A stretch of 64,000 bases of DNA from Patescibacteria group bacterium (GTDB taxonomy: Bacteria; Patescibacteriota; Patescibacteriia; JBHPGJ01): the NCBI GenBank assembly GCA_042570545.1, contig JBHPGJ010000006.1, positions 1,327 through 65,326 on the forward strand. Reading direction: 5' to 3'. The notes under the pieces are model-generated. The model was not told the DNA's origin. It was given only the letters and a program-made list of their open reading frames with translations, and searched no databases. The position numbers and the translations under genes are program-made. Below, piece by piece: positions 1 through 64,000 of the stretch; positions within the stretch are counted from its first letter, which is position 1; each line of letters begins with the position of its first letter.

Positions 1-552
1 CCAATTGTACTTAATCCGGCGCATTAGCGTACTTAGCTCTTGTACACGCTGCCGCCGCCGATCTTCTTGCTGAGACTGGTCAGCTGACAGTAATCCGGCA
101 AACAAGTTATTCTGGGGATCATCTTGAATACTGTTTGCCTGATCCAGCTTCCTGGCTACCAGCGCACCTGTCATCAGCTCATGAATTGCTTGATGACCAA
201 TCAGGCCGTGATACAGATGAGCAGATTTCCTCGAAGTCGTCTGCCCGGTAACCAATTTCTCCAGCTCTCGTGAACGATGACTGCGAACAACCCGTCGCTC
301 TAGATCAGCTACCGATATAGCTGTGTTGTTCTGCTGGTGTTCTCGGCTCAGCTCGCATAGATAGGCCAGGGCCTCTGCTATCGTATCGGCTTTTCCCGCC
401 GAAATTGTGGCCTGAACTACTAAGTCAAGTCCGCCAAAGAAGTACCTTTCCCATACCCATCGCTTAAACTCCGGCGACGGGTCAGGAATAGTTCTTATGT
501 CCTCGGCCGTTACCGTAATGGCAACGGTTTGAGTACTAAAAGAATCTTCCAT
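1..552 (-). CDS. hypothetical protein, 5'-partial in window (gene continues past window start); ATG at 552..550 preceded by GGAGG
   Basis: Manual translation of minus strand gives uninterrupted frame MEDSFSTQTVAITVTAEDIRTIPDP... from 552 to window edge; SD GGAGG 6 nt upstream; composition noticeably more G+C rich than neighbours; not in ORF track because no stop inside window. Confidence 0.45.
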   Translation of the reverse strand, partial: MEDSFSTQTVAITVTAEDIRTIPDPSPEFKRWVWERYFFGGLDLVVQATISAGKADTIAEALAYLCELSREHQQNNTAISVADLERRVVRSHRSRELEKLVTGQTTSRKSAHLYHGLIGHQAIHELMTGALVARKLDQANSIQDDPQNNLFAGLLSADQSQQEDRRRQRVQELSTLMRRIKYNW

Positions 553-688
553 TACCGCCTCCAGGGTTTGGATTGATAGACTAATTTGTGATAGAACCAC
601 CCCTTTTATACAGTTATCAAGAGTAATCGTCAAGAATTTTGATAACAAAAATAAGGAAACTTAACGTTTCCCTATTTTTTAAATCTAT

Positions 689-1204
689 TTATTCAGTATA
701 AGTAGAGGTGCCGATCACCACGATTGTTTGTCCGCTGTCTTCACCAATGCTTATAGACACTGTACGGTTTCCTTTTTCTGCCCCAATCGAATAGCCTGAT
801 GGTAACTGCATGGATAGCGTTTCACTCCAGCCGTCATTGGCCAGTTTACTGTCATACTCTGCCTTGACTTCATCCATAGATTTATTAGTTTGAATAGACA
901 CCGTATGTGACTGACCCTCGGTTACTGATGTGGCTGAGGTTATGGTGCCATCTACTACGTGTATATCGCTGGGAAAATCATCAGGCAAGCTGACATTTTC
1001 GCCGGCCTGGAAGGTCCCGGCATTGGTATTAAATGTTACGCTGTTGTCATCCAAATCCACCTCAGCCGCACCGTTGGTGGCTCGCTCAATGGAAGATTCG
1101 ATGTTTTCTTCGGCCGCCTCGCGACCTAGTACGCCCCATAGTATTCCGCCAATGGCTAGAACAGCCACGACAACAACTATGGCAATGGTGGTATTTTTGT
1201 TCAT
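689..1204 (-). CDS. hypothetical membrane-anchored/secreted protein (N-terminal hydrophobic anchor)
   Basis: 171-aa ORF; N-terminal TM/signal-anchor IAIVVVVAVLAIGGILWGVL; no recognisable catalytic motif. Confidence 0.5.
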   Translation of the reverse strand: MNKNTTIAIVVVVAVLAIGGILWGVLGREAAEENIESSIERATNGAAEVDLDDNSVTFNTNAGTFQAGENVSLPDDFPSDIHVVDGTITSATSVTEGQSHTVSIQTNKSMDEVKAEYDSKLANDGWSETLSMQLPSGYSIGAEKGNRTVSISIGEDSGQTIVVIGTSTYTE

Positions 1205-1274
1205 ATTATTGTTGCTTAATTATCAGTTCTATATTAATTAAATATCTACTTGGTAAAAAAGGCAAGCGCAATGT

Positions 1275-1811
1275 CTAATCACTAGTAATCGGTGTTCCGT
1301 CACCTAATAAGATTTCCTCTTCTTCATTCAGGCCCTCGCCCAAGGCACGACTGCCATAGCACTTACTGGTGTTAAATAAATCATCCTGTCGAGCGCGTAA
1401 AAATAGTAAATAAGGTGGTTGTCCACTGGCAAAGTGGAGATCGTCCTTAACCTCTAGCATCAATTGTTCCTCACTGCCTTCGGCTGGACTGGCCGCAATG
1501 ATAATTCCATTGTCGGGAATAGCACCCTTATACAACAATGTTGGTGTAATTAATACGTCTGCTCCAGTCTGGCCGGGAATGACGGCAAATACACTTCCGA
1601 TAACAATGATATCAGCATCTAAAATATTTTCATCAACAGTACGATCTGGACAGACTAATTTGCTTTTAAATAAATTCTTTATTGGCGCGTCCAGCAGCAG
1701 CCAAAAAATCCCCAGGATTATAACTATTATAACTGCCCACATAATTACTTTCCGGCGTCGGCCAAACGCTTGTCCACTGAAACTTTTACTGAAGCGGTAT
1801 TGGTCTTCCAT
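1275..1811 (-). CDS. hypothetical membrane-anchored protein
   Basis: 178-aa ORF with N-terminal TM segment VIMWAVIIVIILGIFWLLL. Confidence 0.5.
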   Translation of the reverse strand: MEDQYRFSKSFSGQAFGRRRKVIMWAVIIVIILGIFWLLLDAPIKNLFKSKLVCPDRTVDENILDADIIVIGSVFAVIPGQTGADVLITPTLLYKGAIPDNGIIIAASPAEGSEEQLMLEVKDDLHFASGQPPYLLFLRARQDDLFNTSKCYGSRALGEGLNEEEEILLGDGTPITSD

Positions 1812-1861
1812 GATTTAAAGATAGTTTTAATAAATATTTTTAGTCGATCAAGTATATTCTA

Positions 1862-3013
1862 TCACAATGATGAATAATTAAAATCAATTGTTCCGTCATT
1901 TACCTGCTGATAAACATTTAGCGAACTACTGACAGCCAGTCTGGCCAAGAGCTCATGAGCGGCTTGTTCGTTCATGACAATGGGCTGACTATTATTTATC
2001 TCGATCGGGATAATTTGGATGACATTATAATTCTCAGACAGGCTGATCTTTAAAGCGATCGTCTCTTGTGTCTGACTGGAAAAATACTGGTCAAAAATAA
2101 AATTACCCAGCGAATAAAATATTACCGTATCTTTATATTTTTCAATCTCTTGTAAAACGTGTGGATGGTGACCAATAATTATATCAGCTCCGCTATCTGC
2201 CAGCCTGTGGGCAAGTGACTGCTGTCTAGTATTCGATACGGATTGATATTCATTGCCCCAATGAATATTGATTATATCAATAGCTTCATCAGATAATTCT
2301 TTTACCAGCTTAATCGCTTGATCTTCCTTAAAGGCCGGCCAGACAGCACTGGTTAACCCAAAAAAGCGGAATTGTTGATTATTAATGTCTACAGTTTCAA
2401 CATATTCCCGGCCCACTTCCCGTGGGTGTCCAAAGGCTGTCACCTTGGCCTTGGCTAATTCTTCTTGAGTGTTAGCAAAGGCCACTGGGCCAAAATCAAA
2501 AGTGTGATTATTGGCCAAAGTAACAATGTCAATATTATTATCCTTTAGGATTGGAGCGATATCTTTATCAAAATTAAAGCGCATTGTGTAATCAGCTGTC
2601 TGTCGATGATTTTCGACTATGGGACCTTCCAAATTAGCAATTACTGAATCTACGCTTTTTAGTAAGTTGGCCACTCCAGCAAAGGGATAACTAGCGCCGT
2701 GTCTATTCATTAACGTCTCGACATGCCGACCCAACATCACGTCACCAATTGCCAGCATGGTAGTGCGATTGGAATTAAGGGGAAGATGTTCAATTACAAC
2801 ATCAGTAGTGACTGGTTCATTGTCTGGTACGGTATTTGTTATAACCGAGGTAACTACTGTCGATTGACCATTTACTATTATCGCCAGACCAAATAATAAA
2901 CTAACAACTAATAATGAGAATATAAAAACGGTTACCGTGCTTCGAATATTAATTCCGATTTTATTATGGTTGGTGTTTCTCAAATTTTTCCATCTAAGCC
3001 ACTGATCGGACAT
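1862..3013 (-). CDS. CapA/PgsA-family metallophosphatase-like protein (poly-gamma-glutamate capsule biosynthesis family), membrane anchored
   Basis: 383 aa; N-terminal TM; motifs LAIGDVMLGR ... GADIIIGHHPHVLQ ... YSLGNFIFDQ typical of PGA_cap/CapA calcineurin-like phosphoesterase family. Confidence 0.7.
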   Translation of the reverse strand: MSDQWLRWKNLRNTNHNKIGINIRSTVTVFIFSLLVVSLLFGLAIIVNGQSTVVTSVITNTVPDNEPVTTDVVIEHLPLNSNRTTMLAIGDVMLGRHVETLMNRHGASYPFAGVANLLKSVDSVIANLEGPIVENHRQTADYTMRFNFDKDIAPILKDNNIDIVTLANNHTFDFGPVAFANTQEELAKAKVTAFGHPREVGREYVETVDINNQQFRFFGLTSAVWPAFKEDQAIKLVKELSDEAIDIINIHWGNEYQSVSNTRQQSLAHRLADSGADIIIGHHPHVLQEIEKYKDTVIFYSLGNFIFDQYFSSQTQETIALKISLSENYNVIQIIPIEINNSQPIVMNEQAAHELLARLAVSSSLNVYQQVNDGTIDFNYSSL

Positions 3014-3063
3014 GCTTAGTATATCATAAGTATTTCTAGAAATTTTTTTTCGTTATATACATC

Positions 3064-4575
3064 GTGTATACTACAGCCATGTTAACCGTGAAGACTTGGC
3101 TCAATTTGGGCATAATAATTATAATCGCTTGTTTCGGGGTGTTTCTGGCCTTTAATCACGCCCATCAAACAACAATTATCACTTCGGATTCAATAACCTA
3201 TATTGATGCCGCTCGGCATATGGCCGATGGTTTGGGTTACCGGACAAGTCTTCTGTCCTTCTCTGACGGTGGTTCAAATCCTTCCTTAACTTTGTGGCCG
3301 CCATTTTATGCCATGACCATAACGCCATTGATCTCGGCCAATATTGATCCAATTTATGCCGGCCGGATAATAAGCGCTTTGGCTTATGGATTATTAATTA
3401 TAGTTATCGGCTTATGGATCAGGTCATCAAAAGGACCGCTAATGGGCGTTGTGGCAGCTACCATTTTATTAACCTTACCCGCCCTTATTGATACGGCTAC
3501 TACCGTTTTATCCGAGTCTTTGTATACCTTAGTATTTATCATATCGGTTTGGTTGGGCTGGATTGCCATTAAACATAACCGGCTTACTTGGTGGTTTATA
3601 TTCGGTCTGGTCATCGGACTGAGTGCATTGACAAAATATTTGAGTATTGTTTTAGTTGCCCTTATTCCTATCGCTGCACTGATTCTGGCTAAGCGTAATA
3701 AAAATTACCGGTCAGTGATTAAACCAACCTTGATTGGACTGGCTGGCGCTGCTTTATTTATTCTGCCCCTGTTGATGCGCAATGTTATGCTCGGTCAGCC
3801 GCTGGGCGGTGGTGAGCGATTAGTATCAACCGTACCGTTTCTATCTAACATTGGCGACACAGTAAAAACATTAGCAGCGGATTTTAGTAGCAGCCTTTTG
3901 TGGATAGCAATTTCTATTAGTACTTTGCTGGCCTTGATAATTATTATATGGCGCCGCAAATTCTTACGATCTTGGAAGAAAATTTCCTGGCCACTCATTG
4001 CTGCTGCTACCTATACGATCGGTTTGATTGTAATACGTTCGGTAGTACATGTAGACCGAATCTACACTAGATATCTAATGCCGATATATCCCTTGATCAT
4101 TTTTATTGTGATAATTCTGCTTTGGGATGCAATAAAAATAATAAATGGACGCTGGGCCAATATTGCTATGGGAATTGCGGCCATAATCTTTTTAGCTTGG
4201 GGTATTAAAACCTATGATTTTCAAGCCGGCAAATTCCAGGCCGAGCCAACATATCGAGCTAGGGTGGTACAGAAGCAGACAACTGAAAATGATTTAATAA
4301 TCGGTAATATTGCCCGTGAGTATAATCTATATCTGGGAAGAGATGTTATACAATTGTATAGTGACGAACGTTCACCTCAATTAACCACTGAGTTAACCCG
4401 AGAATTAACCCATAAATGGTCCAGCGCATATAATCGAATAATAATCGCTGTGACACCAGATCTTCATGCAGAATCTTATGGTGAATATGTCGCCAGCTTA
4501 AGCCGGGGCGAAAAAAATGATCTTGAATTACTTGAACAAACTGACAGAGTTATCGTCTACGAAGTACCTAGGTAA
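3064..4575 (+). CDS. polytopic membrane protein, putative GT-C fold glycosyltransferase (ArnT/PMT family-like)
   Basis: 503 aa, >10 predicted TM segments; first loop motif YIDAARHMADGLGY resembles the DE-x-RYAEIAREM loop motif of family 39/83 glycosyltransferases; assignment by motif only. Confidence 0.45.
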   Translation: MYTTAMLTVKTWLNLGIIIIIACFGVFLAFNHAHQTTIITSDSITYIDAARHMADGLGYRTSLLSFSDGGSNPSLTLWPPFYAMTITPLISANIDPIYAGRIISALAYGLLIIVIGLWIRSSKGPLMGVVAATILLTLPALIDTATTVLSESLYTLVFIISVWLGWIAIKHNRLTWWFIFGLVIGLSALTKYLSIVLVALIPIAALILAKRNKNYRSVIKPTLIGLAGAALFILPLLMRNVMLGQPLGGGERLVSTVPFLSNIGDTVKTLAADFSSSLLWIAISISTLLALIIIIWRRKFLRSWKKISWPLIAAATYTIGLIVIRSVVHVDRIYTRYLMPIYPLIIFIVIILLWDAIKIINGRWANIAMGIAAIIFLAWGIKTYDFQAGKFQAEPTYRARVVQKQTTENDLIIGNIAREYNLYLGRDVIQLYSDERSPQLTTELTRELTHKWSSAYNRIIIAVTPDLHAESYGEYVASLSRGEKNDLELLEQTDRVIVYEVPR

Positions 4576-4588
4576 TAAATAATTTTTC

Positions 4589-7500
4589 CTAAATATCAAT
4601 TTCTCTATAGGGTGGCCACGGTTTCCATATTTCTTTTTGCTTAATATGTACCGAATTGGAAGTTACCAGCTCGCCAAAGCCATCCACATCTTTTGGCTTT
4701 ATGGTAAAGTACCAATCATCATTACCATAGGTGTATCTAGACAAGATAATTTCTCTATCATTTAAGTTTGTTTGTAATATTCCATTTCTATACCAGCGTA
4801 TTTCAGTAGCACCTTCTGGATCACCGTTTTCATCAAAGTATGTATAATGGGCAGTCAAACTGCTAGTCCAGTTCGGATTTTCCGGAGTGATATAAAGATC
4901 CCTGGCTTCTGGCGTGGTAGGAATAAAATACAGAGCGCCCATATCCATACAAGTACCATCAGGATCTTGATCATCAGGATCACTCAGACAATCAATCCCA
5001 TCGTTATCTAGGTCAGGGTGCCCTGCGTCAATGCATAGTGAGCTTCTTTGAAGATGATAATTATTTTCATTTGGATCCAAGAACAATGGATCAACATTCA
5101 AATTGCCTGTGCCAGCAAAACCACCCTGAATGTCAGAATAAGTTATATCAACAGTTCCTCTAATGAAGTAATTGGGCGTATTGTCCCAAATTATAGTATT
5201 TTTTATGTTTAATGGTGCAAATAGTGAATACAAACCGCCACCCCGAGAAGACGCAGTGTTGCCTGTTATTGTATTATTATTAAATGCAATTACTGGATCA
5301 TTAAATAAATACACACCACCTCCATCTACAGCTTCATTATTTGCTACAATATTATTAGTAAATGATATTACATCAGGAGTTCCTGCGAAATAAACACCGC
5401 CTCCCCAATCAGTAGCAGTATTATTTATTATTATATTACGAGTAATTGTTGCCCTGGTATAATTAATATAAATTCCACCACCAGTAGGAGCTTCGTTCCC
5501 AGTAACAATATTATTTCTGATAGTAGGAAAAGAATTATAGCCGCAATAAATACCACCGCCATGATTAATGGCGCTGTTATCTTTAATTATATTATTTATT
5601 ATCGTTGGTGAGGTATCATCATCACAATATATTCCTCCACCATATAATTGTCCGCTGCCATTTTGTATAGTAAATCCATCTAGTACTGCTTCTTCTGTTT
5701 CTATATTACTGAACTTAACTACTGTATTAATCTCTCCGCCATCAATGATCGTATCCTCAGCTTCAGCTATACTCAATATTGTAATATTTTTTCCTGAATA
5801 ATCTATAGAAGTATATATACCAGGATCAACTTTAATAGTATAACCGTTTTGAGACTCGTCTATTGCTTCCTGTATTTGTATATAACCTTCATTTACAGAA
5901 TTCATACTTTGGTCATATAGCTGGACCGGATAATATACTGAATCAATCTGTCTTTCATAAGCTCCCATATCCACATAGTTAGGGTTGCCAATACCAGTAT
6001 TAGGTGACACTCCAAGATCATCATATCTGGTATTATAATCTAAATCTAAATCAGGACTGATCAAGCCATCTGCTGCATCACCATCACCAGCATCAATGGC
6101 TGGTGAAAAAGTTCGGAGCATAAAGTTATCTTCTATTGGATTCATGAACATGGGATCACTATCAATATTTCCCGAACCAGTAAAGCCATCCTGAATCACG
6201 GAATAATTTACTGATAAAATATCGCCTACTCCAGTTGTGTAAATTCCACTACCTTGCGTAGCTATATTATCCCAAATAATATTGTTGGTAATTAAAGTAT
6301 TTATATTTACTGTGGAATATAAGCCGCCCCCATCATTTATCGCATTATTTTTTGTAACGGTATTATTTATAATATTAGCAGAAGAGCTTTCAATATATAA
6401 TCCAGCTCCATTGTTTGTAGTCGTATTATTAATTATCTTATTACTATAAATAACCGGTGAGGCATTGTTAATTGCATAAATACCTCCGCCAGAATCTGCA
6501 TTATTGGTGGCAATAATATTATTTTTTATGATTGGACTAGCACCATCAATGCTAATCCCTCCGCCGTTTGTGGCATCGCCATTCTGCAGGGTAAAACCAT
6601 CAAGCACTGCTGAGCTTGTCTCTGCATTATGGAAAGCAATCACACTCGCTTCAGACTTTCCATCAATAATTGTTACCTCGGGGCCGTCTACACTCTTTAT
6701 GGTTATATTTTTACCGTTATAATCTATGTTTTCATTATAAGTACCTGCTGAAACAAGTATGGTCTCACCGTCTGAAGCAATGTTAATGGCGCCTTGTATG
6801 GTAGGAGAATCTATCGGCACTTGTATTGGCCCTAATTGAGAGTTATAAACCTGTAATGCAGGATCACCCAATAAATTTAAACCAAATAATGTCCACCTCA
6901 TGTAGTTTATAGTATTGGCATCATTAATAAATGTAATTTTTAAATCCGCTACTGTTTCGCCAATACGATAATACTGTTCAGTAAAAAAGGATTTATAAAA
7001 TTCTTTGTCTAAATAATCAAAATAAGGAACAAATCCATCTCGGCTACTGCCGACATAAACCATGCCTCCGCCATTGGGATTTGTTACCCAATGCTCACCA
7101 ATACTGTCTTCGTCTATTGCCGCTGCCCAGCAACCTCCGGAATATAAGATAGAATATCTGGGACTGGGTGTGCCATTAGTCAAACTATCAATGTCACTAA
7201 TAAAGATTGGTTCATCACCAGTAGATAAAAGATTGACATTGCCATGATCTAAATGATTGGCAATAAAATGGCCGTTTTCAAATGCGGCCATAACATTGGC
7301 CTTAGTATCTGTGCCATCTTTACCATATAATTTAGTAATCGGATCAAATAGATCAGGCAAATCATCCTCATCGATCATGTCTTTGAAATACGACTGATCA
7401 CCTATTATAGGATCATCAGCTGCAATAAAAAGGGCTTGATAAGGATCATAGTCATCAAATGTGGTTGATTCAAATGCTAATGTCTTATCAACAAAAGCCA

Positions 7501-8782
7501 TGGCCTCGGCCTGATCTTCAACTGGTGCCCGTCCGACAAAAACATCAGGGTATAAATCTACATTATCCACCCCCTCTTCACCAAAGTGGTTATTACTATT
7601 GGCATCCCAGTCACCATCTAAATCGGAATAATACATATCCGTTGGCACTCCTCCTCCCTCGAAGATAATTGGATTCAAATTCGTTAAAGCCTTTCTGTCC
7701 GGCACAATATTAGTGTCTCCGCCCAGCAAAACATAAACCAGTCCACTAGTATGAAGATGTTTTATATAGTTCCTTATTGTTTCCTGATCATCTCTGCCTA
7801 CTCTTGCTGGCGGATCCAATTGTGCCCAGGTATTTATTTCATCGACTGAAACTATTTCTGGTGATAAACCCATAGATATCCTACTGTTTATCAATGGCTG
7901 GAAAACATTATTATCTTTTAATGCTTGGTTGGTAACAATTAAGTAATCGGTAAAGTTTGTATCTATCTCAAGTTGTTCAGAGTCTTTAATGTCGGTTATG
8001 GATATTATACTATCCACTTCTTGTGGATTTGAAACCATTTTCTTTAAATAACTGCTTATTGATTTTTTGCCTGCTTTTGACCTCGTTACCTGAGATATTA
8101 CTTCATTACTGTTTTCATATACTATCTGAAACTTTATTTCTGTATGAGATAAAAGTTTTCTTGATACTGGCTGATATTGGATTGGATAGACATTTAATGA
8201 AACAATATTTACCCCGCCCAACAAACCCTCTGACGATACTTCTAAAATATTACTTGGGTAATATTTTGCCTGGTTATAAACTATTGGATTAGGCTCAGTA
8301 AATTCAGGTTTTTCATAAAATGAATGTGGTTTTTGTGTGGGATATATATTAAACGGTTTAGGTATTTCATCAGTCTTATCTTGTAGAATTTTTATTCTCT
8401 TAAACTTTTTTCCCTTGGGAATAGCATAATGTAAGACCATACGAGGTAATCGCGGGCTGCCTACTTTTAACGTATATGTAGCATTGGGCAAATCGACCGT
8501 GTCATAATTATCAAGCTTGCTGAATCTCAAGTCATTAGAGGAAAGACTTATCGAATATGTTTCAGTTATTTCTTTTTGCGCTATATTCTTCTTTGCAGTT
8601 AGCGAAGTACCAAAACTACCTATGGCATAGGCAAATAAACCAACTGAAAAAAACAACAGCAAAATAGCTATAAAGATAGTTTTAATATTCACATAAATAC
8701 CAACATCCTGCTTTACTTCTATTTCTTTCAACAGTTTGCCATTTGACACAATAATAAAATTTAAAAAAAATAAACACTCCAA
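4589..8782 (-). CDS. giant (1397 aa) surface protein: N-terminal signal anchor, clan CD (gingipain/C25-like) peptidase-like domain, two duplicated parallel beta-helix repeat blocks
   Basis: N-terminal TM IFIAILLLFFSVGLFAYAIG; His-Gly (NHLDHGNV) and Cys (LYSGGCWAAA) dyad spacing typical of clan CD peptidases; two homologous blocks of ~22-aa repeats NNIIxxNxAxxxGGGIY (beta-helix/pectate-lyase-like); start codon uncertain (no good SD at 8782). Confidence 0.65.
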   Translation of the reverse strand: MECLFFLNFIIVSNGKLLKEIEVKQDVGIYVNIKTIFIAILLLFFSVGLFAYAIGSFGTSLTAKKNIAQKEITETYSISLSSNDLRFSKLDNYDTVDLPNATYTLKVGSPRLPRMVLHYAIPKGKKFKRIKILQDKTDEIPKPFNIYPTQKPHSFYEKPEFTEPNPIVYNQAKYYPSNILEVSSEGLLGGVNIVSLNVYPIQYQPVSRKLLSHTEIKFQIVYENSNEVISQVTRSKAGKKSISSYLKKMVSNPQEVDSIISITDIKDSEQLEIDTNFTDYLIVTNQALKDNNVFQPLINSRISMGLSPEIVSVDEINTWAQLDPPARVGRDDQETIRNYIKHLHTSGLVYVLLGGDTNIVPDRKALTNLNPIIFEGGGVPTDMYYSDLDGDWDANSNNHFGEEGVDNVDLYPDVFVGRAPVEDQAEAMAFVDKTLAFESTTFDDYDPYQALFIAADDPIIGDQSYFKDMIDEDDLPDLFDPITKLYGKDGTDTKANVMAAFENGHFIANHLDHGNVNLLSTGDEPIFISDIDSLTNGTPSPRYSILYSGGCWAAAIDEDSIGEHWVTNPNGGGMVYVGSSRDGFVPYFDYLDKEFYKSFFTEQYYRIGETVADLKITFINDANTINYMRWTLFGLNLLGDPALQVYNSQLGPIQVPIDSPTIQGAINIASDGETILVSAGTYNENIDYNGKNITIKSVDGPEVTIIDGKSEASVIAFHNAETSSAVLDGFTLQNGDATNGGGISIDGASPIIKNNIIATNNADSGGGIYAINNASPVIYSNKIINNTTTNNGAGLYIESSSANIINNTVTKNNAINDGGGLYSTVNINTLITNNIIWDNIATQGSGIYTTGVGDILSVNYSVIQDGFTGSGNIDSDPMFMNPIEDNFMLRTFSPAIDAGDGDAADGLISPDLDLDYNTRYDDLGVSPNTGIGNPNYVDMGAYERQIDSVYYPVQLYDQSMNSVNEGYIQIQEAIDESQNGYTIKVDPGIYTSIDYSGKNITILSIAEAEDTIIDGGEINTVVKFSNIETEEAVLDGFTIQNGSGQLYGGGIYCDDDTSPTIINNIIKDNSAINHGGGIYCGYNSFPTIRNNIVTGNEAPTGGGIYINYTRATITRNIIINNTATDWGGGVYFAGTPDVISFTNNIVANNEAVDGGGVYLFNDPVIAFNNNTITGNTASSRGGGLYSLFAPLNIKNTIIWDNTPNYFIRGTVDITYSDIQGGFAGTGNLNVDPLFLDPNENNYHLQRSSLCIDAGHPDLDNDGIDCLSDPDDQDPDGTCMDMGALYFIPTTPEARDLYITPENPNWTSSLTAHYTYFDENGDPEGATEIRWYRNGILQTNLNDREIILSRYTYGNDDWYFTIKPKDVDGFGELVTSNSVHIKQKEIWKPWPPYREIDI

Positions 8783-8912
8783 AAAAGGAGCATCTTACTT
8801 ATCTTTTGGATAAAACAAACTCTTATCCATTTATAAAAATTTACTTATTCTTAATTTAGATTTTAGCTTATTTTAGCGATTTAGTCAATCACTATCTTAA
8901 AGAGAAGAGGGA

Positions 8913-8940
8913 TTGACAAAAAACAATATTATGCTAATCT
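8913..8940 (+). promoter_or_regulatory. possible sigma70-type promoter (TTGACA-16-TAATCT) for downstream membrane-protein gene
   Basis: Perfect -35 hexamer TTGACA at 8913-8918; weak -10; SD GGAGG 7 nt before ATG 8988. Confidence 0.25.
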
Positions 8941-8987
8941 GCTTAGCTATTTGTTCGTAAACAACCCACTCTTCCTGGAGGCGAAAC

Positions 8988-9590
8988 ATGCTCGAGACCA
9001 TACTGATACTGCAGTTTTGGGGAGGGATGTTTTATCTCCTCAACAAGATATTTTTCTCACGGGCTGAGCGTAGTCAATCAGTTATTGCTGCCCGACGTTG
9101 GCGGATAGCTTCGTGGGCAGTATACCTGCTTGGTTTACCGCCCTGGCTGATCATCTTCGTCTCGGAGAGAAACTGGATAGCGGCCGGCCTGGAAGCTGGT
9201 GGCACTCCGGCGATGCTGCTGGGCTTAATTATTGCCCTGCGCGGCAAGGGCCGGGCTCCACGCTGGCTTGACTACGTTGCTCTGCTAGCAATAACCGTTG
9301 GTATCATCTATAGCCTGAAGGATTTCGGTGGTCTGAACACTATCAACCAGTATCTTGAACTGGGCTTAACGCTGGGATTCTTAGTCGGCACCTATCAGCT
9401 GGCCAAAGAAAAACCACAGGGTTACTTGTGGTTCATACTGATGAACCTATCCTGCGGCTCGCTGATGGCCGTCCAGCACTACTACTGGTTGATGCTTCAG
9501 CAAATGGTGTCATTAGGCTTTGTCATCGATGCTTATCGGACACAAAAACATCGGGCAGATCAAACTGACCCCGATCGTATAATCACTTAA
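8988..9590 (+). CDS. small polytopic membrane protein (about 6 TM), unknown function (transporter S-component-like size)
   Basis: 200 aa, multiple hydrophobic segments; GGAGG RBS; first gene of the higher-GC block. Confidence 0.55.
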   Translation: MLETILILQFWGGMFYLLNKIFFSRAERSQSVIAARRWRIASWAVYLLGLPPWLIIFVSERNWIAAGLEAGGTPAMLLGLIIALRGKGRAPRWLDYVALLAITVGIIYSLKDFGGLNTINQYLELGLTLGFLVGTYQLAKEKPQGYLWFILMNLSCGSLMAVQHYYWLMLQQMVSLGFVIDAYRTQKHRADQTDPDRIIT

Positions 9591-9622
9591 CTGGGTATCT
9601 CATAGCGAGGTCCCAGTTTTAA
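9591..9622 (+). terminator. intrinsic terminator (ctggg...cccag + TTTT) after membrane-protein gene
   Basis: 5-bp GC stem 9591-9595/9612-9616 followed by TTTT. Confidence 0.4.
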
Positions 9623-9623
9623 T

Positions 9624-9666
9624 TATAAAAAAGATAAAGCCTCGGCGTCTTGGTAAACGTCGAGGC
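9624..9666 (-). terminator. intrinsic terminator for radical SAM gene (9-bp stem gcctcggcg/cgtcgaggc, T-run on minus strand)
   Basis: Hairpin 9639-9666, minus-strand U-tract corresponds to A-run 9626-9637. Confidence 0.4.
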
Positions 9667-9691
9667 ATTGTGGTTGAACGAAGCGGTCCTC

Positions 9692-11218
9692 CTACCGCAT
9701 ACTTTTCATCAGTTCGGCTTCTTCTGTACTGACGGGCAAATTCTCTGGTAATGGGGCCAAATCGATGCCAAAATGCTTTCGTCGCAAGTCAGCATAGTCC
9801 TGAGCCCTGTCCAGACGAACTATTCCTACACCGCCAGACATGGGATGGATTCCCCGTTTAGCCGAGCCGTAAGAAAATCGACTAAAAGCATCAACGGCAG
9901 TGCGATTGAACGGAGACATACGCTCCCAGGCCGGTTTAGCAACACGAGCCGCTACCAGCTGTGGATCGTAGTATTCCCGATAGCACTGAAACAGCAGCTG
10001 CTGTAAATCATCCCGCGATAGATTCTCATGCTGCCAGACCAAAGTTGTCGCATCGAACCGATCTAGATTCTCATCATCAATCAGCCCTTCCGCCAAAAAA
10101 CGATTATACAGCACCGTTCCTGGGAATGGAGACAGAATGTAGAACCAGGCAATCATCGGATTTAGCTCAATCAGTTGGCGTAGATGTTCGCGAACATCGG
10201 CTGCTGTCTGACCGGGGAAACCAATGATATTGCTGAAATGGGCTGCTATCCCGTATTGCTCGCACAGTCTCACGATCTTGGCATAGACTTCGGGCCGGTT
10301 ATGGGTCTTTCTCCTTTCTTTCAGAGTTTTAGTGTCAAACGATTCAGCACCAACAAACATGTCGAAACAGCCAGCCCGACCAAGCAGCTCAAAGAGCTCT
10401 TCGTCGTGATGAACCTGAGCGTCACACTCCACAAAGTACTCCAATCCAAGATCTTCAGCGATGATCGCTCTGAGTAGATCATGCACTCCCGGGATCTTGT
10501 TCAAGTTGTCAGAGGTGAGCATTATCATCTTCACTCCAGATTGCTTAGCCGCCCGGAGACTAGCTAGTGTCACTTCGATCGCTTCGCTTCTGATGATCCT
10601 GCCAGCAACCTCGGTGACCGAGCAAAAATCGCAGATCTGAGTACAACCCCGCGCCGGATATACGCCCATAAAGGGAAAGGCATAGTGACGCATCTCCTCT
10701 TGGCTGGGTGGCAGTAGGGGCTTAGTTACCAGCTTGTGTTGCCAGCGCTGGCCAGCTCCATAGACCGGCTGTACTTCTCCAGCTAAGGCATCTTCAAGTA
10801 TGGTTTCCCACACAACTTCTGCCTCGGACAGAGAAAAGGCCATACCCGGTCTCTGGAATTGCTCGGTTACACAGGTCATTGGGTGCGGACCACCCATGAC
10901 CACATTTCGAACTCCTCGTGAATGAGCCAGGGCCGCTAGATCAAGGGCCCGATGGAATTGGTGTGATTGAACACCTACCAGGGCCAGTAGCGAACACGTT
11001 TCCGGTCTCAACAATTCAAGATAGTTGAGGTTTGTCTGAACATACTCATCCACTAAGTGGACAGTAACAGGGACATCACCGATTTTTGCTGGCGTTATAC
11101 ATTCTATTTGACGCTGAGTAGCATTAGGCATGAAGCCACGGCGGAATCTCTCCACCGCGCCATCAGGCCCATATTTACTGGGTTTTAACAAAACAACCCG
11201 TAAAGCGGTGGGAGACAT
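9692..11218 (-). CDS. B12-binding domain radical SAM protein (class B rSAM)
   Basis: 508 aa; CxxxCxxC cluster motif GCTQICDFCS; N-terminal VVLLKPSKYGPDG ... VVMGGPHP B12-binding-like segment preceding the rSAM core. Confidence 0.75.
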   Translation of the reverse strand: MSPTALRVVLLKPSKYGPDGAVERFRRGFMPNATQRQIECITPAKIGDVPVTVHLVDEYVQTNLNYLELLRPETCSLLALVGVQSHQFHRALDLAALAHSRGVRNVVMGGPHPMTCVTEQFQRPGMAFSLSEAEVVWETILEDALAGEVQPVYGAGQRWQHKLVTKPLLPPSQEEMRHYAFPFMGVYPARGCTQICDFCSVTEVAGRIIRSEAIEVTLASLRAAKQSGVKMIMLTSDNLNKIPGVHDLLRAIIAEDLGLEYFVECDAQVHHDEELFELLGRAGCFDMFVGAESFDTKTLKERRKTHNRPEVYAKIVRLCEQYGIAAHFSNIIGFPGQTAADVREHLRQLIELNPMIAWFYILSPFPGTVLYNRFLAEGLIDDENLDRFDATTLVWQHENLSRDDLQQLLFQCYREYYDPQLVAARVAKPAWERMSPFNRTAVDAFSRFSYGSAKRGIHPMSGGVGIVRLDRAQDYADLRRKHFGIDLAPLPENLPVSTEEAELMKSMR

Positions 11219-11337
11219 AATGATTCCTTTCGTGAACAGTTATAAAGGACTGTTTGATCTACATCAAACTTATTCTCATCCTATTCCGAATTAATAATTG
11301 AGTCAATAATTGGGATTATTAGCCCGTTAAAAGCCCC

Positions 11338-12408
11338 CTATCGTGTCCAGGATTCTATATTTGGATAGACAGACGGACAGGCTCCAGCGCCAGTAGCCAC
11401 ATCCAGCTGATTTTCATTGACCAGCTTGGCATAGGCCCAGTTATCGTTATAAGCAATACATTGCTCATCACCCGTTTTCATGTCTTCGGGTTTCAATATA
11501 TTATCGTAATCTCTTACTGAAAAATCACGCGCGCCATCCTGCCTAATCGCCAGCCCGACAAAACTAGTATAAGTGCCAAAGGTTAGCCAGCGGCCATTGG
11601 TATCGGTATCATTATCTTGGAACCAACCACCAGCTGCTGTCCCAGCAACGTCATAACTAGGATTGCCACAATTGCCATCATCAGCATTGGGCTGCCGCAA
11701 TTTGGAGTAATAAAAAGACTTAAGCTCATCAGTGTAATAATCATACGGACAGTCAGCGACCGTATTTTGGTCCCAATTCCATCTAGCCGGATTTATGTAA
11801 CTGGCCAGCTTAGCGGTATTTAATAAAAGAAAATCATATGTTCTGGCTAATTCAGTGCCATCAGTATAACCGATCAACTCGCCAGCCTTTACCGATATAG
11901 AGACATATTCAGCTACCGCTGAACTTTCTGAAGGTTCTGTGGGCGCGTACTGAAATATGTCATCACTGACTCTGTCTAGGTGATCCAACAAGAACGTCAC
12001 TTCACAACTGGCACGAAACCATAGACCATACTCTCCATAGTCTACGTCAGGGCCACGTTTGGCATATACAATCGCCTCAAGTGTCGCATCAGTGGGAGCA
12101 TATACTTCTGTTTGACTACCTTCGGCAACACCAATATAACTTCTACCGTGAGAGCCACCATCAATGGCGCCAATTGGACCAATTTCATTTATCTTATCGT
12201 TTTCCATAAAGGCACTAGTAAAAACAGGATCGGGATTGCTGACACAGCCTGAATTAATTACTTTGTCTTCAATATTACCATTACTAGCTTGCTCCGCTTG
12301 CCCTTGCTCAAACGATAAAGCGTCAGGCTTCGAAGATTCTGGTCTAAATAAAAAATAACCAGCAACTATAATGATGATTATGGTTGTAGCAATAAATAAA
12401 ATTTTCAT
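11338..12408 (-). CDS. hypothetical secreted protein with N-terminal signal anchor
   Basis: 356 aa; N-term MKILFIATTIIIIIVAGYFLF; no recognised motif. Confidence 0.5.
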   Translation of the reverse strand: MKILFIATTIIIIIVAGYFLFRPESSKPDALSFEQGQAEQASNGNIEDKVINSGCVSNPDPVFTSAFMENDKINEIGPIGAIDGGSHGRSYIGVAEGSQTEVYAPTDATLEAIVYAKRGPDVDYGEYGLWFRASCEVTFLLDHLDRVSDDIFQYAPTEPSESSAVAEYVSISVKAGELIGYTDGTELARTYDFLLLNTAKLASYINPARWNWDQNTVADCPYDYYTDELKSFYYSKLRQPNADDGNCGNPSYDVAGTAAGGWFQDNDTDTNGRWLTFGTYTSFVGLAIRQDGARDFSVRDYDNILKPEDMKTGDEQCIAYNDNWAYAKLVNENQLDVATGAGACPSVYPNIESWTR

Positions 12409-12449
12409 AATTTAAGTATACCAAATTAGTTTATCTGAGCCATCTATTT

Positions 12450-12490
12450 CTGAATAAAATAAAACCGACTTCCTCGCAAAAAGAAGTCGG
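12450..12490 (-). terminator. intrinsic terminator after pentein-like gene (8-bp stem ccgacttc/gaagtcgg + U-tract on minus strand)
   Basis: Hairpin 12465-12490, 4 nt after stop; A-run 12454-12464 on plus strand. Confidence 0.5.
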
Positions 12491-12493
12491 CAA

Positions 12494-13546
12494 CTACACA
12501 CTTTTCATCAGTGGCGTCGGAGCTTCGCTGACCAGACAGCGAATACCGGCGTATTTCCAGACCGGAAAGTAACGGATTGGTACTGGTGTCGTGACTACTT
12601 TATCAGCACCGACGATATCGCCGACTAACATCTCCGTTGCCGGATCACCGCTGGTCATCAGTACACGTCCATCGGGAAATTGCACAAGATTCAGCGAATA
12701 GGGAACGGCCAAGCTGTCCGGAGCATGATCGACGATTCCTAACGGGCGCAATCTCTGACGAAGCAGTACGACTGATTCGAACTCCGGCAGTGCGTACCAA
12801 CAAGGAGTCTTGCTTCTCCCGCGCCACTGGATTACGCAGCAGTGCGGATCAGCAATATGGTGCAATCTGCCATCACGGCCACGCAGGAGACAACCGACAC
12901 GGTCAATGTGATCATTGAAGCGTGGCCGATTATCGATGACCTCAGCCGTATACGTCCCCACAACCGGTGACGGATAGAATGCAACATTCAGCTGGTTAAT
13001 CAAGTCTTCGCTAGCTTTAGCTGCACTAACTGAATGTCCTCCCGTTTCCACAATCCTTTCCGATACCAGTACACTTTTACCAGAGTGCAGCACCCTGCCG
13101 CCAATGCCCCAAGGTGAAGAAAATATACGGTAACCGTCTTTTTCCTCGACCAGCAATTCAGCGATCTCCGGATTCACAAGCAACAAATTCGGCAAAACTG
13201 TTGCGAAATCACGCGGGTAAGCTACTGAAGGCGGAAAAAAGCCTTTATCAAACCCGGCCAGCCGGCAGTCTAGTGCTTCAACACAGGCGCCGAGAACTGT
13301 CTTGTCAGCACTATCGGGATGAGAATAAACAATACGAAAGTCAATTCCCATCGACTTCAAGGTATAGATGATCGCCAGGTATTCCTCTTGCAATTTTTTG
13401 AGAACCGTTTGCTTATCCTGCGTTTCCCTCAAAACTGTTTGACAAAGAGCGAGCTGTCCGTATGGAGCCCTAAAACTTTTTCTTGCTTGTTCTTCAGTCT
13501 CCAACAAAGGCTCGCCAACTAAATACAACTGTTCCATCGGTCTCAC
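12494..13546 (-). CDS. amidinotransferase/arginine-deiminase/DDAH (pentein, guanidino-group modifying) superfamily-like protein
   Basis: 350 aa; C-terminal KYAGIRCLVSEA resembles the G-x-x-C-x-[ST] catalytic-Cys segment found near the C-terminus of pentein enzymes; AAGGAGG RBS; motif-level call only. Confidence 0.45.
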   Translation of the reverse strand: MRPMEQLYLVGEPLLETEEQARKSFRAPYGQLALCQTVLRETQDKQTVLKKLQEEYLAIIYTLKSMGIDFRIVYSHPDSADKTVLGACVEALDCRLAGFDKGFFPPSVAYPRDFATVLPNLLLVNPEIAELLVEEKDGYRIFSSPWGIGGRVLHSGKSVLVSERIVETGGHSVSAAKASEDLINQLNVAFYPSPVVGTYTAEVIDNRPRFNDHIDRVGCLLRGRDGRLHHIADPHCCVIQWRGRSKTPCWYALPEFESVVLLRQRLRPLGIVDHAPDSLAVPYSLNLVQFPDGRVLMTSGDPATEMLVGDIVGADKVVTTPVPIRYFPVWKYAGIRCLVSEAPTPLMKSV

Positions 13547-13621
13547 CTCCTTAGTCCGAGAACGATAAGACGTTATAGTATTTTGGTGATTACGTCAAGG
13601 GAAAAAGTATTTAGTTATGTA

Positions 13622-14026
13622 TTAGGATACTTCTCGAAAACCTATAGCCGTCAGTACTTTGGTGGCCTTTTTTGTCTGATCTTGTCTCACTAAAATATAA
13701 TCTTTTGAATATGTTGAGACAATGAGAATATCCATATTCTGTTTAGCGATAGCCGAGCTGACCGTAGCCAAAAGTCCAACACTATAAAAAGGCATGCTCA
13801 CATTCAGGGCTATCAATGTATAATCGTCTTTATTCCGCTCTATTAGATCAAGTTCTTTTAGCTTCTCCGCCAGGGTCACCACCGTTATTTCATCATTATC
13901 TTGAGTGACTAAAAAATGTTCACCATTTTGCGGAAGCGTGCGCACTTTTGCGTATACATAAGCTCCTTCACTTACAGTGAAGGAGCTTTGTGAAATTATT
14001 TTTTGCAGTTCACTATCTGAATCCAT
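13622..14026 (-). CDS. ACT-domain-like small regulatory protein (hypothetical)
   Basis: 134 aa, beta-alpha-beta-beta-alpha-beta-like pattern, resembles ACT_7/YkoF-like proteins; low certainty. Confidence 0.4.
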   Translation of the reverse strand: MDSDSELQKIISQSSFTVSEGAYVYAKVRTLPQNGEHFLVTQDNDEITVVTLAEKLKELDLIERNKDDYTLIALNVSMPFYSVGLLATVSSAIAKQNMDILIVSTYSKDYILVRQDQTKKATKVLTAIGFREVS

Positions 14027-14043
14027 AATCTAATTCTTTGTGA

Positions 14044-14658
14044 TTAATCACAAAGTATACCGGTATGATTTTCAATTTTTCCGTCATTCAGCTCATACCA
14101 CCAGTCACACTCTCTTAGCGGATACTCAGCACAGCTGCCGACAAAATCTGTGCCAACGATTATATCTTCAAAACCCTCTCTATCTGTAAAGGTATTATCT
14201 ACATATTCTGTACCAACTATACATTTCCCGGCACATTGATCAGAGTTTGAACACTCACTGCCGACGTCAGTATATGGGAAATCACAGTAGTGATCATACG
14301 ACGGCATACAAAGACCATAACAGGTCCATTCGCCGTCTTGATTTTCACAAGATTTTTTATAATCATTATCTACCTGCCGAAACATCTCCCAGTCGTCATT
14401 AAAGTTGCCAATATAATCATCGGGAACGAGTTTACACTGCCAGCCATTTTCATTGTTATTACACAGCTCTTCATCAGGCAATTGTCGGGTTTGAATATTG
14501 GTATTTAAATTTACTGAGACATTTGTATTTATACTTTGGGTATTAACATTTTGCGTATTTGTATTATTGGAAATTTCTTCCTGATTATAAATAACCACAA
14601 AAACAACGGCACCTACGGCTACTACAAATATTATTATTAGCGATGATTTCAACCCCAT
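14044..14658 (-). CDS. Cys-rich secreted protein with N-terminal anchor and Asn/Thr-rich linker
   Basis: 204 aa; TM IIIFVVAVGAVVFVVIY; linker NTNTQNVNTQSINTNVSVNLNTNIQT; about 16 Cys in C-terminal domain. Confidence 0.5.
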   Translation of the reverse strand: MGLKSSLIIIFVVAVGAVVFVVIYNQEEISNNTNTQNVNTQSINTNVSVNLNTNIQTRQLPDEELCNNNENGWQCKLVPDDYIGNFNDDWEMFRQVDNDYKKSCENQDGEWTCYGLCMPSYDHYCDFPYTDVGSECSNSDQCAGKCIVGTEYVDNTFTDREGFEDIIVGTDFVGSCAEYPLRECDWWYELNDGKIENHTGILCD

Positions 14659-14698
14659 ATCATTAAAATATCATAATATCACCGGATATTAAAGCCTA

Positions 14699-14725
14699 GC
14701 TTCCGTGGGCGTTTTATTTTTGAAC
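14699..14725 (-). repeat. copy A of conserved ~28-nt upstream element (minus-strand reading GTTCAAAAATAAAACGCCCACGGAAGC)
   Basis: Aligns with copies at 15345-15372 and 16096-16123; lies 40 nt upstream of start of 14044..14658 and overlaps stop codon of methyltransferase gene. Confidence 0.5.
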
Positions 14726-15331
14726 TTTTTTAGCAAGCAGTTTTAACCAACGAATTTTAAAATATTTCTTATCAACCGCTTTCAATACGGTAAAACCGTT
14801 CTCGATCAATACTTTTTGAAAATCATCTAATCCCCAATAGGAGAAAAATCTAGAATATGTATAGCCATAGTCTTTTTCGGTAACAACCTTCTCGCCTTGG
14901 CCCTGCTTAACAGCTATGTGAACAATCCCCTTGTCTTTTGTAACTCGTGAAATTTCCCGCAAGGCATTGGGCATGTCTTTTTTAGGAAAATGCAGTAATG
15001 AAGCTTTGGCAAAAACGCCATCGAATACCTGGTCTTCATATGGCAGCGAAAACAAATTACCTTGTATAAAATCCACTGTCGGATTTTCTTTCTTTGCTAT
15101 CTTTAACAATTCATCAGACAAATCTAGCCCAGCTACCTTTAATTCACCCTGAATTAATTTCTTAGTGTCTGTGCCCGGCCCGCAACCCAAATCAAGCACA
15201 TAGGCACCCTTAAATAGAGCTTCTATAAAATACTGAATAAAATCATCATCCCAAGTGTCGCTAAGATGATCGGCCTGATAGTCTTTAGCTATACGATCAT
15301 ATGTAGATCGTAACTCGTTTGATTTCATCAA
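14714..15331 (-). CDS. class I SAM-dependent methyltransferase
   Basis: 205 aa; motif I VLDLGCGPGTD; TTG/ATG start. Confidence 0.8.
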   Translation of the reverse strand: MMKSNELRSTYDRIAKDYQADHLSDTWDDDFIQYFIEALFKGAYVLDLGCGPGTDTKKLIQGELKVAGLDLSDELLKIAKKENPTVDFIQGNLFSLPYEDQVFDGVFAKASLLHFPKKDMPNALREISRVTKDKGIVHIAVKQGQGEKVVTEKDYGYTYSRFFSYWGLDDFQKVLIENGFTVLKAVDKKYFKIRWLKLLAKKVQK

Positions 15332-15344
15332 TTAATTATAACAT

Positions 15345-15372
15345 GGCTCCCTTGGGCGGTTTATCTTCGAAC
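15345..15372 (-). repeat. copy B of conserved ~28-nt upstream element (GTTCGAAGATAAACCGCCCAAGGGAGCC)
   Basis: 13 nt upstream of methyltransferase start; flanked by GGGCGG/CCGCCC inverted repeat. Confidence 0.5.
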
Positions 15373-15373
15373 T

Positions 15374-16069
15374 TTACCCGCCCAACAAATATTCTTCCAA
15401 GACTTCCGTTTTACTTGAGTGGCAGACGGCATTGGTAGTAATTAGAGAGACTTTATCAATGATTAAATCCCCAATATCAATATCTTTTAACTTTTGTATT
15501 TCTCTCATGAAATCTTTACTTGGATTGCTTATATAACGACAAATGCTTACATTACCAAATATAACATTATCAGAAGCATACTTTTTATTATCCGGAACAC
15601 TAGATACTTTTAATTCAGCTCTAAGTTTCCTAGTTAGTGTCCCCAGCATTTTATCTGAATAACCACGTATCCCAAGACTTGTTGGCAATTCAAATAGCCC
15701 CTTCAGGGCAAATGTAAATGGTTTGAACCTGGGTATTATCTTTCGAAATACTGTCCTTGCTATCTCAATATCCTCATCATTAAAAAGAGGTGGATAGTTT
15801 ACAGTTCTGATGTTTTGTATCGTAAGATGCAGCGCGGCAGGTTCATAGTAGTATTGATTGCCATCAGCTTGCTGCAACGGCTCAATGATCTTCTTGACAA
15901 TTTGCTCTTGAAGATTTTCTGATAAAAAGATTACGCCAGTTAAACATATACGTTTATCATCAACATAATCATCAGTTGCTTCAACAACTGATGTTTGAGC
16001 AGAACCTTTTCTAAATTGATTTTCAAGCTCATCAAAAAGTTGTTCTTGTTTCTGCTGGTAAGTTTTCAT
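15374..16069 (-). CDS. hypothetical protein (possible 2H-phosphoesterase-like: HLTI and CHSS H-x-[ST] motifs)
   Basis: 231 aa ORF; two H-x-T/S motifs are suggestive only. Confidence 0.45.
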   Translation of the reverse strand: MKTYQQKQEQLFDELENQFRKGSAQTSVVEATDDYVDDKRICLTGVIFLSENLQEQIVKKIIEPLQQADGNQYYYEPAALHLTIQNIRTVNYPPLFNDEDIEIARTVFRKIIPRFKPFTFALKGLFELPTSLGIRGYSDKMLGTLTRKLRAELKVSSVPDNKKYASDNVIFGNVSICRYISNPSKDFMREIQKLKDIDIGDLIIDKVSLITTNAVCHSSKTEVLEEYLLGG

Positions 16070-16095
16070 ACTAGTATCTTAGCACAAAAGTTGTT

Positions 16096-16123
16096 GGCTC
16101 CCCTGGGCTGTTTATCTTCGAAC
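16096..16123 (-). repeat. copy C of conserved ~28-nt upstream element (GTTCGAAGATAAACAGCCCAGGGGAGCC)
   Basis: 26 nt upstream of start of 15374..16069. Confidence 0.5.
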
Positions 16124-16143
16124 CTGGGCAAAGGAGTTCGACA

Positions 16144-16172
16144 TTGACAAACAGAGTGTTTCGTAGTAGACT
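16144..16172 (+). promoter_or_regulatory. sigma70-type promoter TTGACA-17-TAGACT for small orphan gene
   Basis: Consensus -35 at 16144-16149, 17-nt spacer, -10 TAGACT at 16167-16172; followed by AGGGAG RBS. Confidence 0.45.
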
Positions 16173-16252
16173 CCAATGTTCTTCTTTAAGAAGACACGGT
16201 ACCCCAGCCGTTCTGGGATTTCATCGGACAACCTTACAAGAGGGAGATTCTG

Positions 16253-16537
16253 ATGCGTAAGAAAATTGAACCTACCCGAGAAGTTACACGCGCTTGGCAG
16301 ACAGGCAAAGCCATGCTCAAGGAAGCGGGTGCAAACTTCTTCATCAATGGTGCCCAAGTCTTGGACATCGCTGAACGGAAACTCAAGGCAGCCAAATGGA
16401 GAAGGGCAGAGGAAGACTCTCGGATCCTTTTCCTTGAGGCTGTGATCCGCTATCACGGTCCCGACACCATCGTTGAGATCGTGGCTGGAGAGTTCACTCT
16501 CTTCAAACCAAGTAAGCCTCCCGTACCCCCTTCCTGA
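16253..16537 (+). CDS. small hypothetical protein (94 aa), compositionally distinct (higher G+C)
   Basis: Own promoter, SD (AGGGAG), and strong terminator; overlapping 16112..16456 minus ORF judged spurious. Confidence 0.55.
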   Translation: MRKKIEPTREVTRAWQTGKAMLKEAGANFFINGAQVLDIAERKLKAAKWRRAEEDSRILFLEAVIRYHGPDTIVEIVAGEFTLFKPSKPPVPPS

Positions 16538-16557
16538 GTTCTAGCATGAGCCCAGGT

Positions 16558-16596
16558 GCCCCCACCACTGTTGAAGCGGTGGGGGCGTTTTTTTTA
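16558..16596 (+). terminator. strong intrinsic terminator (gcccccacc/ggtgggggc stem + T8)
   Basis: 9-bp GC-rich stem 16558-16566/16578-16586 followed by gtttttttt. Confidence 0.7.
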
Positions 16597-16606
16597 GAAA
16601 TGTAAA

Positions 16607-16682
16607 TGGCTCCGGGGGCAGGATTCGAACCTGCGATATCCGCGTTAACAGCGCGGCGTTGTACCAACTCAACTACCCCGGA
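16607..16682 (-). tRNA. tRNA-Asn (anticodon GTT), 76 nt with encoded CCA
   Basis: Manual fold: acceptor TCCGGGG/CCCCGGA (U1-A72), D-stem GTTG/CAAC, anticodon stem CCGCG/CGCGG, loop CTGTTAA, T-arm GCAGG-TTCGAAT-CCTGC, discriminator G, CCA. Confidence 0.85.
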
Positions 16683-16690
16683 ACGATAAT

Positions 16691-16712
16691 CAAAAAACCC
16701 CGCCGAGCGGGG
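16691..16712 (-). terminator. hairpin + U-tract downstream of truB and immediately 5' of tRNA-Asn (terminator or processing hairpin)
   Basis: ccccg/cgggg stem with T-run on minus strand (A-run 16692-16697 on plus). Confidence 0.35.
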
Positions 16713-16805
16713 CTGTATCTTATGAGTTACACAGCAGACCTACCCGGCTATTGGGTGGTTATTATTGTTATTATTATTGGCTGTGAATTTCATAGTAAAG
16801 GCATC

Positions 16806-17489
16806 CTATATCAAAGTATCCAGTTTGTCAATTGGAATAATTTTTTTCTCGCTAAAATCATCTAAACCTATAGACTGATCAAGAGTAATTTTGCCAACTT
16901 TGGTCCTAACTAATTCTTCTAAATAGCCTCCGGTCTTAAGCTCTTCGCCAATATCCCGCGCTAAAGCTCTGATATATGTACCTGACGAACACTCTACCTC
17001 TATTGATAAGCGCGGCCATACGTATTTCTCTATGTGCAGACTATTGATCTCAACCTGATGAGTACCGAGATTAACGACCGTTCCTTGGCGTGCCAGTTTG
17101 TATGACTCAACACCACTTACTTTAGCAGCTGAATAAGTCGGAGGGGCTTGTTTTATACTGCCCTTAAATTTTTTTAAAGCTTGTGTCACATCGGACTTCT
17201 TGGGCGGAGTGACTAATTCCGATTCTGTGATCATACCTTCAGCGTCATCAGTTTCGCTAGTTGCCCCTAGGCGTATAATAGCCTGGTACGTTTTTTCGGT
17301 ATTCTCCGAAAATTTTCCGAGATGTTTAGTAGCTTCTCGCCCAATCCCAATAACTAAAATTCCTGTCGCCATCGGATCCAGGGTCCCTCCGTGTCCCACT
17401 CTTTTTTCACTCGCCAACTGTCTTACTTTATTAACGACGTCGTGAGAGGTTATTCCCTTTGGTTTATTTATTACAATAAAGCCGGTCAT
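16806..17489 (-). CDS. truB: tRNA pseudouridine(55) synthase TruB
   Basis: 227 aa; catalytic motif GHGGTLDPMATGILVIGIG. Confidence 0.85.
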   Translation of the reverse strand: MTGFIVINKPKGITSHDVVNKVRQLASEKRVGHGGTLDPMATGILVIGIGREATKHLGKFSENTEKTYQAIIRLGATSETDDAEGMITESELVTPPKKSDVTQALKKFKGSIKQAPPTYSAAKVSGVESYKLARQGTVVNLGTHQVEINSLHIEKYVWPRLSIEVECSSGTYIRALARDIGEELKTGGYLEELVRTKVGKITLDQSIGLDDFSEKKIIPIDKLDTLI

Positions 17490-17496
17490 CTATTAG

Positions 17497-18093
17497 CTAA
17501 AACCCTAGTTCAAAATCAAGCTGAAGCTGCTCTCCCTGAGTAATAGTTGCTTCCTGACAACTTAAAATCGTTATACCACTAACAGTGACACCGTCTATCT
17601 CAGTAAACGGATCGGCTACACACACCACGTAGTCATCAGGAATAAGTACATAATAATATTCACCTAAATTATTTAGCCCCACTGACTCAAAACCAGCTTC
17701 TTCAATATTCTTATCAGTTAGGATACTACTTGGTGCTATTAATGGCCGCCCGGTTTCTTGGCCCAAAAAATTCAGCGTGGCGATAGCTTGATCCATTGTC
17801 AGTATCGCTACTACACCATCTGTATAGATTGTGTCAGGGATGCTCCCCACATCGCTAAGAATAAATACCTGGCCGGTGACGGCCGTAACACCGCTGGTAT
17901 TAACATTATTATTGTTAACATTAACCGTTGCAGTTGTATTAGTGTTACCGGTGGTATTAGCAACGACTGAATTACTATTCTCAGAGTCTGAATTGACCAG
18001 GTATACGATAGCAATAAAAATAAATATAACAACAACGACAATTATTGACACAAATATTATTGAGTTTGAGTTATTATTATTGTCTTCCGGCAT
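17497..18093 (-). CDS. hypothetical membrane-anchored protein with Asn/Thr-rich linker
   Basis: 198 aa; TM IIFVSIIVVVVIFIFIAIVYL; low-complexity NTTGNTNTTATVNVNNNNVNTSG. Confidence 0.45.
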   Translation of the reverse strand: MPEDNNNNSNSIIFVSIIVVVVIFIFIAIVYLVNSDSENSNSVVANTTGNTNTTATVNVNNNNVNTSGVTAVTGQVFILSDVGSIPDTIYTDGVVAILTMDQAIATLNFLGQETGRPLIAPSSILTDKNIEEAGFESVGLNNLGEYYYVLIPDDYVVCVADPFTEIDGVTVSGITILSCQEATITQGEQLQLDFELGF

Positions 18094-18800
18094 TAGATAA
18101 CTATATTGAAGCTCTGTAGGATACCCAAGACGCCGTGGATAGTACCAAAAATGATAGTCAGCCAGGCAATTTCTTTGTGCGGATAGGTCCAGGTAAAGAA
18201 GCCTTTCTCATCAAGCTTGTCCGGACCGGGGACGCTGCCCTTCCAGGGCAAATGCCTAGTCCGCCAGGGCATGCCCATACAGGTTGCAAAGTTTAGAACA
18301 AAGAAAATGGCTAAGATATATCCCGTCCAAGCGGTTAAGGTTTTACTCAGAATAATGATCGGCCGCCAACTGGTTTTTGCACTGGTTGTAGTAGTGGCTG
18401 TAGTATTTGTGTTATCTGTAGAAGTGCCATCGGTCTCACTACCGGCAATCACTCCAACAACTGGAAAACCAGCAAACTCACCCGTGCCATGCGGTGCGCC
18501 CTCTAAAGCATTTGAAAGATCGGTACCAGAATCATGACCAAAATGTTCGCCCTCTTCAAACAGTCGGCTAGTGGTTACATCATAAACTAGACCCTCGTAG
18601 ATATAATAAGCCGGGGCACCATCTTTACCGTCAAAAGCTTTTATTTCCTCTTCGGTAAATACACGGCTAGCCCGTGGATCATCAGCTGTAGTTTCGCCCT
18701 CTTCGGCTGATACGGGAATAAACAATCTGGCTAGAAATAATAACCCTACAAAAACTGCGGCAAAGAAAATCTTAGGCCGATCTTTGTCAGTTATTCTCAT
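18093..18800 (-). CDS. exported cytochrome b5-like heme/steroid-binding domain protein with C-terminal membrane segments
   Basis: 235 aa; signal peptide (..IPVSA/EEG); FTEEEIKAFDGKDGAPAYYIYEGLVYDVTTSRLFEEGEHFGH resembles cyt-b5-like domain core; Thr-rich linker; 3-4 C-terminal TMs. Confidence 0.45.
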   Translation of the reverse strand: MRITDKDRPKIFFAAVFVGLLFLARLFIPVSAEEGETTADDPRASRVFTEEEIKAFDGKDGAPAYYIYEGLVYDVTTSRLFEEGEHFGHDSGTDLSNALEGAPHGTGEFAGFPVVGVIAGSETDGTSTDNTNTTATTTTSAKTSWRPIIILSKTLTAWTGYILAIFFVLNFATCMGMPWRTRHLPWKGSVPGPDKLDEKGFFTWTYPHKEIAWLTIIFGTIHGVLGILQSFNIVI

Positions 18801-18802
18801 AT

Positions 18803-19642
18803 TTATTCGCTAGCCTCTTCGGCTGCTCGGTTACCGACGGGAAATTGATAGATTACTGTTTCGTCACTGGGTAGGCCCAGAGCTGAGCTTACACCGGCCT
18901 CGGGAAAGCCACCCATTACTACTCCGCCTAAACCAAGAGCTTCAGTCTGTAAATATAGATTCTGACCAATATGACCGGCTTCTTCTAATACTGGGGTTTG
19001 CGGATCATCTGGTGAGTCAACAGCCATTTTGTCATAAATACCGGCTAAGACAATTACAGCTGGAGCAGTTTTTGCTTTATCTTCCTGAAACTGCACTTCA
19101 CGGAATTGAGTAACGGCCGTTTCGTCTAGCAGCATTCCCAATTTATGTCCCTGGGGAATATAATGATATACACCATCACTTAACCCTTCGACATTCTCCA
19201 CCACTAAATAAACATTAAATGGATAAACGGCATGAGACGACGGCGCTGTCCGTCCGCCGAACTCTTCATTGGTAATACCTTGAGCTGACCAGAGCAATTG
19301 CGATACATTGGCCAGGGTCAACGGAGTTTCGGCATAGGTACGCCGGCTGCGGCGATTCTGTAAGGTGGTTTCTAAGGCTACGGTGCCAATAGTGTCGGGT
19401 GCCGGTAGGGTGATCTCCGAGTTGTAGGTTTTGGGTATCTCGGTATATTCTACAGCCACATTCGCATTGGTTGTATTGGTAGTTGCCGTATTGGCCGTGG
19501 TTGTAGTTGTGTTAGTGTTGGTTTCTTCCTTATCGTAGGTAAATAAATATAGTGCGCCTACGCCTATAAGCACAATAACAACGACGATTAAAACAATCAC
19601 CGCTGATGATTGGCCACGGTTATTTAAAAAGGGATTAATCAT
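18803..19642 (-). CDS. nitroreductase-family (FMN) protein with N-terminal membrane anchor and Thr/Asn-rich linker
   Basis: 279 aa; TM VIVLIVVVIVLIGVGALYLF; RRSRRTY motif and overall nitroreductase/SagB-like pattern. Confidence 0.6.
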   Translation of the reverse strand: MINPFLNNRGQSSAVIVLIVVVIVLIGVGALYLFTYDKEETNTNTTTTTANTATTNTTNANVAVEYTEIPKTYNSEITLPAPDTIGTVALETTLQNRRSRRTYAETPLTLANVSQLLWSAQGITNEEFGGRTAPSSHAVYPFNVYLVVENVEGLSDGVYHYIPQGHKLGMLLDETAVTQFREVQFQEDKAKTAPAVIVLAGIYDKMAVDSPDDPQTPVLEEAGHIGQNLYLQTEALGLGGVVMGGFPEAGVSSALGLPSDETVIYQFPVGNRAAEEASE

Positions 19643-19698
19643 TATTTTGATAATTAATAATCTTATCCACTCATTATAGCAAATTATTAGGTTGTCAA

Positions 19699-20703
19699 CT
19701 ACTTCTTTGTGTACAACTTATCGCTAGACTTAATTTGGTGTTTTTTTACTACTTCATCAACTTCGGCAGTACTAATTCCCTGATCCTTAAGCTCGTGCGG
19801 CAAAGTAAAATAGACGTTTTCTTCCGTTACTTTTAGCACTTGCGGTGGTTGTCCGCCATGATCTTGCAGCCATTTAATTACTTCCTGGACAACATCTTCG
19901 GGAGTGGAAGCGCCGCTGGTTATGCCTATGGTATTAATATTTTTAATCCAATCTGTTTGCATGTCTTCAACGCTGGGCACTAGGTAAGATTTAGTTCCGG
20001 TCGCTTCAGCTACTTCACGCAAGCGGTTGGAATTTGAGCTTTGCGGTGATCCTACCACCAGCACTAGTTCAGTTTGCCGAGCCAATTCTTTAACAGCCGC
20101 TTGACGATTGGTGGTAGCATAACAGATATCCTCTTTAACTGGCTCCTTAATGTTGGGAAACTTATTTTTAATAGCTTTGATCACGGCGGCTGTATCATCT
20201 ACGCTCAGGGTGGTCTGCGTCAGATATACTACTTTATTTGGATCTGGCACAGTAAGCGAATCAACCTCTTCGACGGATTCTATTAATTGTGTTACTTCCG
20301 GGGCCTCGCCTATAGTGCCATCCATTTCCACATGACCGCGATGACCAACCAATATTATTGAGTAGCCTTCTTTGGCATAGCGAGCAGCTTCTATGTGAAC
20401 TTTAGTTACTAAGGGACAGGTAGCATCGATCACCCGTAATTTACGAGTGGCGGCCTTATTTCTGATCTCCGGTGATATACCATGAGCGGAAAATATTAAA
20501 ACCGAACCTTCAGGTACATCATTAGGATCTTCAATAAATTTCACCCCCCGTTTTTCAAAACCTTTTACCACATGCTGATTGTGAACTATTTCGTGCTTTA
20601 CATAAATCGGTGCGCCTACAGATCGCAGCATTATTTCTACCACATCAATTGCCCGGTCTACGCCGGCACAAAATCCACGAGGTTGTGCTAAAATCAGCTT
20701 CAT
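19699..20703 (-). CDS. ispH: 4-hydroxy-3-methylbut-2-enyl diphosphate reductase IspH
   Basis: 334 aa; N-term LAQPRGFCAGVDRAI, conserved Cys/His pattern of LytB. Confidence 0.9.
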   Translation of the reverse strand: MKLILAQPRGFCAGVDRAIDVVEIMLRSVGAPIYVKHEIVHNQHVVKGFEKRGVKFIEDPNDVPEGSVLIFSAHGISPEIRNKAATRKLRVIDATCPLVTKVHIEAARYAKEGYSIILVGHRGHVEMDGTIGEAPEVTQLIESVEEVDSLTVPDPNKVVYLTQTTLSVDDTAAVIKAIKNKFPNIKEPVKEDICYATTNRQAAVKELARQTELVLVVGSPQSSNSNRLREVAEATGTKSYLVPSVEDMQTDWIKNINTIGITSGASTPEDVVQEVIKWLQDHGGQPPQVLKVTEENVYFTLPHELKDQGISTAEVDEVVKKHQIKSSDKLYTKK

Positions 20704-20742
20704 CGTTTGCTCATACTAACAAAGCTAAGGGAAAATGCAATA

Positions 20743-21555
20743 TTACGGGGTCGCTATATCTCGTCGATTATACCACCAGGCTCCGGCAATTCCGAAGATA
20801 ATTATAACCGCCAGGAAAACCACAATTGATTCAATGGAAATGGTGGCGTCTCGTACGGCAGCATTAAAGTCATAATAATAGAAGAAAGAAAAATACTTCA
20901 AAACATCCAGGTGCTCCTGCAGAACAGCTACCAGGTGCAGCACATACATGCCAATAATAATTCCGCCCATGGTCATACTGGCTTTGCCCTTTTCCGAAAA
21001 GAGTGCCGAGAAAAACATGGCCATACTCAAGACCGCCAACCCAAACATCATCCCCAATATAAATATAGTGAGAAAGGGCATGAAAGTTGTTTCAACGCCA
21101 TGCAAATTTGACAATGGCATTGCCATAAAAACCGAGAATATTCCAAATACCACCAACGAGAATACACCAGCCAAGTATCTTGCCAAATATATCTTAAATC
21201 GTGACAGCGGTCGTGATAGCAGTATTTCTACCGTCCCCTGCTCGATCTGTCCCGCCAAACCCGAGCCGGCCAGTCCGATCATCATAAAGACCATCATTAT
21301 CGGCCAGATGAGACTAAAGTGTTCGACCGAAATAAAGGATTCGACCGAGCTGAAGATATTTGCGGATTCATCAATACCAAAAGCTTCTAAAAATCCTTGC
21401 GGATAGGATTCTAATAATTTATTAAAATCTTCAGCCTGTCCAGCAAAGCTTGGGAACATAGCGATGTACATCCACAGTAATAATATCCCCGACACTGAAA
21501 ATATAATAAGTGAGATTCTGCGGTCTTTTAAAATTCGCCAAAATAATGTCAGCAT
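20743..21555 (-). CDS. ABC-2 type transporter permease
   Basis: 270 aa, 6 TM, adjacent to ABC ATPase, 1-nt gap. Confidence 0.6.
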   Translation of the reverse strand: MLTLFWRILKDRRISLIIFSVSGILLLWMYIAMFPSFAGQAEDFNKLLESYPQGFLEAFGIDESANIFSSVESFISVEHFSLIWPIMMVFMMIGLAGSGLAGQIEQGTVEILLSRPLSRFKIYLARYLAGVFSLVVFGIFSVFMAMPLSNLHGVETTFMPFLTIFILGMMFGLAVLSMAMFFSALFSEKGKASMTMGGIIIGMYVLHLVAVLQEHLDVLKYFSFFYYYDFNAAVRDATISIESIVVFLAVIIIFGIAGAWWYNRRDIATP

Positions 21556-21556
21556 A

Positions 21557-22426
21557 TTATTCGTATGATTCTAAGAATATTTCTTCCAGCGAGGCATGAA
21601 TAATTGAGAGGTCACGCACTTTGTGCTGGGCCAATTTTTCTAATATTGGATTCAAGTCACCGGTCACGTTTAATATCAATCCGCTTGGCATTTCCTCTTT
21701 TATGGTTATACCACCACCAATCAGATCCTCTTTATTAAATTTATCGGTGAATGAAACATTAACGGTAAATATTCTTTTCTCTTTTAGGCTTTGAATGCTC
21801 TCCGTTGCCACCATCTTACCTTCTCTGATAATCCCAACCCTAGTACACACCTTTTCTACTTCAGCAAGATTATGGGACGACATAAAGACGGTTGACCCAC
21901 TTGAACTCATTTCCTTAAGGAGGTCATAGATCTCATGTTGTAATAAAGGATCAAGTGCATTTGTCGGCTCGTCCATAACCATCACTTCTGGTTTGGTCAT
22001 CAGCGCCATTATGATGCCTAGTTTTTGCCGGTTGCCTGATGACAAATGCTTTGCTTTGCGCGTAGTATCAAATTCAAGGCGCTTGACCAATTCATCAGCG
22101 TTGTCATCTTTACCGTTGAGGTGGCGAATGAATTCAATATGGTCGTTGCCGGTCCATTTTCCATAAAGCTTGACTGCTCCTGATAAATAGCCGATTTTCT
22201 TTTTTAGCTTAACCGTATCTCGGTAGCTATCATTATCTAAAATGACAATTTTACCGTCGGTGGGCCTGATAAAATCCATCATGCAGCGGATGGTGGTGGT
22301 TTTGCCGGCACCATTCGGACCCAGGAAGCCAAAAACCTCCCCCTGCTCTACTTCAAAGGAGATGCCGTCAACCGCTTTGATTTTTCCGAAATACTTTTTT
22401 AAACCCTCCACCTTAATTACACTCAT
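21557..22426 (-). CDS. ABC transporter ATP-binding protein
   Basis: Walker A GPNGAGKTT, signature LSSGNRQKLG, Walker B MVMDEPT. Confidence 0.85.
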   Translation of the reverse strand: MSVIKVEGLKKYFGKIKAVDGISFEVEQGEVFGFLGPNGAGKTTTIRCMMDFIRPTDGKIVILDNDSYRDTVKLKKKIGYLSGAVKLYGKWTGNDHIEFIRHLNGKDDNADELVKRLEFDTTRKAKHLSSGNRQKLGIIMALMTKPEVMVMDEPTNALDPLLQHEIYDLLKEMSSSGSTVFMSSHNLAEVEKVCTRVGIIREGKMVATESIQSLKEKRIFTVNVSFTDKFNKEDLIGGGITIKEEMPSGLILNVTGDLNPILEKLAQHKVRDLSIIHASLEEIFLESYE

Positions 22427-22459
22427 GGGCTTATTATAAATCTGTTTTTAGAGTTTGTA

Positions 22460-22490
22460 AACCAAAAAGCGGTGGGTAGTCCACCGCTTT
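22460..22490 (-). terminator. intrinsic terminator after sodA (aaagcggtgg/ccaccgcttt)
   Basis: 10-bp stem followed by U-tract on minus strand. Confidence 0.5.
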
Positions 22491-22494
22491 TATC

Positions 22495-23073
22495 TTATAT
22501 TAGCTTAATTACGTTCCACCAGTTCTCAATATACTCCGGCCGCTTATTTTGATACTTCAGATAATAAGCATGCTCCCAGACATCGAGGGTCAGGATCGGC
22601 TCATGTCCCTGAAGCAAGGGAGAGTCTTGATTGGCAGTGGAGTAAACTTCCAGCTTACCGTTGTGCCTGACCAACCAGGCCCAGCCGCTGCCAAATTGAG
22701 TAGCTGCTGCCTCGTTAAACTTATCTTTAAACTCTTCCACTGATCCAAATTCAGTTTCGATGTCTTTGACCAATTGTACGTCCTTTTCATTTGTTGGATC
22801 CATAATCTGCCAAAACAATGAATGATTGGCATGACCGCCGCCGTGGTTTTGGATAGCTTTTTTGGTTTTTTCATCAACTGACAAGCTGCCTAGTTCCTTC
22901 AACAGTTCCTCAACTGGCTTGGACTGCAATTCCTCGCTTCCTTCAAGCGCGGCATTTAATTTATCGACATAAGCTTGGTGATGTTTACTATGATGGATTT
23001 CCATTGTTTGGGCATCGATGTACGGCTCCAGGGCATCATAGTTATATTTTAGTTCCGGTAATTTGTATGGCAT
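22495..23073 (-). CDS. sodA: Fe/Mn superoxide dismutase
   Basis: 192 aa; [10 protein letters not shown] and DVWEHAYY motifs. Confidence 0.9.
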
Positions 23074-23082
23074 AGTGCCTCC

Positions 23083-23421
23083 TTAATTAGTTATTAACTC
23101 GTTGATTTTAGCGGCCAATATAAAATCATTTTCATGCAGGCCGCCGATGGCATGAGTGTAGTTGGTAATACGGACATATTTGTATTCGTGTAAATCAAGA
23201 TTGGGATGATGCCCTTCGCGTTCAGCTATTGCGCTCACATCATTAATAAACTTTAACGCTTCTTTAAAATTCTTGAAGGTAAAATCACGGGTTATCTTTT
23301 TGCCATCTTCAACAATCTCCCAACCGGGCACTTGGGTTAGATAGTTGGGAACGTCCTCTTGAAGCATAGGCGGGATACCGCCTTCGCAAGGGACACATAC
23401 CTTATTAGTTAGATCCTCCAT
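23083..23421 (-). CDS. pterin-4-alpha-carbinolamine dehydratase-like protein
   Basis: EREGHHPNLDL motif; start moved to MEDLTNK (AAGGAGA RBS upstream) because the longer ORF-track start (23484) overlaps the tRNA. Confidence 0.65.
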   Translation of the reverse strand: MEDLTNKVCVPCEGGIPPMLQEDVPNYLTQVPGWEIVEDGKKITRDFTFKNFKEALKFINDVSAIAEREGHHPNLDLHEYKYVRITNYTHAIGGLHENDFILAAKINELITN

Positions 23422-23454
23422 TGGAATTCTCCTTATTAGCTTTGGTAATCTTCT

Positions 23455-23530
23455 TGGCTCCGCGAGTCGGACTCGAACCGACAACCCACTGGTTAACAGC
23501 CAGTTGCTCTACCAATTGAGCTATCGCGGA
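23455..23530 (-). tRNA. tRNA-Asn (anticodon GTT), second non-identical copy, 76 nt with CCA
   Basis: Manual fold: acceptor TCCGCGA/TCGCGGA, D-arm GCTC-AATTGGTA-GAGC, anticodon stem ACTGG/CCAGT loop CTGTTAA, T-arm GTCGG-TTCGAGT-CCGAC, discriminator G. Confidence 0.85.
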
Positions 23531-23602
23531 GCAAATTAGACTACCTTTGGCTTGTTCTTTTATATAATACAAAAATAAATATTCAATACCAAGCCAACTA
23601 CA

Positions 23603-24841
23603 TTAATAATCCTTAAGTTTTTTCATGCCTTCATTTTGCTCAATTTTTTCCAGGGCCTTGGCTTCTATCTGTCTGATACGCTCACGTGTTACTCCAAATT
23701 CCCTACCAACTTCTTCTAAAGTATGCGATATGCCATCGGTTAAACCAAAGCGCATTTCAAGAATTTTCTGTTCGCGGGGACTTAGTTCACTGATTATTTC
23801 TTTAACATGATTCTTGAGCAATTGCAGGGCCGCCACTCGGTCAGGAGTGATGGTTTTTACATCTTCGATAAAATCTCCCAGGGTCGAATCTTCTTCTTCT
23901 TCACCGACCGATGTTTCCAAAGAGACCGTATCTTGAGAGATACTAATGATATGTCTTATCTTATCTACTTCCTCGCCCATCTCGGCCGCGATTTCTTCAG
24001 GTAACGGCTCGCGGCCTAGGTCTTGTATAAGACGTCTTTCCACCTGCTGAAAGCGATTTATAGTTTCTACCATGTGGACCGGTATTCTTATCGTCCTAGA
24101 TTGATCAGCCAGAGCGCGAGTTATTGCTTGGCGAATCCACCAGGTAGCATAAGTTGAGAATTTATAGCCCTTGCGGTAATCAAACTTTTCAACCGCTCGG
24201 AATAGACCGATGTTGCCTTCTTGTATCAGATCCAGTAACGATAATGATCTTCCGGTAAATTTCTTGGCAATAGATACAACTAAACGCAGGTTAGCTTCAA
24301 CCAGTTTTTTTTGCGCTTCGACATCTCCACGTTCCTTCCTCTTGGCCAACGACACTTCCTCTTCTGACTTCAGTAGGGCTACCTTGCCAATCTCCCGTAG
24401 ATACATCTGTATAGAATCATTTGAAATATCACCCAGATCAAAACGCTTTTCATCCGTCTTGGTCTTTTTCTTTGGTTTGCCTTTTTTATCTAGTTCTTCT
24501 TTTTCCGGTAGGGTTGGCGACAACACACTGCCAGTGGTTTCAACAATATTTACTGCATTGTCTTCAAGCTGGTCCAGCCAGTCCTCAAACTCCAATAAAT
24601 AGTTTTCCAGTTCAGTAAATATAAACAAGGCCTCAGTTTCAGTTACAAAACCTCGTAAACGTCCCTTCTGCAGTAAGGCTTGGGCTTCGGCTTCCGGCCA
24701 AACAGCTTTAGTCGCAGTTTTTTTAATCTTAGCCTTCCTGTCAGCAGATCTTACTACTCGGCGAATTGCCTTCTTGGTCTTGGCAACGGACTTTTTTGCG
24801 GGTTTGGTTGTGGCTTTTTTCGTGGTCTTAGATTTAAGCAT
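23603..24841 (-). CDS. rpoD: RNA polymerase sigma factor RpoD (sigma-70)
   Basis: 412 aa; regions 2-4 motifs ([16 protein letters not shown], helix-turn-helix in region 4.2). Confidence 0.9.
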
Positions 24842-24900
24842 ACACTAAACTTCTTCACCTTTTGAGTCCATAACATTTTGCTTAAGTATATGGAAGGTGA

Positions 24901-26703
24901 TCAAGATATATTCTTTAATTCTTTTGTGAGTAAATTAAAACGTCCAATTAGCTCTTTTGTCGTATTGTTATCAGCAGAGTCGGCTTGTTCGAGCTTTTTA
25001 ATCTCTGCTGTCACGGCTGCCAACTGACGACGAATAACACTTCCTTTTAAATCTTTTATTAAAATTATTAGTTCTCGCTCGGCTTGATCAAGATCAAATC
25101 CGGCAAACTCTTTACCGCTTAAAAGCCCCATTAAATCCCAAGGAGCCAGCAGTTTTTTGTTATTCTTTTTTAAGTAAGCACTAAAGTCGTCATTGGTAAA
25201 TCGCTGGTTTTCACTATAGTATATTCCTATTTGCTTGTAAAGCGATGTTACTGGGCTGTCCTTTAGGCCCTTTTCATCAACCTGACCAACTGCTTGGGGT
25301 ACTAAATTTGGATAACTGCGTATCAGAGCGATGATTAATTCCAGCATTTTATTTTCCCGATCCGGTTCGGGCTGAGAAGTCTCGGGACTTTTATCGGTCT
25401 GGATTTCAGAGCTATCAGCAGTTTTAATATTAGAAAGTTGTTCACTGATGACTGACTCGTCTACGGATAACATGGCCGCTAACCGCTGCACGTAATGCGT
25501 GCGTTCAACACCGTCAGCCAACTTGGCGATTAAAGGAATTAATTCCTTGGCTGCTGATTTTTTATCTTCAACTTTTGTCAGGTCATGCTCCTTGTCTACC
25601 TTGGCAAAATAATATTCCATAAATGGTTGAGCAGTTTTGACCGCCTGTTGCCAGGCAGCCGGATCTTTATTAATGACTTCGTCCGGATCTTTGCCAAAAG
25701 GCAGTTCGATCATCTTTACTTCAAATGATCTGGCCAGGGCCAGCTCAATACCGCGCCGAGCAGCCACCGCACCGGCCGAGTCTTGATCGAAAGAAAATAA
25801 TAATTTATTCGTATAGCGCTTAAGGGCATCTAGCTGTGACTCGGTTAGGGCCGTACCTGATGACGCAATCACGTTGCCAGTGCCGCCATGATGACATGCC
25901 AATACATCCATATAACCTTCAACAATAATTATGTCTTTTTTATTCCTTATTGGTTGCTTGGCCTGCCAGATTCCATACAATACTCGGCTCTTGTCATAAA
26001 TAATTGTTTGTGGAGAGTTTATATATTTAGCTAATTCTTTCTCACCTTCGGCTTGTTCTAATATCCGTCCGCCAAAACCGAGGACATTGCCGTGAGTATC
26101 ATGGATGGGAAATACAATCCGTCCGCGGAAACGATCATAATATCCAACCCCTCGTTCTTTTTTAATTGTTAGGCCGGCCTGGAATATATCATCTTCAGAA
26201 AAACCTTTTTGCACCAGATACTTATTCAGCGTATCCCAAGCAGTCGAGCTATAGCCAAGCTGAAATTTATCAATCATATCTTCGTCAACTCCCCGTTCTT
26301 TAAAGTACTTCCGGGCCAGCTCAACGTGCGGTGACGACATTAATACTTGATGATAAAAACCAGCGGCTGCTTTGTTGATATCAAACAGCTTGGTCCTCTT
26401 GCTTTGCATTTCTGGATCAACGGCCCGTAATTGGACATTGGCTTTTTTAGCCAGCAAGCGCAGAGTTTCTGGAAAATCAAGGCCTTCCATTTCTTGAACA
26501 AATGAAAACAGGTCGCCACCCTTACCGCAGCCAAAGCAATGGTAAATTTGCTTATCTTTAGACACCATAAAAGACGGGGTCTTCTCATTATGAAACGGAC
26601 AGCGGGCCTTGTGATTAGTACCGGCTGGTGTCAGTTTTATATACTCTCCGATAATATCTGTGATATCCAGCCGTTGTTTGATTTCTTCTACTGGTGTGGG
26701 CAT
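24901..26703 (-). CDS. dnaG: DNA primase DnaG
   Basis: 600 aa; zinc ribbon CPFHNEKTPSF...CFGCG, TOPRIM EGYMDV. Confidence 0.9.
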   Translation of the reverse strand: MPTPVEEIKQRLDITDIIGEYIKLTPAGTNHKARCPFHNEKTPSFMVSKDKQIYHCFGCGKGGDLFSFVQEMEGLDFPETLRLLAKKANVQLRAVDPEMQSKRTKLFDINKAAAGFYHQVLMSSPHVELARKYFKERGVDEDMIDKFQLGYSSTAWDTLNKYLVQKGFSEDDIFQAGLTIKKERGVGYYDRFRGRIVFPIHDTHGNVLGFGGRILEQAEGEKELAKYINSPQTIIYDKSRVLYGIWQAKQPIRNKKDIIIVEGYMDVLACHHGGTGNVIASSGTALTESQLDALKRYTNKLLFSFDQDSAGAVAARRGIELALARSFEVKMIELPFGKDPDEVINKDPAAWQQAVKTAQPFMEYYFAKVDKEHDLTKVEDKKSAAKELIPLIAKLADGVERTHYVQRLAAMLSVDESVISEQLSNIKTADSSEIQTDKSPETSQPEPDRENKMLELIIALIRSYPNLVPQAVGQVDEKGLKDSPVTSLYKQIGIYYSENQRFTNDDFSAYLKKNNKKLLAPWDLMGLLSGKEFAGFDLDQAERELIILIKDLKGSVIRRQLAAVTAEIKKLEQADSADNNTTKELIGRFNLLTKELKNIS

Positions 26704-26706
26704 AGG

Positions 26707-27285
26707 TTAAAAATTCTCAACATAAATTCTCACTTTTGATAATAGTATTGTCAAATACTTTTTACCAGTTTTTGTTTTAAATAGCGGCACTCTTTCTTCA
26801 ACAAAATTTTGGAAAAACTTTCTATAACTCTCATTATCAAAACTTGGTTTGACTTTATCCAGATCAATTTGTCCCAAACTATCAGCTTCAAATACTAGCT
26901 GGGCCTGATCATCAATTATTTCCGTCAAATTATCATGAATACCCACTAAATGAGATATTACCTTTATTTCGGCATTAGTGAAAGAACCCATCTCTTTCAA
27001 TATTTCTTCAGACATTTGAGCACCAATAATCATGTGTCTTTTCTTAACCTCACTAACTTCTTTATAAGAATAGCCTTTGGCCAGCATGCCGGCATAGCCA
27101 ATATCGTGAAGATATATAGCGGGAATCAATATCTTTGGATTACCTGGTTCGGACTTAAGCAGCTCTTTCATATAATATACAGCTGTTAGCAGGTGCGGGT
27201 AATTCCAGCCAGGACGACCTTTCTTAGTGTAGTACAGTGCTTTGGCTTTTAATTTATTTTCGGTGTCCTTATCAAGATTATTCAC
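26707..27285 (-). CDS. HD-domain phosphohydrolase-like protein
   Basis: 192 aa; YLHDIGY HD motif. Confidence 0.55.
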
Positions 27286-27670
27286 TTTTACTATATTTAA
27301 GAGATATTGAATTAACGCAATGTCTAGTGTTTTTTGGCGTCATGCCTTCACCCATAAAAACATGACCGAGGTGAGCCTGGCAATTATTGCATATTATTTC
27401 TGTTCGTTGACCGTCAGTATCCGTAACTTTTTTAACTGCTCCCTTGATCTCGTCATCAAAGCTGGGCCAGCCGCAATGAGCATCAAACTTATCCTCGGAT
27501 CGAAACAGCGGGGTCTCACATCTTTTGCATATATAAACTCCTTCAGCGAAATGCTTGTCGTATTCTCCGGAAAAAGGCTTCTCTGTACCTTTGTGAACAA
27601 TCACCTCTTCTTCTTCGGGGGTAAGTTTGTTGTGTTTGATCATTTCAACTGATAGGCCCTTCCTAACCAA
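27278..27670 (-). CDS. msrB: peptide-methionine (R)-S-oxide reductase MsrB
   Basis: 130 aa; CxxC zinc pairs and RHCVNSISL catalytic motif. Confidence 0.85.
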
Positions 27671-28053
27671 CCAATTAATTCTTTGTCAATTTCCTTTTTA
27701 TTTATAATATCCAACTCAAAAAGAAAGCGCTTGGCTGACATTGATGAATATTTTTTTATTCTTTTACTGTTTAGTTTTTTATCAAGGGAGAAGTGTAAAC
27801 GAATTTTATCTTTCATGGCATATACTCCAACAAAGGTAGCTGTACGGTCAAAATGGATACAACAGGGAAGCGATCGTACCTTAAACGAGCCAATATTCTT
27901 CGTTATCTTGGACTGTAAATCCTTATAGAGACTTTTTGTTAAATCTCCCTTATTGCTAAAATGCTTTTTTAGAGGATATACAGTACAAGAGTGAACCTGG
28001 TTTTTATTCTTAAACCGTCTTTTACACTTAAGGCATTGCCATTTGGTCATCAC
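27640..28053 (-). CDS. hypothetical basic protein with N-terminal CxxC
   Basis: 137 aa ORF overlapping msrB start by 31 nt. Confidence 0.4.
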
Positions 28054-28237
28054 ATTTTGCTTTAATCTATCTTAAATACCTGGCTAATAATTCTTCACGA
28101 TCAATTACTGCTTTGCCAACCGACATTTTTTCATCAGCAAAGTGCTCTTGCTTTAAGTCATCATCAATTTCTCCCTGAGAAAGTTTTTCCCTATCAGTTC
28201 CATTATGTTTGGATTCTTTTGACACTTAAATTATACT

Positions 28238-28894
28238 TTAAATAGTTATAATTAAATTTATACTTATATCATTTAGTGACTTAACCATCATATCAGCTTT
28301 TGAGTGATCTTGCGGGGGAGAATATGGATTGAAGACAGCAACGCATCTACAGCCGGCTTTTTTAGCGGATACTATTCCGTTTGTTGCATCTTCTAAAACT
28401 AGGCATTCTTCCGGTTTTAATTCCAGTTTTTTAGTCGCCACGATATAGGTTTCCGGATCTGGTTTTCCCTTTTTTACGCTATCTCCAGAAACAATAATAG
28501 TAAAATATTCCCTAATTTTAAATTTATCCAGGACCAAATCAATATATTTACCAGTACCCGAAGATGCTAGTGCTATTTTAAAATTATTATCTTTAAATAA
28601 TTTAAGTGATTCAAGCAAGCCGGGCATACTCTCCAGTTCGTCGGTAACAAGTTTTAAAAAAGCAGTCTCTCTTTTTTTATTAAAGTCATCAATATCAACA
28701 CTTAATTTAAAATATTTTATGATCTTTTTCAGGGCATCAATTACTCTAATACCCATAAAGCTGGAACTTAACTCTTCTGGCAGTTCACTGATGTTATGAT
28801 TAAAATCTTTAAGAACCACATCCCAAGACTTTTGATGCAGGCCCACAGAATTAACCATTAAATCATCTAAATCATAGATTACTGCTCTTATCAT
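28238..28894 (-). CDS. HAD-superfamily hydrolase (beta-phosphoglucomutase-like subfamily)
   Basis: 218 aa; motif I IYDLDDLMV, motif III/IV K...GDS..D. Confidence 0.7.
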   Translation of the reverse strand: MIRAVIYDLDDLMVNSVGLHQKSWDVVLKDFNHNISELPEELSSSFMGIRVIDALKKIIKYFKLSVDIDDFNKKRETAFLKLVTDELESMPGLLESLKLFKDNNFKIALASSGTGKYIDLVLDKFKIREYFTIIVSGDSVKKGKPDPETYIVATKKLELKPEECLVLEDATNGIVSAKKAGCRCVAVFNPYSPPQDHSKADMMVKSLNDISINLIITI

Positions 28895-28912
28895 ATTTTC
28901 TTACGATAGCGG

Positions 28913-29113
28913 TTAAATAACATGCTGAAACATATGGAAAACCAAAAAGGCCGGCCAGACAATAGCTTTTATAACTCCGAATACACCAACCCAGAAAGTG
29001 GTGGCCTCACTAATGTAATAAATTGCGGCACCTACAAAGCCCATGCCATAAATGGCACTGGAAGTGGTGGTCTTATTTATTGTTATTAAGCTCCATTTTT
29101 TTTCGTCGCTCAT
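28913..29113 (-). CDS. small membrane protein (66 aa), hypothetical
   Basis: Two hydrophobic segments; short ORF. Confidence 0.3.
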   Translation of the reverse strand: MSDEKKWSLITINKTTTSSAIYGMGFVGAAIYYISEATTFWVGVFGVIKAIVWPAFLVFHMFQHVI

Positions 29114-29124
29114 AGTAAGATTAA

Positions 29125-29478
29125 TTAATGTTTAGCTTTTTTATAAACTATTTTTAATAGTTTTGTAATTTTGGTTTTATCAACCTCTTTAGTAGTAAAT
29201 ATCTTTAAATGCCGCATTGTTTTACCGTCCCCTTCAATTTGTTCAAGCTCATTTTTTGTCAGCCCCTTGATTTTAAAACCAAGATTAACTTTATCCTTCA
29301 ATGCCCCAAGATAAAAAAGTTCACCGCCGTATACTGGCACGCCCCATTTCATTTCCTCTGTAATATCAGGAAAGGTCTTTAGAATTATAGATCTTAACTT
29401 CATGCAAATCTCCTTTTGGGGAGATTTTTGTTTGGCTATGTAAGCAACTACCTTTTTATCCATGCTTTTTATTTCCAA
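29125..29478 (-). CDS. DUF1801/YdhG-like small protein
   Basis: 117 aa; MKWGVPVYGG pattern. Confidence 0.45.
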   Translation of the reverse strand: MEIKSMDKKVVAYIAKQKSPQKEICMKLRSIILKTFPDITEEMKWGVPVYGGELFYLGALKDKVNLGFKIKGLTKNELEQIEGDGKTMRHLKIFTTKEVDKTKITKLLKIVYKKAKH

Positions 29479-29500
29479 AAATTAATATCTTTATCATTCG

Positions 29501-29590
29501 TGGCGGAGAGGGAGGGATTCGAACCCTCGAAGCCCGTTAAGACTTACTTGCTTTCCAAGCAAGCGCACTAGACCGCTATGCGACCTCTCC
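29501..29590 (-). tRNA. tRNA-Ser (anticodon GGA), 90 nt, long variable arm, CCA encoded
   Basis: Manual fold: acceptor GGAGAGG/CCTCTCC, anticodon stem CTTGC/GCAAG loop TTGGAAA, long variable arm, T-arm GAGGG-TTCGAAT-CCCTC. Confidence 0.85.
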
Positions 29591-29650
29591 TCACTATATA
29601 CAGGCACTATACCATATTATATTTGGCATAAATACACAATAATTCGCAAA

Positions 29651-29681
29651 GCACCGGTCCATGCTGACCGGTGCTTTTTTT
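29651..29681. terminator. strong hairpin (gcaccggtc/gaccggtgc) with T7 on plus strand between tRNA-Ser and ppsA; may act bidirectionally
   Basis: 9-bp GC stem; U-tract is on plus strand although both neighbours are minus-strand genes. Confidence 0.4.
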
Positions 29682-29698
29682 GATTTTATAGAGCTTTA

Positions 29699-32125
29699 CT
29701 AGCTTTTCTGTTTAAGTCTCTTTTCTGTTTCTAATACTTTTTTAGTTGTTTTTAAAACCGTATCAGGATTAAGAGAAATGCTATCAATGCCTTGCTCGAC
29801 TAAGAACTCAGCAAATTCCGGCATGTCTGATGGCGCTTGGCCGCAAATGCCAATATGTCGTTTTTTCTCTTTGGCCGTCTTTATTACTTGAGCCACCATT
29901 CTGGTAACTGCTTCATTCGATTCATTGCCCACGTGATCAATCAGCTCTGAATCACGGTCCAGTCCTAATACCAATTGCGTCAGATCATTTGAGCCAATAG
30001 AAAAACCATCAAATATTTTAGCAAACTTATCGGCCAGCACTACGTTGGATGGGATCTCACACATCACATATACTTCCAATCCATTTTTACCCCGACGCAA
30101 ACCGTAGCTGGACATAGCTTTGATAACTTTCTCGCCTTCATCAACTGTTCGGCAGAAAGGTACCATTACCTTCACATTAGTTAAGCCCATTTTATCGCGT
30201 ACTCGTTTGAGCGCTAGACATTCCAATCTAAAAGCCGGGGCATAGGCTTCGTCGTAATAACGTGATGCGCCCCGCCAGCCGATCATCGGATTTCTTTCTG
30301 TTGGTTCAAATTCCCGGCCGCCGATCAACTCAGCGTATTCATTAGATCGAAAATCTGACAAGCGTACAATCACTTCGTTGGGCCAGAAAGCAGCCGCGAT
30401 CATAGCAATGCCATAAGCTAATCGATCGACATAAAATAGTTTCTTATCAGTATAACCGACGGTTAAAGTATCAATTTTCTTTTTGGCCTGTTTATCTTTA
30501 AGTTTAGGGTATTTGATCAGGGCCATCGGGTGTATCTGAATATAGGAATTGATAATGAATTCCTGACGAGCCAGACCAACTCCGTCGTTAGGAATCTGTG
30601 ATGTCTTAAAAGCTAGCTCCGGTGTGCCAAATATCATTTTAATCTGAGTTTTTGGTCGTTTGAAACCCTTCAAATTATGTTTAGTTACTTTAAATGGCAG
30701 TTTGCCCTTATATACTTTGCCAACATCGCCCTCGGCACAAGAAACAGTCACTTGATCGCCAGTTTTTAATACTTTTGTAGCCTTTTCTGTACCAACTATA
30801 GCTGGTAAGCCAAGTTCACGCGAGACAATCGCCGCGTGAGAAGTCCGACCACCCTTATCGGTAACTATGGCCGAGGCGATCTTCATTATTGGTTCCCAGT
30901 CTGGATCGGTCATGTCCGTTACTAGTACTTCGCCGGCTTTAAACTTAGATATCTGCTTGGTGTCTTTAATGACATTCACCACTCCACTGGCAATCTTGGT
31001 ACCAACGGGCGAGCCAGTTGCTAAGACGGTGCCCTGGCGCTTGAGATTGTACTCTTCATAGGCATTGGGATCTTTTTGTGACTCCACCGTTTCCGGACGA
31101 GCCTGGATAATATAAAGACCCTTAGAGTCCTTCGCCCACTCCATGTCCATTGCTTTGCCATAATGATCTTCAATAACCACCGCCCACTTAGCTAACTGAA
31201 TGACATCTTTATCGGTTATAGAAAATTTATGCTGATCAGTCTCGGATACCGGCACATTCTTCACCGGACTTGAGCCCTGCCGATTATAAATCATCTTAAT
31301 TTTCTTCGTACCCAGCTTCTTAGAAATGATCGAAGTAAAGCCCTGTTTGAGCGTTGGCTTATGTACATAAAATTCATCCGGCGTCACCGCTCCCTGAACA
31401 ATATTCTCGCCCAGTCCCCAGGCAGCGTCAATCAGCACCGCCTGTTTGAAACCGGTCTCAGTATCAATGGAAAACATAACTCCCGATGACTTTGACTGGA
31501 CCATTTTCTGTATGCCGATCGACAAAGCAATATTGAAATGATCAAACTTTTTGTCTTGACGATAAGACATTGCTCGATCGGTGAACAACGAAGCAAAACA
31601 CTTGTGACAAGAGTTTATTAAAGCCTCTTCTCCTCTGATGTTTAAAAAGGTCTCCTGCTGACCGGCAAAGGAGGCATCGGGGAGGTCTTCAGCAGTAGCC
31701 GATGAACGAACAGCCAGATCAACGTTCTTACCATAGCGATGCTGCATTTGTTTATAGGCTTTGATGATCTCACGCTTTAATTCTACTGGAAATTCAGCTT
31801 CTCTGATCAGCGCTCTAACTTTCTGGCCTCTTTCATGAAGGTTTTTTACGTCATGGGTATTTAGATCAGCCAGGATCTTCTTTATTTTTCTTTTTAATCC
31901 AGTTTTACTTAATAACAACCGATAACCAGAAGCGGTGACTGCAAAGCCATCTGGCACTTCTACCCCTTTAGCTCCCAGCTCTCTAATCATTTCACCCAGG
32001 GAAGCATTCTTTCCACCGACCAAGGGCACGTCCTTAATTGTCAAATCTTTAAACCACAAAACTAATGCCCGCCGACGATTCACTTTGGATCGGGTTTTAG
32101 CTTTTTTAACTTTCTTTTTAGTCAT
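29699..32125 (-). CDS. ppsA: phosphoenolpyruvate synthase (pyruvate, water dikinase)
   Basis: 808 aa; ATP-grasp N-domain, phospho-His motif GGRTSHAAIVSRELG, C-terminal PEP-utilizing TIM barrel. Confidence 0.85.
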   Translation of the reverse strand: MTKKKVKKAKTRSKVNRRRALVLWFKDLTIKDVPLVGGKNASLGEMIRELGAKGVEVPDGFAVTASGYRLLLSKTGLKRKIKKILADLNTHDVKNLHERGQKVRALIREAEFPVELKREIIKAYKQMQHRYGKNVDLAVRSSATAEDLPDASFAGQQETFLNIRGEEALINSCHKCFASLFTDRAMSYRQDKKFDHFNIALSIGIQKMVQSKSSGVMFSIDTETGFKQAVLIDAAWGLGENIVQGAVTPDEFYVHKPTLKQGFTSIISKKLGTKKIKMIYNRQGSSPVKNVPVSETDQHKFSITDKDVIQLAKWAVVIEDHYGKAMDMEWAKDSKGLYIIQARPETVESQKDPNAYEEYNLKRQGTVLATGSPVGTKIASGVVNVIKDTKQISKFKAGEVLVTDMTDPDWEPIMKIASAIVTDKGGRTSHAAIVSRELGLPAIVGTEKATKVLKTGDQVTVSCAEGDVGKVYKGKLPFKVTKHNLKGFKRPKTQIKMIFGTPELAFKTSQIPNDGVGLARQEFIINSYIQIHPMALIKYPKLKDKQAKKKIDTLTVGYTDKKLFYVDRLAYGIAMIAAAFWPNEVIVRLSDFRSNEYAELIGGREFEPTERNPMIGWRGASRYYDEAYAPAFRLECLALKRVRDKMGLTNVKVMVPFCRTVDEGEKVIKAMSSYGLRRGKNGLEVYVMCEIPSNVVLADKFAKIFDGFSIGSNDLTQLVLGLDRDSELIDHVGNESNEAVTRMVAQVIKTAKEKKRHIGICGQAPSDMPEFAEFLVEQGIDSISLNPDTVLKTTKKVLETEKRLKQKS

Positions 32126-32209
32126 ATTAGTATAATCCAGGCGCCGAACTATTCGGGCGCATATAAATAATGTTACTGACTTTCAGTATAGATAATTTAG
32201 ACTCGGCTG

Positions 32210-32240
32210 GCAAACAAAAACTCCGCTTGATTTTCGGAGC
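32210..32240 (-). terminator. intrinsic terminator after DUF4870 gene (ctccg/cggag + U-tract on minus)
   Basis: Hairpin 32221-32240 with A-run 32212-32220 on plus strand. Confidence 0.4.
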
Positions 32241-32260
32241 TTTTGTTTTTAAAAGATTTC

Positions 32261-32581
32261 TTAAAAATTAATTTTTTCAGCTACTTCACTTACTAAGGGA
32301 GCCTTCCACCAGGCACCGTTCAGGGATTGAATAATTCCAATAATAACTAGTACCAGTACAACCAAATTTAGCAGCCAGCCCAAAACGGGAATAAACCAGA
32401 ATATAATTGACGCTATCCATAAGACAAAACCTTGCTTGGCATGAAACTGAACAAATTTAGAATCTTTTTTGACTAATAGCATAATCAAACTGACTACCCA
32501 GATATATGATATGGCGGCCATTACTTTGTTGTCTTGAACATCATTTTGATTAGCGCTTGGTTCATCTGCCATGTTGCTCAC
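32261..32581 (-). CDS. small membrane protein, DUF4870-like
   Basis: 106 aa; FHAKQG motif between TM helices. Confidence 0.45.
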   Translation of the reverse strand: MSNMADEPSANQNDVQDNKVMAAISYIWVVSLIMLLVKKDSKFVQFHAKQGFVLWIASIIFWFIPVLGWLLNLVVLVLVIIGIIQSLNGAWWKAPLVSEVAEKINF

Positions 32582-33104
32582 CCCCCTTCGCCTTCTTGTT
32601 TTTATCTGTATTCAAACCACTTCCCGGTACGATCGCTTTATGAATGTGTGATTTGCGATGAAGTATTAAATATATAGCGGCGCCAAACAGCAGACCAGCC
32701 AGGCCAGTAGCAAGTGTTTCGGTAATAATATTGAAAAACAAATATACTTTCCAGTAATAAATCAATTTGAAGACAGAGACAAAAAATCCTAAAGCTAGAC
32801 CGGCAATGGTCCCCAGGGTAGCTGTTTGAATTTGCGTGCCCTTTTCGCGCTTGGCCATCATCCAGCCAAGAAATACGAAGTACAAGAAATCAGTAAAAAT
32901 AATGTAGACCATCGGTTGGATGGTGACATATAAAATAATGTTTACTGCCAGGGCTATGAAAAAGGGCCAGCGAAATAAATTCCAGTAATACAAGAAGTCC
33001 TTGCCGGCCAAGGGCGGCTGTTTTTCTGTTTTATGTTCGTTTATTTCGCCCCTTCCTTCTTCCATGGCAATTAAAATTATAACAGGCTTAGTATATGTTG
33101 ACAA
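32562..33104 (-). CDS. hypothetical polytopic membrane protein
   Basis: 180 aa, 4-5 TM. Confidence 0.45.
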   Translation of the reverse strand: MSTYTKPVIILIAMEEGRGEINEHKTEKQPPLAGKDFLYYWNLFRWPFFIALAVNIILYVTIQPMVYIIFTDFLYFVFLGWMMAKREKGTQIQTATLGTIAGLALGFFVSVFKLIYYWKVYLFFNIITETLATGLAGLLFGAAIYLILHRKSHIHKAIVPGSGLNTDKNKKAKGGEQHGR

Positions 33105-33171
33105 TCCACCCGGATGGCAAATTGAGCTTTTATTTATTTATTAAAAATAAGATCAGACATCTGGGAAACAG

Positions 33172-33201
33172 AATACCAAAAAGCCGGCCATTGTGGCCGG
33201 C
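33172..33201 (-). terminator. intrinsic terminator after groEL (agccggcc/ggccggct)
   Basis: 8-bp GC stem followed by U-tract on minus strand. Confidence 0.55.
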
Positions 33202-33222
33202 TTTCCAAAAATCTAGTAATGA

Positions 33223-35185
<1,963 letters not shown>

Positions 35186-35227
35186 ATATTAATTATTAAC
35201 TATTAATTATTAAGTTAAATCTTCATT

Positions 35228-35254
35228 TTTAGCACTCCCTATCTTAGAGTGCTA
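35228..35254. promoter_or_regulatory. CIRCE operator (HrcA binding site) TTAGCACTC-N9-GAGTGCTAA upstream of groES
   Basis: Perfect 9-9-9 inverted repeat matching CIRCE consensus. Confidence 0.75.
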
Positions 35255-35271
35255 ATTTGAAATGTTTTGGT

Positions 35272-35299
35272 ATTATAACAATCCGCTATTTACTGTCAA
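35272..35299 (-). promoter_or_regulatory. sigma70-type promoter for groESL (TTGACA-16-TATAAT on minus strand)
   Basis: Consensus hexamers on minus strand, directly upstream of CIRCE. Confidence 0.5.
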
Positions 35300-35405
35300 G
35301 TATGGCCTAAATATATAAAAAAATGATGTTTATCAAAATCTATTAAGTAAAATTAGAAAAACAAAGAAAATATAATGATATCACTGACTAATAATGACTC
35401 TAATA

Positions 35406-35434
35406 TTGACAACTACAACATCTAGTAGTATACT
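35406..35434 (+). promoter_or_regulatory. sigma70-type promoter for nrdAB (TTGACA-17-TATACT), long 5' UTR
   Basis: Consensus -35, 17-nt spacer, near-consensus -10; about 345 nt upstream of nrdA ATG. Confidence 0.4.
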
Positions 35435-35779
35435 TAGGTGCAGAGATACTATATATTGATTTTATTTGTTAAAACACTTCTGCTTGTTTATCAATGATTC
35501 GTAAAATTGCTGTTATCCACACTTGGAGCCAGCTAACAAATAATCTATAATAGCCTAGCCGCACTTGGCGGCGCTCTTAAAAACAAAAATATTGATTAGT
35601 CCTGAGCGGTTCTGCCGAAACCCATATAATCTGAATACCTCGAATTGTTGCTACCAGTCATGATATCTCTGAATTAGCCCAATTAAATTTAAATTTGCTC
35701 GCCTAGGACATGAGGGGTACTTTTTGTGCCCGCTTAATATGGATCTGGTATTAATTTATATAATTAACTTATTAAAAAT

Positions 35780-38638
35780 ATGGCTCTCACAAAAATAAAA
35801 AAGCGAAATGGATTAATTGCCGACTTTGATCGTAATAAGATTGCCAATGCCATCAGCATGGCCTGTCAAGCCACAAATTCTGAGGTAAAAGAAGAAACCA
35901 TTACCGCCATCACCGATAAGGTGCTGTCTTTGATTGAAATAAAATTTACCGAGGCCATACCCGGAGTTGAAGATATCCAAGATGCCGTTGAGCAGCAACT
36001 GGCTGAAAACGGATTGTTTGAAGTGGCCAAGGCTTATATACTCTACCGAAAAAAGCAGCAGGAGCTTCGCGAGGTAAGAAAAAGTGAAATAAAAGAAAGG
36101 GCTGAAAAGCAACAGCTTACCGTTACTAAACGTGATAGTTCAGTGGTTTCTTTTGACGGTCAAGAAATCATTGACACTCTTAAAGGACAGTTACCGGACT
36201 TAGTTAAGCAGATTGATTTTAATGAAATAGTAAAAGAGGTTGAGTTTAATTTGTTTGACGGTATATCGACCAAGGAGATTACCAAGCTAGTCGGCATTGC
36301 TGTTCGCGGCCGCGTAGAAAAAGACCAGATATATTCTCAGGCCGGAGCGCGAATATTATTTAATGATTTATATAAAGATATTCTAGGCTATGATGAATCT
36401 TACAAAGATTTTAAGAAAATATATAAAGACGCTTTTGCCAATCAAATAAAAGCCGGCGTTAAGGCTGGTCGATTAGCCAAAGCTATGCTGAATTATGACA
36501 TCAAAACTCTGACCGACTCCTTGGACATAGAGAGGGATAAACTATTCACCTACTTGGGCGCCCAGACTCTTTATGACCGCTATTTTATCCGTGATGCTGA
36601 TCAAAATATTTTGGAGTTGCCGCAACATTTCTGGATGCGTGTGGCTATGGGCCTGGCTTTAAATGAGAAAGAAGATGATCGAAATGAAAAGGCCTTAGAG
36701 TTCTATGAAACGATTTCGGCTTTACTATATGTTCCGTCTACGCCAACTCTATTTCACTCCGGTACCAACCATCCGCAAATGAGCTCATGCTATCTGACAA
36801 CAGTAGAAGATGATCTGGCTCATATTTTTAAATCGATCGGCGATAACGCTCAATTATCAAAATGGTCGGGTGGCCTGGGCGGTGACTGGACAAACATCAG
36901 AGCCACCGGGTCGGCTATTAAAAGCACCAACGTCGGCAGTCAGGGCGTCATCCCCTTTCTCAAGATCGCTGACGCTACTACCGGTGCCATTAATCGCAGC
37001 GGTAAAAGACGCGGAGCAGCTTGTGTCTATCTAGAGACTTGGCATTATGATATTGAATCATTCTTAGAACTTAGAAAAAACACCGGTGATGACCGGCGCC
37101 GTACTCATGATACCAATACCTCTAATTGGATCCCTGATTTGTTTATGCAAAGAGTGATCAACGACCGGGACTGGACTCTTTTCTCACCCGATGAAACGCC
37201 TGAGCTGCACCACATATATGGTCAGGAATTCAAAAAACGCTATGAGGAGTATGAAGCCAAAGCTGCCGCTGGTGAAATAAAGTTGTTCAAAAAGATCAAA
37301 GCCAAGGACTTGTGGCGTAAGATGATCACTATGTTGTTTGAGACTGGTCACCCCTGGATCACTTTTAAAGATCCCATCAATATCCGCTCACCTCAGGACC
37401 ACACCGGCGTAGTTCATAGTTCAAATTTATGTACGGAAATAACACTCAATACCTCGGCTGATGAGACGGCCGTATGTAATCTTGGTTCAATTAACTTGGC
37501 CCGGCACATGAGCAATGGTCAGTTAAATAGAGAATTGATAAAAGCCACGGTTACCATCGCCATCAGAATGCTTGATAACGTAATCGATCTAAACTTCTAC
37601 CCCACCCCAGAAGCAGAGAATTCCAACCTAAAGCACCGTCCAATTGGACTGGGCATCATGGGTTTGCAGGACGCCCTTTTTATGATGAAGCAGGAGTTTG
37701 ACGGCGATGTGGCGGTTGAATTCTCGGATGAAATGATGGAATATATTTCTTACTACGCTATTCTGTCGTCTTCACAATTAGCCAAAGAAAGAAGTCCCTA
37801 TAAAAGTTATAAGGGCTCCAAGTGGGACCGGGGCATCTTCCCGCTGGATACAATTGAATTACTGGCAGCAGAACGTGGAGAAGATATAGAGGTTGATCGC
37901 CAAAGTAAAATGGATTGGGCTCCAGTCCGAGAGCACGTTAAGCAATACGGCATGAGAAATTCAAATACCATGGCTGTTGCTCCGACGGCTACTATATCCA
38001 ATATTGCCGGTTGTCTGCCGACTATCGAACCGATCTATAAGAACCTCTATGTAAAATCAAATGCTAGTGGTGAATTTACCGTCTTAAACAAATATCTGGT
38101 AGCGGAATTGAAAAAGATAGATCTGTGGAATCAAGAAATGATTGAGAAGATCAAGCATTATGACGGCAGTATACAAAAGATAACTGAGATCCCGGCTGAG
38201 CTTCGGCAGCTGTATCGTGAGGTTTTCGAAATCGATACTCTTTATATCATCAAACACGCTGCTCGGCGTGCCAAATGGATCGACCAAAGTCAGTCAGTCA
38301 ATATATTTTCTAATACCCAATCAGGCGCTGCTCTATCAAAGATCTACCAGCAGGCTTGGCGATCGGGACTGAAGACCACTTACTACCTGCGCACTCTCGG
38401 TGCAACCACAATCGAAAAAAGCACCGTAGATATTAATAAGAAGTATGACCACGATGATAATAAGCAGGCTAAGCATGATCACGATCATGACCACGCCCAC
38501 GAACATCATCAGCACCAACCAGTCGTTGCTCAACCATCAACTGTCGGGGCCAAGCAAACAGAGCCGATAGCGGTAGCTGTACCGGCAAGCTCAACCGATG
38601 AACATCCCGACGATCTCACTTGCGAGGCTTGTCAATAA
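35780..38638 (+). CDS. nrdA: ribonucleoside-diphosphate reductase class Ia alpha subunit with N-terminal ATP-cone and C-terminal His-rich tail
   Basis: 952 aa; ATP-cone, conserved active-site motifs (NLCTEI), C-terminal CEACQ; His-rich HDHDHDHAHEHHQHQ tail. Confidence 0.9.
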   Translation: MALTKIKKRNGLIADFDRNKIANAISMACQATNSEVKEETITAITDKVLSLIEIKFTEAIPGVEDIQDAVEQQLAENGLFEVAKAYILYRKKQQELREVRKSEIKERAEKQQLTVTKRDSSVVSFDGQEIIDTLKGQLPDLVKQIDFNEIVKEVEFNLFDGISTKEITKLVGIAVRGRVEKDQIYSQAGARILFNDLYKDILGYDESYKDFKKIYKDAFANQIKAGVKAGRLAKAMLNYDIKTLTDSLDIERDKLFTYLGAQTLYDRYFIRDADQNILELPQHFWMRVAMGLALNEKEDDRNEKALEFYETISALLYVPSTPTLFHSGTNHPQMSSCYLTTVEDDLAHIFKSIGDNAQLSKWSGGLGGDWTNIRATGSAIKSTNVGSQGVIPFLKIADATTGAINRSGKRRGAACVYLETWHYDIESFLELRKNTGDDRRRTHDTNTSNWIPDLFMQRVINDRDWTLFSPDETPELHHIYGQEFKKRYEEYEAKAAAGEIKLFKKIKAKDLWRKMITMLFETGHPWITFKDPINIRSPQDHTGVVHSSNLCTEITLNTSADETAVCNLGSINLARHMSNGQLNRELIKATVTIAIRMLDNVIDLNFYPTPEAENSNLKHRPIGLGIMGLQDALFMMKQEFDGDVAVEFSDEMMEYISYYAILSSSQLAKERSPYKSYKGSKWDRGIFPLDTIELLAAERGEDIEVDRQSKMDWAPVREHVKQYGMRNSNTMAVAPTATISNIAGCLPTIEPIYKNLYVKSNASGEFTVLNKYLVAELKKIDLWNQEMIEKIKHYDGSIQKITEIPAELRQLYREVFEIDTLYIIKHAARRAKWIDQSQSVNIFSNTQSGAALSKIYQQAWRSGLKTTYYLRTLGATTIEKSTVDINKKYDHDDNKQAKHDHDHDHAHEHHQHQPVVAQPSTVGAKQTEPIAVAVPASSTDEHPDDLTCEACQ

Positions 38639-38655
38639 AAAATAATCTATAACCT

Positions 38656-39669
38656 ATGGACAAAGAAGTAAAAACAATTATCAATTCCAGTAAAACTGAT
38701 CCCAATAAGATCCTGCCGATAAAATATCATTGGGCCCGGCAGCATTATAAGGATGGCGTTGCTAATAATTGGGTACCAGAAGAAGTAAATATGCAAAAAG
38801 ATGTTGAGATGTGGAAGAGTCCTGATGCCCTGAGTAAAGATGAACGCCGCATGATCATGTGGAACATGGGCTTCTTCTCTACAGCCGAGAGCTTAACGGC
38901 CAATAACATAGTGCTGACAATATATGAGCACGTGACAAATCCCGAGTGCCGGCAATACCTTCTGCGTCAAGCCTATGAGGAAGCAATCCATACTGACACT
39001 TTCATCTACTCTTGCGATACCCTGGGATTAGATCCCGATGAGGTCTATACCATGTATAATGACATTCCCAGTATCAAGGCCAAAGATGACTTTGTGGTCA
39101 ATATGACAAAATCTCTGATGGATAAGAATTTCTCCACCGAGGGGACAGAGAACATACAACGGTTTGTACACGACCTGGTTGGTTTTTATATCATTATGGA
39201 GGGTATATTCTTCTATGCTGGTTTTGTGATGATGCTGTCGCTTCTACGTCAGAATAAGATGGTTGGGGTTGGTGAACAGTTCCAATTTATCTTGCGTGAT
39301 GAATCAATCCATTTGGCTTTTGGCGCCGATCTTACTAACCAGATCGTCAAAGAAAATCCAGAGATCTGGACCGATGAATTTAAGAAGACTATCACCGATA
39401 ATATCAAAGAAGCGGTTGAGCTGGAGTACGCCTACGCTAAAGACTGTCTGCCCAAGGGTATCCTGGGTCTGAATGCTGAAACCATAAAAGGATACGTGCA
39501 GTACATTGCCGACCGGCGTCTGGAAAGGATCAATCTGCCTACTATCTATGGCTCTAAAAACCCCTACCCCTGGATGAGTGAGATAATTGATCTAAAGAAA
39601 GAAAAGAATTTCTTTGAAACCCGGGTCACTGAATACCAAACCGGCGGCAATTTGAGTTGGGACGAATAA
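38656..39669 (+). CDS. nrdB: ribonucleoside-diphosphate reductase beta subunit
   Basis: 337 aa; di-iron ligands EEAIH ... ESIH, tyrosyl radical region. Confidence 0.9.
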   Translation: MDKEVKTIINSSKTDPNKILPIKYHWARQHYKDGVANNWVPEEVNMQKDVEMWKSPDALSKDERRMIMWNMGFFSTAESLTANNIVLTIYEHVTNPECRQYLLRQAYEEAIHTDTFIYSCDTLGLDPDEVYTMYNDIPSIKAKDDFVVNMTKSLMDKNFSTEGTENIQRFVHDLVGFYIIMEGIFFYAGFVMMLSLLRQNKMVGVGEQFQFILRDESIHLAFGADLTNQIVKENPEIWTDEFKKTITDNIKEAVELEYAYAKDCLPKGILGLNAETIKGYVQYIADRRLERINLPTIYGSKNPYPWMSEIIDLKKEKNFFETRVTEYQTGGNLSWDE

Positions 39670-39676
39670 TATACAA

Positions 39677-40363
39677 CTATCGCTTTCCTATCACGGCCAC
39701 CATCGTTCGTAGTTCCCCCGGTTTATCGCGACGCCAGGAAAAATATTTGTCAGTTTTTTCATACGTGCACTCTGGCATAACAGTTATATTTTTTTCAATG
39801 GCACCAGCTTTTTTCAGCTGCCCGACTGCTTCGGCGCCTAAATCAAGAAATATCTTGTCATCACGCTTCTCAAGAACGCTCTTATCAAATTGTTCTGCTA
39901 CCTCATTATTAATATCGTAATGGCACGCACCAATACCGGGACCTACAACAACTACTAATTGTTCCGGTAGAGTACTAAAGCTTTCTTTCATTGCGCCAAC
40001 ACTACCCTCAGCGATACCGGCAGCTAATCCGCGCCAGCCGGCGTGGAGCAATCCTAGAGCATTATGATCTGGGTCATATAATAAAATCGGTAAACAATCG
40101 GCTACCGTAACTATTAGAAAAAGATTGTTATTTTTAGTAACTAATCCGTCGCCATTGTATGAGCCTGGCTCCGTCACTGGGACAATAGTAGAGCCGTGTG
40201 TTAGATGAGCTCGCGCCACTTGGGTATCAGAAATTCCCAATTTGTCAAAAAATCGTTGACGGTTAGTTTCATTAATTGCTGTACTTATGCCCATTGGGCC
40301 GTCGATAATTTCCGATATTGCTGCTAATAGGTTGTTATGTTTGCGAAATAAACCATTGATCAT
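39677..40363 (-). CDS. pgeF: peptidoglycan editing factor PgeF (YfiH/DUF152 family)
   Basis: 228 aa; DCLPILLYDP ... LLHAGWRG motifs. Confidence 0.8.
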   Translation of the reverse strand: MINGLFRKHNNLLAAISEIIDGPMGISTAINETNRQRFFDKLGISDTQVARAHLTHGSTIVPVTEPGSYNGDGLVTKNNNLFLIVTVADCLPILLYDPDHNALGLLHAGWRGLAAGIAEGSVGAMKESFSTLPEQLVVVVGPGIGACHYDINNEVAEQFDKSVLEKRDDKIFLDLGAEAVGQLKKAGAIEKNITVMPECTYEKTDKYFSWRRDKPGELRTMVAVIGKR

Positions 40364-41325
40364 CGCAATATTTTCTCTAGTCTGGATTTAAACTTCTCCC
40401 GGTACTCCTCACGTCGGTCAGCTTCGTGTACTTTAACTACCGACTTACCTATTACCACCCGGTTGTCGGGTTCACTGGACAGGGTGTCTTTATTTAACTT
40501 CATTTTGATCTTCTGGGCTGAGTGTAAGTAATTATCTATTTGATCGCCAAACCAGCTCCAGAGAAAAAATTCTCTAAGATAGCGAAACGTATAGGTCCAG
40601 GGCGTATCTTTTATCACTGGTTCTGGCCGCTGACTGAAGGCATTGGGCATTATAATCTCCAGCCAAGAATTACGACGTCGCAACTCTTGCCAGCCGCCAT
40701 TGTCATACAGCGGTACCAGCTGAGCTATCCAGAAAGCAAAATATGGATCAGCGGTGGGTAATAATAACGGTCGGAAATCAAGTGCTGTCTCAGTCAAATA
40801 AAAGCTTAAGCAAATATGATCTTTAACTTTACTACCATGACGGCGCAGTCCACGAGCTTCCAATGCACCGGTGACGACGAAACGGCTGGTCCATAAACGC
40901 TTGTCTTTGGTCACAATAAAGTAATCTATGTCACTTTCCCGTCGGATATTATTAATCGCCAATGTGTTGCAGACGGCGATTAATTTTATAAAAGGAGAAG
41001 TACGCAAAATCTTGGCTCCCTGTCTGGCAATTTCCCACTTGTGTCGGGCTATCTCATTTCTTTCCAGGCGCAAGATGACCAGTTCTTCGCGGCCGGTTAA
41101 ATAATAATAGCCGCCTTTGGTCTCAATTAATTTTTTGTCAACTAGTTCTTTTAGATTACTTAGAAATTCTTCGTGATTTATGATGTCTGGCTTGGATTCA
41201 ATTGCGGGCCAGCTAAAATATAGCCAACGCCAAATCTCCGATTCTTTCAGCGGATAATTATGGATATCGTGATAAGCTATAGTTGAAACAATAGCTTTGT
41301 CTAGTAGGCTGAACGTTAACTTCAT
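40360..41325 (-). CDS. hypothetical protein, possible nucleotidyltransferase-fold (SDIDYFIV segment), translationally coupled to pgeF (ATGA overlap)
   Basis: 321 aa ORF; weak motif only. Confidence 0.4.
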   Translation of the reverse strand: MKLTFSLLDKAIVSTIAYHDIHNYPLKESEIWRWLYFSWPAIESKPDIINHEEFLSNLKELVDKKLIETKGGYYYLTGREELVILRLERNEIARHKWEIARQGAKILRTSPFIKLIAVCNTLAINNIRRESDIDYFIVTKDKRLWTSRFVVTGALEARGLRRHGSKVKDHICLSFYLTETALDFRPLLLPTADPYFAFWIAQLVPLYDNGGWQELRRRNSWLEIIMPNAFSQRPEPVIKDTPWTYTFRYLREFFLWSWFGDQIDNYLHSAQKIKMKLNKDTLSSEPDNRVVIGKSVVKVHEADRREEYREKFKSRLEKILR

Positions 41326-41359
41326 TAGCTCTGATTATACCTGTTTACTTGTTGGCTGA

Positions 41360-44242
41360 CTACTTACGGTAATATTTTTTTAAATGCTTGCCGGTATAGC
41401 TGCGGGTCATTTTGGCTACCTCGGCTGGCGTCCCTTCGGCAATTATTTCTCCTCCTTTGTCCCCGCCCTCAGGACCCAGATCAATGACCCAGTCAGCTGA
41501 TTTTATTACATCCAAATTGTGCTCAATTATTAAGACGGTGTTGCCCTTGTCAACTAACCGATTAATGACATCCAACAACCGTTTAACATCTTCAAAATGC
41601 AGTCCGGTAGTTGGTTCATCTAAAATATATAAGGTCTTGCCCGTAGCCCGACGGGATAATTCTGTTGCCAGTTTTACCCGCTGAGCTTCACCGCCTGATA
41701 GGGTGGTGGCTGACTGACCCAGGTGTATGTAACCCAGACCCACATCACCGAGTGTCTGTAATTTTTGTTTTATTGCTGGGATGTTCTCAAAAAATACAGC
41801 TGCCTCTTCTACGGTCATGGCTAATATATCAGCTATACTTTTATTTCGAAAATGGATTTCTAGTGTTTGTTGATTGTATCGCTTGCCTTTACACTCGTCA
41901 CATTCAACATAAACATCTGGCAGAAATTGCATTTCGATCTTGGTCAGTCCGTCACCTTCGCAGGCTTCACAGCGTCCGCCTTTGACATTAAAGCTGAACC
42001 GACCAGGTCCGTAGCCGCGGATTTTGGCTTCTGGTACTTGAGTAAATAAATCTCTGATGTAGGTAAACACACCGGTATAAGTGGCCGGATTAGATCGTGG
42101 AGTTCGGCCGATCGGTGATTGATCAATATTAATAACTTTGTCTAAATTGTCCAGACCATCTATTCTTTTATGAGCGCCGGGCAGGTCCTTAGAGTTATAA
42201 AAATGCTGCGACAGGGCTCTGGCTAATATATCGGTCATCAGAGTCGATTTACCCGAACCTGATACACCGGTAATGCAGACGAATTTTCCAAGTGGGATTT
42301 TGACGTTTATCTTTTTTAAATTGAATTCACTGGCTCCGACCACGGTTACGTATTTGTTGTTGCCTTGACGATATTTTTTAGGCATATCAATCTTTTTCTT
42401 GCCCGATAGATATTGTCCGGTTATTGATCTGGCTGTTTTTTTAACAGCCGCTGGTGTTCCTTCGGCGGTGATCTTCCCTCCGTGCTCACCGGCGCCTGGC
42501 CCGATATCAATTACGTGATCAGCTGACATGATCGTATTTTCATCATGCTCAACCACAATGACAGTATTGCCAAGATCGCGAAGTGATTTTAGTGTTCTGA
42601 TAAGCTTATCGTTATCACGCTGGTGCAGACCAATTGACGGCTCATCTAAGATATAAACAACTCCGACCAGCGACGAGCCGATTTGAGTAGCCAGTCTGAT
42701 GCGCTGAGCTTCACCGCCAGCTAAGGTGGCAGCGGCTCGATCCAGCGATAAATAGTCTAAACCGACATTATTTAAGAACTCCAATCGTGATTGGATCTCC
42801 TTGAATATTTGCTTAGCGATTATTTGCTGACGATTTGTCAGCTTGTGTTCAAGGTTACTTCGGACTTGGGCAAGCTGCTTAAAAAATTCTCTGGCTTGAA
42901 CAATGGTCATATCAACTATTTCCGAAATGTTTTTCCCACCGACAGTCACGCCCAGAGCTTCTGGCTGCAAACGTTTGCCGTGGCAGACAGGACATTGAAG
43001 TATACGCATATAACGTTCTATTTCTGAACGGACATAATCTGATTCAGTTTCTTTATAGCGTCTCATCAAGTTTGGAATGACGCCTTCATAGGTAGTTGTA
43101 AAGTTGCCCTCAAATCTATCACTGGAGTAGTCCATTTTATATTCTTTACCTCGACTACCGTATAAAACTAGATCTAACTGCTTTTTAGTCAAATCTTGAA
43201 CCGGGGTATTGAGCGAAAATTTATTCTCTTCGGCTACCGTGCCTAACATGCGTATATACCAAGTTTGATTCGACGAGGTACGTGACCATGGCCGTATAGC
43301 TCCCTGGGCAATGGTTAGTCGTTTATTTGGTATTACCAGTGAGGGTTCTATTTCCAGCCGGGTGCCCAAGCCGGTGCATTCCGGACATGCTCCATGAGGA
43401 TTATTAAAAGAAAATGTCCGGGGCTCGATCTCGGCCAGACTTATATGACAATGTTCACAAGAAAAATGTTCAGAGTAGATAGTGTCTTTTTTATTTTGTT
43501 CTTGATGTATTACTATAACTCCATCGCCAAGTTCTAAAGCTGTTTCAATAGAATCGGCAATGCGAGTTTTGTCTGAATCTTGTTTCTCCATATCATCAAC
43601 GCCCAGTTCTAATCGATCAACGACAACTTCCAAGTTATGTTTTTTATTCTTATCAACCCGTAAGTCTTCGGCTTCTTCTATGCCGTAAATCACGTTATCA
43701 AATCTTACCCGGACATAACCGGCTTTACGGATCTCCTGGAGAGTATTTTTATGCTCACCCTTTTGGCTCCGCACTACCAGGGCTAGAATAGCAATCTTGG
43801 TACCCCGGGGCAGAGTTTGAACTTGATCAATTATTTGTTCAGCTGTCTGTTTTGATACTTGCCGGCCACACTGAGGGCAATGTGGGATACCAACGCGGGC
43901 GTACAATAAACGCAGATAGTCGTAAACTTCAGTTACTGTACCAACTGTCGAACGCGGATTATGCGAGGTAGATTTCTGATCAATTGATATAGCCGGTGAT
44001 AGGCCTTCAATCTGATCAACGTCCGGTTTATCCATCAAGCCTAAAAACTGCCGAGCATAAGCGGATAATGATTCAACATAGCGGCGCTGTCCCTCGGCGT
44101 AAATGGTATCAAAAGCCAACGATGATTTGCCGGAGCCCGATAGCCCGGTTATCACCACTAATTTATTTCGTGGAATCTTTAAACTGATATTTTTTAAATT
44201 GTGAACGCGAGCACCGCGTACCGAAATCGCCTCTTCGGGCAT
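41360..44242 (-). CDS. uvrA: excinuclease ABC subunit A UvrA
   Basis: 960 aa; two ABC ATPase modules ([17 protein letters not shown]), zinc-finger Cys clusters. Confidence 0.95.
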
Positions 44243-44328
44243 AAAAATTACCCCATCTAGTTTACAAAGATGGGTGATAGTTTACACCCTCAGTCAAGAT
44301 AGGTCAAGAGCTAAGGCTTGGCTGCTGA

Positions 44329-44679
44329 TTATTGGGTTACATTAGCCGTCGTACCAGCTACAAATATTACGACCGCCCAGGCCAGTAGCACAACAATCAA
44401 ACCTACTATGGCCCCGATAATAACCTTTTTTGCTTTTTCGCCCCGTTCTTCACCTTGAGCAGTAGCGGCAACAAATCCGGCTGATATTATCATGACCACC
44501 GCTACTAAAGCCAATATACCAAGTACCCACTGGATGATATTTATTATCGTATCTTTCAAGTCGGTGGATCCCAAACCCACTGATGAACCAATATCTTCAA
44601 TGCTAAAAGAAGTCTGAGCTAGAGCTGGACCGGCTAGAAATAGGCAAAATATGGTTGATATTAGTATTACTTTTTTCAT
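44329..44679 (-). CDS. small exported protein with signal peptide and two hydrophobic helices, VirB2/TrbC-pilin-like
   Basis: 116 aa; signal peptide ...GPALA/QT; two TM helices separated by short loop; VirB2/TrbC-like architecture only, no sequence-level confirmation. Confidence 0.4.
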   Translation of the reverse strand: MKKVILISTIFCLFLAGPALAQTSFSIEDIGSSVGLGSTDLKDTIINIIQWVLGILALVAVVMIISAGFVAATAQGEERGEKAKKVIIGAIVGLIVVLLAWAVVIFVAGTTANVTQ

Positions 44680-44707
44680 ATCAACATTATATCATTTATA
44701 TACATTA

Positions 44708-44755
44708 ATAAAAAAATGCCTCCCACTCTACGAGCGCAGAGCGGGAGGGCTTGGA
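44708..44755 (-). terminator. hairpin terminator of the high-GC gene (gcctccc..ctct / agag..gggaggc with U-tract on minus)
   Basis: GC-rich imperfect stem 44721-44753; A-run 44711-44718 on plus strand. Confidence 0.4.
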
Positions 44756-44780
44756 AAACATGTACGAGGTGACAGCGGAT

Positions 44781-45329
44781 TTAGGCCGGCGGCGGTGCCG
44801 AAGAACTCTTGGTGCTTCCGACCGCCATATCCTGCGGCTTGACGCACGTAAAGATCGGGATGAGCTGGTGCTTGGGATCGAGGTTCATCGCGCCATTGAC
44901 GTTGACGCAGATGGTATGATCGTTGTCCCAGAGCTGACAGGCTGCCCACGATCCTTCGAGGGTGCGCATGGCCCAGTCGATGAGCGCGCCGCTCATCAGT
45001 GCCTCGAGCTTCTCTTCGCCTCCCACGACCGGGACGAAGTCGTCCTTGGTCTCGGAAAAGCAGAGAAACAGATAGGGCACCTTGTCGGTCTTGTTGGGAG
45101 GCTCGGCCATCTGTACGTAGCAGAAATGCAGGTACAGACCGGCGCGGATCAAGTCAGCGTAGAGCTGATCGCTCCGGCAGGGCATCGGTTGGGCCACCAT
45201 CTTGCCCGGCTGGGTGCGCTTCTGCGACCGCCGTTGGGCGATCACGTCGTTCTTGCGATCCAGCGTGGGCACGCCGAACTCATCCGGTGGTTCAAAATTC
45301 TTGAGACGAACCAAGACTACTTTACCCAT
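44781..45329 (-). CDS. hypothetical protein (182 aa) encoded by a ~60% G+C segment; likely horizontally acquired
   Basis: GGAGG RBS 6 nt upstream of ATG; own terminator; G+C far above the rest of the window; opposite-strand 218-aa ORF has Arg/Gly/Ala/His-rich antisense-like composition and is rejected. Confidence 0.55.
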   Translation of the reverse strand: MGKVVLVRLKNFEPPDEFGVPTLDRKNDVIAQRRSQKRTQPGKMVAQPMPCRSDQLYADLIRAGLYLHFCYVQMAEPPNKTDKVPYLFLCFSETKDDFVPVVGGEEKLEALMSGALIDWAMRTLEGSWAACQLWDNDHTICVNVNGAMNLDPKHQLIPIFTCVKPQDMAVGSTKSSSAPPPA

Positions 45330-45433
45330 TTTGGGCCTCCGATCATGCTGGTACTGGTTGGAGTTGATACGAGAGCTACTACGAATTCAGTTTTCGTCTC
45401 TGTCTAAGCTAAGGCTGTCAAAGAATCTATACC

Positions 45434-47308
45434 ATGAATATTGATAAATCCATAATACAGACCGTAAAATCTATCACAAAATCACCCTATTGTCAATCCA
45501 GGAGGTATAAATATCAATATTTACCGTGTTATACTATCAACAAGTATATGCCTGAAGTAAATAATTTACTCAAAGACCTGCCAACCAATCCCGGTGTTTA
45601 TCTATTTAAGAATAAGCGGGGAAAAATACTATATATTGGCAAAGCAAAAAATCTGATTAATCGGGTTCGGTCATATTTTAATAGATCAGCCGGATTTACA
45701 TTAGCCAAGAAATTAATGGTCGAGAAAATATTCAGCATCGAAACCATTCTAACCAATACCGAGACTGAAGCGATCTTACTGGAGTCGACGCTTATCAAAA
45801 GACACCAACCGCCTTATAATGTCGCTCTTAAAGATGATAAACATTTTCTATACATCAAAATATCCGACGACCAGTACCCCACCCTGGAAACAGTACGCCG
45901 CATAGGCAGTGATCGCAGTCGTTACTTTGGGCCCTATGCTTCAACCCGCTCGGTTCGGGTAACTTTGAAGATGCTGAAGCAGATATTTCATTATCGCACC
46001 TGTCAGCCGGGACAAGGACGTCCTTGTTTTGATTATACTATCGGCCGCTGTGCTGGTCCTTGTGTCGGAGCGGTCGGGCCGTGGCAGTATCAAAAAATAA
46101 TAAAAAATATAATCTCTTTTCTTAAAGGTCAAATGCAGCCGGTCATTGAAGATCTGGAAGATCAGATGCGACAAGCAGCCAAAAGCAAGCGCTATGAGAA
46201 GGCGGCCCAGTTACGCGATCAGCTGGTGGCTATCAACAGATTGAAAATCGGGCAAAAAGTAATCGGCACCAAAAAATCAGTCCAAGATGTAATTAGTATA
46301 TATCAGCAAAACGGCTTGGCAGCGGTGAACTTATTTAAAATCAGACATGGTTATATGGTTGAAAAAAGGAATTTCATTATGGAACGGGCCAGCGATATGA
46401 TAATGCCTAATTTGATCAGTGAGTTTATCATGCGTTATTACCCATTAACTACGGATTGGCCTAGAGAAATAATTGTGGCCGTCTCGCCCAAAGAAAAAGC
46501 GGTCTTAAAACAATTAACTGGTGCAAAGATTACCGTACCTCAACGCGGCTTAAAGAAAAAATTAATTGCCATGGGCAATACCAATGCCCGCGACTGGCTG
46601 CAACGCAGTCAGCAAGCACAAGCAAAACGTCAATCACAAGCCCAACTAGCCTTATCTGATCTGGCTGAGGCCTTACATATCAACCTGCCTGTTCGTATAG
46701 AAGCTTATGACATATCCAATATTCAAGGTGTTAACTCGGTTGGTTCAATGGTTGTTTTCCATCAAGGCCAGCCAAAAAATTCAGATTATCGAAAGTTTAA
46801 TATTCGAACAGTTAAAGGGATAGATGATCCAGCTATGTTGGCTGAGATTGTGCGCCGACGCTTTGCATCTGATAAGTTAAAATCTTTACCCCGGCCTGAT
46901 TTAATAATACTTGATGGCGGCCGGGGACAACTATCAGTAGTTGATAAACATATTCCTAAAGAATTGAAAAATATTCCCCTAGTGGCCCTAGCTAAAAGAC
47001 ACGAAGAAATTTATCGGCGTAATCGATCACTGCCAATAAGGCTGGTCGGCCAATCACCTAGTTATTTTCTTATTCAACGTATACGCGATGAAGCTCATCG
47101 TTTTGCTATTGGCGGTCATCGAAGGCGACATCGGGCAGTAACAATTCATTCTAAGCTTGATGATGTTCCCGGAATCGGGCCACAGACTAGACGTAAATTG
47201 TTAGCCAAATTTGGTTCGTTGGATGGAGTGCTTAAGGCCAGCACGATCGAACTAACAAAAATTGTCAATGAAAAAATTGTAAAAAAAATATATGAAAATC
47301 TCTCCTAA
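45434..47308 (+). CDS. uvrC: excinuclease ABC subunit C UvrC
   Basis: GIY-YIG motif PGVYLFKNKRGKILYIGKAKNL, UvrBC and RNaseH-like/HhH domains; real start may be the internal ATG at 45548 (MPEVNN..), upstream TTGTCA...TATAAAT promoter-like hexamers. Confidence 0.9.
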   Translation: MNIDKSIIQTVKSITKSPYCQSRRYKYQYLPCYTINKYMPEVNNLLKDLPTNPGVYLFKNKRGKILYIGKAKNLINRVRSYFNRSAGFTLAKKLMVEKIFSIETILTNTETEAILLESTLIKRHQPPYNVALKDDKHFLYIKISDDQYPTLETVRRIGSDRSRYFGPYASTRSVRVTLKMLKQIFHYRTCQPGQGRPCFDYTIGRCAGPCVGAVGPWQYQKIIKNIISFLKGQMQPVIEDLEDQMRQAAKSKRYEKAAQLRDQLVAINRLKIGQKVIGTKKSVQDVISIYQQNGLAAVNLFKIRHGYMVEKRNFIMERASDMIMPNLISEFIMRYYPLTTDWPREIIVAVSPKEKAVLKQLTGAKITVPQRGLKKKLIAMGNTNARDWLQRSQQAQAKRQSQAQLALSDLAEALHINLPVRIEAYDISNIQGVNSVGSMVVFHQGQPKNSDYRKFNIRTVKGIDDPAMLAEIVRRRFASDKLKSLPRPDLIILDGGRGQLSVVDKHIPKELKNIPLVALAKRHEEIYRRNRSLPIRLVGQSPSYFLIQRIRDEAHRFAIGGHRRRHRAVTIHSKLDDVPGIGPQTRRKLLAKFGSLDGVLKASTIELTKIVNEKIVKKIYENLS

Positions 47309-47447
47309 AAAGATCGAAGCCGAAGAAAAAAAAGTTGAAAATAAAGCCACAAGACGTCAACGTAAGAAACGTCCGATAATGAAAGTTTCTGGGCGACAAG
47401 TATTTCAGTTAAAAAACATCATTAAAAAAAGGGCTAAAAGTCGGTAA

Positions 47448-47476
47448 TTGACAAAAACAAGTCATTTTGCTAGATT
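47448..47476 (+). promoter_or_regulatory. sigma70-type promoter TTGACA-17-TAGATT for secG
   Basis: Consensus -35, 17-nt spacer. Confidence 0.4.
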
Positions 47477-47512
47477 CAAGGCTAGATTTCTCATGGAAAG
47501 ACAGAAGATTTA

Positions 47513-47731
47513 ATGAAAAATATATTACTAATCATACAGGTGGTATCAGCTGTGGTGCTCATTGTATTTATATTGATGCAGAGTCGCGGAGCAGGTTTGG
47601 GGGGCATTTTCGGCGGCAGCAGCAATGCCTACACGACCAAACGAGGTATGGAGAAATTATTATTTGTCGGCACTATTATCACCGCCATGTTCTTCCTTGG
47701 TGCTGCCTTAGCCAACGTATTATTATTTTAA
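47513..47731 (+). CDS. secG: preprotein translocase subunit SecG
   Basis: 72 aa; two TM with Gly-rich loop LMQSRGAGLGGIFGG. Confidence 0.8.
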   Translation: MKNILLIIQVVSAVVLIVFILMQSRGAGLGGIFGGSSNAYTTKRGMEKLLFVGTIITAMFFLGAALANVLLF

Positions 47732-47761
47732 ACATATATTGGGCTAGGATTATAAATTAGC

Positions 47762-49591
47762 TTGCCTACCTTTATCAGCCAACAATTTCAGAAAATAAAA
47801 AACTGGTTTACTAAGAAAAAGGACCAAGATAATTCAGCTAGACAATCGACTACCGGACAAGCCGATGAATTAGACAAAAAGCTGGTTTTTGATTTGCGTT
47901 CATCCCGACTACCATCACGGTCTCAGCTTAGATATTTACCCAAAGTATTAAATCGAACTGAAAAAAGAATTATTAAAATCTTCTTAGCGATAGCGATCAT
48001 CGCCTTGATTGTATTGGGTATAAGATTTTATCAGCGTCATGTCATAGCCGTGCCCACAGTTGGCGGACAGTATACCGAGGCCCTAATCGGCGCTCCCCAA
48101 TATATAAATCCGCTTTTCGCCCAGACAAATGACGTCGATCAGGATCTAGTGGCCTTAATTTTTTCCAGTCTTTTTACTATTGATCCGGCCGAGGGATTGG
48201 CTCCTGATTTGGTATCCAGTTATGAAATTTCTGAAGATCAAAAAAGTTATACCTTTACCTTGCGACAGGATGTTTATTGGCATGATGGCGAACAGCTAAC
48301 AGCCAATGACGTTTTATTTACTATCGGTGCTATACAGAATCCAGAATATAAAAGTCCGTTGTTCACCAATCTGCGAGGGGTAGAAACACATAAAGTCGAT
48401 GAATTCACCATTACCCTGACATTGCCAGAACAGTTTGCACCGTTTTTATCAAATCTTATCTTTGGTATCTTACCGGAACACTTGTGGTCTGATGTTGATA
48501 CGGCCAACGCCCTACTAGTTGAATACAACTTGAAACCAATTGGATCGGGACCATATGCTTTTCAGTCATTGACACGAGATCGAACTGGAATTATCAAATC
48601 ATACACTTTGATACCTCATGATCGTTATCATGATCATTCACCTTATATATCAAAGTTAACTTTTCGCTTATACCCTGATTTGTTTACTGCCGTAGAAGCG
48701 GTAAAAAATAAAAATGTTGAAGGTATTAGCTTTATCACCCAAGACCAAAAGGAAGAATTAGAAAAAAGTGGCATAAATATTCAGGCTCTTGGTTTGCCAC
48801 AATACTCGGCTTTATTCTTTCACCAGAAGAGAAACGAACGCCTTACTGATCTTAATATCCGCAGCGCTTTAGACAGAGCTATCAATAAACAGGTCATAAT
48901 TGACGATGTGCTGGGCGGAGATGGTGTTATAGTTGATGGACCAATCTTGCCGGGTTATATCGGATATAATCCTGATTTGGACGTGCGGTCGTATGACCCA
49001 GAACAAGCCAATAGATTATTAGACGAATCTGGCTGGACACTGCCCGAGGAGGGACAAGTAAGAACTAAAGACGATAGCGAGCTGGCCTTCTCATTGACCA
49101 CCGTTGATCAGCCACAATTTCTGGCTACCGCCGAACTAATTAAGACCAATTGGGAAGAAGTTGGTATCAGGGTGGAGCTAATAGTCGTTCCCAGCTCTCA
49201 AGCTCAACGTGATATAATTAAGACTCGGGAATATGACATACTACTATATGGCGAAATTATCGGTATTGATCCTGATCCTTTCCCCTTCTGGCACTCTTCT
49301 CAACAGACAGATCCCGGACTAGCCTTAGCCATATTCTTTAACAAACAAGCCGATAAAGTCTTAGAGCAAGCTCGGCAAACTAGCGACCAGGAGCAAAGAA
49401 ATCTTAAATACCTAGAATTTCAAAACATCTTAGCCGAGGAAATACCTGCAATTTTTATTAATAGTCCCCAATACATATACGGCTTAGCTGATAAAATAAA
49501 AGGCTTTGAGCTGCGAAATATAACCGTGCCAGCGGACCGCTTTACAAACATTAACGATTGGTATATCAAGACCAAACGGGCTTGGCAGTAA
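47762..49591 (+). CDS. ABC transporter substrate-binding protein, family 5 (OppA/DppA-like), membrane anchored
   Basis: 609 aa; N-terminal TM anchor; overall SBP_bac_5 pattern. Confidence 0.65.
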   Translation: MPTFISQQFQKIKNWFTKKKDQDNSARQSTTGQADELDKKLVFDLRSSRLPSRSQLRYLPKVLNRTEKRIIKIFLAIAIIALIVLGIRFYQRHVIAVPTVGGQYTEALIGAPQYINPLFAQTNDVDQDLVALIFSSLFTIDPAEGLAPDLVSSYEISEDQKSYTFTLRQDVYWHDGEQLTANDVLFTIGAIQNPEYKSPLFTNLRGVETHKVDEFTITLTLPEQFAPFLSNLIFGILPEHLWSDVDTANALLVEYNLKPIGSGPYAFQSLTRDRTGIIKSYTLIPHDRYHDHSPYISKLTFRLYPDLFTAVEAVKNKNVEGISFITQDQKEELEKSGINIQALGLPQYSALFFHQKRNERLTDLNIRSALDRAINKQVIIDDVLGGDGVIVDGPILPGYIGYNPDLDVRSYDPEQANRLLDESGWTLPEEGQVRTKDDSELAFSLTTVDQPQFLATAELIKTNWEEVGIRVELIVVPSSQAQRDIIKTREYDILLYGEIIGIDPDPFPFWHSSQQTDPGLALAIFFNKQADKVLEQARQTSDQEQRNLKYLEFQNILAEEIPAIFINSPQYIYGLADKIKGFELRNITVPADRFTNINDWYIKTKRAWQ

Positions 49592-49678
49592 GCCGCGGTG
49601 GTGAAATTGGTAGACACGCAGCGTTCAGGGCGCTGTGGGCGTAAGCTCATGGGAGTTCGACTCTCCCCCGCGGCACCA
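49592..49678 (+). tRNA. tRNA-Leu (anticodon CAG), 87 nt with CCA
   Basis: Manual fold: acceptor GCCGCGG/CCGCGGC, anticodon stem CAGCG/CGCTG loop TTCAGGG, long variable arm, T-arm GGGAG-TTCGACT-CTCCC. Confidence 0.85.
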
Positions 49679-49686
49679 AAAAGAAC

Positions 49687-51375
49687 ATGAAACCTAAAAG
49701 AAAAAAACAACCAAAATCATTACGTATCATTCCTCTTGGCGGCCAAGAAGAAGTTGGTCGTAATATGACCATTTTTGAGTATGGCAACGATATCGTCATT
49801 TTAGATATGGGCATACAGTTTCCTGAGGAGGATATGCCGGGCATAGACTATATCATTCCCAATATTTCTTATCTTAAAGGTAAAGAAAAACGTATTCGGG
49901 GAGTAGTTTTTAGCCACGGTCATCTCGATCACATCGGGGCGGCGCCGATTTTGTTGGAGAAGTTAGGTTATCCGCTTATTATTGGTCGCCCGCTTACTCT
50001 GGAGCTGATAAAAAATCGTCAGGAAAACTATAAGAAAGGTACCACTGGCCGGCTAAAAATCAAACAAATAAAATCAATCAACAATACTGTAAGTCTGGGT
50101 AATTTCACTGCCCGATTTTTTGCTGTTGACCATTCAATTATGGATGCTATTGGTGTGGCCCTAGAAACTCCGCGTGGTACAGTAATCCATCCTGGCGACT
50201 GGAATTATGAGAAAGATCCGATTGGCCGTAAACCGCTTACTTATCATCACTTAGCAAGAATGCGACGACCGACTCTGCTGATGCTGGAAAGTCTAGCGGC
50301 TACCAATATGTCCCCGCGCGTACCAGAAAAGGTGATGTATCGTAATTTGGAGAAACTTATAACCGAAGCCAGCGGCCGGATTATAATTGGTACTTTTTCC
50401 TCACAAATTGAAAGAATCAATTATCTAATTTCTATGGCCGAAAAGTACGGCCGCAAAATTGCTTTTGATGGCTACAGCATGAAGACTAACGTGGAAATTG
50501 CTAGTCGCTTAGGTTATATCAAAATCAAAGAGGATGCCTTTATACCGATAAATAAAATACGTGATTATCCTGATCGGCGAGTAATGATTATCTGCACCGG
50601 TGCCCAGGGCGAGTCGCGAGCGGTGCTCTCCCGTATTGTTGATGGCAGTCATCGTTTTGTTCAAATTAAAAGGACCGATACGGTAGTTTTCTCTTCATCA
50701 GTAATTCCGGGAAACGAACGTACCATTCAACGCCTGAAGGATAACCTCTACCATCTGAGCGATAATGTTATTCATAGTGATATTATGGACGTTCACTCCA
50801 GCGGTCACAGTTCGGCAGCTGATATCGTAGAGGTGGTTAAGCAGATCAAACCGACCTACTTCTTGCCGGTTTATGCTAACTATTACTTTCTTAAGGAAGC
50901 TGAGAAACTAATCACCAAGCATGGTTTTAATAAAAATAATATTTACGTGCTGGAAAATGGTCATGTTCTAGATATGAGAGGCGGCCGGCCCAGAATTTTA
51001 CCCAAAAAAGTAACGACCGATTATGTTTATGTTGACGGACTGGGTATTGGTGATGTCTCCCATATTATCCTGCGTGATCGCCAGCAATTGGCCAACGAAG
51101 GTATGATAGTCATCATTGTGACCATTGATAAACAGTCTGGTCGTCTCATCGATAAGCCGGAAATACTATCCCGGGGTTTTGTCTATATGAAAGAACAGCC
51201 AGAAATCAAAGCTAAGATCGAAAGAAAGGTTAAGCAGATATTGTCTAAATACGATTCTCGCAACCCGGCTAATGAATTAGTAATAAGAAAACGCCTACAA
51301 GACGATGTCGGCCAAATGCTATACAGCATGACCGAAAGACGGCCAATGGTACTGCCGCTAGTAATTGATGTATAA
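49687..51375 (+). CDS. rnj: ribonuclease J (metallo-beta-lactamase/beta-CASP)
   Basis: 562 aa; HGHLDHIGA motif, beta-CASP and C-terminal domain. Confidence 0.85.
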   Translation: MKPKRKKQPKSLRIIPLGGQEEVGRNMTIFEYGNDIVILDMGIQFPEEDMPGIDYIIPNISYLKGKEKRIRGVVFSHGHLDHIGAAPILLEKLGYPLIIGRPLTLELIKNRQENYKKGTTGRLKIKQIKSINNTVSLGNFTARFFAVDHSIMDAIGVALETPRGTVIHPGDWNYEKDPIGRKPLTYHHLARMRRPTLLMLESLAATNMSPRVPEKVMYRNLEKLITEASGRIIIGTFSSQIERINYLISMAEKYGRKIAFDGYSMKTNVEIASRLGYIKIKEDAFIPINKIRDYPDRRVMIICTGAQGESRAVLSRIVDGSHRFVQIKRTDTVVFSSSVIPGNERTIQRLKDNLYHLSDNVIHSDIMDVHSSGHSSAADIVEVVKQIKPTYFLPVYANYYFLKEAEKLITKHGFNKNNIYVLENGHVLDMRGGRPRILPKKVTTDYVYVDGLGIGDVSHIILRDRQQLANEGMIVIIVTIDKQSGRLIDKPEILSRGFVYMKEQPEIKAKIERKVKQILSKYDSRNPANELVIRKRLQDDVGQMLYSMTERRPMVLPLVIDV

Positions 51376-51382
51376 TTAACAT

Positions 51383-52357
51383 ATGATACAGCGCATCTTG
51401 TCAGGCATTCAGCCAACCAGCCAATTGCATATTGGTAATTATTTAGGCGCCTTAAAACAATGGATAGAACTGCAAAATCAGTATGAAAGTTATTTTTGCA
51501 TAGTTGATCTGCACGCTATCACTATTCCCTATGATCCTAAAAAGCTGCCACAGTATATCCTTGATACGGCTATGGATTATTTGGCCAGTGGTATTGATCC
51601 CAAAAAAAGTGTTATTTTCATCCAATCACACTTACCCGAGCATTCTGAATTAATGTGGTTGCTTAGTACCGTTACGCCAATTACGGAATTGCAGCGCATG
51701 ACCCAATTTAAGGAAAAATCGACCAAGCATCAAAAAAATATAAATACTGGCCTGCTGAATTATCCGGTTTTACAAGCGGCTGACATTCTCTTATACAAGC
51801 CAGTTGCTGTACCGGTAGGCGAAGATCAAGTCCAGCACGTTGAACTTACTCGAGCTATTGCCAGAAAATTCAACAATAAATTTGGCCAGGTTTTCACTGA
51901 ACCAAAAGCGAAGATTACTGCGGCCAAACGGATAATGTCTTTAACTGATCCAACCCGCAAAATGTCCAAAACTGACGGTAATCACACCTACATAGCTCTT
52001 AATGACAGTCCGGAAATAATAAAGAGTAAAATTAATAAGGCCGTAACGGCAACTTCTGGTGGTGGTAACAATCCTGGGGTCCAAAACTTACTACTCTTAG
52101 CCAAAGAATTTTCCGCCCCTCATACGGCTAATAAATTTGAAATTGAAGAAAAAGCCGGTACTATAAAATATTCTGAACTAAAAGAACAGCTGGCCAAAGA
52201 CATCGCCGACCATTTTACTAGTTTCCGTAAAAAACGGGCTGCTCTAGAAAAACAACCAGAAAAAGTTAAAAAAATCCTGACTGATGGTGCGGTCAAAGCC
52301 AAGAAAATAGCTGCCGCCACCCTAAAAGAAGTAAAAGAAAAAATGGGGCTGGTTTAG
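51383..52357 (+). CDS. trpS: tryptophan--tRNA ligase
   Basis: 324 aa; HIGN(Y) and KMSKT class I motifs. Confidence 0.9.
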   Translation: MIQRILSGIQPTSQLHIGNYLGALKQWIELQNQYESYFCIVDLHAITIPYDPKKLPQYILDTAMDYLASGIDPKKSVIFIQSHLPEHSELMWLLSTVTPITELQRMTQFKEKSTKHQKNINTGLLNYPVLQAADILLYKPVAVPVGEDQVQHVELTRAIARKFNNKFGQVFTEPKAKITAAKRIMSLTDPTRKMSKTDGNHTYIALNDSPEIIKSKINKAVTATSGGGNNPGVQNLLLLAKEFSAPHTANKFEIEEKAGTIKYSELKEQLAKDIADHFTSFRKKRAALEKQPEKVKKILTDGAVKAKKIAAATLKEVKEKMGLV

Positions 52358-52364
52358 CACCAAA

Positions 52365-52393
52365 TTGACAATTATGATATGACGCCATAATAT
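52365..52393 (+). promoter_or_regulatory. sigma70-type promoter TTGACA-17-TAATAT for small orphan gene
   Basis: Consensus -35, 17-nt spacer, good -10; GGGAG RBS before ATG 52430. Confidence 0.4.
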
Positions 52394-52429
52394 TACGGCG
52401 TTGTTCTTGTCTCAACTCGGGAGTAGCCG

Positions 52430-52681
52430 ATGAAAAAACCGACTATATATGTAGTCTTTCGGAGCGATGAGCTAACAGTTGAACGGGCTTACCGGCTGTC
52501 AGAATCGACCCAACAAAAAGATACTTGTTTCGCCCAAATTGATGGCGGTATATTTGTGGTCAAGCTGGGCGGTTGGGACGATAAAATACCCTGTGCCGGA
52601 TTCTTTACCAGAATCGAGGCTGATACTTTCATCAGCCAGCAGGGTGGCGTTGCTGCCAAAGCCTACGCCAAAAAACATTGA
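52430..52681 (+). CDS. small hypothetical protein (83 aa)
   Basis: Own promoter, RBS and terminator; no recognised motif. Confidence 0.45.
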   Translation: MKKPTIYVVFRSDELTVERAYRLSESTQQKDTCFAQIDGGIFVVKLGGWDDKIPCAGFFTRIEADTFISQQGGVAAKAYAKKH

Positions 52682-52721
52682 AGTCTTTTTCGCCGCATCG
52701 AGGAAGACTTCTTTATTTATC
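52680..52721 (+). terminator. intrinsic terminator (gaagtctt/aagacttc + T-rich)
   Basis: 8-bp stem with 16-nt loop followed by tttatttat. Confidence 0.4.
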
Positions 52722-53504
52722 GACGCTGGCTAGTTCTAGTCTTACTTTGCGGCCCAACAAATTCTCAGCGATATTTTGAAAATGAGGCGTAACATCAGAC
52801 ACAAAAAAATGTTGACCATTCTGCTGCCGGGCTTTATCGGCTTGTTCCGGATTGTTTTTTAGCCACCCCTTTATTTGTCCTACTGTTTCTGATGCTGGGT
52901 CAACTAAAGACACGGCGTAGCCAATTTTGCGTGCAATGGCATCGTGCAGTAGTGGATAGTGAGTACAGCCAAGGATCAGAGTATCAATATTCTTTTGTTT
53001 CAAAGGTAACAGATATCGCTTCAAAATCATCATTGACTCTGAGCGTTTAAGCCAATTCTCTTCTACCAGAGGAACCAGTAATGGCGCCGCCTGACTATAA
53101 ACCTCATGATCCTTATCCCGTTTTCTCAGTTCGTGTTTATAGATATGACTATTGATCGTGGCTCGAGTGCCAATGACGCCGATTTTTTTGTTTTGGGTCA
53201 GTCTTTCTGCCGCTAATACAGCCGGAGAGATGACTTCAAAAACCGGTACCTTGAGTTCCTTTTTAAGAAACTCGGCAGCCACTGCCGAGGCGGTGTTGCA
53301 AGCAATCACGATCATTGAAGCGCCTTGCCGCAACAGAAAATTAGCATCTTCCAGAGCATACTGTTTTATGGTTTTTTCGCTTTTGGTACCGTAGGGGGTA
53401 CGAGCAGTATCACCAAAATATATTACCGGGTAATCAGGTAGCTGCTGAAATATCTCTTTGACTACTGTTAAGCCGCCAATACCGGAATCAAATACGCCAA
53501 TCAT
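52713..53504 (-). CDS. murI: glutamate racemase MurI
   Basis: IGVFDSGIGGLTV, CNTAS motifs; start set at MIGVF (53504) to avoid overlap with upstream gene; ORF track extends to 53579. Confidence 0.85.
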   Translation of the reverse strand: MIGVFDSGIGGLTVVKEIFQQLPDYPVIYFGDTARTPYGTKSEKTIKQYALEDANFLLRQGASMIVIACNTASAVAAEFLKKELKVPVFEVISPAVLAAERLTQNKKIGVIGTRATINSHIYKHELRKRDKDHEVYSQAAPLLVPLVEENWLKRSESMMILKRYLLPLKQKNIDTLILGCTHYPLLHDAIARKIGYAVSLVDPASETVGQIKGWLKNNPEQADKARQQNGQHFFVSDVTPHFQNIAENLLGRKVRLELASVDK

Positions 53505-53505
53505 A

Positions 53506-54933
53506 TTACGACAACGCCTCAGTATTAACGTTAATATCCGACGACCAGTCAATTTCATCAAACTTATGCAACAAATCATATAGAAATTTCTTCAACACAT
53601 CATATTGCTTCTGTTCTTTAGCCTCAAATTTGATTGTCAGATAGGGGCCATTTTGTGAGTAGCGGATCACCAGCATACTATCAGGCAATTCCAACCTGAC
53701 TCCATCACCAGCCCGACCATCATCGATCACTTCGGCCTCGGGAAAATCCCGTTCTAGTAGTGGACTAATTTTTTTCATCAAAGCTACCTTCTTATCATCT
53801 TGGCTAAATATTTTTATTTCTGGGCTGGAGATATATTTGGGTAAAGTATCTAATACTTCATCTAGAGTTTGTCCGTTCTCGGCTAGAAATTTCAGCAACC
53901 GTAAAGTTGAGTATAGACCATCGTCGTGATTATAGAAGTCGGCCGAAAAGAAAAAGTGGCCTGATAGCTCACCGATAAAAGCCGCTTTTACTTCCTGGTT
54001 CTTTTTCTTCAAGAAAGAGTGGCCGGTTTGCCACATAAATGGCTCACCGCCGTGCTTGATGATAGTTTCTGAGACCACTTTCGAACACAGGGTATTGAAC
54101 ATTATCTTCTGTCCTGGATGTTCTTTAAGTACATCCATGGCAAAAATAGCCACCAGAATATCATTCCAAATAATAGTGCCCTTGGCGTCAACAATACCAA
54201 TCCGATCACCGTCAGGATCATAAGTAAATCCGATATCGGCCTGGCTGTCTATTACTTCATCTCTTAACCTTTCCATTACGTCCCTTTCGGTGGGATCAGG
54301 AGTACCAAGGGGAAAACTGGGATCAATATTGGTATTTTTCTCCACTACTTCACAACCGGCTTGTCGTAAAAACTCCGGGGCAATTTCACCAGCGGTGGAA
54401 TTACTTGGATCAATCAACACTTTAAATTTTTTCTTTATAGGCAGACGCTTTAAAATATCATCAAAATATACCTGTCTAATGTCCTGCTTGGTTACCGGGC
54501 CTGGCTGTTCGCTTTTTTCATAATCCTCTGCCTGTACCATCCGAAGTAATTCCTGCATACCGTCAGTAACTAAAGTTTCCGATAAGCCGTTGGCAAATTT
54601 AAATCCATTATAGGGAGCTGGATTATGTGAGGCGGTAACCATCACGCCGCCTGGCCGTTTTAGATAATGCTGGGCCCAATAAAAAGTGCCGACCATATTC
54701 ATACCAATATCAACGACGTCAATGCCGGCCCAGCTTAGGCCTTTGATCAATGCTTCACTATAAGCCGGACTGGTAGCTCGGCAATCACGGCTGACAATTG
54801 CTTTGGCTATGTCGTGTCTTTTTAAATAAGTGCCAAACGCTTTGCCTAAATGTTCGGCCAGTTCCGGACTCAAATCTTCATCGACCAATCCTCTTAAATC
54901 GTAGCCACGAAATATTAAAGGATTTACTTTCAT
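53506..54933 (-). CDS. phosphomannomutase/phosphoglucomutase (alpha-D-phosphohexomutase family)
   Basis: 475 aa; active-site [11 protein letters not shown], metal-binding DPDGDR. Confidence 0.8.
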
Positions 54934-55064
54934 ATATTAAATTTATTTTACTAGTTAAATATCTCTGGATTGCTATTACTACAGAAAATACCATTGATAG
55001 CAGCCCAAAGTCAATAAAACCAACTGGAAAAAACAATCCAATATGCTACAATAGCCCCACTATT

Positions 55065-56342
55065 ATGATGGAAAACTTATCCCAATATGACCCCGAATTA
55101 GCAGCTGTTATCAAAGGCGAGCTAGATCGGCAGAGAAATGGCCTGGAGATGATTGCCTCAGAAAATTTTGTCTCCTTGCCGGTATTAGAAGCAACCGGTA
55201 CAGTTTTGACTAACAAATACTCAGAGGGTTATCCTGGTCGCCGGTATTACGGTGGCAATGAATACATTGATCAATCAGAAAATTTGGCCATTGAACGGGC
55301 GCTTAAGATTTTTGGAGCTGAGCATGCAAATGTCCAGCCGCATTCGGGTTCAACTGCCAATATGGCCGCTTATTTAGCCGTATTAAATGCTGGTGATAAA
55401 ATTTTGGGAATGGATCTGGCGGCGGGTGGGCACCTCACTCATGGTTCTAAGGTTAGTTTTTCCGGCCAGCTATATCAGGCCGTATCATATGGGGTGAACA
55501 AGAAATCTCACTTAATTGATATCGATGAAGTACAAGCAGTGGCCAAAAAACACCAGCCCAAGTTAATTATTGCCGGCGCTTCGGCCTATCCCCGCTTTAT
55601 CAATTGGGAAGAATTTCTAAAGGTGGCTGAGGAGGTAGGCGCTTATTTATTAGTTGATATGGCTCATGTGGCCGGATTAATAGCTGCTAAGCTTCATCCT
55701 GATCCAGTGCCCTTTGCTGATATTATAACCACCACTACCCATAAAACACTTCGCGGACCAAGAGGGGCTATGATCTTGTGCAAAAAAAATGATCGACTTG
55801 ATACTCAGGGGAAAAAGAATTTAGCTCAGAAGATCGATTCAGCCGTCATGCCAGGTGCGCAAGGCGGGCCCCTAGATCACGTCATTGCCGCTAAGGCAGT
55901 GGCTTTCAAAGAAGCTTTAGAGCCGTCATTTGTTGAGTACCAAAAGCAAGTGATCATCAATGCTAAAACTTTAGAAATTGAATTTAATAAAGAAGGCCTT
56001 ACTATGGTCAGTGGCGGTACTGATAATCATTTGTTGCTTCTCGATCTAAGTAATTTAAATATTACCGGCAAAACTGCCGAGACCGTATTAGATGGTGTCG
56101 GTATTTTCACCAATAAGAACGGCGTGCCTTTTGACCCGCGTAAACCGTTTGACCCGTCAGGCCTACGCTTAGGTACCCCAGCCTTGACCACTCGTGGTCT
56201 GGTTGAAAAAGATATGGAATTAGTCGGACAGTTAATTGTCAAGGTACTGAAAAATCCCGAAGATCAAAATGTACTAACCGAGGTCAAGTCACAAGTAGCT
56301 GATCTGGTCAAAAAGTTTCCTCTCTACTCGGAGCTTACATAA
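55065..56342 (+). CDS. glyA: serine hydroxymethyltransferase GlyA
   Basis: PLP-lysine region [13 protein letters not shown]; start taken at [12 protein letters not shown] (55065) rather than ORF-track 54798; TGnTACAAT extended -10 just upstream. Confidence 0.9.
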
Positions 56343-56343
56343 T

Positions 56344-57156
56344 ATGGCAAAAATCATTGATGGTAAAAAATTAGCCGATGCTAAATTGGCTGAGTTGAAA
56401 AACAAAATTAAGCGATCGGATAAAACTCCTGGCCTGGCTATTGTAATTGTCGGTGATGATCCGTCATCTAAACTATACGTGTCGCTGAAAAAAAAAGCAG
56501 CCAAAGAGGTTGGGATTTATTTTAAGTTACATACTTTTCCAAGTAACACTACTAGCGATAAAATAATTAGTACAATAAAAGAGCTTAATCATGACAAGAC
56601 AATTCACGGGATAGTCGTCCAGCTACCTCTACCAGCTGGTCAAGATACCAATGCTATCATCGCCAGCTTGGATCCGGCTAAGGATGTAGATGGTTTTCAG
56701 CCTGACAATATTAATAAATATCTGGCTGGCCGGGTAAATAAGATGCCTCTGCTGATCAGTGTTATCGACCAGTTAATCGATTCTACCGAACAACCACTCA
56801 AGAATAAAAGAGTGGCCCTGGCTACTAAAATAGGCGTATTCTCCAGGGCTTTAATGCATTATTTCTCTTCTCAGGGTGCTCTAGTAGAAATTACCCCGCC
56901 TGATAATCCGGTCATCGGCCAGTCTGATTTTGTGATTTCGGCGCTGGGTCTGCCGCAAATTATCACCGCTAACCACATTAAAAGAGGGGCGGTAGTTATC
57001 GATGTCGGTATTACGAAGATCGGTCGTAAAACACTCGGTGACGTTGATCAAAAATCAGTCGCTCCAATTGCCGGTTACCTTACTCCGGTCCCTGGTGGCG
57101 TCGGACCAATGACGGTAGCCATGCTGTTGGAAAGAACTTACAATAGTAGTAAATAA
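56344..57156 (+). CDS. folD: bifunctional 5,10-methylene-THF dehydrogenase/cyclohydrolase FolD
   Basis: 270 aa; canonical FolD N-terminus and NAD(P) binding. Confidence 0.9.
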   Translation: MAKIIDGKKLADAKLAELKNKIKRSDKTPGLAIVIVGDDPSSKLYVSLKKKAAKEVGIYFKLHTFPSNTTSDKIISTIKELNHDKTIHGIVVQLPLPAGQDTNAIIASLDPAKDVDGFQPDNINKYLAGRVNKMPLLISVIDQLIDSTEQPLKNKRVALATKIGVFSRALMHYFSSQGALVEITPPDNPVIGQSDFVISALGLPQIITANHIKRGAVVIDVGITKIGRKTLGDVDQKSVAPIAGYLTPVPGGVGPMTVAMLLERTYNSSK

Positions 57157-57157
57157 T

Positions 57158-57694
57158 ATGACAGCAACCAAAGATCCGTTAGAGTTTTACAAGCATTGTC
57201 CCAGATGTGGTGGTGAGTTAACGGTAAAGCCCCATCATGAGGAAAAAGCTAAACTAATATGTCAAAAATGCGGATTTGTATTTCACCAACATCCAACCGC
57301 TGCGGTATTTGCATTAATTACAAACAACCAGGATGAACTACTACTGGTTAAACGACGTTTCCCGCCCCATAAAAACAGTTGGGATGTTCCTGGTGGTTTT
57401 ATTGAAATTGGCGAGGAAGCCGAGAAAGCGGTGATTAGAGAAATCAAGGAAGAAATTAATGTGGTCTTTCGACCAGCTAAAATATTAGGCACCTATCATG
57501 ATTGGTATGAGCATAAAGGTTTGTATTATTCTGTCATCAATATTGGTTTTGTCGGCGATATCAGTGGCCTGCCCAATGCTGGTTCCGACGCTTCAGCTGT
57601 TGACTGGCATTCATTATCAAAATTGCCACTAGAGATTTATTTCAATTATATTACACGATCAATTAATGATCTTATAAAATCAAAAGATACCTAA
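57158..57694 (+). CDS. NUDIX hydrolase with N-terminal zinc ribbon
   Basis: CPRCGG...CQKCG; Nudix box GGFIEIGEEAEKAVIREIKEEINV. Confidence 0.75.
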   Translation: MTATKDPLEFYKHCPRCGGELTVKPHHEEKAKLICQKCGFVFHQHPTAAVFALITNNQDELLLVKRRFPPHKNSWDVPGGFIEIGEEAEKAVIREIKEEINVVFRPAKILGTYHDWYEHKGLYYSVINIGFVGDISGLPNAGSDASAVDWHSLSKLPLEIYFNYITRSINDLIKSKDT

Positions 57695-57713
57695 ATGGGA
57701 TACCATCATATCA

Positions 57714-58253
57714 ATGATTAAAATGAAAACTAAATACAACTATTGTCCCATTTGTGGTCACAAACTGGTCTGGCAGCATGAATCTAAACACCACCTAAAA
57801 GAACCTAAAAGACAGCTATGTACTAACTGCCAGTTCGTACTTTATGAAAGCACGGCCTCAACCGTAAGTGCCCTTATACTTAACAATAAAAAAGAAGTTT
57901 TGCTGGCTAAGCGCAATGGCCCGCCCAATCCCGGCTATTGGGATGCTATTGGCGGTTTTCTTGAAGGTGGCGAGCATCCAATTACCGGTCTGAAGAGAGA
58001 AATCAAAGAAGAAATAAACGTCACCCTTAAAGATATTAAGTATTTTAATATCTATATGGATACTTATTATCATCGCCAGCTTACCTCGTATACGATGAAC
58101 ATTTATTTCACCGCTACTATTGCCAGTGGTTCACCAAAAGCATCAAGTGACGTGGCCGGAGTAAAATGGCACTCCTTAAAAAAACTACCAGCCAAGATTG
58201 CTTTTCCCAATGTCAGTAAAGCCTTAAAAGACTTAGTGAAAAAAATTAAATAA
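57714..58253 (+). CDS. NUDIX hydrolase with N-terminal zinc ribbon (paralog of preceding gene)
   Basis: CPICGH...CTNCQF; Nudix box GGFLEGGEHPITGLKREIKEEINV. Confidence 0.75.
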   Translation: MIKMKTKYNYCPICGHKLVWQHESKHHLKEPKRQLCTNCQFVLYESTASTVSALILNNKKEVLLAKRNGPPNPGYWDAIGGFLEGGEHPITGLKREIKEEINVTLKDIKYFNIYMDTYYHRQLTSYTMNIYFTATIASGSPKASSDVAGVKWHSLKKLPAKIAFPNVSKALKDLVKKIK

Positions 58254-59332
58254 TGTCTTTCTCAATCGGCATTGTCGGCCTGCCTAATGTCGGCAAATCA
58301 ACTCTCTTCCAAGCCCTGACCAAGAAACAGGTGGATGTTTCTAATTATCCCTTTGCTACCATTGATCCCAACGTCGGGGTGGTGGCAGTGCCTGACCAGA
58401 GATTAGATAAAATTGCCCAGATAACCAATTCAGCCAAAGCCATGCCAACCACAATAGAATTCCTTGATATTGCTGGTTTAGTAAAAGGCGCTCACAAGGG
58501 CGAAGGCTTGGGCAATCAATTCTTGTCACATATTCGGGAAGTCAAAGCTATTGCTCATGTTATTAGAACGTTTAGCGATCCTGATGTGGTTCATGTGGCC
58601 GGGCAAAGTGAGCCACAAAACGATATAGATACTATAAACATTGAACTGCTTATGGCTGACCTTAAAACGGTACAAAATAAATTGGCTGAAGTAGTGCCTA
58701 AAGCTAATAGTGGCGAAAAAGAAATGCAGGCTTTGTTGCCGGTGTTGGAGAAGGTCGAAGCAGGTTTTAATCAGGGCCAGTTAACTCGTCAGCTGGGTTT
58801 ATCCGATGATGAATTATTGCAAATCAATGATTTAAATTTACTAACCTTAAAGCCAACTATTTACGTGCTCAACGTGGGCGAAGAATACTTCAAAGATCTA
58901 TCTAAAGCGTCAGTACCCGACAGCATCGCTGGCCAGCCGACGGTGCCCATTTCCGCTAAAATTGAAGCTGAGTTGTCTGAGCTGGATGAAGCCGATGCTC
59001 AAGAATATTTAAAAGATCTCCACTTGGAAAAAACCGGCCTAGAAAGACTGATAACTACCAGCTACCAAGCGCTTGATTTAATTACCTTTTTCTCCGCCAA
59101 TCCTAAAGAAGCTCACGCCTGGACAGTAAAACGAGATACTCTTATACCTGAAGCGGCCGGAGTCATACACACCGATTTTCAGACGGGCTTCATCCGAGCC
59201 GATGTAATTAATTGGCAGCAGCTGATATCTGCCGGCTCCGAACAGGCAGCTAAAGAAAAAGGCTTAATCGCAACTGAGGGTAAAGATTATGTCGTTCAAG
59301 ATGGTGATGTAATCTTTATACACGCCAATTAA
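58253..59332 (+). CDS. ychF: redox-regulated ATPase YchF (Obg-family)
   Basis: 359 aa; G1 GIVGLPNVGKST, TGS C-terminal domain. Confidence 0.9.
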   Translation: MSFSIGIVGLPNVGKSTLFQALTKKQVDVSNYPFATIDPNVGVVAVPDQRLDKIAQITNSAKAMPTTIEFLDIAGLVKGAHKGEGLGNQFLSHIREVKAIAHVIRTFSDPDVVHVAGQSEPQNDIDTINIELLMADLKTVQNKLAEVVPKANSGEKEMQALLPVLEKVEAGFNQGQLTRQLGLSDDELLQINDLNLLTLKPTIYVLNVGEEYFKDLSKASVPDSIAGQPTVPISAKIEAELSELDEADAQEYLKDLHLEKTGLERLITTSYQALDLITFFSANPKEAHAWTVKRDTLIPEAAGVIHTDFQTGFIRADVINWQQLISAGSEQAAKEKGLIATEGKDYVVQDGDVIFIHAN

Positions 59333-59371
59333 TAAATTGACTATCGGTAAAATATAAGATAAACTGTCAGT

Positions 59372-59740
59372 GGTTTCTTCAAAATCGCCTGAAAATTGTG
59401 GAGGGTGGTCGTTTAGCATGACATCAATTTCTAATCGATGGTCTCAGTGAAAGGAGAGTATATGAAAGCGCCTCCGCTGCGTCGAGCGGGAAATTGGTTT
59501 TTCTTTACCCTTTTCCTTCCCCGCAGATACTACCACACGCGGTATTGAAAGGAGGTGATCATGTCTATGCAGGGCTAATCACCCTGCCTCATGGGAATAA
59601 AATCCCAAGCCCATGAGCATCGAAAGGAGTGATGCGTTAAACAAAAACAAAGTATTCCCGAGCCTGAAACTGGTCCGGGAGGAGCGTTTACTGGTTTTGA
59701 AGGCTGAGGCCTGCCTCGTGGGGGCCTCTTTTATTTTTAT
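59372..59740 (+). ncRNA. candidate structured ncRNA/small-peptide locus (unclassified) bounded by TTGACT-17-TAAACT promoter and intrinsic terminator
   Basis: About 400-bp convergent intergenic region with higher G+C, several perfect short hairpins, three GAAAGGAG repeats, 28-codon sORF (59462-59548) with strong SD, terminator hairpin 59707-59733 + T-tract. Confidence 0.25.
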
Positions 59741-60937
59741 CTATTTATTAATAAGTATAACGATCTCGCGCCCAACCTGCTGCTGCGGACGGTTATAGAC
59801 TACTGAGTCGCCGTCGTGGTTTAGAAACTCAGCCCAATCAGCCGGAATGATAGGAACGGTCTTAAGTCCGGTTTTGTCATAGAGCTGATCAAGCTTAAGC
59901 TGCTGCCAAATATTATTGAGTTTAATAACCGGCAAGGCTAGTACCATCCGTCCATTGGGACTTAGTAAGCCTTTTAACTTGGGCATGATACGTTCATAAA
60001 ATCCCTCTAGTTCAGATATTATCTCTTTTCTCCTGGCGGTGGTCACTCGCGGTGATAAGGGTGGGCCCAAGTAACCTTCAGTCACTATTCGGTCGAAGGT
60101 ACGATTTAATAACCGACGGCTCAGTTTCATTACATCAGATTGTATTATCTTGGGTTGGGCTGCTTGTGGTCTGATTTCACGGCGGAACCATTCCAGATTC
60201 TTCTGGGCTTTAGCTACCGCTATTTCGTCCATATCAGCGCCCACAACTTCGGCCACGCCAATATCCAAAGCTTCCTGCAGAACAGTGCCGACACCGCAAA
60301 AAGGATCCACTAAGGAATCATTACCCCTGACTTCCGCCAGGTGAATCATTATACGAGCTAGTTTCGGCGGCAGCATACCTGACTTTACTTGTGTTTGCGG
60401 ACGTCCATAATCCTTTTTATTATAAAATTCAAAATCTTGGACTGCCTTTGTCTGCCCCACATAGACCAGGTCACCATCACTAAAAAGACATAATTCCAAA
60501 CCATCGGATATTAATTTGTTCTTAGTCACCACCACCGATGACAACTGTTTTTCTCGACTAGTTACTAGACGACTATTAATGCCTTCACTTTTAAATATTT
60601 TTTTAATATCCAGTCCTTGCCTTTTAGTATCACCTAAAATGCCATCAGTATAGTCGCTCAGGCCAAATAAAAATTTACCTGATTTTTTAACCATTCTTGA
60701 CCAGGGCCAGCTTTTAAGCCAATCAGTAAAATCTTTTTTATCAATTACCGCAATAATATTACCCGCCTTTACTATACCGGCAAGTTGTTGGACGAGCTTT
60801 TCTATCTCCAAAGATCCTCCAGATAACAAGGCAGCCGATCTGGTTTTGGTCCATTGGCCATAGCGTACAACCCTGACCAGCTCACCAACCGACAAAGTGG
60901 GTAGACGGCCAAAAATGAAAAAATAATTAGGCTTCAT
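59741..60937 (-). CDS. THUMP-domain RNA (guanine-N2/adenine-N6 class) methyltransferase-like protein
   Basis: 398 aa; motif I VDPFCGVGTV, class I MTase fold. Confidence 0.65.
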   Translation of the reverse strand: MKPNYFFIFGRLPTLSVGELVRVVRYGQWTKTRSAALLSGGSLEIEKLVQQLAGIVKAGNIIAVIDKKDFTDWLKSWPWSRMVKKSGKFLFGLSDYTDGILGDTKRQGLDIKKIFKSEGINSRLVTSREKQLSSVVVTKNKLISDGLELCLFSDGDLVYVGQTKAVQDFEFYNKKDYGRPQTQVKSGMLPPKLARIMIHLAEVRGNDSLVDPFCGVGTVLQEALDIGVAEVVGADMDEIAVAKAQKNLEWFRREIRPQAAQPKIIQSDVMKLSRRLLNRTFDRIVTEGYLGPPLSPRVTTARRKEIISELEGFYERIMPKLKGLLSPNGRMVLALPVIKLNNIWQQLKLDQLYDKTGLKTVPIIPADWAEFLNHDGDSVVYNRPQQQVGREIVILINK

Positions 60938-60990
60938 ATATGACTAAGTATAGCCAAAATCTGCCCGTTCGGCGAATCAAGCAACTACCC

Positions 60991-61018
60991 TTGACGAATA
61001 AAAGACACATGGTACAAT
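60991..61018 (+). promoter_or_regulatory. sigma70-type promoter TTGACG-16-TGgTACAAT (extended -10) for rpsF operon
   Basis: Hexamers and extended TG motif. Confidence 0.45.
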
Positions 61019-61019
61019 T

Positions 61020-61058
61020 GGGGACGACTTAATTTGGGGCTGTCCCCAATTATTTTTT
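61020..61058 (+). promoter_or_regulatory. 5'-UTR hairpin + U-tract (attenuator-like) in rpsF leader; candidate S6:S18 autoregulatory element
   Basis: ggggac/gtcccc stem with 16-nt loop followed by aattatttttt, between TSS and rpsF ATG. Confidence 0.35.
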
Positions 61059-61082
61059 CTCACCAAACAATCAATACCATTA

Positions 61083-61562
61083 ATGAATCAATACGAACTA
61101 CTTTACCTCATCGACGTCCCTCCCTCGGACAATGAGTTAGAAACTATATCGGGACGTATAAAAAATTTAATAAACGAAGTTAAGGGCAATATTGTTCATG
61201 AAGGAAGCCTGGGACGCAAGAAGCTGGGTTATCCCGTCAATAAACTGCAGCAGGGTGTATACAATGTGGTTGAATTTGATTTGCCCACCGGTGGTTTAAC
61301 TAAACTTGGGCAAGTTCTTAAGCTCGACAATGACATCATCCGTTACCAAATAATAAAAATCAGACCACGGACCGAAGCTGATCGGCAACCAGCCAAGTTT
61401 GAGACGGAAGAGGAACAAACACCTAAACCAGTTAAAAAAGAATTGCCAGTCAAGTCGCCGCCAGCCGCCAAAGAAAAACCAGTAGTTGAGGAGCCAATGA
61501 TTAGCAAGGAAGAGCTTGATAAAAAATTAGACGAAATTTTAGAAGACGATATCATTAAGTAA
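61083..61562 (+). CDS. rpsF: 30S ribosomal protein S6 with acidic/Lys-rich C-terminal extension
   Basis: MNQYELLYLID N-terminus; operon with ssb and rpsR. Confidence 0.85.
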   Translation: MNQYELLYLIDVPPSDNELETISGRIKNLINEVKGNIVHEGSLGRKKLGYPVNKLQQGVYNVVEFDLPTGGLTKLGQVLKLDNDIIRYQIIKIRPRTEADRQPAKFETEEEQTPKPVKKELPVKSPPAAKEKPVVEEPMISKEELDKKLDEILEDDIIK

Positions 61563-61568
61563 AATATT

Positions 61569-61988
61569 ATGGATTTAAACAAAGCCATGGTTATTGGCAA
61601 CCTAACACGCGATCCCGAGAGCCGGAGTACGCCTAATGGACAAAATGTCTGCAATTTTAGTATCGCCACCAATCGTATTTGGAAAGATCAAAAAACTAAT
61701 GAACGTAAGCAATCTGTCGAGTATCATAATATCGTTGCCTGGGGCAAGCTAGCCGACACTTGTTCCCAATATTTAAAAAAGGGCAAGAAAGCCTACATTG
61801 AGGGCCGTCTGCAAACCCGCACCTGGGAAGACCAAGCCGGCAACAAACGTAATCGCACAGAGATAGTGGCGATGAATTTAATATTACTTGACCGAGCTGG
61901 TGCTCCTACTGAATCAGCTGACAGCCCTGAGCCGCAAACCCCAGCCAATGATTCCGAAGAAATTAACGTGGAAGATATACCCTTTTAA
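61569..61988 (+). CDS. ssb: single-stranded DNA-binding protein
   Basis: OB fold, C-terminal acidic tail ending DIPF. Confidence 0.9.
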   Translation: MDLNKAMVIGNLTRDPESRSTPNGQNVCNFSIATNRIWKDQKTNERKQSVEYHNIVAWGKLADTCSQYLKKGKKAYIEGRLQTRTWEDQAGNKRNRTEIVAMNLILLDRAGAPTESADSPEPQTPANDSEEINVEDIPF

Positions 61989-61991
61989 ATT

Positions 61992-62210
61992 ATGAACAGT
62001 CCCAAAGTCAAAGTCTGCTACTTTTGTACTAATAATATATCGAGGGAGCTTGATTATAAGGATTCGCGTTTACTTACTCGGTTTTTATCGTCTTATTCCA
62101 AAATCCTGCCGCGGCGTAGAACGGGCACGTGTCTAAAACACCAACGCAAATTGGCTGAAGCCATAAAACGAGCCCGCTATATGGCCCTGATACCTTACAC
62201 TAACCGCTAA
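61992..62210 (+). CDS. rpsR: 30S ribosomal protein S18
   Basis: 72 aa; CYFCT...LTRFLS...[10 protein letters not shown]. Confidence 0.9.
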
Positions 62211-62221
62211 CATCCCAAAAT

Positions 62222-62782
62222 ATGGCCGGGATGAATGATCTCAAACTTGGTACGGTAATCGACCTGGAGGACCAGCCCTGTCAGGTGGTTTTTGCACAGC
62301 ATGTAAAAATGGGTCGTGGCGGTGCGGTACTTAAAACTAAATTGAAAAATCTGGTTAACGGTAATCAGTTAGAAAAAACTTTTAAAAGCGGCGATAACGT
62401 GGAAGTGGCCGATCTGCTTCATGGTAAAGCCAATTACCTATACGCCGACGATGAGGGGTTGCATTTCATGAACAATGAGACTTATGACCAGTTCAACATA
62501 GATAAAACCGTAATTGGTGAAAAAGAAAAATATTTAATTGAGGGCTCTGATGTTGATGTTCTCTTATTTAATGACAAGCCGGTAACGATCGAATTGCCAA
62601 ATAAAGTTGAGTTAAAAGTAACCAGCGCCCCAGAAGGAGTACGTGGTGATACGGCACAGGGCTCAGTAACCAAAGAAGTAGAGCTGGAAAACGGCACAAC
62701 CGTAAAGACGCCTTTATTTATAAAAACAGGTGATGTAGTCAGGGTGAATACCGAAACTGGTCAGTACGTCGAGCGGGTTTAG
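62222..62782 (+). CDS. efp: elongation factor P
   Basis: 186 aa; KxGRGGA loop (KMGRGGAV) for Lys modification. Confidence 0.9.
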   Translation: MAGMNDLKLGTVIDLEDQPCQVVFAQHVKMGRGGAVLKTKLKNLVNGNQLEKTFKSGDNVEVADLLHGKANYLYADDEGLHFMNNETYDQFNIDKTVIGEKEKYLIEGSDVDVLLFNDKPVTIELPNKVELKVTSAPEGVRGDTAQGSVTKEVELENGTTVKTPLFIKTGDVVRVNTETGQYVERV

Positions 62783-62821
62783 TAAAAACCTAGTGGGGTT
62801 GGCGTGGCTGTCTTGGTTGTC

Positions 62822-64000
62822 TTAGTCGTCTGTTCTATATCTGGGCCGGGCATATGACTTATTCTTATCATTAACTAACGGTTCCCTGGCTTCACACCAG
62901 TCTTCCATCGCTTGAGCTGATGGGAATGGTAATGGGTGGGGTGGCCAGTATCTGGCAAATATTGAAATATCTACAATATCGATTTTATTATCCCCATTGA
63001 AGTCCATACACCTTGTTTCGTGACAGGTGCCTTGTACTCTCTGTTGAGCAATCTTATTGAGATCTATTAATGTTATCTGTTCATCATCATTATAGTCTGC
63101 CATACAAGCATCTAGGTAATCTTTATAATCGTATTCAGTAACGGCTATGTTGTCATGCATTATGGTATTCGTACCAGAAGTGCTCCAGATGCCCACTGTT
63201 CCACTGGTCAGTCGTCTGACTGTGCTGTCGGTGGCCACTATTTGCCATTGTGCGGGCTTGCCAAGATATTCGGGCCAGACCTTGGCCTTAATAGTGGTTA
63301 AGTTACTACCAATATCGATAATAGCGATTATCTCAAAATTGTACCAGGTGTCTCTAAGTGTTAATTCGCCCGTGTCCAGCGTGCCAGCCAGGTCACCGCT
63401 TTGGTTGTCCGGATGTTTGGTAAGATGGAAATTACGATTTGCATCATCCCTGCCTATACGGTAATACATGTCACTGTTTGGATAATCTGAGAAGAAGGTT
63501 ATGCCAGCGCCAGAACTAACATTGCCAAATTTAATCTTCCCGGTGTATTTGTAGTTAGTCCAATTTGCAGCAAGTGGATCAGAATAATGTGTATGAATAT
63601 CCGTCAGATCAGGACTGCAGGTTAACACTTTGTTAGACCCATCAAGGTTAACAGTAAACAGTCCCGGTACTTCGATGGTGCTGTTATTCTCTCCGGTAGA
63701 CATCCAAAGCGGTGGGTCCACTCCTACGCTATAGCCTTCAAAGTCTTCATCTAGTGCCGCGCTGCATTGGAGTCCTTCGTCTACGTTACCATCACAGTTA
63801 TTATCTTCATTATCGCATATCTCTATCGCACCTGGGTGTATTAGTTTATTATTGTCATTACAGTCATAAGGAGCAGAACATACTCCATCGTTAATACCAT
63901 AACCATCTTGGTCTATATCTGTGCAAATTGGACCACCAGAAGACTGGATAGATACTTGTCCATCAGTAGTGGTGGTAAACTCTAAGACTCCTTGATCAGA
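62822..64000 (-). CDS. large secreted protein, 5'-partial (continues past window end): Cys-rich MopE-like metal-binding repeat, central domain, C-terminal dockerin-like repeats
   Basis: Manual check shows the minus-strand frame stays open from 63721 to 64000 (ORF-track start at 63721 is an internal GTG); motifs DQDGYGINDGVCSAPYDCNDNN...CDNEDNNCDGNVDEG and DFNGDNKIDIVDISIF. Confidence 0.6.
   Translation of the reverse strand, partial: SDQGVLEFTTTTDGQVSIQSSGGPICTDIDQDGYGINDGVCSAPYDCNDNNKLIHPGAIEICDNEDNNCDGNVDEGLQCSAALDEDFEGYSVGVDPPLWMSTGENNSTIEVPGLFTVNLDGSNKVLTCSPDLTDIHTHYSDPLAANWTNYKYTGKIKFGNVSSGAGITFFSDYPNSDMYYRIGRDDANRNFHLTKHPDNQSGDLAGTLDTGELTLRDTWYNFEIIAIIDIGSNLTTIKAKVWPEYLGKPAQWQIVATDSTVRRLTSGTVGIWSTSGTNTIMHDNIAVTEYDYKDYLDACMADYNDDEQITLIDLNKIAQQRVQGTCHETRCMDFNGDNKIDIVDISIFARYWPPHPLPFPSAQAMEDWCEAREPLVNDKNKSYARPRYRTDD

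Follow-up and report, generated by a model that had tools for sequence, protein, structure and literature searches.

Do four neighboring genes of raised G+C content on a Patescibacteria contig constitute one acquired pathway, or do they merely lie side by side? The genes occupy positions 8,988 to 13,546 of a 64,000-nucleotide stretch of a metagenome-assembled genome, the whole of which was analyzed and is termed here the window. In the original prediction they were proposed to form a horizontally acquired cassette, dedicated to a single pathway. All four open reading frames (ORFs) were located, together with the two motifs that had been quoted from them, GCTQICDFCS and AGIRCLVSEA. The results favor a different account, in which the four are probably accessory genes with unrelated functions, carried on largely separate transcripts, and form neither an operon nor a single acquired cassette. 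The patch they make up would sit in a variable region of an ordinary Patescibacteria chromosome with many surface and transport genes. The two sides of the prediction thus fared in opposite ways: the domain assignments largely held, but the one-pathway cassette did not.

The base composition of the four genes is uneven. Compared with the mean of the 58 ORFs of the window (0.421, SD 0.044), the genes for the PnuC-like protein (GC 0.507), the radical SAM enzyme (0.506) and the pentein (0.500) lie ∼1.9 SD higher, while the gene for the secreted protein (0.431) is ordinary. The distinct high-GC block that had been described is therefore reduced to three genes of ∼50% GC, and the flanks in the mid-30s%, with which it had been contrasted, fall under the window's own baseline of 42%. 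Among the 126 windows of the tetranucleotide profile, those covering 9.0–11.5 kb rank 3rd to 8th most atypical, the segment at 11.0–12.5 kb is typical (118th of 126), and that at 12.5–14 kb ranks 12th. The most atypical tetranucleotide segment in the entire window is a low-GC C25 peptidase gene located upstream.

The GC of each gene was further split into a part due to amino-acid composition and a part due to codon choice, the residual of the latter being expressed as z. From the amino acids alone, 47.1% GC is expected for the radical SAM gene and 47.2% for the pentein gene. The codon-choice residual is 3.2 for the PnuC-like gene (the largest in the window), 1.7 for the radical SAM gene, 1.3 for the pentein gene and −0.7 for the secreted-protein gene. 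Homologs of the three GC-rich genes also tend to be richer in GC than their own flanks (at ∼13 of 16 loci for the pentein, 4 of 5 for the PnuC-like protein and 3 of 3 for the radical SAM enzyme). The ∼50% GC of these genes mostly reflects amino-acid composition and a bias intrinsic to the gene families; codon choice deviates only in the PnuC-like gene and, to a lesser degree, in the radical SAM gene. The compositional check proposed at the outset thus singled out the PnuC-like gene as a strong codon-usage outlier, but the excess in the radical SAM and pentein genes proved to be driven mostly by amino acids.

The first gene (8988–9590, plus strand) encodes a small polytopic membrane protein of 200 residues; the NCBI version starts at the ATG at 9027 and comprises 187 residues, which PGAP names “nicotinamide mononucleotide transporter”. 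The gathering score of the PnuC family (PF04973, NMN_transporter) is passed across most of the profile, by the small margin of 28.3 bits against a cut-off of 27.3 (protein residues 31–184, profile positions 14–171 of 175). The NCBIfam search gave no match. The protein had been likened to ECF S-components or other small six-helix transporters; its polytopic, transporter-like character was borne out by PF04973 and PGAP, but no ECF S-component Pfam family matched at E≤0.1, and no genes for ECF T or ATPase components were found among the neighbors. It resembles PnuC transporters, which take up nicotinamide riboside and related nucleosides or vitamins, in size and polytopic character. Its score is marginal, however, and it comes without a riboswitch (none was found upstream of the gene) or a NadR-type partner as a clue to its substrate. 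Going by its family, the protein would probably import a vitamin precursor of the pyridine or another nucleoside type. Five homologs (43–63% identity) were detected, all on metagenome contigs, and one of these (locus L023, 56% identical) itself has no Pfam match at E≤0.01.

The convergent gene at 9692–11218 (minus strand) encodes a stand-alone radical SAM enzyme of 508 residues with an N-terminal B12-binding-like domain. Its membership in the radical SAM superfamily is evident from the PF04055 score (75.5 bits versus a cut-off of 29.5; 7e-21) and from the CxxxCxxC motif, whose cysteines (C192, C196 and C199) are invariant among 37 homologs. In the same alignment a GGPHPMT-type motif (G109, G110, P111, H112) is conserved. 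The assignment to class B, as first proposed, is secure for the radical SAM core, but weak for the B12 segment: PF02310 is the top match for residues 1–173, yet with only 13.2 bits where 32.1 are required, and a precomputed PF02310 match is listed for none of 120 homologs. The family profile nevertheless matched, in the PDB, AprD4, 9ccb, TsrM, CysS, TokK and OxsB, and PGAP names the product “B12-binding domain-containing radical SAM protein”. B12-domain enzymes, namely AprD4 (6fd2), TsrM (6wte), CysS (9n1b), TokK (7kdx) and OxsB (5ul2), are thus the nearest solved relatives. They share with the window's enzyme a CxxxCxxC core that directly follows an N-terminal domain of ∼175 residues bearing the GGPHPMT-type motif; in contrast, its C-terminal 100 residues lack any match to them. 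All NCBIfam scores were far under their cut-offs (at most 90 bits against 250–750), and the named equivalogs HpnJ (90 versus 577.6), PhpK (83.4 versus 600) and rSAM_ladder_B12 (62 versus 360) were rejected as identities for the protein.

At its CxxxCxxC [4Fe-4S] cluster the enzyme would cleave SAM reductively, as is general in the superfamily. AprD4 is a dehydratase that carries a B12 domain without using cobalamin. Since this cobalamin-independent enzyme is the best solved relative, methyltransferase chemistry should not be assumed. More than 1678 homologs were found, and the enzyme appears, from its sequence relatives, to belong to a very large uncharacterized family of large-genome bacteria that has the architecture of B12-domain radical SAM proteins. 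The closest non-self matches are 52–57% identical, and those that are named, among the matches listed, come from Thermoanaerobaculia or Vicinamibacteria. The loci of three homologs (L008–L010) carry genes typical of larger genomes.

The third gene (11338–12408, minus strand) encodes a protein of 356 residues, predicted to be membrane-anchored and extracytoplasmic. It had been described as a signal-anchored secreted protein, and both the transmembrane prediction (a single segment, residues 3–21) and the AlphaFold2 model (pLDDT 90.0; helix 2–20, low-confidence linker 23–50) agree with that description. The N-terminal helix and disordered linker are followed by a LytM/M23-like domain and, at the C-terminus, by a beta-rich domain with a set of six cysteines (Cys55, 135, 220, 247, 317 and 344) that are either invariant or conserved to 90% or more. 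No Pfam family (PF01551 included) and no NCBIfam entry matched the sequence, and the LytM fold was recognized by Foldseek at a probability of ∼1.0, with E-values of only 1e-4 to 1e-2, through lysostaphin, Csd1/2, an N. gonorrhoeae M23 peptidase, and the LytM domains of SpoIIQ, EnvC and DipM. In fold (residues ∼60–200) and extracytoplasmic location the protein resembles the degenerate LytM domains of EnvC, NlpD, DipM and SpoIIQ. It differs from these domains by weak matches with a low whole-chain TM score, by a Cys-rich beta domain of its own and by other invariant residues (H143, D192). The zinc ligands HxxxD and HxH are not conserved in the alignment, in which the corresponding positions, mapped by eye, read GRSY(I/V) and (Y/F)DF. 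Because the LytM-like domain lacks these ligands, a binding or regulatory module of the cell envelope is likelier than a peptidase, and the protein would be membrane-anchored and disulfide-bonded. Among its 37 homologs, those with names include Patescibacteria/Parcubacteria as well as a single Nanoarchaeota MAG and a single Flagellimonas.

The last gene (12494–13537, minus strand) encodes a cytoplasmic protein, with no transmembrane segment at a threshold of 1.5. The 350-residue ORF opens at a GTG at 13546, and the NCBI annotation covers only a C-terminal fragment of 230 residues. The start is probably the ATG at 13537, which gives 347 residues, since homologs begin with MEQLYLVGEP and a GGAGG ribosome-binding site (13546–13550, minus strand) lies 8 nt upstream. 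The sequence matched no Pfam or NCBIfam family at E≤0.1, including PF02274, PF04371 and PF19420, and no PDB sequence even when the family profile was used. None of its 59 homologs carries a Pfam domain, and 36 divergent members of the family also lack a pentein Pfam match. The AlphaFold2 model (pLDDT 92.8, pTM 0.92), in contrast, was matched against the PDB by Foldseek exclusively to guanidino-modifying enzymes (38 of 38 matches at E≤0.001), comprising DDAH, ArgZ/AgrE, ADI, StrB1 and AstB (E 7.6e-7 to 6.7e-4). Residues D113, G147/G149/G150, H213, D215 and C337 are invariant in an alignment of 41 sequences; among 36 divergent members, counting residues from M4, D110 and D212 never vary, and the conservation of H210 and C334 is 90% or higher. 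Both the predicted fold and the combination of a Cys near the C-terminus with a His and acidic residues are thus those of the pentein superfamily, and the catalytic Cys originally pointed out is invariant.

The model shares its fold with the hydrolase-type enzymes DDAH (3rhy, 6szq), ArgZ/AgrE (6juy, 6lrf), ADI (2a9g) and AstB (1ynf), at a Foldseek probability of 1.00 and with TM scores of 0.42–0.50 for the query and at most 0.63 for the target. The C-terminal Cys, the His and two Asp are common to both, as is a soluble, cytoplasmic nature. In contrast to this structural likeness, identity amounts to only 10–16%, a sequence-level match is lacking, and the protein exceeds DDAH and the ArgZ N-domain in length by ∼70–90 residues. 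The specific label “amidinotransferase-like” holds as far as the superfamily is concerned: the fold and the Cys/His/Asp logic are shared with amidinotransferases (StrB1, 1bwd; AGAT), but PF02274 gave no match and StrB1 ranks 30th (E 1.2e-4), behind the hydrolases, although transfer and hydrolysis are not separated by this ranking. Judged by position and order, C337, H213 and D113/D215 may correspond, respectively, to the nucleophile, the general base and the guanidinium-binding acids of deiminase/dihydrolase-type enzymes. The protein would most likely hydrolyze the guanidino group of arginine or of an arginine-like amino acid, presumably via a covalent S-alkylthiouronium intermediate, with release of ammonia. 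Non-catalytic proteins of the same fold, such as eIF6/Tif6 and trypanosome RESC5, also occur among the weaker Foldseek matches (E 2e-3 to 1e-2), and no enzymatic pentein family is linked to the protein by sequence. A scaffolding role of that kind is nonetheless quite improbable, as the best 38 structural matches are enzymes throughout and the Cys 13 residues from the C-terminus, His213, Asp113, Asp215 and a GxGGR loop are kept in members down to ∼24% identity. Such a Cys/His/Asp set is the pattern of catalytic penteins and is not expected in scaffolding ones. The family is small (302 representatives among 1.84 billion proteins for its profile), mostly Patescibacteria and not covered by a Pfam model; of the members that are named, nearly all belong to Patescibacteria. 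It is the most notable of the four: an unannotated family, found nearly exclusively in Patescibacteria, that shares its predicted fold and its active-site residues with arginine-modifying enzymes.

The signals between the genes suggest largely separate transcription. Each gene had been credited with a hairpin terminator of its own. A G+C-rich hairpin (9639–9666; 10-bp stem with 7 GC pairs) does lie between the convergent PnuC-like and radical SAM genes, and it is likely the terminator of the latter, because a T-run comes after it on the minus strand. Directly 3′ of the pentein gene, an intrinsic-terminator-like hairpin is followed by a T-run (12464–12491, minus strand; 12 pairs, loop of 4, tail TTTATTTTAT). 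No hairpin terminator was found 3′ of the secreted-protein gene, however, and this gene and the radical SAM gene, between which none was detected, could therefore be co-transcribed. A promoter-like TTGACT-17-TAGGAT is located at 11306–11278, by the radical SAM gene.

The arrangement does not recur elsewhere. It was repeated at none of the ∼16 independent pentein loci, the 3 loci with close radical SAM homologs or the 5 PnuC-like loci. In tblastn searches of all the block proteins against 32 loci, each protein was found only with its own family, and tblastx confined synteny to the single gene. The neighbors of the pentein gene differ from those in the window at all the loci compared (L001; L002–4; L005–7 with L011; L012–L019; L026–27; L028–29; L030–31; L032), as do those of the radical SAM gene at L008–L010. 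With mixed orientation and internal terminators in addition, the block has the character of neither an operon nor a conserved cluster. In L002, L026 and L030, which represent one Patescibacteria clade, the pentein gene lies within the conserved core array pyrI/pyrF ... pheS-pheT-gyrB-secE-nusG-L11, and on that account the family looks native to Patescibacteria. The marks of a genomic island or mobile element were likewise missing: there was no integrase or transposase among the ORFs, repeats flanking the block were at chance level only, the nearest tRNA is 3 kb outside it, and no similarity to plasmid or phage DNA was found. A defense-system search of the block gave no matches.

The cassette first proposed, in which the radical SAM enzyme and the pentein would successively modify a guanidino-bearing substrate (imported or peptide) and the PnuC-like protein would serve as importer or exporter, is on these grounds unlikely. 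The genes do adjoin, and three of the four share an unusual GC of ∼50%. In a Saccharibacteria lineage, the pentein gene also has, 2.5 kb upstream of it, a gene for a distant radical SAM protein (27% identical, 508 residues, same architecture), and in L023 the PnuC-like homolog lies 2.8 kb from a distant (28%) pentein-family gene. These two partial co-occurrences, however, involve different gene pairs, at different spacings and in opposite relative orientation. In L028 another radical SAM gene is found 7 kb from the pentein gene. The distributions of the families also differ, the named close relatives of the radical SAM enzyme being Acidobacteriota, while those of the pentein and the secreted protein are mostly Patescibacteria. 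Moreover, the gene families themselves account for most of the GC excess, the block is split by the compositionally native secreted-protein gene, the pentein gene ends in a terminator of its own, and a precursor-peptide-like ORF, an integrase and a repeat boundary were all looked for and not found.

A recent foreign insertion limited to the convergent PnuC-like and radical SAM pair (∼8.95–11.3 kb), with the secreted-protein and pentein genes native, refines the explanation by separate accessory genes rather than opposing it, and is possible, at somewhat less than even odds. This pair forms the highest-GC and, among high-GC segments, the most tetranucleotide-atypical part of the window, it includes the two largest codon residuals of the four genes, and the closest named relatives of its radical SAM enzyme (52–57%) are Acidobacteriota, in loci typical of larger genomes. 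On the other hand, PnuC-like homologs occur on low-to-mid GC contigs, and the only one with legible context (L023) carries genes, DUF285 and PG_binding, that we take to be Patescibacteria-like; the two genes are adjacent at no other locus compared; and insertion scars were looked for and not found. The GC bias of the radical SAM gene is also partly intrinsic, since its homologs exceed their flanks in all three hosts checked, and taxonomy is absent from most of the database matches, so that the lack of a close Patescibacteria homolog is not proven. Within the reading of four separate accessory genes, the radical SAM gene is the likeliest to have arrived by horizontal transfer, and a horizontal origin is plausible only for this gene, with or without the PnuC-like gene. 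The abrupt GC rise at ∼8.95 kb and the same Acidobacteriota relatives might also point to an assembly or binning chimera, in which a fragment of a higher-GC organism was joined into a Patescibacteria contig, but the chance of this is very slight. AT-rich intergenic DNA and a compositionally native gene interleave with the higher-GC genes, the PnuC-like and pentein genes, two of the three rich in GC, have their relatives on Patescibacteria or Patescibacteria-like contigs, and the radical SAM enzyme is only ∼55% identical to anything else, its gene being lower in GC (50.6%) than the homologs in L008–L010 (51.7%, 57.7% and 73.5%). Housekeeping genes run on at both sides in the same contig, and the remainder of the 64-kb window encodes RNR, UvrABC, RNase J, SHMT, FolD, S6, SSB, EF-P, sigma-70, DnaG and GroEL.

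The sequence belongs to a 69,404-nt contig of a Patescibacteria metagenome-assembled genome (MAG). The four open reading frames of the original prediction were all found at positions 8988-13546, together with the motifs that it had quoted. They encode a 200-aa membrane protein (PnuC-like; 8988-9590, plus strand) and, on the minus strand, a 508-aa radical SAM protein (rSAM; 9692-11218), a 356-aa secreted protein (11338-12408) and a pentein-like protein (12494-13537; 350 aa when the frame is read from a GTG at 13546). Three of the proteins are 100% identical to NCBI entries of that contig (P0060, P0180 and P0002; locus tags ACFL04_02320 and ACFL04_02325). The block shares the first 16 kb of the window with other accessory and surface genes, which encode PGA_cap, a PMT_2 glycosyltransferase, a C25 peptidase, an ACT-domain protein, a small secreted protein and a methyltransferase. 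Outside ~1-16.6 kb, the window consists of ordinary housekeeping genes, including those for TruB, IspH, SOD, sigma-70, DnaG, PPDK, GroEL/ES, RNR, UvrA/UvrC, RNase J, an aminoacyl-tRNA synthetase, SHMT, FolD, YchF, S6, SSB and EF-P.

The GC content of the whole window is 42.0%, with a gene mean of 42.1% (sd 4.4; 58 crude ORFs). Three of the block genes lie well above this baseline: the PnuC-like gene (50.7%, versus 44.4% expected from its amino acids), the rSAM gene (50.6% versus 47.1%) and the pentein-like gene (50.0% versus 47.2%), and the secreted-protein gene has 43.1% (44.7% expected). The corresponding codon-choice residuals (z) were 3.2, 1.7, 1.3 and -0.7, the first being the largest in the window. 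A clear codon-choice deviation is thus confined to the PnuC-like gene, and most of the ~8-point GC excess of the rSAM and pentein genes stems from protein composition. In a ranking of tetranucleotide divergence over 126 windows, 9.0-11.5 kb occupied places 3 to 8 and the pentein gene region places 12 to 22, and 11.0-12.5 kb ranked 118th and is typical. The block had been described as one compositionally distinct segment of 4.5 kb; two GC-rich stretches bear this out, and the native-looking gene between them does not. Moreover, the contrast had been exaggerated, since the immediate flanks (35-39% GC) sit below the window baseline. Among homologues at other loci, GC exceeded that of their own flanks for the pentein gene in ~13 of 16, for the PnuC-like gene in 4 of 5 and for the rSAM gene in 3 of 3, such that the bias goes with the gene families. 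As an argument for transfer at this locus, GC on its own carries little weight, and the locus serves as a worked example of a +8-point GC step that is due mostly to amino-acid composition and family-intrinsic bias, and is therefore an unsafe marker of horizontal transfer. The most atypical gene of the window is located elsewhere, at 4589-8782 (minus strand), and exceeds the block in anomaly, with the lowest GC (35.9%) and tetranucleotide (KL) ranks 1, 2 and 4; it encodes a 1397-aa surface protein with a gingipain-like Peptidase_C25 domain, a C25 propeptide and right-handed beta-helix repeats.

The pentein-like protein represents a genuinely unannotated, mostly patescibacterial enzyme family. 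Neither Pfam nor NCBIfam matched the 350-aa protein, and its 59 relatives (~341-354 aa) recovered by database search all lack a Pfam domain. Named members and loci are from the Patescibacteria group, Parcubacteria, Saccharibacteria, Doudnabacteria and Paceibacterota, together with one MAG labelled Deltaproteobacteria. The N-termini of the homologues begin with MEQLYLVGEP, and GGAGG lies 8 nt upstream of the ATG at 13537, which is thus the likely start. The NCBI entry (P0002, ACFL04_02325), a hypothetical protein, covers no more than the last 230 aa, and this truncated form drops D113, the first invariant Asp. Exact-sequence contig look-ups with the rSAM and the 350-aa protein gave no match, the latter because NCBI called the protein as 230 aa. 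Invariant in 41 sequences were D113 (PRDF), G147/G149/G150 (GEGGR), H213 and D215 (NDHxDR) and C337 (GIRC), which is situated 13 residues before the C-terminus; the set of Asp, His, Asp and Cys is kept in members down to ~24% identity. A HMMER profile of the family detected only 302 proteins at E<=0.001 among 1.84 billion representatives, and the large known pentein families were out of its reach. Sequence searches of the PDB, with both the single sequence and the profile, yielded no match, a Pfam scan of 36 divergent members as a bridge to a known pentein family returned only unrelated SEC-C and BTG matches, and a literature search on the family found nothing relevant.

The fold was approached with an AlphaFold2 model built from the family alignment (pLDDT 92.8, pTM 0.92). 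In a Foldseek comparison with the PDB, all 38 matches at E<=0.001 were guanidino-group-modifying enzymes, including DDAH, the ArgZ/AgrE arginine dihydrolase, arginine deiminase, the StrB1 amidinotransferase and AstB. The hydrolases were placed above the amidinotransferases, and the non-catalytic penteins eIF6 and RESC5 ranked only below the enzymes. The pentein assignment of the original prediction is therefore supported for both the fold and the active site. The family is compact and almost exclusively patescibacterial, with a confidently predicted pentein fold and intact Cys, His and Asp residues, and it is recognized by no profile database. It offers enzymologists a clean target in bacteria of which the nitrogen and arginine metabolism is little understood.

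The domain assignments proposed for the other proteins were largely right as well, except for an ECF S-component and for the weak evidence of B12 binding. No ECF signal was found in the 200-aa membrane protein, which instead matches PF04973 (NMN_transporter, PnuC family) just over the cut-off and over nearly the whole profile; PGAP names a 187-aa version "nicotinamide mononucleotide transporter". No riboswitch or other RNA was detected at E<=1 upstream of this gene or elsewhere in the block.

The rSAM protein matches PF04055 with 75.5 bits, and C192, C196 and C199 are invariant. Its NCBIfam matches (HpnJ, PhpK, ladderane-type B12 rSAM, AprD4, BchE and others) all fall far under the cut-off. 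Against PDB sequences, the family profile retrieved rSAMs with B12 domains (AprD4, 9ccb, TsrM, CysS, TokK and OxsB); for residues 1-173 the top Pfam match was PF02310, weak at 13.2 bits, and a GGPHPMT-type motif is conserved in the family. By sequence, the architecture is class-B-like and the use of cobalamin putative. The weak HpnJ and ladderane-type matches and the acidobacterial relatives provide a lead towards a possible function in lipid modification. With >1678 matches at E<=1e-10, the family is very large, and it is uncharacterized. Among the matches listed, the closest non-self relatives are 52-57% identical, and those named belong to Thermoanaerobaculia or Vicinamibacteria; plasmid rSAMs are only 25-27% identical. 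All three relatives viewed in context were stand-alone genes with unrelated neighbours. With moderate support, the rSAM gene is the best candidate of the four for a horizontal origin; it is probably foreign and was possibly acquired together with the PnuC-like gene.

The 356-aa protein comprises a single N-terminal transmembrane helix, a disordered linker and a confidently folded ectodomain (pLDDT 90.0), and its six cysteines are invariant or at least 90% conserved. The named among its 37 relatives include Patescibacteria/Parcubacteria, one Nanoarchaeota MAG and one Flagellimonas. Foldseek matched LytM/M23 domains of lysostaphin, Csd1/2, SpoIIQ, EnvC and DipM (E 1e-4 to 1e-2). The positions of the HxxxD and HxH zinc ligands are unconserved in the alignment, as inspected by eye. 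Since the LytM-like domain lacks the zinc ligands, a binding or regulatory role in the envelope is more likely than a peptidase. This mainly patescibacterial family may bear on the cell-surface biology of episymbionts.

The original prediction had further suggested that the four genes could form a single, horizontally acquired functional cassette, which, if true, would have implied a new pathway. The evidence gives this no support. The PnuC-like gene runs towards the other three, and a hairpin (9639-9666) stands between it and the rSAM gene; a separate Shine-Dalgarno sequence and a strong terminator (12491-12464) belong to the pentein gene, and a separate promoter-like site belongs to the rSAM gene, all of which argues against one operon. 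Only the secreted-protein/rSAM pair has no intervening terminator. Nor did the combination recur elsewhere: when all block proteins were compared by tblastn with every fetched locus (~16 independent pentein, 3 rSAM and 5 PnuC-like loci), each block gene was found only alone, and tblastx revealed no synteny with the window past the single gene, even in L001, the locus of the closest relative (pentein protein 68% identical). Three partial echoes were noted. In a Saccharibacteria lineage (L005/L006), the pentein gene is preceded at a distance of 2.5 kb by a distant (27%) rSAM of 508 aa, and the order is rSAM, 141-aa ORF, HhH-GPD glycosylase, SurE, pentein-like, CYTH (~3-9 kb in each); there is a 4-nt overlap between the surE stop and the start of the pentein-like gene, which encodes a 407-aa form. 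L028 has an even more distant rSAM 7 kb from its pentein gene, and CYTH is present here too; both L028 and L029 carry a CYTH homologue (64% identical) close to the pentein gene. Finally, 2.8 kb separate a PnuC-like homologue (56% identical) from a distant pentein-like gene (28% identical, E 5e-30) on L023, an independent metagenome contig of 62 kb. The two genes, at 2243-3238 (minus strand) and 5998-6588 (plus strand), have a relative orientation opposite to that in the window, and a TrmB-like regulator and two genes of unknown function lie between them. It is the sole second instance in which two block families occur together. Roughly estimated, a single coincidence of this kind in ~18 loci lacks significance, and the echoes are kept as leads.

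A mobile element was likewise rejected: no integrase, repeat boundary or adjacent tRNA was found at the block, there were no meaningful repeats around it and no att duplicates, and no plasmid or phage DNA matched. Two tRNA-Asn(GTT) genes on the minus strand (16607-16682 and 23455-23530), ~7 kb apart, are ruled out as an attachment-site duplication, their ~80% identity marking them as distinct genes. A defence system was also rejected, as PADLOC matched none of the four genes and only the neighbouring methyltransferase. The latter, a class I SAM methyltransferase two genes past the block (14714-15331, minus strand), matches the model mad2 (mads_2; E 9e-17), with no other defence components seen nearby. 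Overall, the original observation holds in part, and the locus is best read as a variable patch of the chromosome with unrelated accessory genes, which leaves as useful the pentein family, the GC-step example, the probably foreign rSAM and the LytM-like envelope family.

The pentein family itself behaves as a native patescibacterial gene, since one clade (L002, L026 and L030) keeps it inside a conserved array of core genes, (pyrI)-pyrF ... pentein ... pheS-pheT-gyrB-secE-nusG-L11 (~6-16 kb per locus). By analogy with the superfamily, Cys337 would attack the guanidino carbon, His213 would act as general base, Asp113 and Asp215 would hold the guanidinium, and ammonia would be released through a thiouronium intermediate. 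The conserved arginines R112, R151, R216 and R336 would match a substrate that carries a carboxylate, for instance arginine. One proposal, which we consider rather unlikely, is that this Pfam-less family is an unrecognized deiminase or dihydrolase through which these bacteria, with their reduced genomes, exploit arginine or a different guanidino compound that they scavenge. The reaction might yield ammonia together with a ureido product, the latter feeding carbamoyl groups into pyrimidine synthesis, which would fit the conserved pyrI/pyrF adjacency in one clade, the saccharibacterial overlap of the gene with the surE stop codon and the nearness of a PnuC-like, nucleoside-type importer in two genomes. 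An analogy with the gingipain and deiminase of P. gingivalis (Rgp and PPAD), suggested by the C25 peptidase, was considered and rejected, because the pentein protein has no signal peptide (nor was a transmembrane segment found) and no C25 peptidase is present at other pentein loci.

Several minor features were observed. In L001, the gene next to the pentein gene (8696-9703, minus strand) encodes a reverse transcriptase (RVT_1), a sign of a retroelement or DGR next to it. Both L002 and L030 carry, ~7 kb upstream, genes of the deoxyhypusine-synthase-like and arginase families, the former bearing Intein_splicing, Hint and HNH signatures in L030 (1-1404). The neighbouring core genes secA, pheS, pheT and gyrB of L030 appear split into fragments, suggesting a frameshift-rich (long-read) assembly. 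Within the window, an island of ~57% GC (44700-45430), between a small membrane-protein gene and uvrC, contains overlapping ORFs on both strands, of which a 182-aa minus-strand ORF (44781-45329) looks the more protein-like; with no Pfam match and no Rfam match at E<=1, the island may be another foreign gene or an unrecognized RNA.

Follow-up and report, generated by a model that had tools for sequence, protein, structure and literature searches.

A conserved structured RNA locus in Patescibacteria with a 14-nt complement of the 16S rRNA 3′ tail and a possible role in ribosome docking

In attenuators of the erm and cat type, a first SD (SD1) is followed by a short leader ORF and by a second SD (SD2) that the leader masks, and translation of the leader alters the accessibility of SD2. 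Ribosome-binding sites of the phage T4 gene 38 type are bridged ("split") by hairpins, which are idiosyncratic, while the hibernation proteins RMF and HPF occupy the anti-SD region of the 30S subunit and the mRNA/tRNA channel. The 3′ tail of 16S rRNA is near-universal. The CPR/Patescibacteria account for a large share of bacterial diversity and have a reduced, unusual translation machinery, and to our knowledge almost no regulatory RNAs have been described from them. In icaR of S. aureus (PMC3868564) and hbs of B. subtilis (PMC5737220), an intramolecular SD:anti-SD pairing controls ribosome access and RNase action. STAB-SD, a stabiliser in the 5′ region of the cry3A mRNA from Bacillus thuringiensis (Agaisse & Lereclus 1996; reviewed in PMC4113751), is a non-initiating SD that is proposed or shown to bind a 30S subunit via the 16S 3′ end and that blocks 5′-to-3′ decay by RNase J1.

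The locus described here, at positions 59333-59740 of the window (the whole 64-kb stretch of Patescibacteria DNA that was analysed), is bounded by a promoter-like site and a terminator and forms a plus-strand transcription unit of its own (Table 1). Its conserved RNA motif is GAAAGGAGGUGAUC(C), hereafter the super-SD, a perfect 14-nt complement of the 16S 3′ tail in its canonical form, which may differ from the tail of these organisms. STAB-SD is an SD of the GAAAGGAGG type, and as in STAB-SD the complement of the 16S 3′ end would not direct initiation; in most members of the family it stands without a canonical start codon at initiation distance, the ATG that follows the super-SD at 59561 in the window not being conserved in relatives. 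STAB-SD consists of nothing more than an SD, located in the 5′ UTR of an mRNA that encodes a protein, whereas the SD of this locus is longer (14-17 nt). Also unlike STAB-SD, the super-SD coincides with the stop codon that ends an upstream ORF, it is accompanied by two further invariant elements, R-UCU-A and a CUAAYNN hairpin, and the CPR units end in a terminator with no protein gene to stabilise; with no downstream gene on the same strand, the locus is not the 5′ UTR of a stabilised mRNA. The order of SD1, leader ORF and predicted masked SD2 recalls the erm/cat attenuators, but no regulated gene follows SD2 (a terminator and a convergent gene do), no arrest motif is conserved, and the stop codon coincides with SD2. 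In icaR and hbs the masked SD lies at the 5′ end and belongs to a real gene, and the masking stretch is a C-rich 3′ UTR, whereas here a 5′ stretch is predicted to mask a gene-less 3′ SD. Two phage loci (L028 and L046), with a hairpin between the super-SD and an SD-less AUG, resemble the T4 gene 38 type; unlike in that type, the hairpin loop and UCUA are invariant across phyla, and no AUG follows in the CPR units. The likeness to RMF and HPF, which are proteins, is one of functional analogy only, in that the super-SD and the adjacent hairpin would occupy the same two places.

The TTGACT-17-TAAACT promoter and the strong plus-strand terminator of the original prediction are both present, and both have counterparts in relatives (denoted by L numbers). 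Promoter-like sites occur at the same position in L004 (TTGATT-16-TACAAT) and L003 (TTGACC-16-TACAAT), each the sole promoter-like match of its region, and TTGAYT aligns in 4/4 relatives; the pairs of the terminator stem are retained through compensatory changes in L002-L004. The convergent neighbours, ychF and a methyltransferase gene (59741-60937, minus strand), are as predicted, but the THUMP label given to the latter is not supported, its only Pfam match being to a UPF0020/RMKL-like methyltransferase domain, with no THUMP match at E <= 0.01. Likewise, the proposed G+C enrichment is real in direction but slight (0.453 for the locus vs 0.420 for the window). Folding of the plus strand was compared with that of shuffled sequences (z = -2.4, 0/100 shuffles as good) and is stronger than that of the minus strand (z = -1.6). 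The short perfect hairpins CCGCT/AGCGG, CAGGG/CCCTG and CTCATGGG/CCCATGAG lie where they had been placed.

Table 1. Features of the locus, with positions in the window.
Feature	Position	Strand	Remark or basis
Promoter-like site TTGACT-17-TAAACT	59337-59365	+	Directly 3′ of the ychF stop (59330-59332)
Upstream G-rich SD-like box GGAGGGTGGT	59400-59409	+	Duplex with 16S tail, -15.7 kcal/mol
SD1 GAAAGGAG	59449-59456	+	5 nt ahead of the sORF ATG
28-codon sORF (MKAPPLRRAGNWFFFTLFLPRRYYHTRY)	59462-59548	+	TGA at 59546-59548 overlaps the super-SD
Anti-SD-like CGCCUCC, sORF codons 3-5	59469-59475	+	Predicted to pair with the super-SD
Hairpin CCGCT/AGCGG	59474-59490	+	Sequence, fold
Super-SD GAAAGGAGGTGATC	59547-59560	+	Exact 14-nt complement of the canonical 16S rRNA 3′ tail
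5-codon ORF ATG TCT ATG CAG GGC TAA (MSMQG*)	59561-59578	+	Open reading frame
R-UCU-A element (GTCTA)	59563-59567	+	8 nt after GGAGG, at start-codon position
Hairpin H1, GCAGGG / loop CTAATCA / CCCTGC	59569-59587	+	6-bp stem, covariation
Hairpin H2, CTCATGGG...CCCATGAG	59588-59617	+	Fold, alignment
Third SD-like GAAAGGAG, then ATG CGT TAA	59622-59640	+	Sequence
Local hairpin CCCGAGCC...GGTCCGGG	59657-59679	+	Sequence, fold
Intrinsic terminator GAGGCC...GGCCTC + T-tract	59706-59738	+	3 nt before the convergent methyltransferase stop

Pairing of the super-SD with the 16S tail is predicted at -25.2 kcal/mol, against a mean of -6.6 kcal/mol for the genes of the window (sd 3.5, n = 50), and the sequence is unique within the window at 0-1 mismatches. 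It is invariant in the alignment of relatives apart from a GGCGG core in L004; the same core is found in one Streptococcus phage and would mismatch the canonical anti-SD, and L176 (assembly GCA_964415025.1) reads GGGGG. The match to the 16S tail spans 14-17 nt, many members adding a preceding UAG/UGA-AA. GGAGGTGAYC and GGGCTAAY..CCC were fixed by the search pattern from which the family alignment was built, and the consensus is therefore biased at these positions. The three copies of GAAAGGAG noted originally begin at 59449, 59547 and 59622 and form a real cluster, since the window holds just four copies on both strands (2.1 expected) and three of them fall within 181 nt; their description as ordinary SDs needs amending for the middle copy, which is instead part of the 14-nt 16S-tail complement and the core of the conserved motif. 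At the aligned position in L002 the counterpart of the upstream box GGAGGGTGGT reads AGGAGGTGGT, and a second SD-like box 3′ of H1/H2 is found in many relatives, not in all.

Across the family R-UCU-A lies 8-9 nt after GGAGG and forms nearly invariant columns in alignment A2. Neither TCT in the spacer (25/40 metagenome matches, 6.4 expected, ∼4-fold) nor complementarity of the outer 3 bp of H1 (21/40, 2.1 expected, ∼10-fold) was forced by the search pattern, and among 22 unbiased viral cases 11 have ATCT after the super-SD, where chance would give 3%. H1, which is rich in G-C pairs, begins 1-3 nt after R-UCU-A and has the invariant loop CUAAYNN. Its stem shows 28 double-change cells in the covariation analysis, a value as high being reached in 0/500 shuffles, and slid controls collapse; its G-U pairs fit the plus strand only, and CM R1 scores it at 61.9 bits as the sole match in the window. 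H1 is a real RNA helix. H2 shows compensatory changes in L003 and L004 and is missing from L002. The comparative alignment that had been proposed as a check yields covarying helices in a unit that is syntenic in related genomes.

Nine Patescibacteria lineages (the window, L002, L003, L004, L021, L048, L176, L005 and L040) carry the unit close to ychF and the UPF0020 methyltransferase gene, and in Kaiserbacteria it adjoins hisS; the hisS-linked units number five. Its neighbouring translation genes across deep CPR lineages are ychF, an rRNA/tRNA-type methyltransferase gene, rpsF-ssb-rpsR-efp and hisS. Most cellular units end in an intrinsic terminator, after which no gene follows. The motif is also found in phage structural operons, at gene junctions or just ahead of terminators, and in phage ORF linkers. 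In L028 and L046 the next gene encodes a head-tail adaptor and has no SD of its own; the hairpin in front of its AUG is stable, and the outer stem could shorten the distance to the super-SD. Some phage instances such as these may simply be unusual ribosome-binding sites of the next gene. BLAST of the consensus against 50,697 phage records matched only the first half of the motif, in 9NA-like and Javan443 phages; the annotated start of gp42 in 9NA is probably wrong, and for this reason gp42 is not taken as evidence for a split ribosome-binding site. Viral scans were noisy, many matches being ordinary ribosome-binding sites with 'ATG TCT A' or coding sequence (the 'RKEVI' and '(E/K)GGDP' families). 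A scan of genome contigs with YchF yielded one distant Brevinema locus, from which the element is absent, and an exact-sequence look-up of the window's YchF gave no match.

The original prediction had also allowed for a small-peptide locus, with a 28-codon sORF whose stop overlaps the SD of a 5-codon sORF. Both ORFs are present as placed, and comparable arrangements recur: the ORF end falls within -12..+8 nt of GGAGG in 32/35 family members examined, and a strong SD1 and start codon precede the super-SD in 26/35. It might be supposed that an ordinary mRNA for small proteins is present, with the sORF peptide or peptides as its product, or what is left of a translationally coupled operon junction; the super-SD would then recruit ribosomes to a downstream cistron that is tiny (MSMQG*), non-canonical or lost. 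The conserved architecture of SD1, AUG and ORF would suit this, coupled genes normally have a stop codon inside or beside the next SD, the peptides of the window and L004 share RAGxWF with three synonymous differences, and in L028 and L046 the outer stem could bring the super-SD near the AUG of the SD-less adaptor gene. The peptides themselves argue otherwise. An upstream ORF is always present, but these ORFs range from 4 to 100+ aa with sequences unrelated between lineages, and those that share a single location, flanked by hisS and the bPH_2 gene, encode 4, 31, 39 and 100 aa without relationship; no candidate peptide matched a Pfam family. Nucleotides conserved within the sORF fall in different reading frames in L003 and the window in the alignment, and the frame 3′ of the super-SD likewise differs between the two. 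At start-codon distance from the super-SD the codon is AUG, GUG or UUG in about 3/14 members read, and a canonical start is absent there in most members, viral cases included. The terminator without a gene in most cellular units also speaks against a cistron, as does the RNA-structural nature of the conserved positions (a covarying stem and an invariant loop). A mini-ORF of the form X-UCU-NNN-NNG-GGC-UAA ('X-S-x-x-G*') was considered and rejected, X being a start codon in only ∼3/14 and several members breaking frame; its fixed frame follows from the fixed spacing. As judged by sequence comparison, the conserved part of the locus is the RNA motif and the peptide is not conserved, and an mRNA for a small protein is an unlikely explanation. 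The small-peptide proposal is therefore not upheld, and conservation as protein-coding sequence in relatives, which the original prediction had named as its counter-case, was not found among these unrelated peptides.

More improbable is a trans-acting sRNA or a sponge for a protein (CsrA-like or other), whose repeated GGAG boxes and two 'CUA' elements would bind such a protein or pair with target mRNAs; the 16S complementarity would then be incidental or only stabilising. Such a role would fit the five GGAG-containing boxes in 380 nt of the window locus and the four GGAGGUG copies of L002, the invariant single-stranded UCUA and CUAAYNN, which resemble recognition sequences, and a single-copy unit with its own promoter and terminator. 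However, a CsrA site is far shorter than the conserved box, in which each of 14-17 nt fits the 16S tail, the GGAG boxes of the locus are in predicted stems or single strands rather than in the hairpin loops where a Csr/Rsm sponge presents multiple GGA motifs, their number among relatives varies from 1 to 5 (0-4 extra boxes), and neither a partner protein nor a target has been identified. A protein or another RNA could be the true ligand of the invariant R-UCU-A and CUAAYNN.

A type I toxin-antitoxin-like locus, as also suggested originally, in which a 28-aa Phe-rich membrane toxin would be made from an mRNA controlled by its structure and an antisense RNA, is very improbable: the mRNA is highly structured, the small ORF encodes a hydrophobic patch (NWFFFTLFL) and the window has a weak minus-strand promoter-like site (59485-59457), but a hydrophobic run of nine residues cannot span a membrane as a helix, relatives have peptides that are mostly basic or hydrophilic and in some cases just 4-17 aa long, so that no small hydrophobic transmembrane peptide is conserved, no minus-strand promoter was found in L003 or L004 and no minus-strand terminator in the window, L003 or L004, and vertical conservation of a single copy at a housekeeping locus across deep lineages is unlike typical modules. 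Next to no weight can be given to a highly divergent known RNA (6S, tmRNA, RNase P, SRP, riboswitch or ribosomal-protein leader) missed by Rfam in the CPR, where RNAs are often divergent and where this one is single-copy, conserved and structured, since Rfam with permissive filters (E <= 10) returned nothing better than E = 1.5 on 59250-59800 (551 nt; the best match was to preQ1-II, 19.3 bits vs a threshold of 47, driven by the SD only), 20 related loci gave nothing at the motif, there is no tRNA-like domain, and a combination of sORF, SD boxes and short hairpins is unlike the 6S rod or the conserved regions of RNase P; a leader or riboswitch is ruled out because the downstream gene is convergent. 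At the gathering threshold Rfam 15 found only three tRNAs in the whole window, all elsewhere, and ARAGORN found four tRNAs and no tmRNA there, in agreement with the earlier failure to recognise RNase P, tmRNA, SRP or 6S signatures by eye. The locus is a conserved structured RNA that is absent from Rfam, and its first description as an unclassified structured ncRNA-like locus holds, given the empty searches, the synteny and the covarying helices.

The interpretation tentatively preferred here, to which we give slightly less than an even chance, is that a structured RNA of ∼370 nt is the product of this locus, which would act as an autonomous gene on the plus strand; the functional core would be a composite ribosome-docking element and not a peptide. 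The helix predicted to mask the super-SD is part of the MFE fold, was found independently by RNAalifold, and shows a compensatory U-A to G-C change in L004. In eight units of the sORF type, the segment predicted to pair best with the super-SD starts from the AUG of the sORF; in L005, L040 and L077 its sequence is AUGAU(U)CACCUU, which mimics the 16S 3′ end. When tested by RNAduplex against shuffles, masking was significant only in the window (p = 0.06), L005, L040 and L044; masking throughout the family was rejected on this ground, and we regard the predicted pairing of the super-SD with an upstream anti-SD as a feature of certain clades only.

Other pairings were considered. The 5′-3′ closing helix CUUCAAAAUC/GGUUUUGAAG of the window MFE was dropped, as it was not significant in the duplex test against shuffles, and so was a fold-back of CCUU(A)UCUA on UAGAAAGG, which is available in some members only, fails in the window and L028, and shows no covariation. 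By eye, L003 and L004 have complementary 5′-3′ pairs of their own. UCUA and CUAAUCC may be complementary to the 790 loop of 16S rRNA, which is universally conserved. Pairing with this loop is speculation; half of the H1 loops have C at position Y and modules with only the first half of the motif read AUCU(C/G), both of which count against it, and with so much sequence examined, chance alone would produce an 11-nt match like that of L054.

From its sequence features, we infer that the locus may be an elaborate and autonomous relative of STAB-SD that docks ribosomes or 30S subunits, with translation of the sORF unmasking the super-SD or loading ribosomes. Translation of a short ORF, whose sequence is arbitrary, would be driven by a strong SD1 and AUG. 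While the RNA is at rest, its super-SD would be paired with the anti-SD-like stretch at the 5′ end of the sORF, and ribosomes translating the sORF would open this helix and terminate atop the super-SD, which would then bind a post-termination or free 30S subunit, capturing it through an SD:anti-SD duplex of 13-17 bp. Lacking a start codon and facing a stable hairpin at the mRNA entry side, the captured subunit would be held non-productively, and the outcome would be a 30S subunit or ribosome parked at the 3′ part of the RNA. The minimum effect would be a STAB-SD-like protection of the RNA from 5′-to-3′ decay, and a further role might lie in sequestering or sensing ribosomes. In phage operons the element would presumably dock ribosomes in the same way, to serve neighbouring cistrons or to stabilise the mRNA. 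Docking would lead one to expect GGAGGUGAUCC to be fixed and to have no covarying internal partner.

A bolder version of docking, which appears doubtful, is that Patescibacteria have conserved, and phages have borrowed, a ribosome trap made of RNA, in which a throw-away sORF would deliver ribosomes to a maximal anti-SD complement. Here RUC, a start-codon look-alike at the P-site position, would lock the captured 30S subunit, and H1, which resembles an anticodon stem in its G-C pairs and 7-nt C-U-N-N-N-N-N loop, would lie in or at the decoding channel. If true, such a trap would do as an RNA what hibernation or anti-association factors do, or would sense the supply of free ribosomes; if the 790-loop complementarity held, the RNA could clamp the 30S platform at two sites.

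If the invariant core is truly a complement of the full anti-SD tail joined to two further elements, the locus would represent a new kind of ribosome-directed RNA, and docking would also account for the recurrence of the signature in phage structural operons and ORF linkers. If it is only an elaborate mRNA stabiliser, it would still carry the STAB-SD principle into a phylum and an architecture that are new for it, and would also provide a compact, possibly portable ribosome-docking module.

The prediction of an unclassified ncRNA between ychF and the convergent methyltransferase gene was checked against Rfam 15, and no match was found in the region at the gathering threshold. Permissive filters gave chance-level matches only (the best, preQ1-II, scored 19 bits where 47 are required), and no tmRNA was found by ARAGORN. 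The locus is a real, conserved RNA element absent from Rfam. The plus-strand promoter and terminator, the named short hairpins, the three copies of GAAAGGAG and the 28-codon sORF of the original prediction were all found in place (see table); three of the window's four GAAAGGAG copies (64 kb, both strands counted) fall in this region. Compared with shuffles, folding of the plus strand is more stable (z = -2.4), and the effect is weaker for the minus strand (z = -1.6). G+C content is raised as proposed, only slightly (0.453 vs 0.420). Of the flanking genes, ychF was confirmed by Pfam matches to YchF-GTPase_C and MMR_HSR1, its product being 69% identical to the nearest relative; a protein recorded at NCBI under 'Patescibacteria group bacterium' is 100% identical to it, and the organism is a Patescibacteria (CPR) bacterium. 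The methyltransferase matches UPF0020/RMKL-like and generic methyltransferase domains only; its former THUMP label found no Pfam match at E <= 0.01 in the N-terminal ~180 aa. The window also holds two tandem Zn-ribbon Nudix genes upstream of ychF and two tRNA-Asn(GTT) genes ~7 kb apart.

Positions of features in the window and, where a locus is named, on related contigs
Feature	Positions	Strand	Remark
Promoter-like TTGACT-17-TAAACT	59337-59365	+	sequence
GAAAGGAG copies	59449, 59547, 59622	+	sequence
28-codon sORF	59462-59548	+	TGA overlaps second GAAAGGAG
Super-SD	59547-59560	+	
Hairpin H1	59569-59587	+	
Terminator	59706-59738	+	sequence
Methyltransferase gene	59741-60937	-	
Nudix genes	57158-57694, 57714-58253		
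tRNA-Asn(GTT) genes	16607-16682, 23455-23530	-	
348-aa ORF	start near 13537	-	
Kaiserbacteria elements between hisS and bPH_2	L275-L282 1246-1500; L283 995-1500	-	
Hydrophobic ORF after ychF	L007 4060-4240; L174 3568-3705; L175 1131-1268		
Candidate extra ORF	L176 3586-3771; L005 2795-2920		
Motif before head-tail adaptor gene	L028 4768-4830; L046 546-605		
Salmonella phage 9NA (L177, NC_025443)	1205-1400		gap after gp41
Streptococcus phage Javan443 (L178, MK448760)	1200-1258		

Contigs of relatives were obtained through YchF homologues. Three of them (L002, L003, L004) repeat the order ychF, a 357-537 bp gap, the convergent methyltransferase gene and rpsF-ssb-rpsR-efp. The gaps proved alignable, the strongest block being GAAAGGAGGTGATC(C), 5-9 nt ending in TCTA, and then the hairpin GCAGGG-CTAATCN-CCCTGC (H1). 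A second hairpin 3′ of H1 shows compensatory changes (CATGGG/CCCATG, CTTGAGA/TCTCAAG, CTTGGGA/TCCCAGG) and is followed by a second, GAAAGGAG-like box, and the terminator stems likewise stay paired through compensatory changes. The promoter-like sites of L003 and L004 lie at the same position as that of the window, and neither region has any other; the minus strand there gave none. With L021, L048, L176, L005 (= L012) and L040, the element accompanies ychF and the methyltransferase gene in nine lineages in all, at YchF identities of ~55-69%. It is missing after ychF in other CPR clades (L007, L174/L175, L006); nothing takes its place in L006, and a conserved hydrophobic ORF of 45-58 aa (M..D..KLKI.F...I...) replaces it in L007, L174 and L175.

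The canonical single-stranded 16S rRNA 3′ tail reads …GAUCACCUCCUUUC…, and GAAAGGAGGUGAUC is the exact complement of this canonical tail; the organism's own rRNA lies outside the window. The best duplex of the super-SD with it reaches -25.2 kcal/mol with a longest exact complement of 14 nt, against a mean of -6.6 kcal/mol (sd 3.5) and mostly 3-5 nt for 50 ORFs of at least 150 aa from the whole window. In many members the complementarity continues on both sides, through a UAG or UGA 5′ of the box and a C 3′ of it. Since SDs are weak in the ordinary genes here, and the super-SD is this strong and occurs once in the window, it is not an ordinary RBS. The one exception to the weak SDs is a 348-aa ORF with a 10-nt SD, AAGGAGGTGA. 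At start-codon distance 3′ of the super-SD stands a conserved sequence, R-UCU-A, that is no start codon; among 26 sequences UCU is preceded 14 times by A, 10 times by G, twice by U and never by C, so the conserved triplet is RUC. Viral super-SDs without start codon and without open frame were sampled free of bias, and ATCT follows within 9 nt in 11/22 of them, against a chance rate of 3%, and several of these cases lead directly into an intrinsic terminator.

A scan of metagenome contigs with the pattern GGAGGTGAYC-N6-32-GGGCTAAYNNCCC returned 45 loci, 40 of them unique, among which features unforced by the pattern were strongly enriched: all 3 bp outside the forced GGG/CCC were complementary in 21 (2.1 expected by chance), TCT occurred in the spacer in 25 (6.4 expected), and the two coincided in 19. 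In the core alignment of 26 sequences (A2), GGAGGUGAUC is invariant, with C as the usual next base, R-UCU-(A>G) is nearly invariant 6-13 nt (mode 8-9) 3′ of GGAGG, and a 6-bp stem carries the loop C-U-A-A-Y-N-N. The H1 stem has 28 double-change cells, a number reached by 0/500 shuffles, and its G-U pairs are compatible with the plus strand only. Its paired fraction drops from 97% to about 55% in slid controls, this percentage being biased because at least 5/6 stem pairs were demanded of members; the outer-pair covariation is unbiased. Searched with a covariance model of the core, the window yields a single site, which scores 61.9 bits. Neighbouring genes show the cellular instances to be patescibacterial. 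The HisS adjoining L042 shares 77-86% identity with Kaiserbacteria/Paceibacterota HisRS, and in this Kaiserbacteria clade (L042, L025, L023 (= L283), L037) the element is flanked by the divergent hisS on one side and a convergent bPH_2 membrane-protein gene on the other. L275-L282 keep the sORF, super-SD and terminator and have lost the CUAAY hairpin.

An ORF ends within -12 to +8 nt of GGAGG in 32/35 members, its stop lying just 5′ of the box or being the UGA within GGAGGUGA; 26 of the 32 carry their own SD-like sequence. The encoded peptides are unrelated, range from 4 aa (L042, MKKV) to >100 aa, and match no Pfam family; at one identical genomic position in Kaiserbacteria they measure 4, 31, 39 and 100 aa. 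In L275-L282/L283 the ORF of one lineage encodes 31 aa and that of another 100 Zn-ribbon-like aa (CFRCG..HCG), both stopping at the super-SD's internal UGA. RAGxWF is common to the window and L004 peptides, and the GGAAAYUG nucleotides behind it are also kept in L003 in a different frame. From these comparisons we conclude that ORF translation would matter and the ORF product would not; the small-peptide, type I toxin-like reading of the locus was not upheld. A candidate extra ORF 5′ of the sORF (40-61 aa, very basic, low-complexity (..KNG..), own SD) was seen in L176 and L005.

In the window's MFE fold, CGCCUCC (sORF codons 3-5) pairs with the super-SD, and RNAalifold independently predicted the same helix from the four closest sequences. 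L004, whose SD core is GGCGG, shows a U-A to G-C compensation in this helix. In eight sORF-type units the best super-SD duplex partner starts with the UG of the start codon of the sORF. The sORFs of L005, L040 and viral locus L077 open with AUGAU(U)CACCUU, which mimics the 16S 3′ end. These predicted folds make masking of the super-SD by the sORF 5′ end likely in the window's clade; across the whole family masking is not statistically significant.

The full motif occurs in 6/120 IMG/VR loci selected solely for 'AAGGAGGTGATCC..TCTA'. In phage structural modules it is flanked by a phrog_12102 gene and a head-tail adaptor gene (L028, L046) or stands 5′ of a scaffold/protease-like gene (L026). The adaptor gene lacks its own SD, and an outer stem around the CUAAY hairpin (CCAGU/ACUGG in L028, GAUCCAG/CUGGAUC in L046) would place the super-SD within about 8-14 nt of its AUG. 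Super-SD and ATCTA also occur inside long IMG/VR phage ORFs, in the linker '(E/K)GGDP..' at the AAGGAGGTGATCC site (L068, L172, L149, L090, L242, L261, L215). Since the frame in which homologous proteins keep ATCTA varies (GCA TCT ACC vs GAT CTA GCC or AAT CTA), a nucleotide-level constraint within the coding sequence is suggested. Phage 9NA carries the super-SD and CCUUAUCUU after gp41. The annotated GTG start of gp42 lacks an SD and is probably too far upstream, because the PHROG 21889 match begins only at residue 46; if so, about 190 nt there would be non-coding. In Javan443, GAAAGGCGGTGATCCTTATCTAACCTTATCTTAG lies directly 3′ of a small membrane ORF and 5′ of the portal gene's true RBS, with the GGCGG core variant of CPR locus L004 and CCTTATCT tandemly duplicated.

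The main alternative, an ordinary small-protein mRNA or a degenerate coupled-operon mRNA, fits both the placement of a stop next to an SD and the phage junctions; it is nevertheless unlikely, and it leaves unaccounted for the invariance of both the non-start sequence and the loop, the terminator 3′ of the element and the unrelated peptides. A trans-acting sRNA or protein sponge is more doubtful still, and both a type I toxin locus and a divergent copy of a known RNA are very unlikely.

The unit is autonomous, conserved, structured and plus-strand, joins an outlier full-length anti-SD complement to an ORF stop, R-UCU-A and a covarying hairpin, and has neither a conserved peptide nor a downstream gene. 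Most probably, judging from these sequence features, it is a putative ribosome-docking RNA. The nearest documented precedent is STAB-SD, a non-initiating SD that blocks RNase J1 and whose contact with the 30S subunit is made by pairing to the 3′ end of 16S rRNA (PMC4113751). Unlike STAB-SD, the element sits 3′ of an ORF and 5′ of a terminator, its SD is longer, it has two additional invariant elements and, in CPR, it has no protein gene to stabilise. As a ribosome-docking RNA, it would have its super-SD opened by ribosomes translating the sORF, which would terminate on top of it; a 30S subunit would next be caught by the very long SD:anti-SD helix and may be held there in the absence of any start codon, H1 being placed on the side where mRNA enters.
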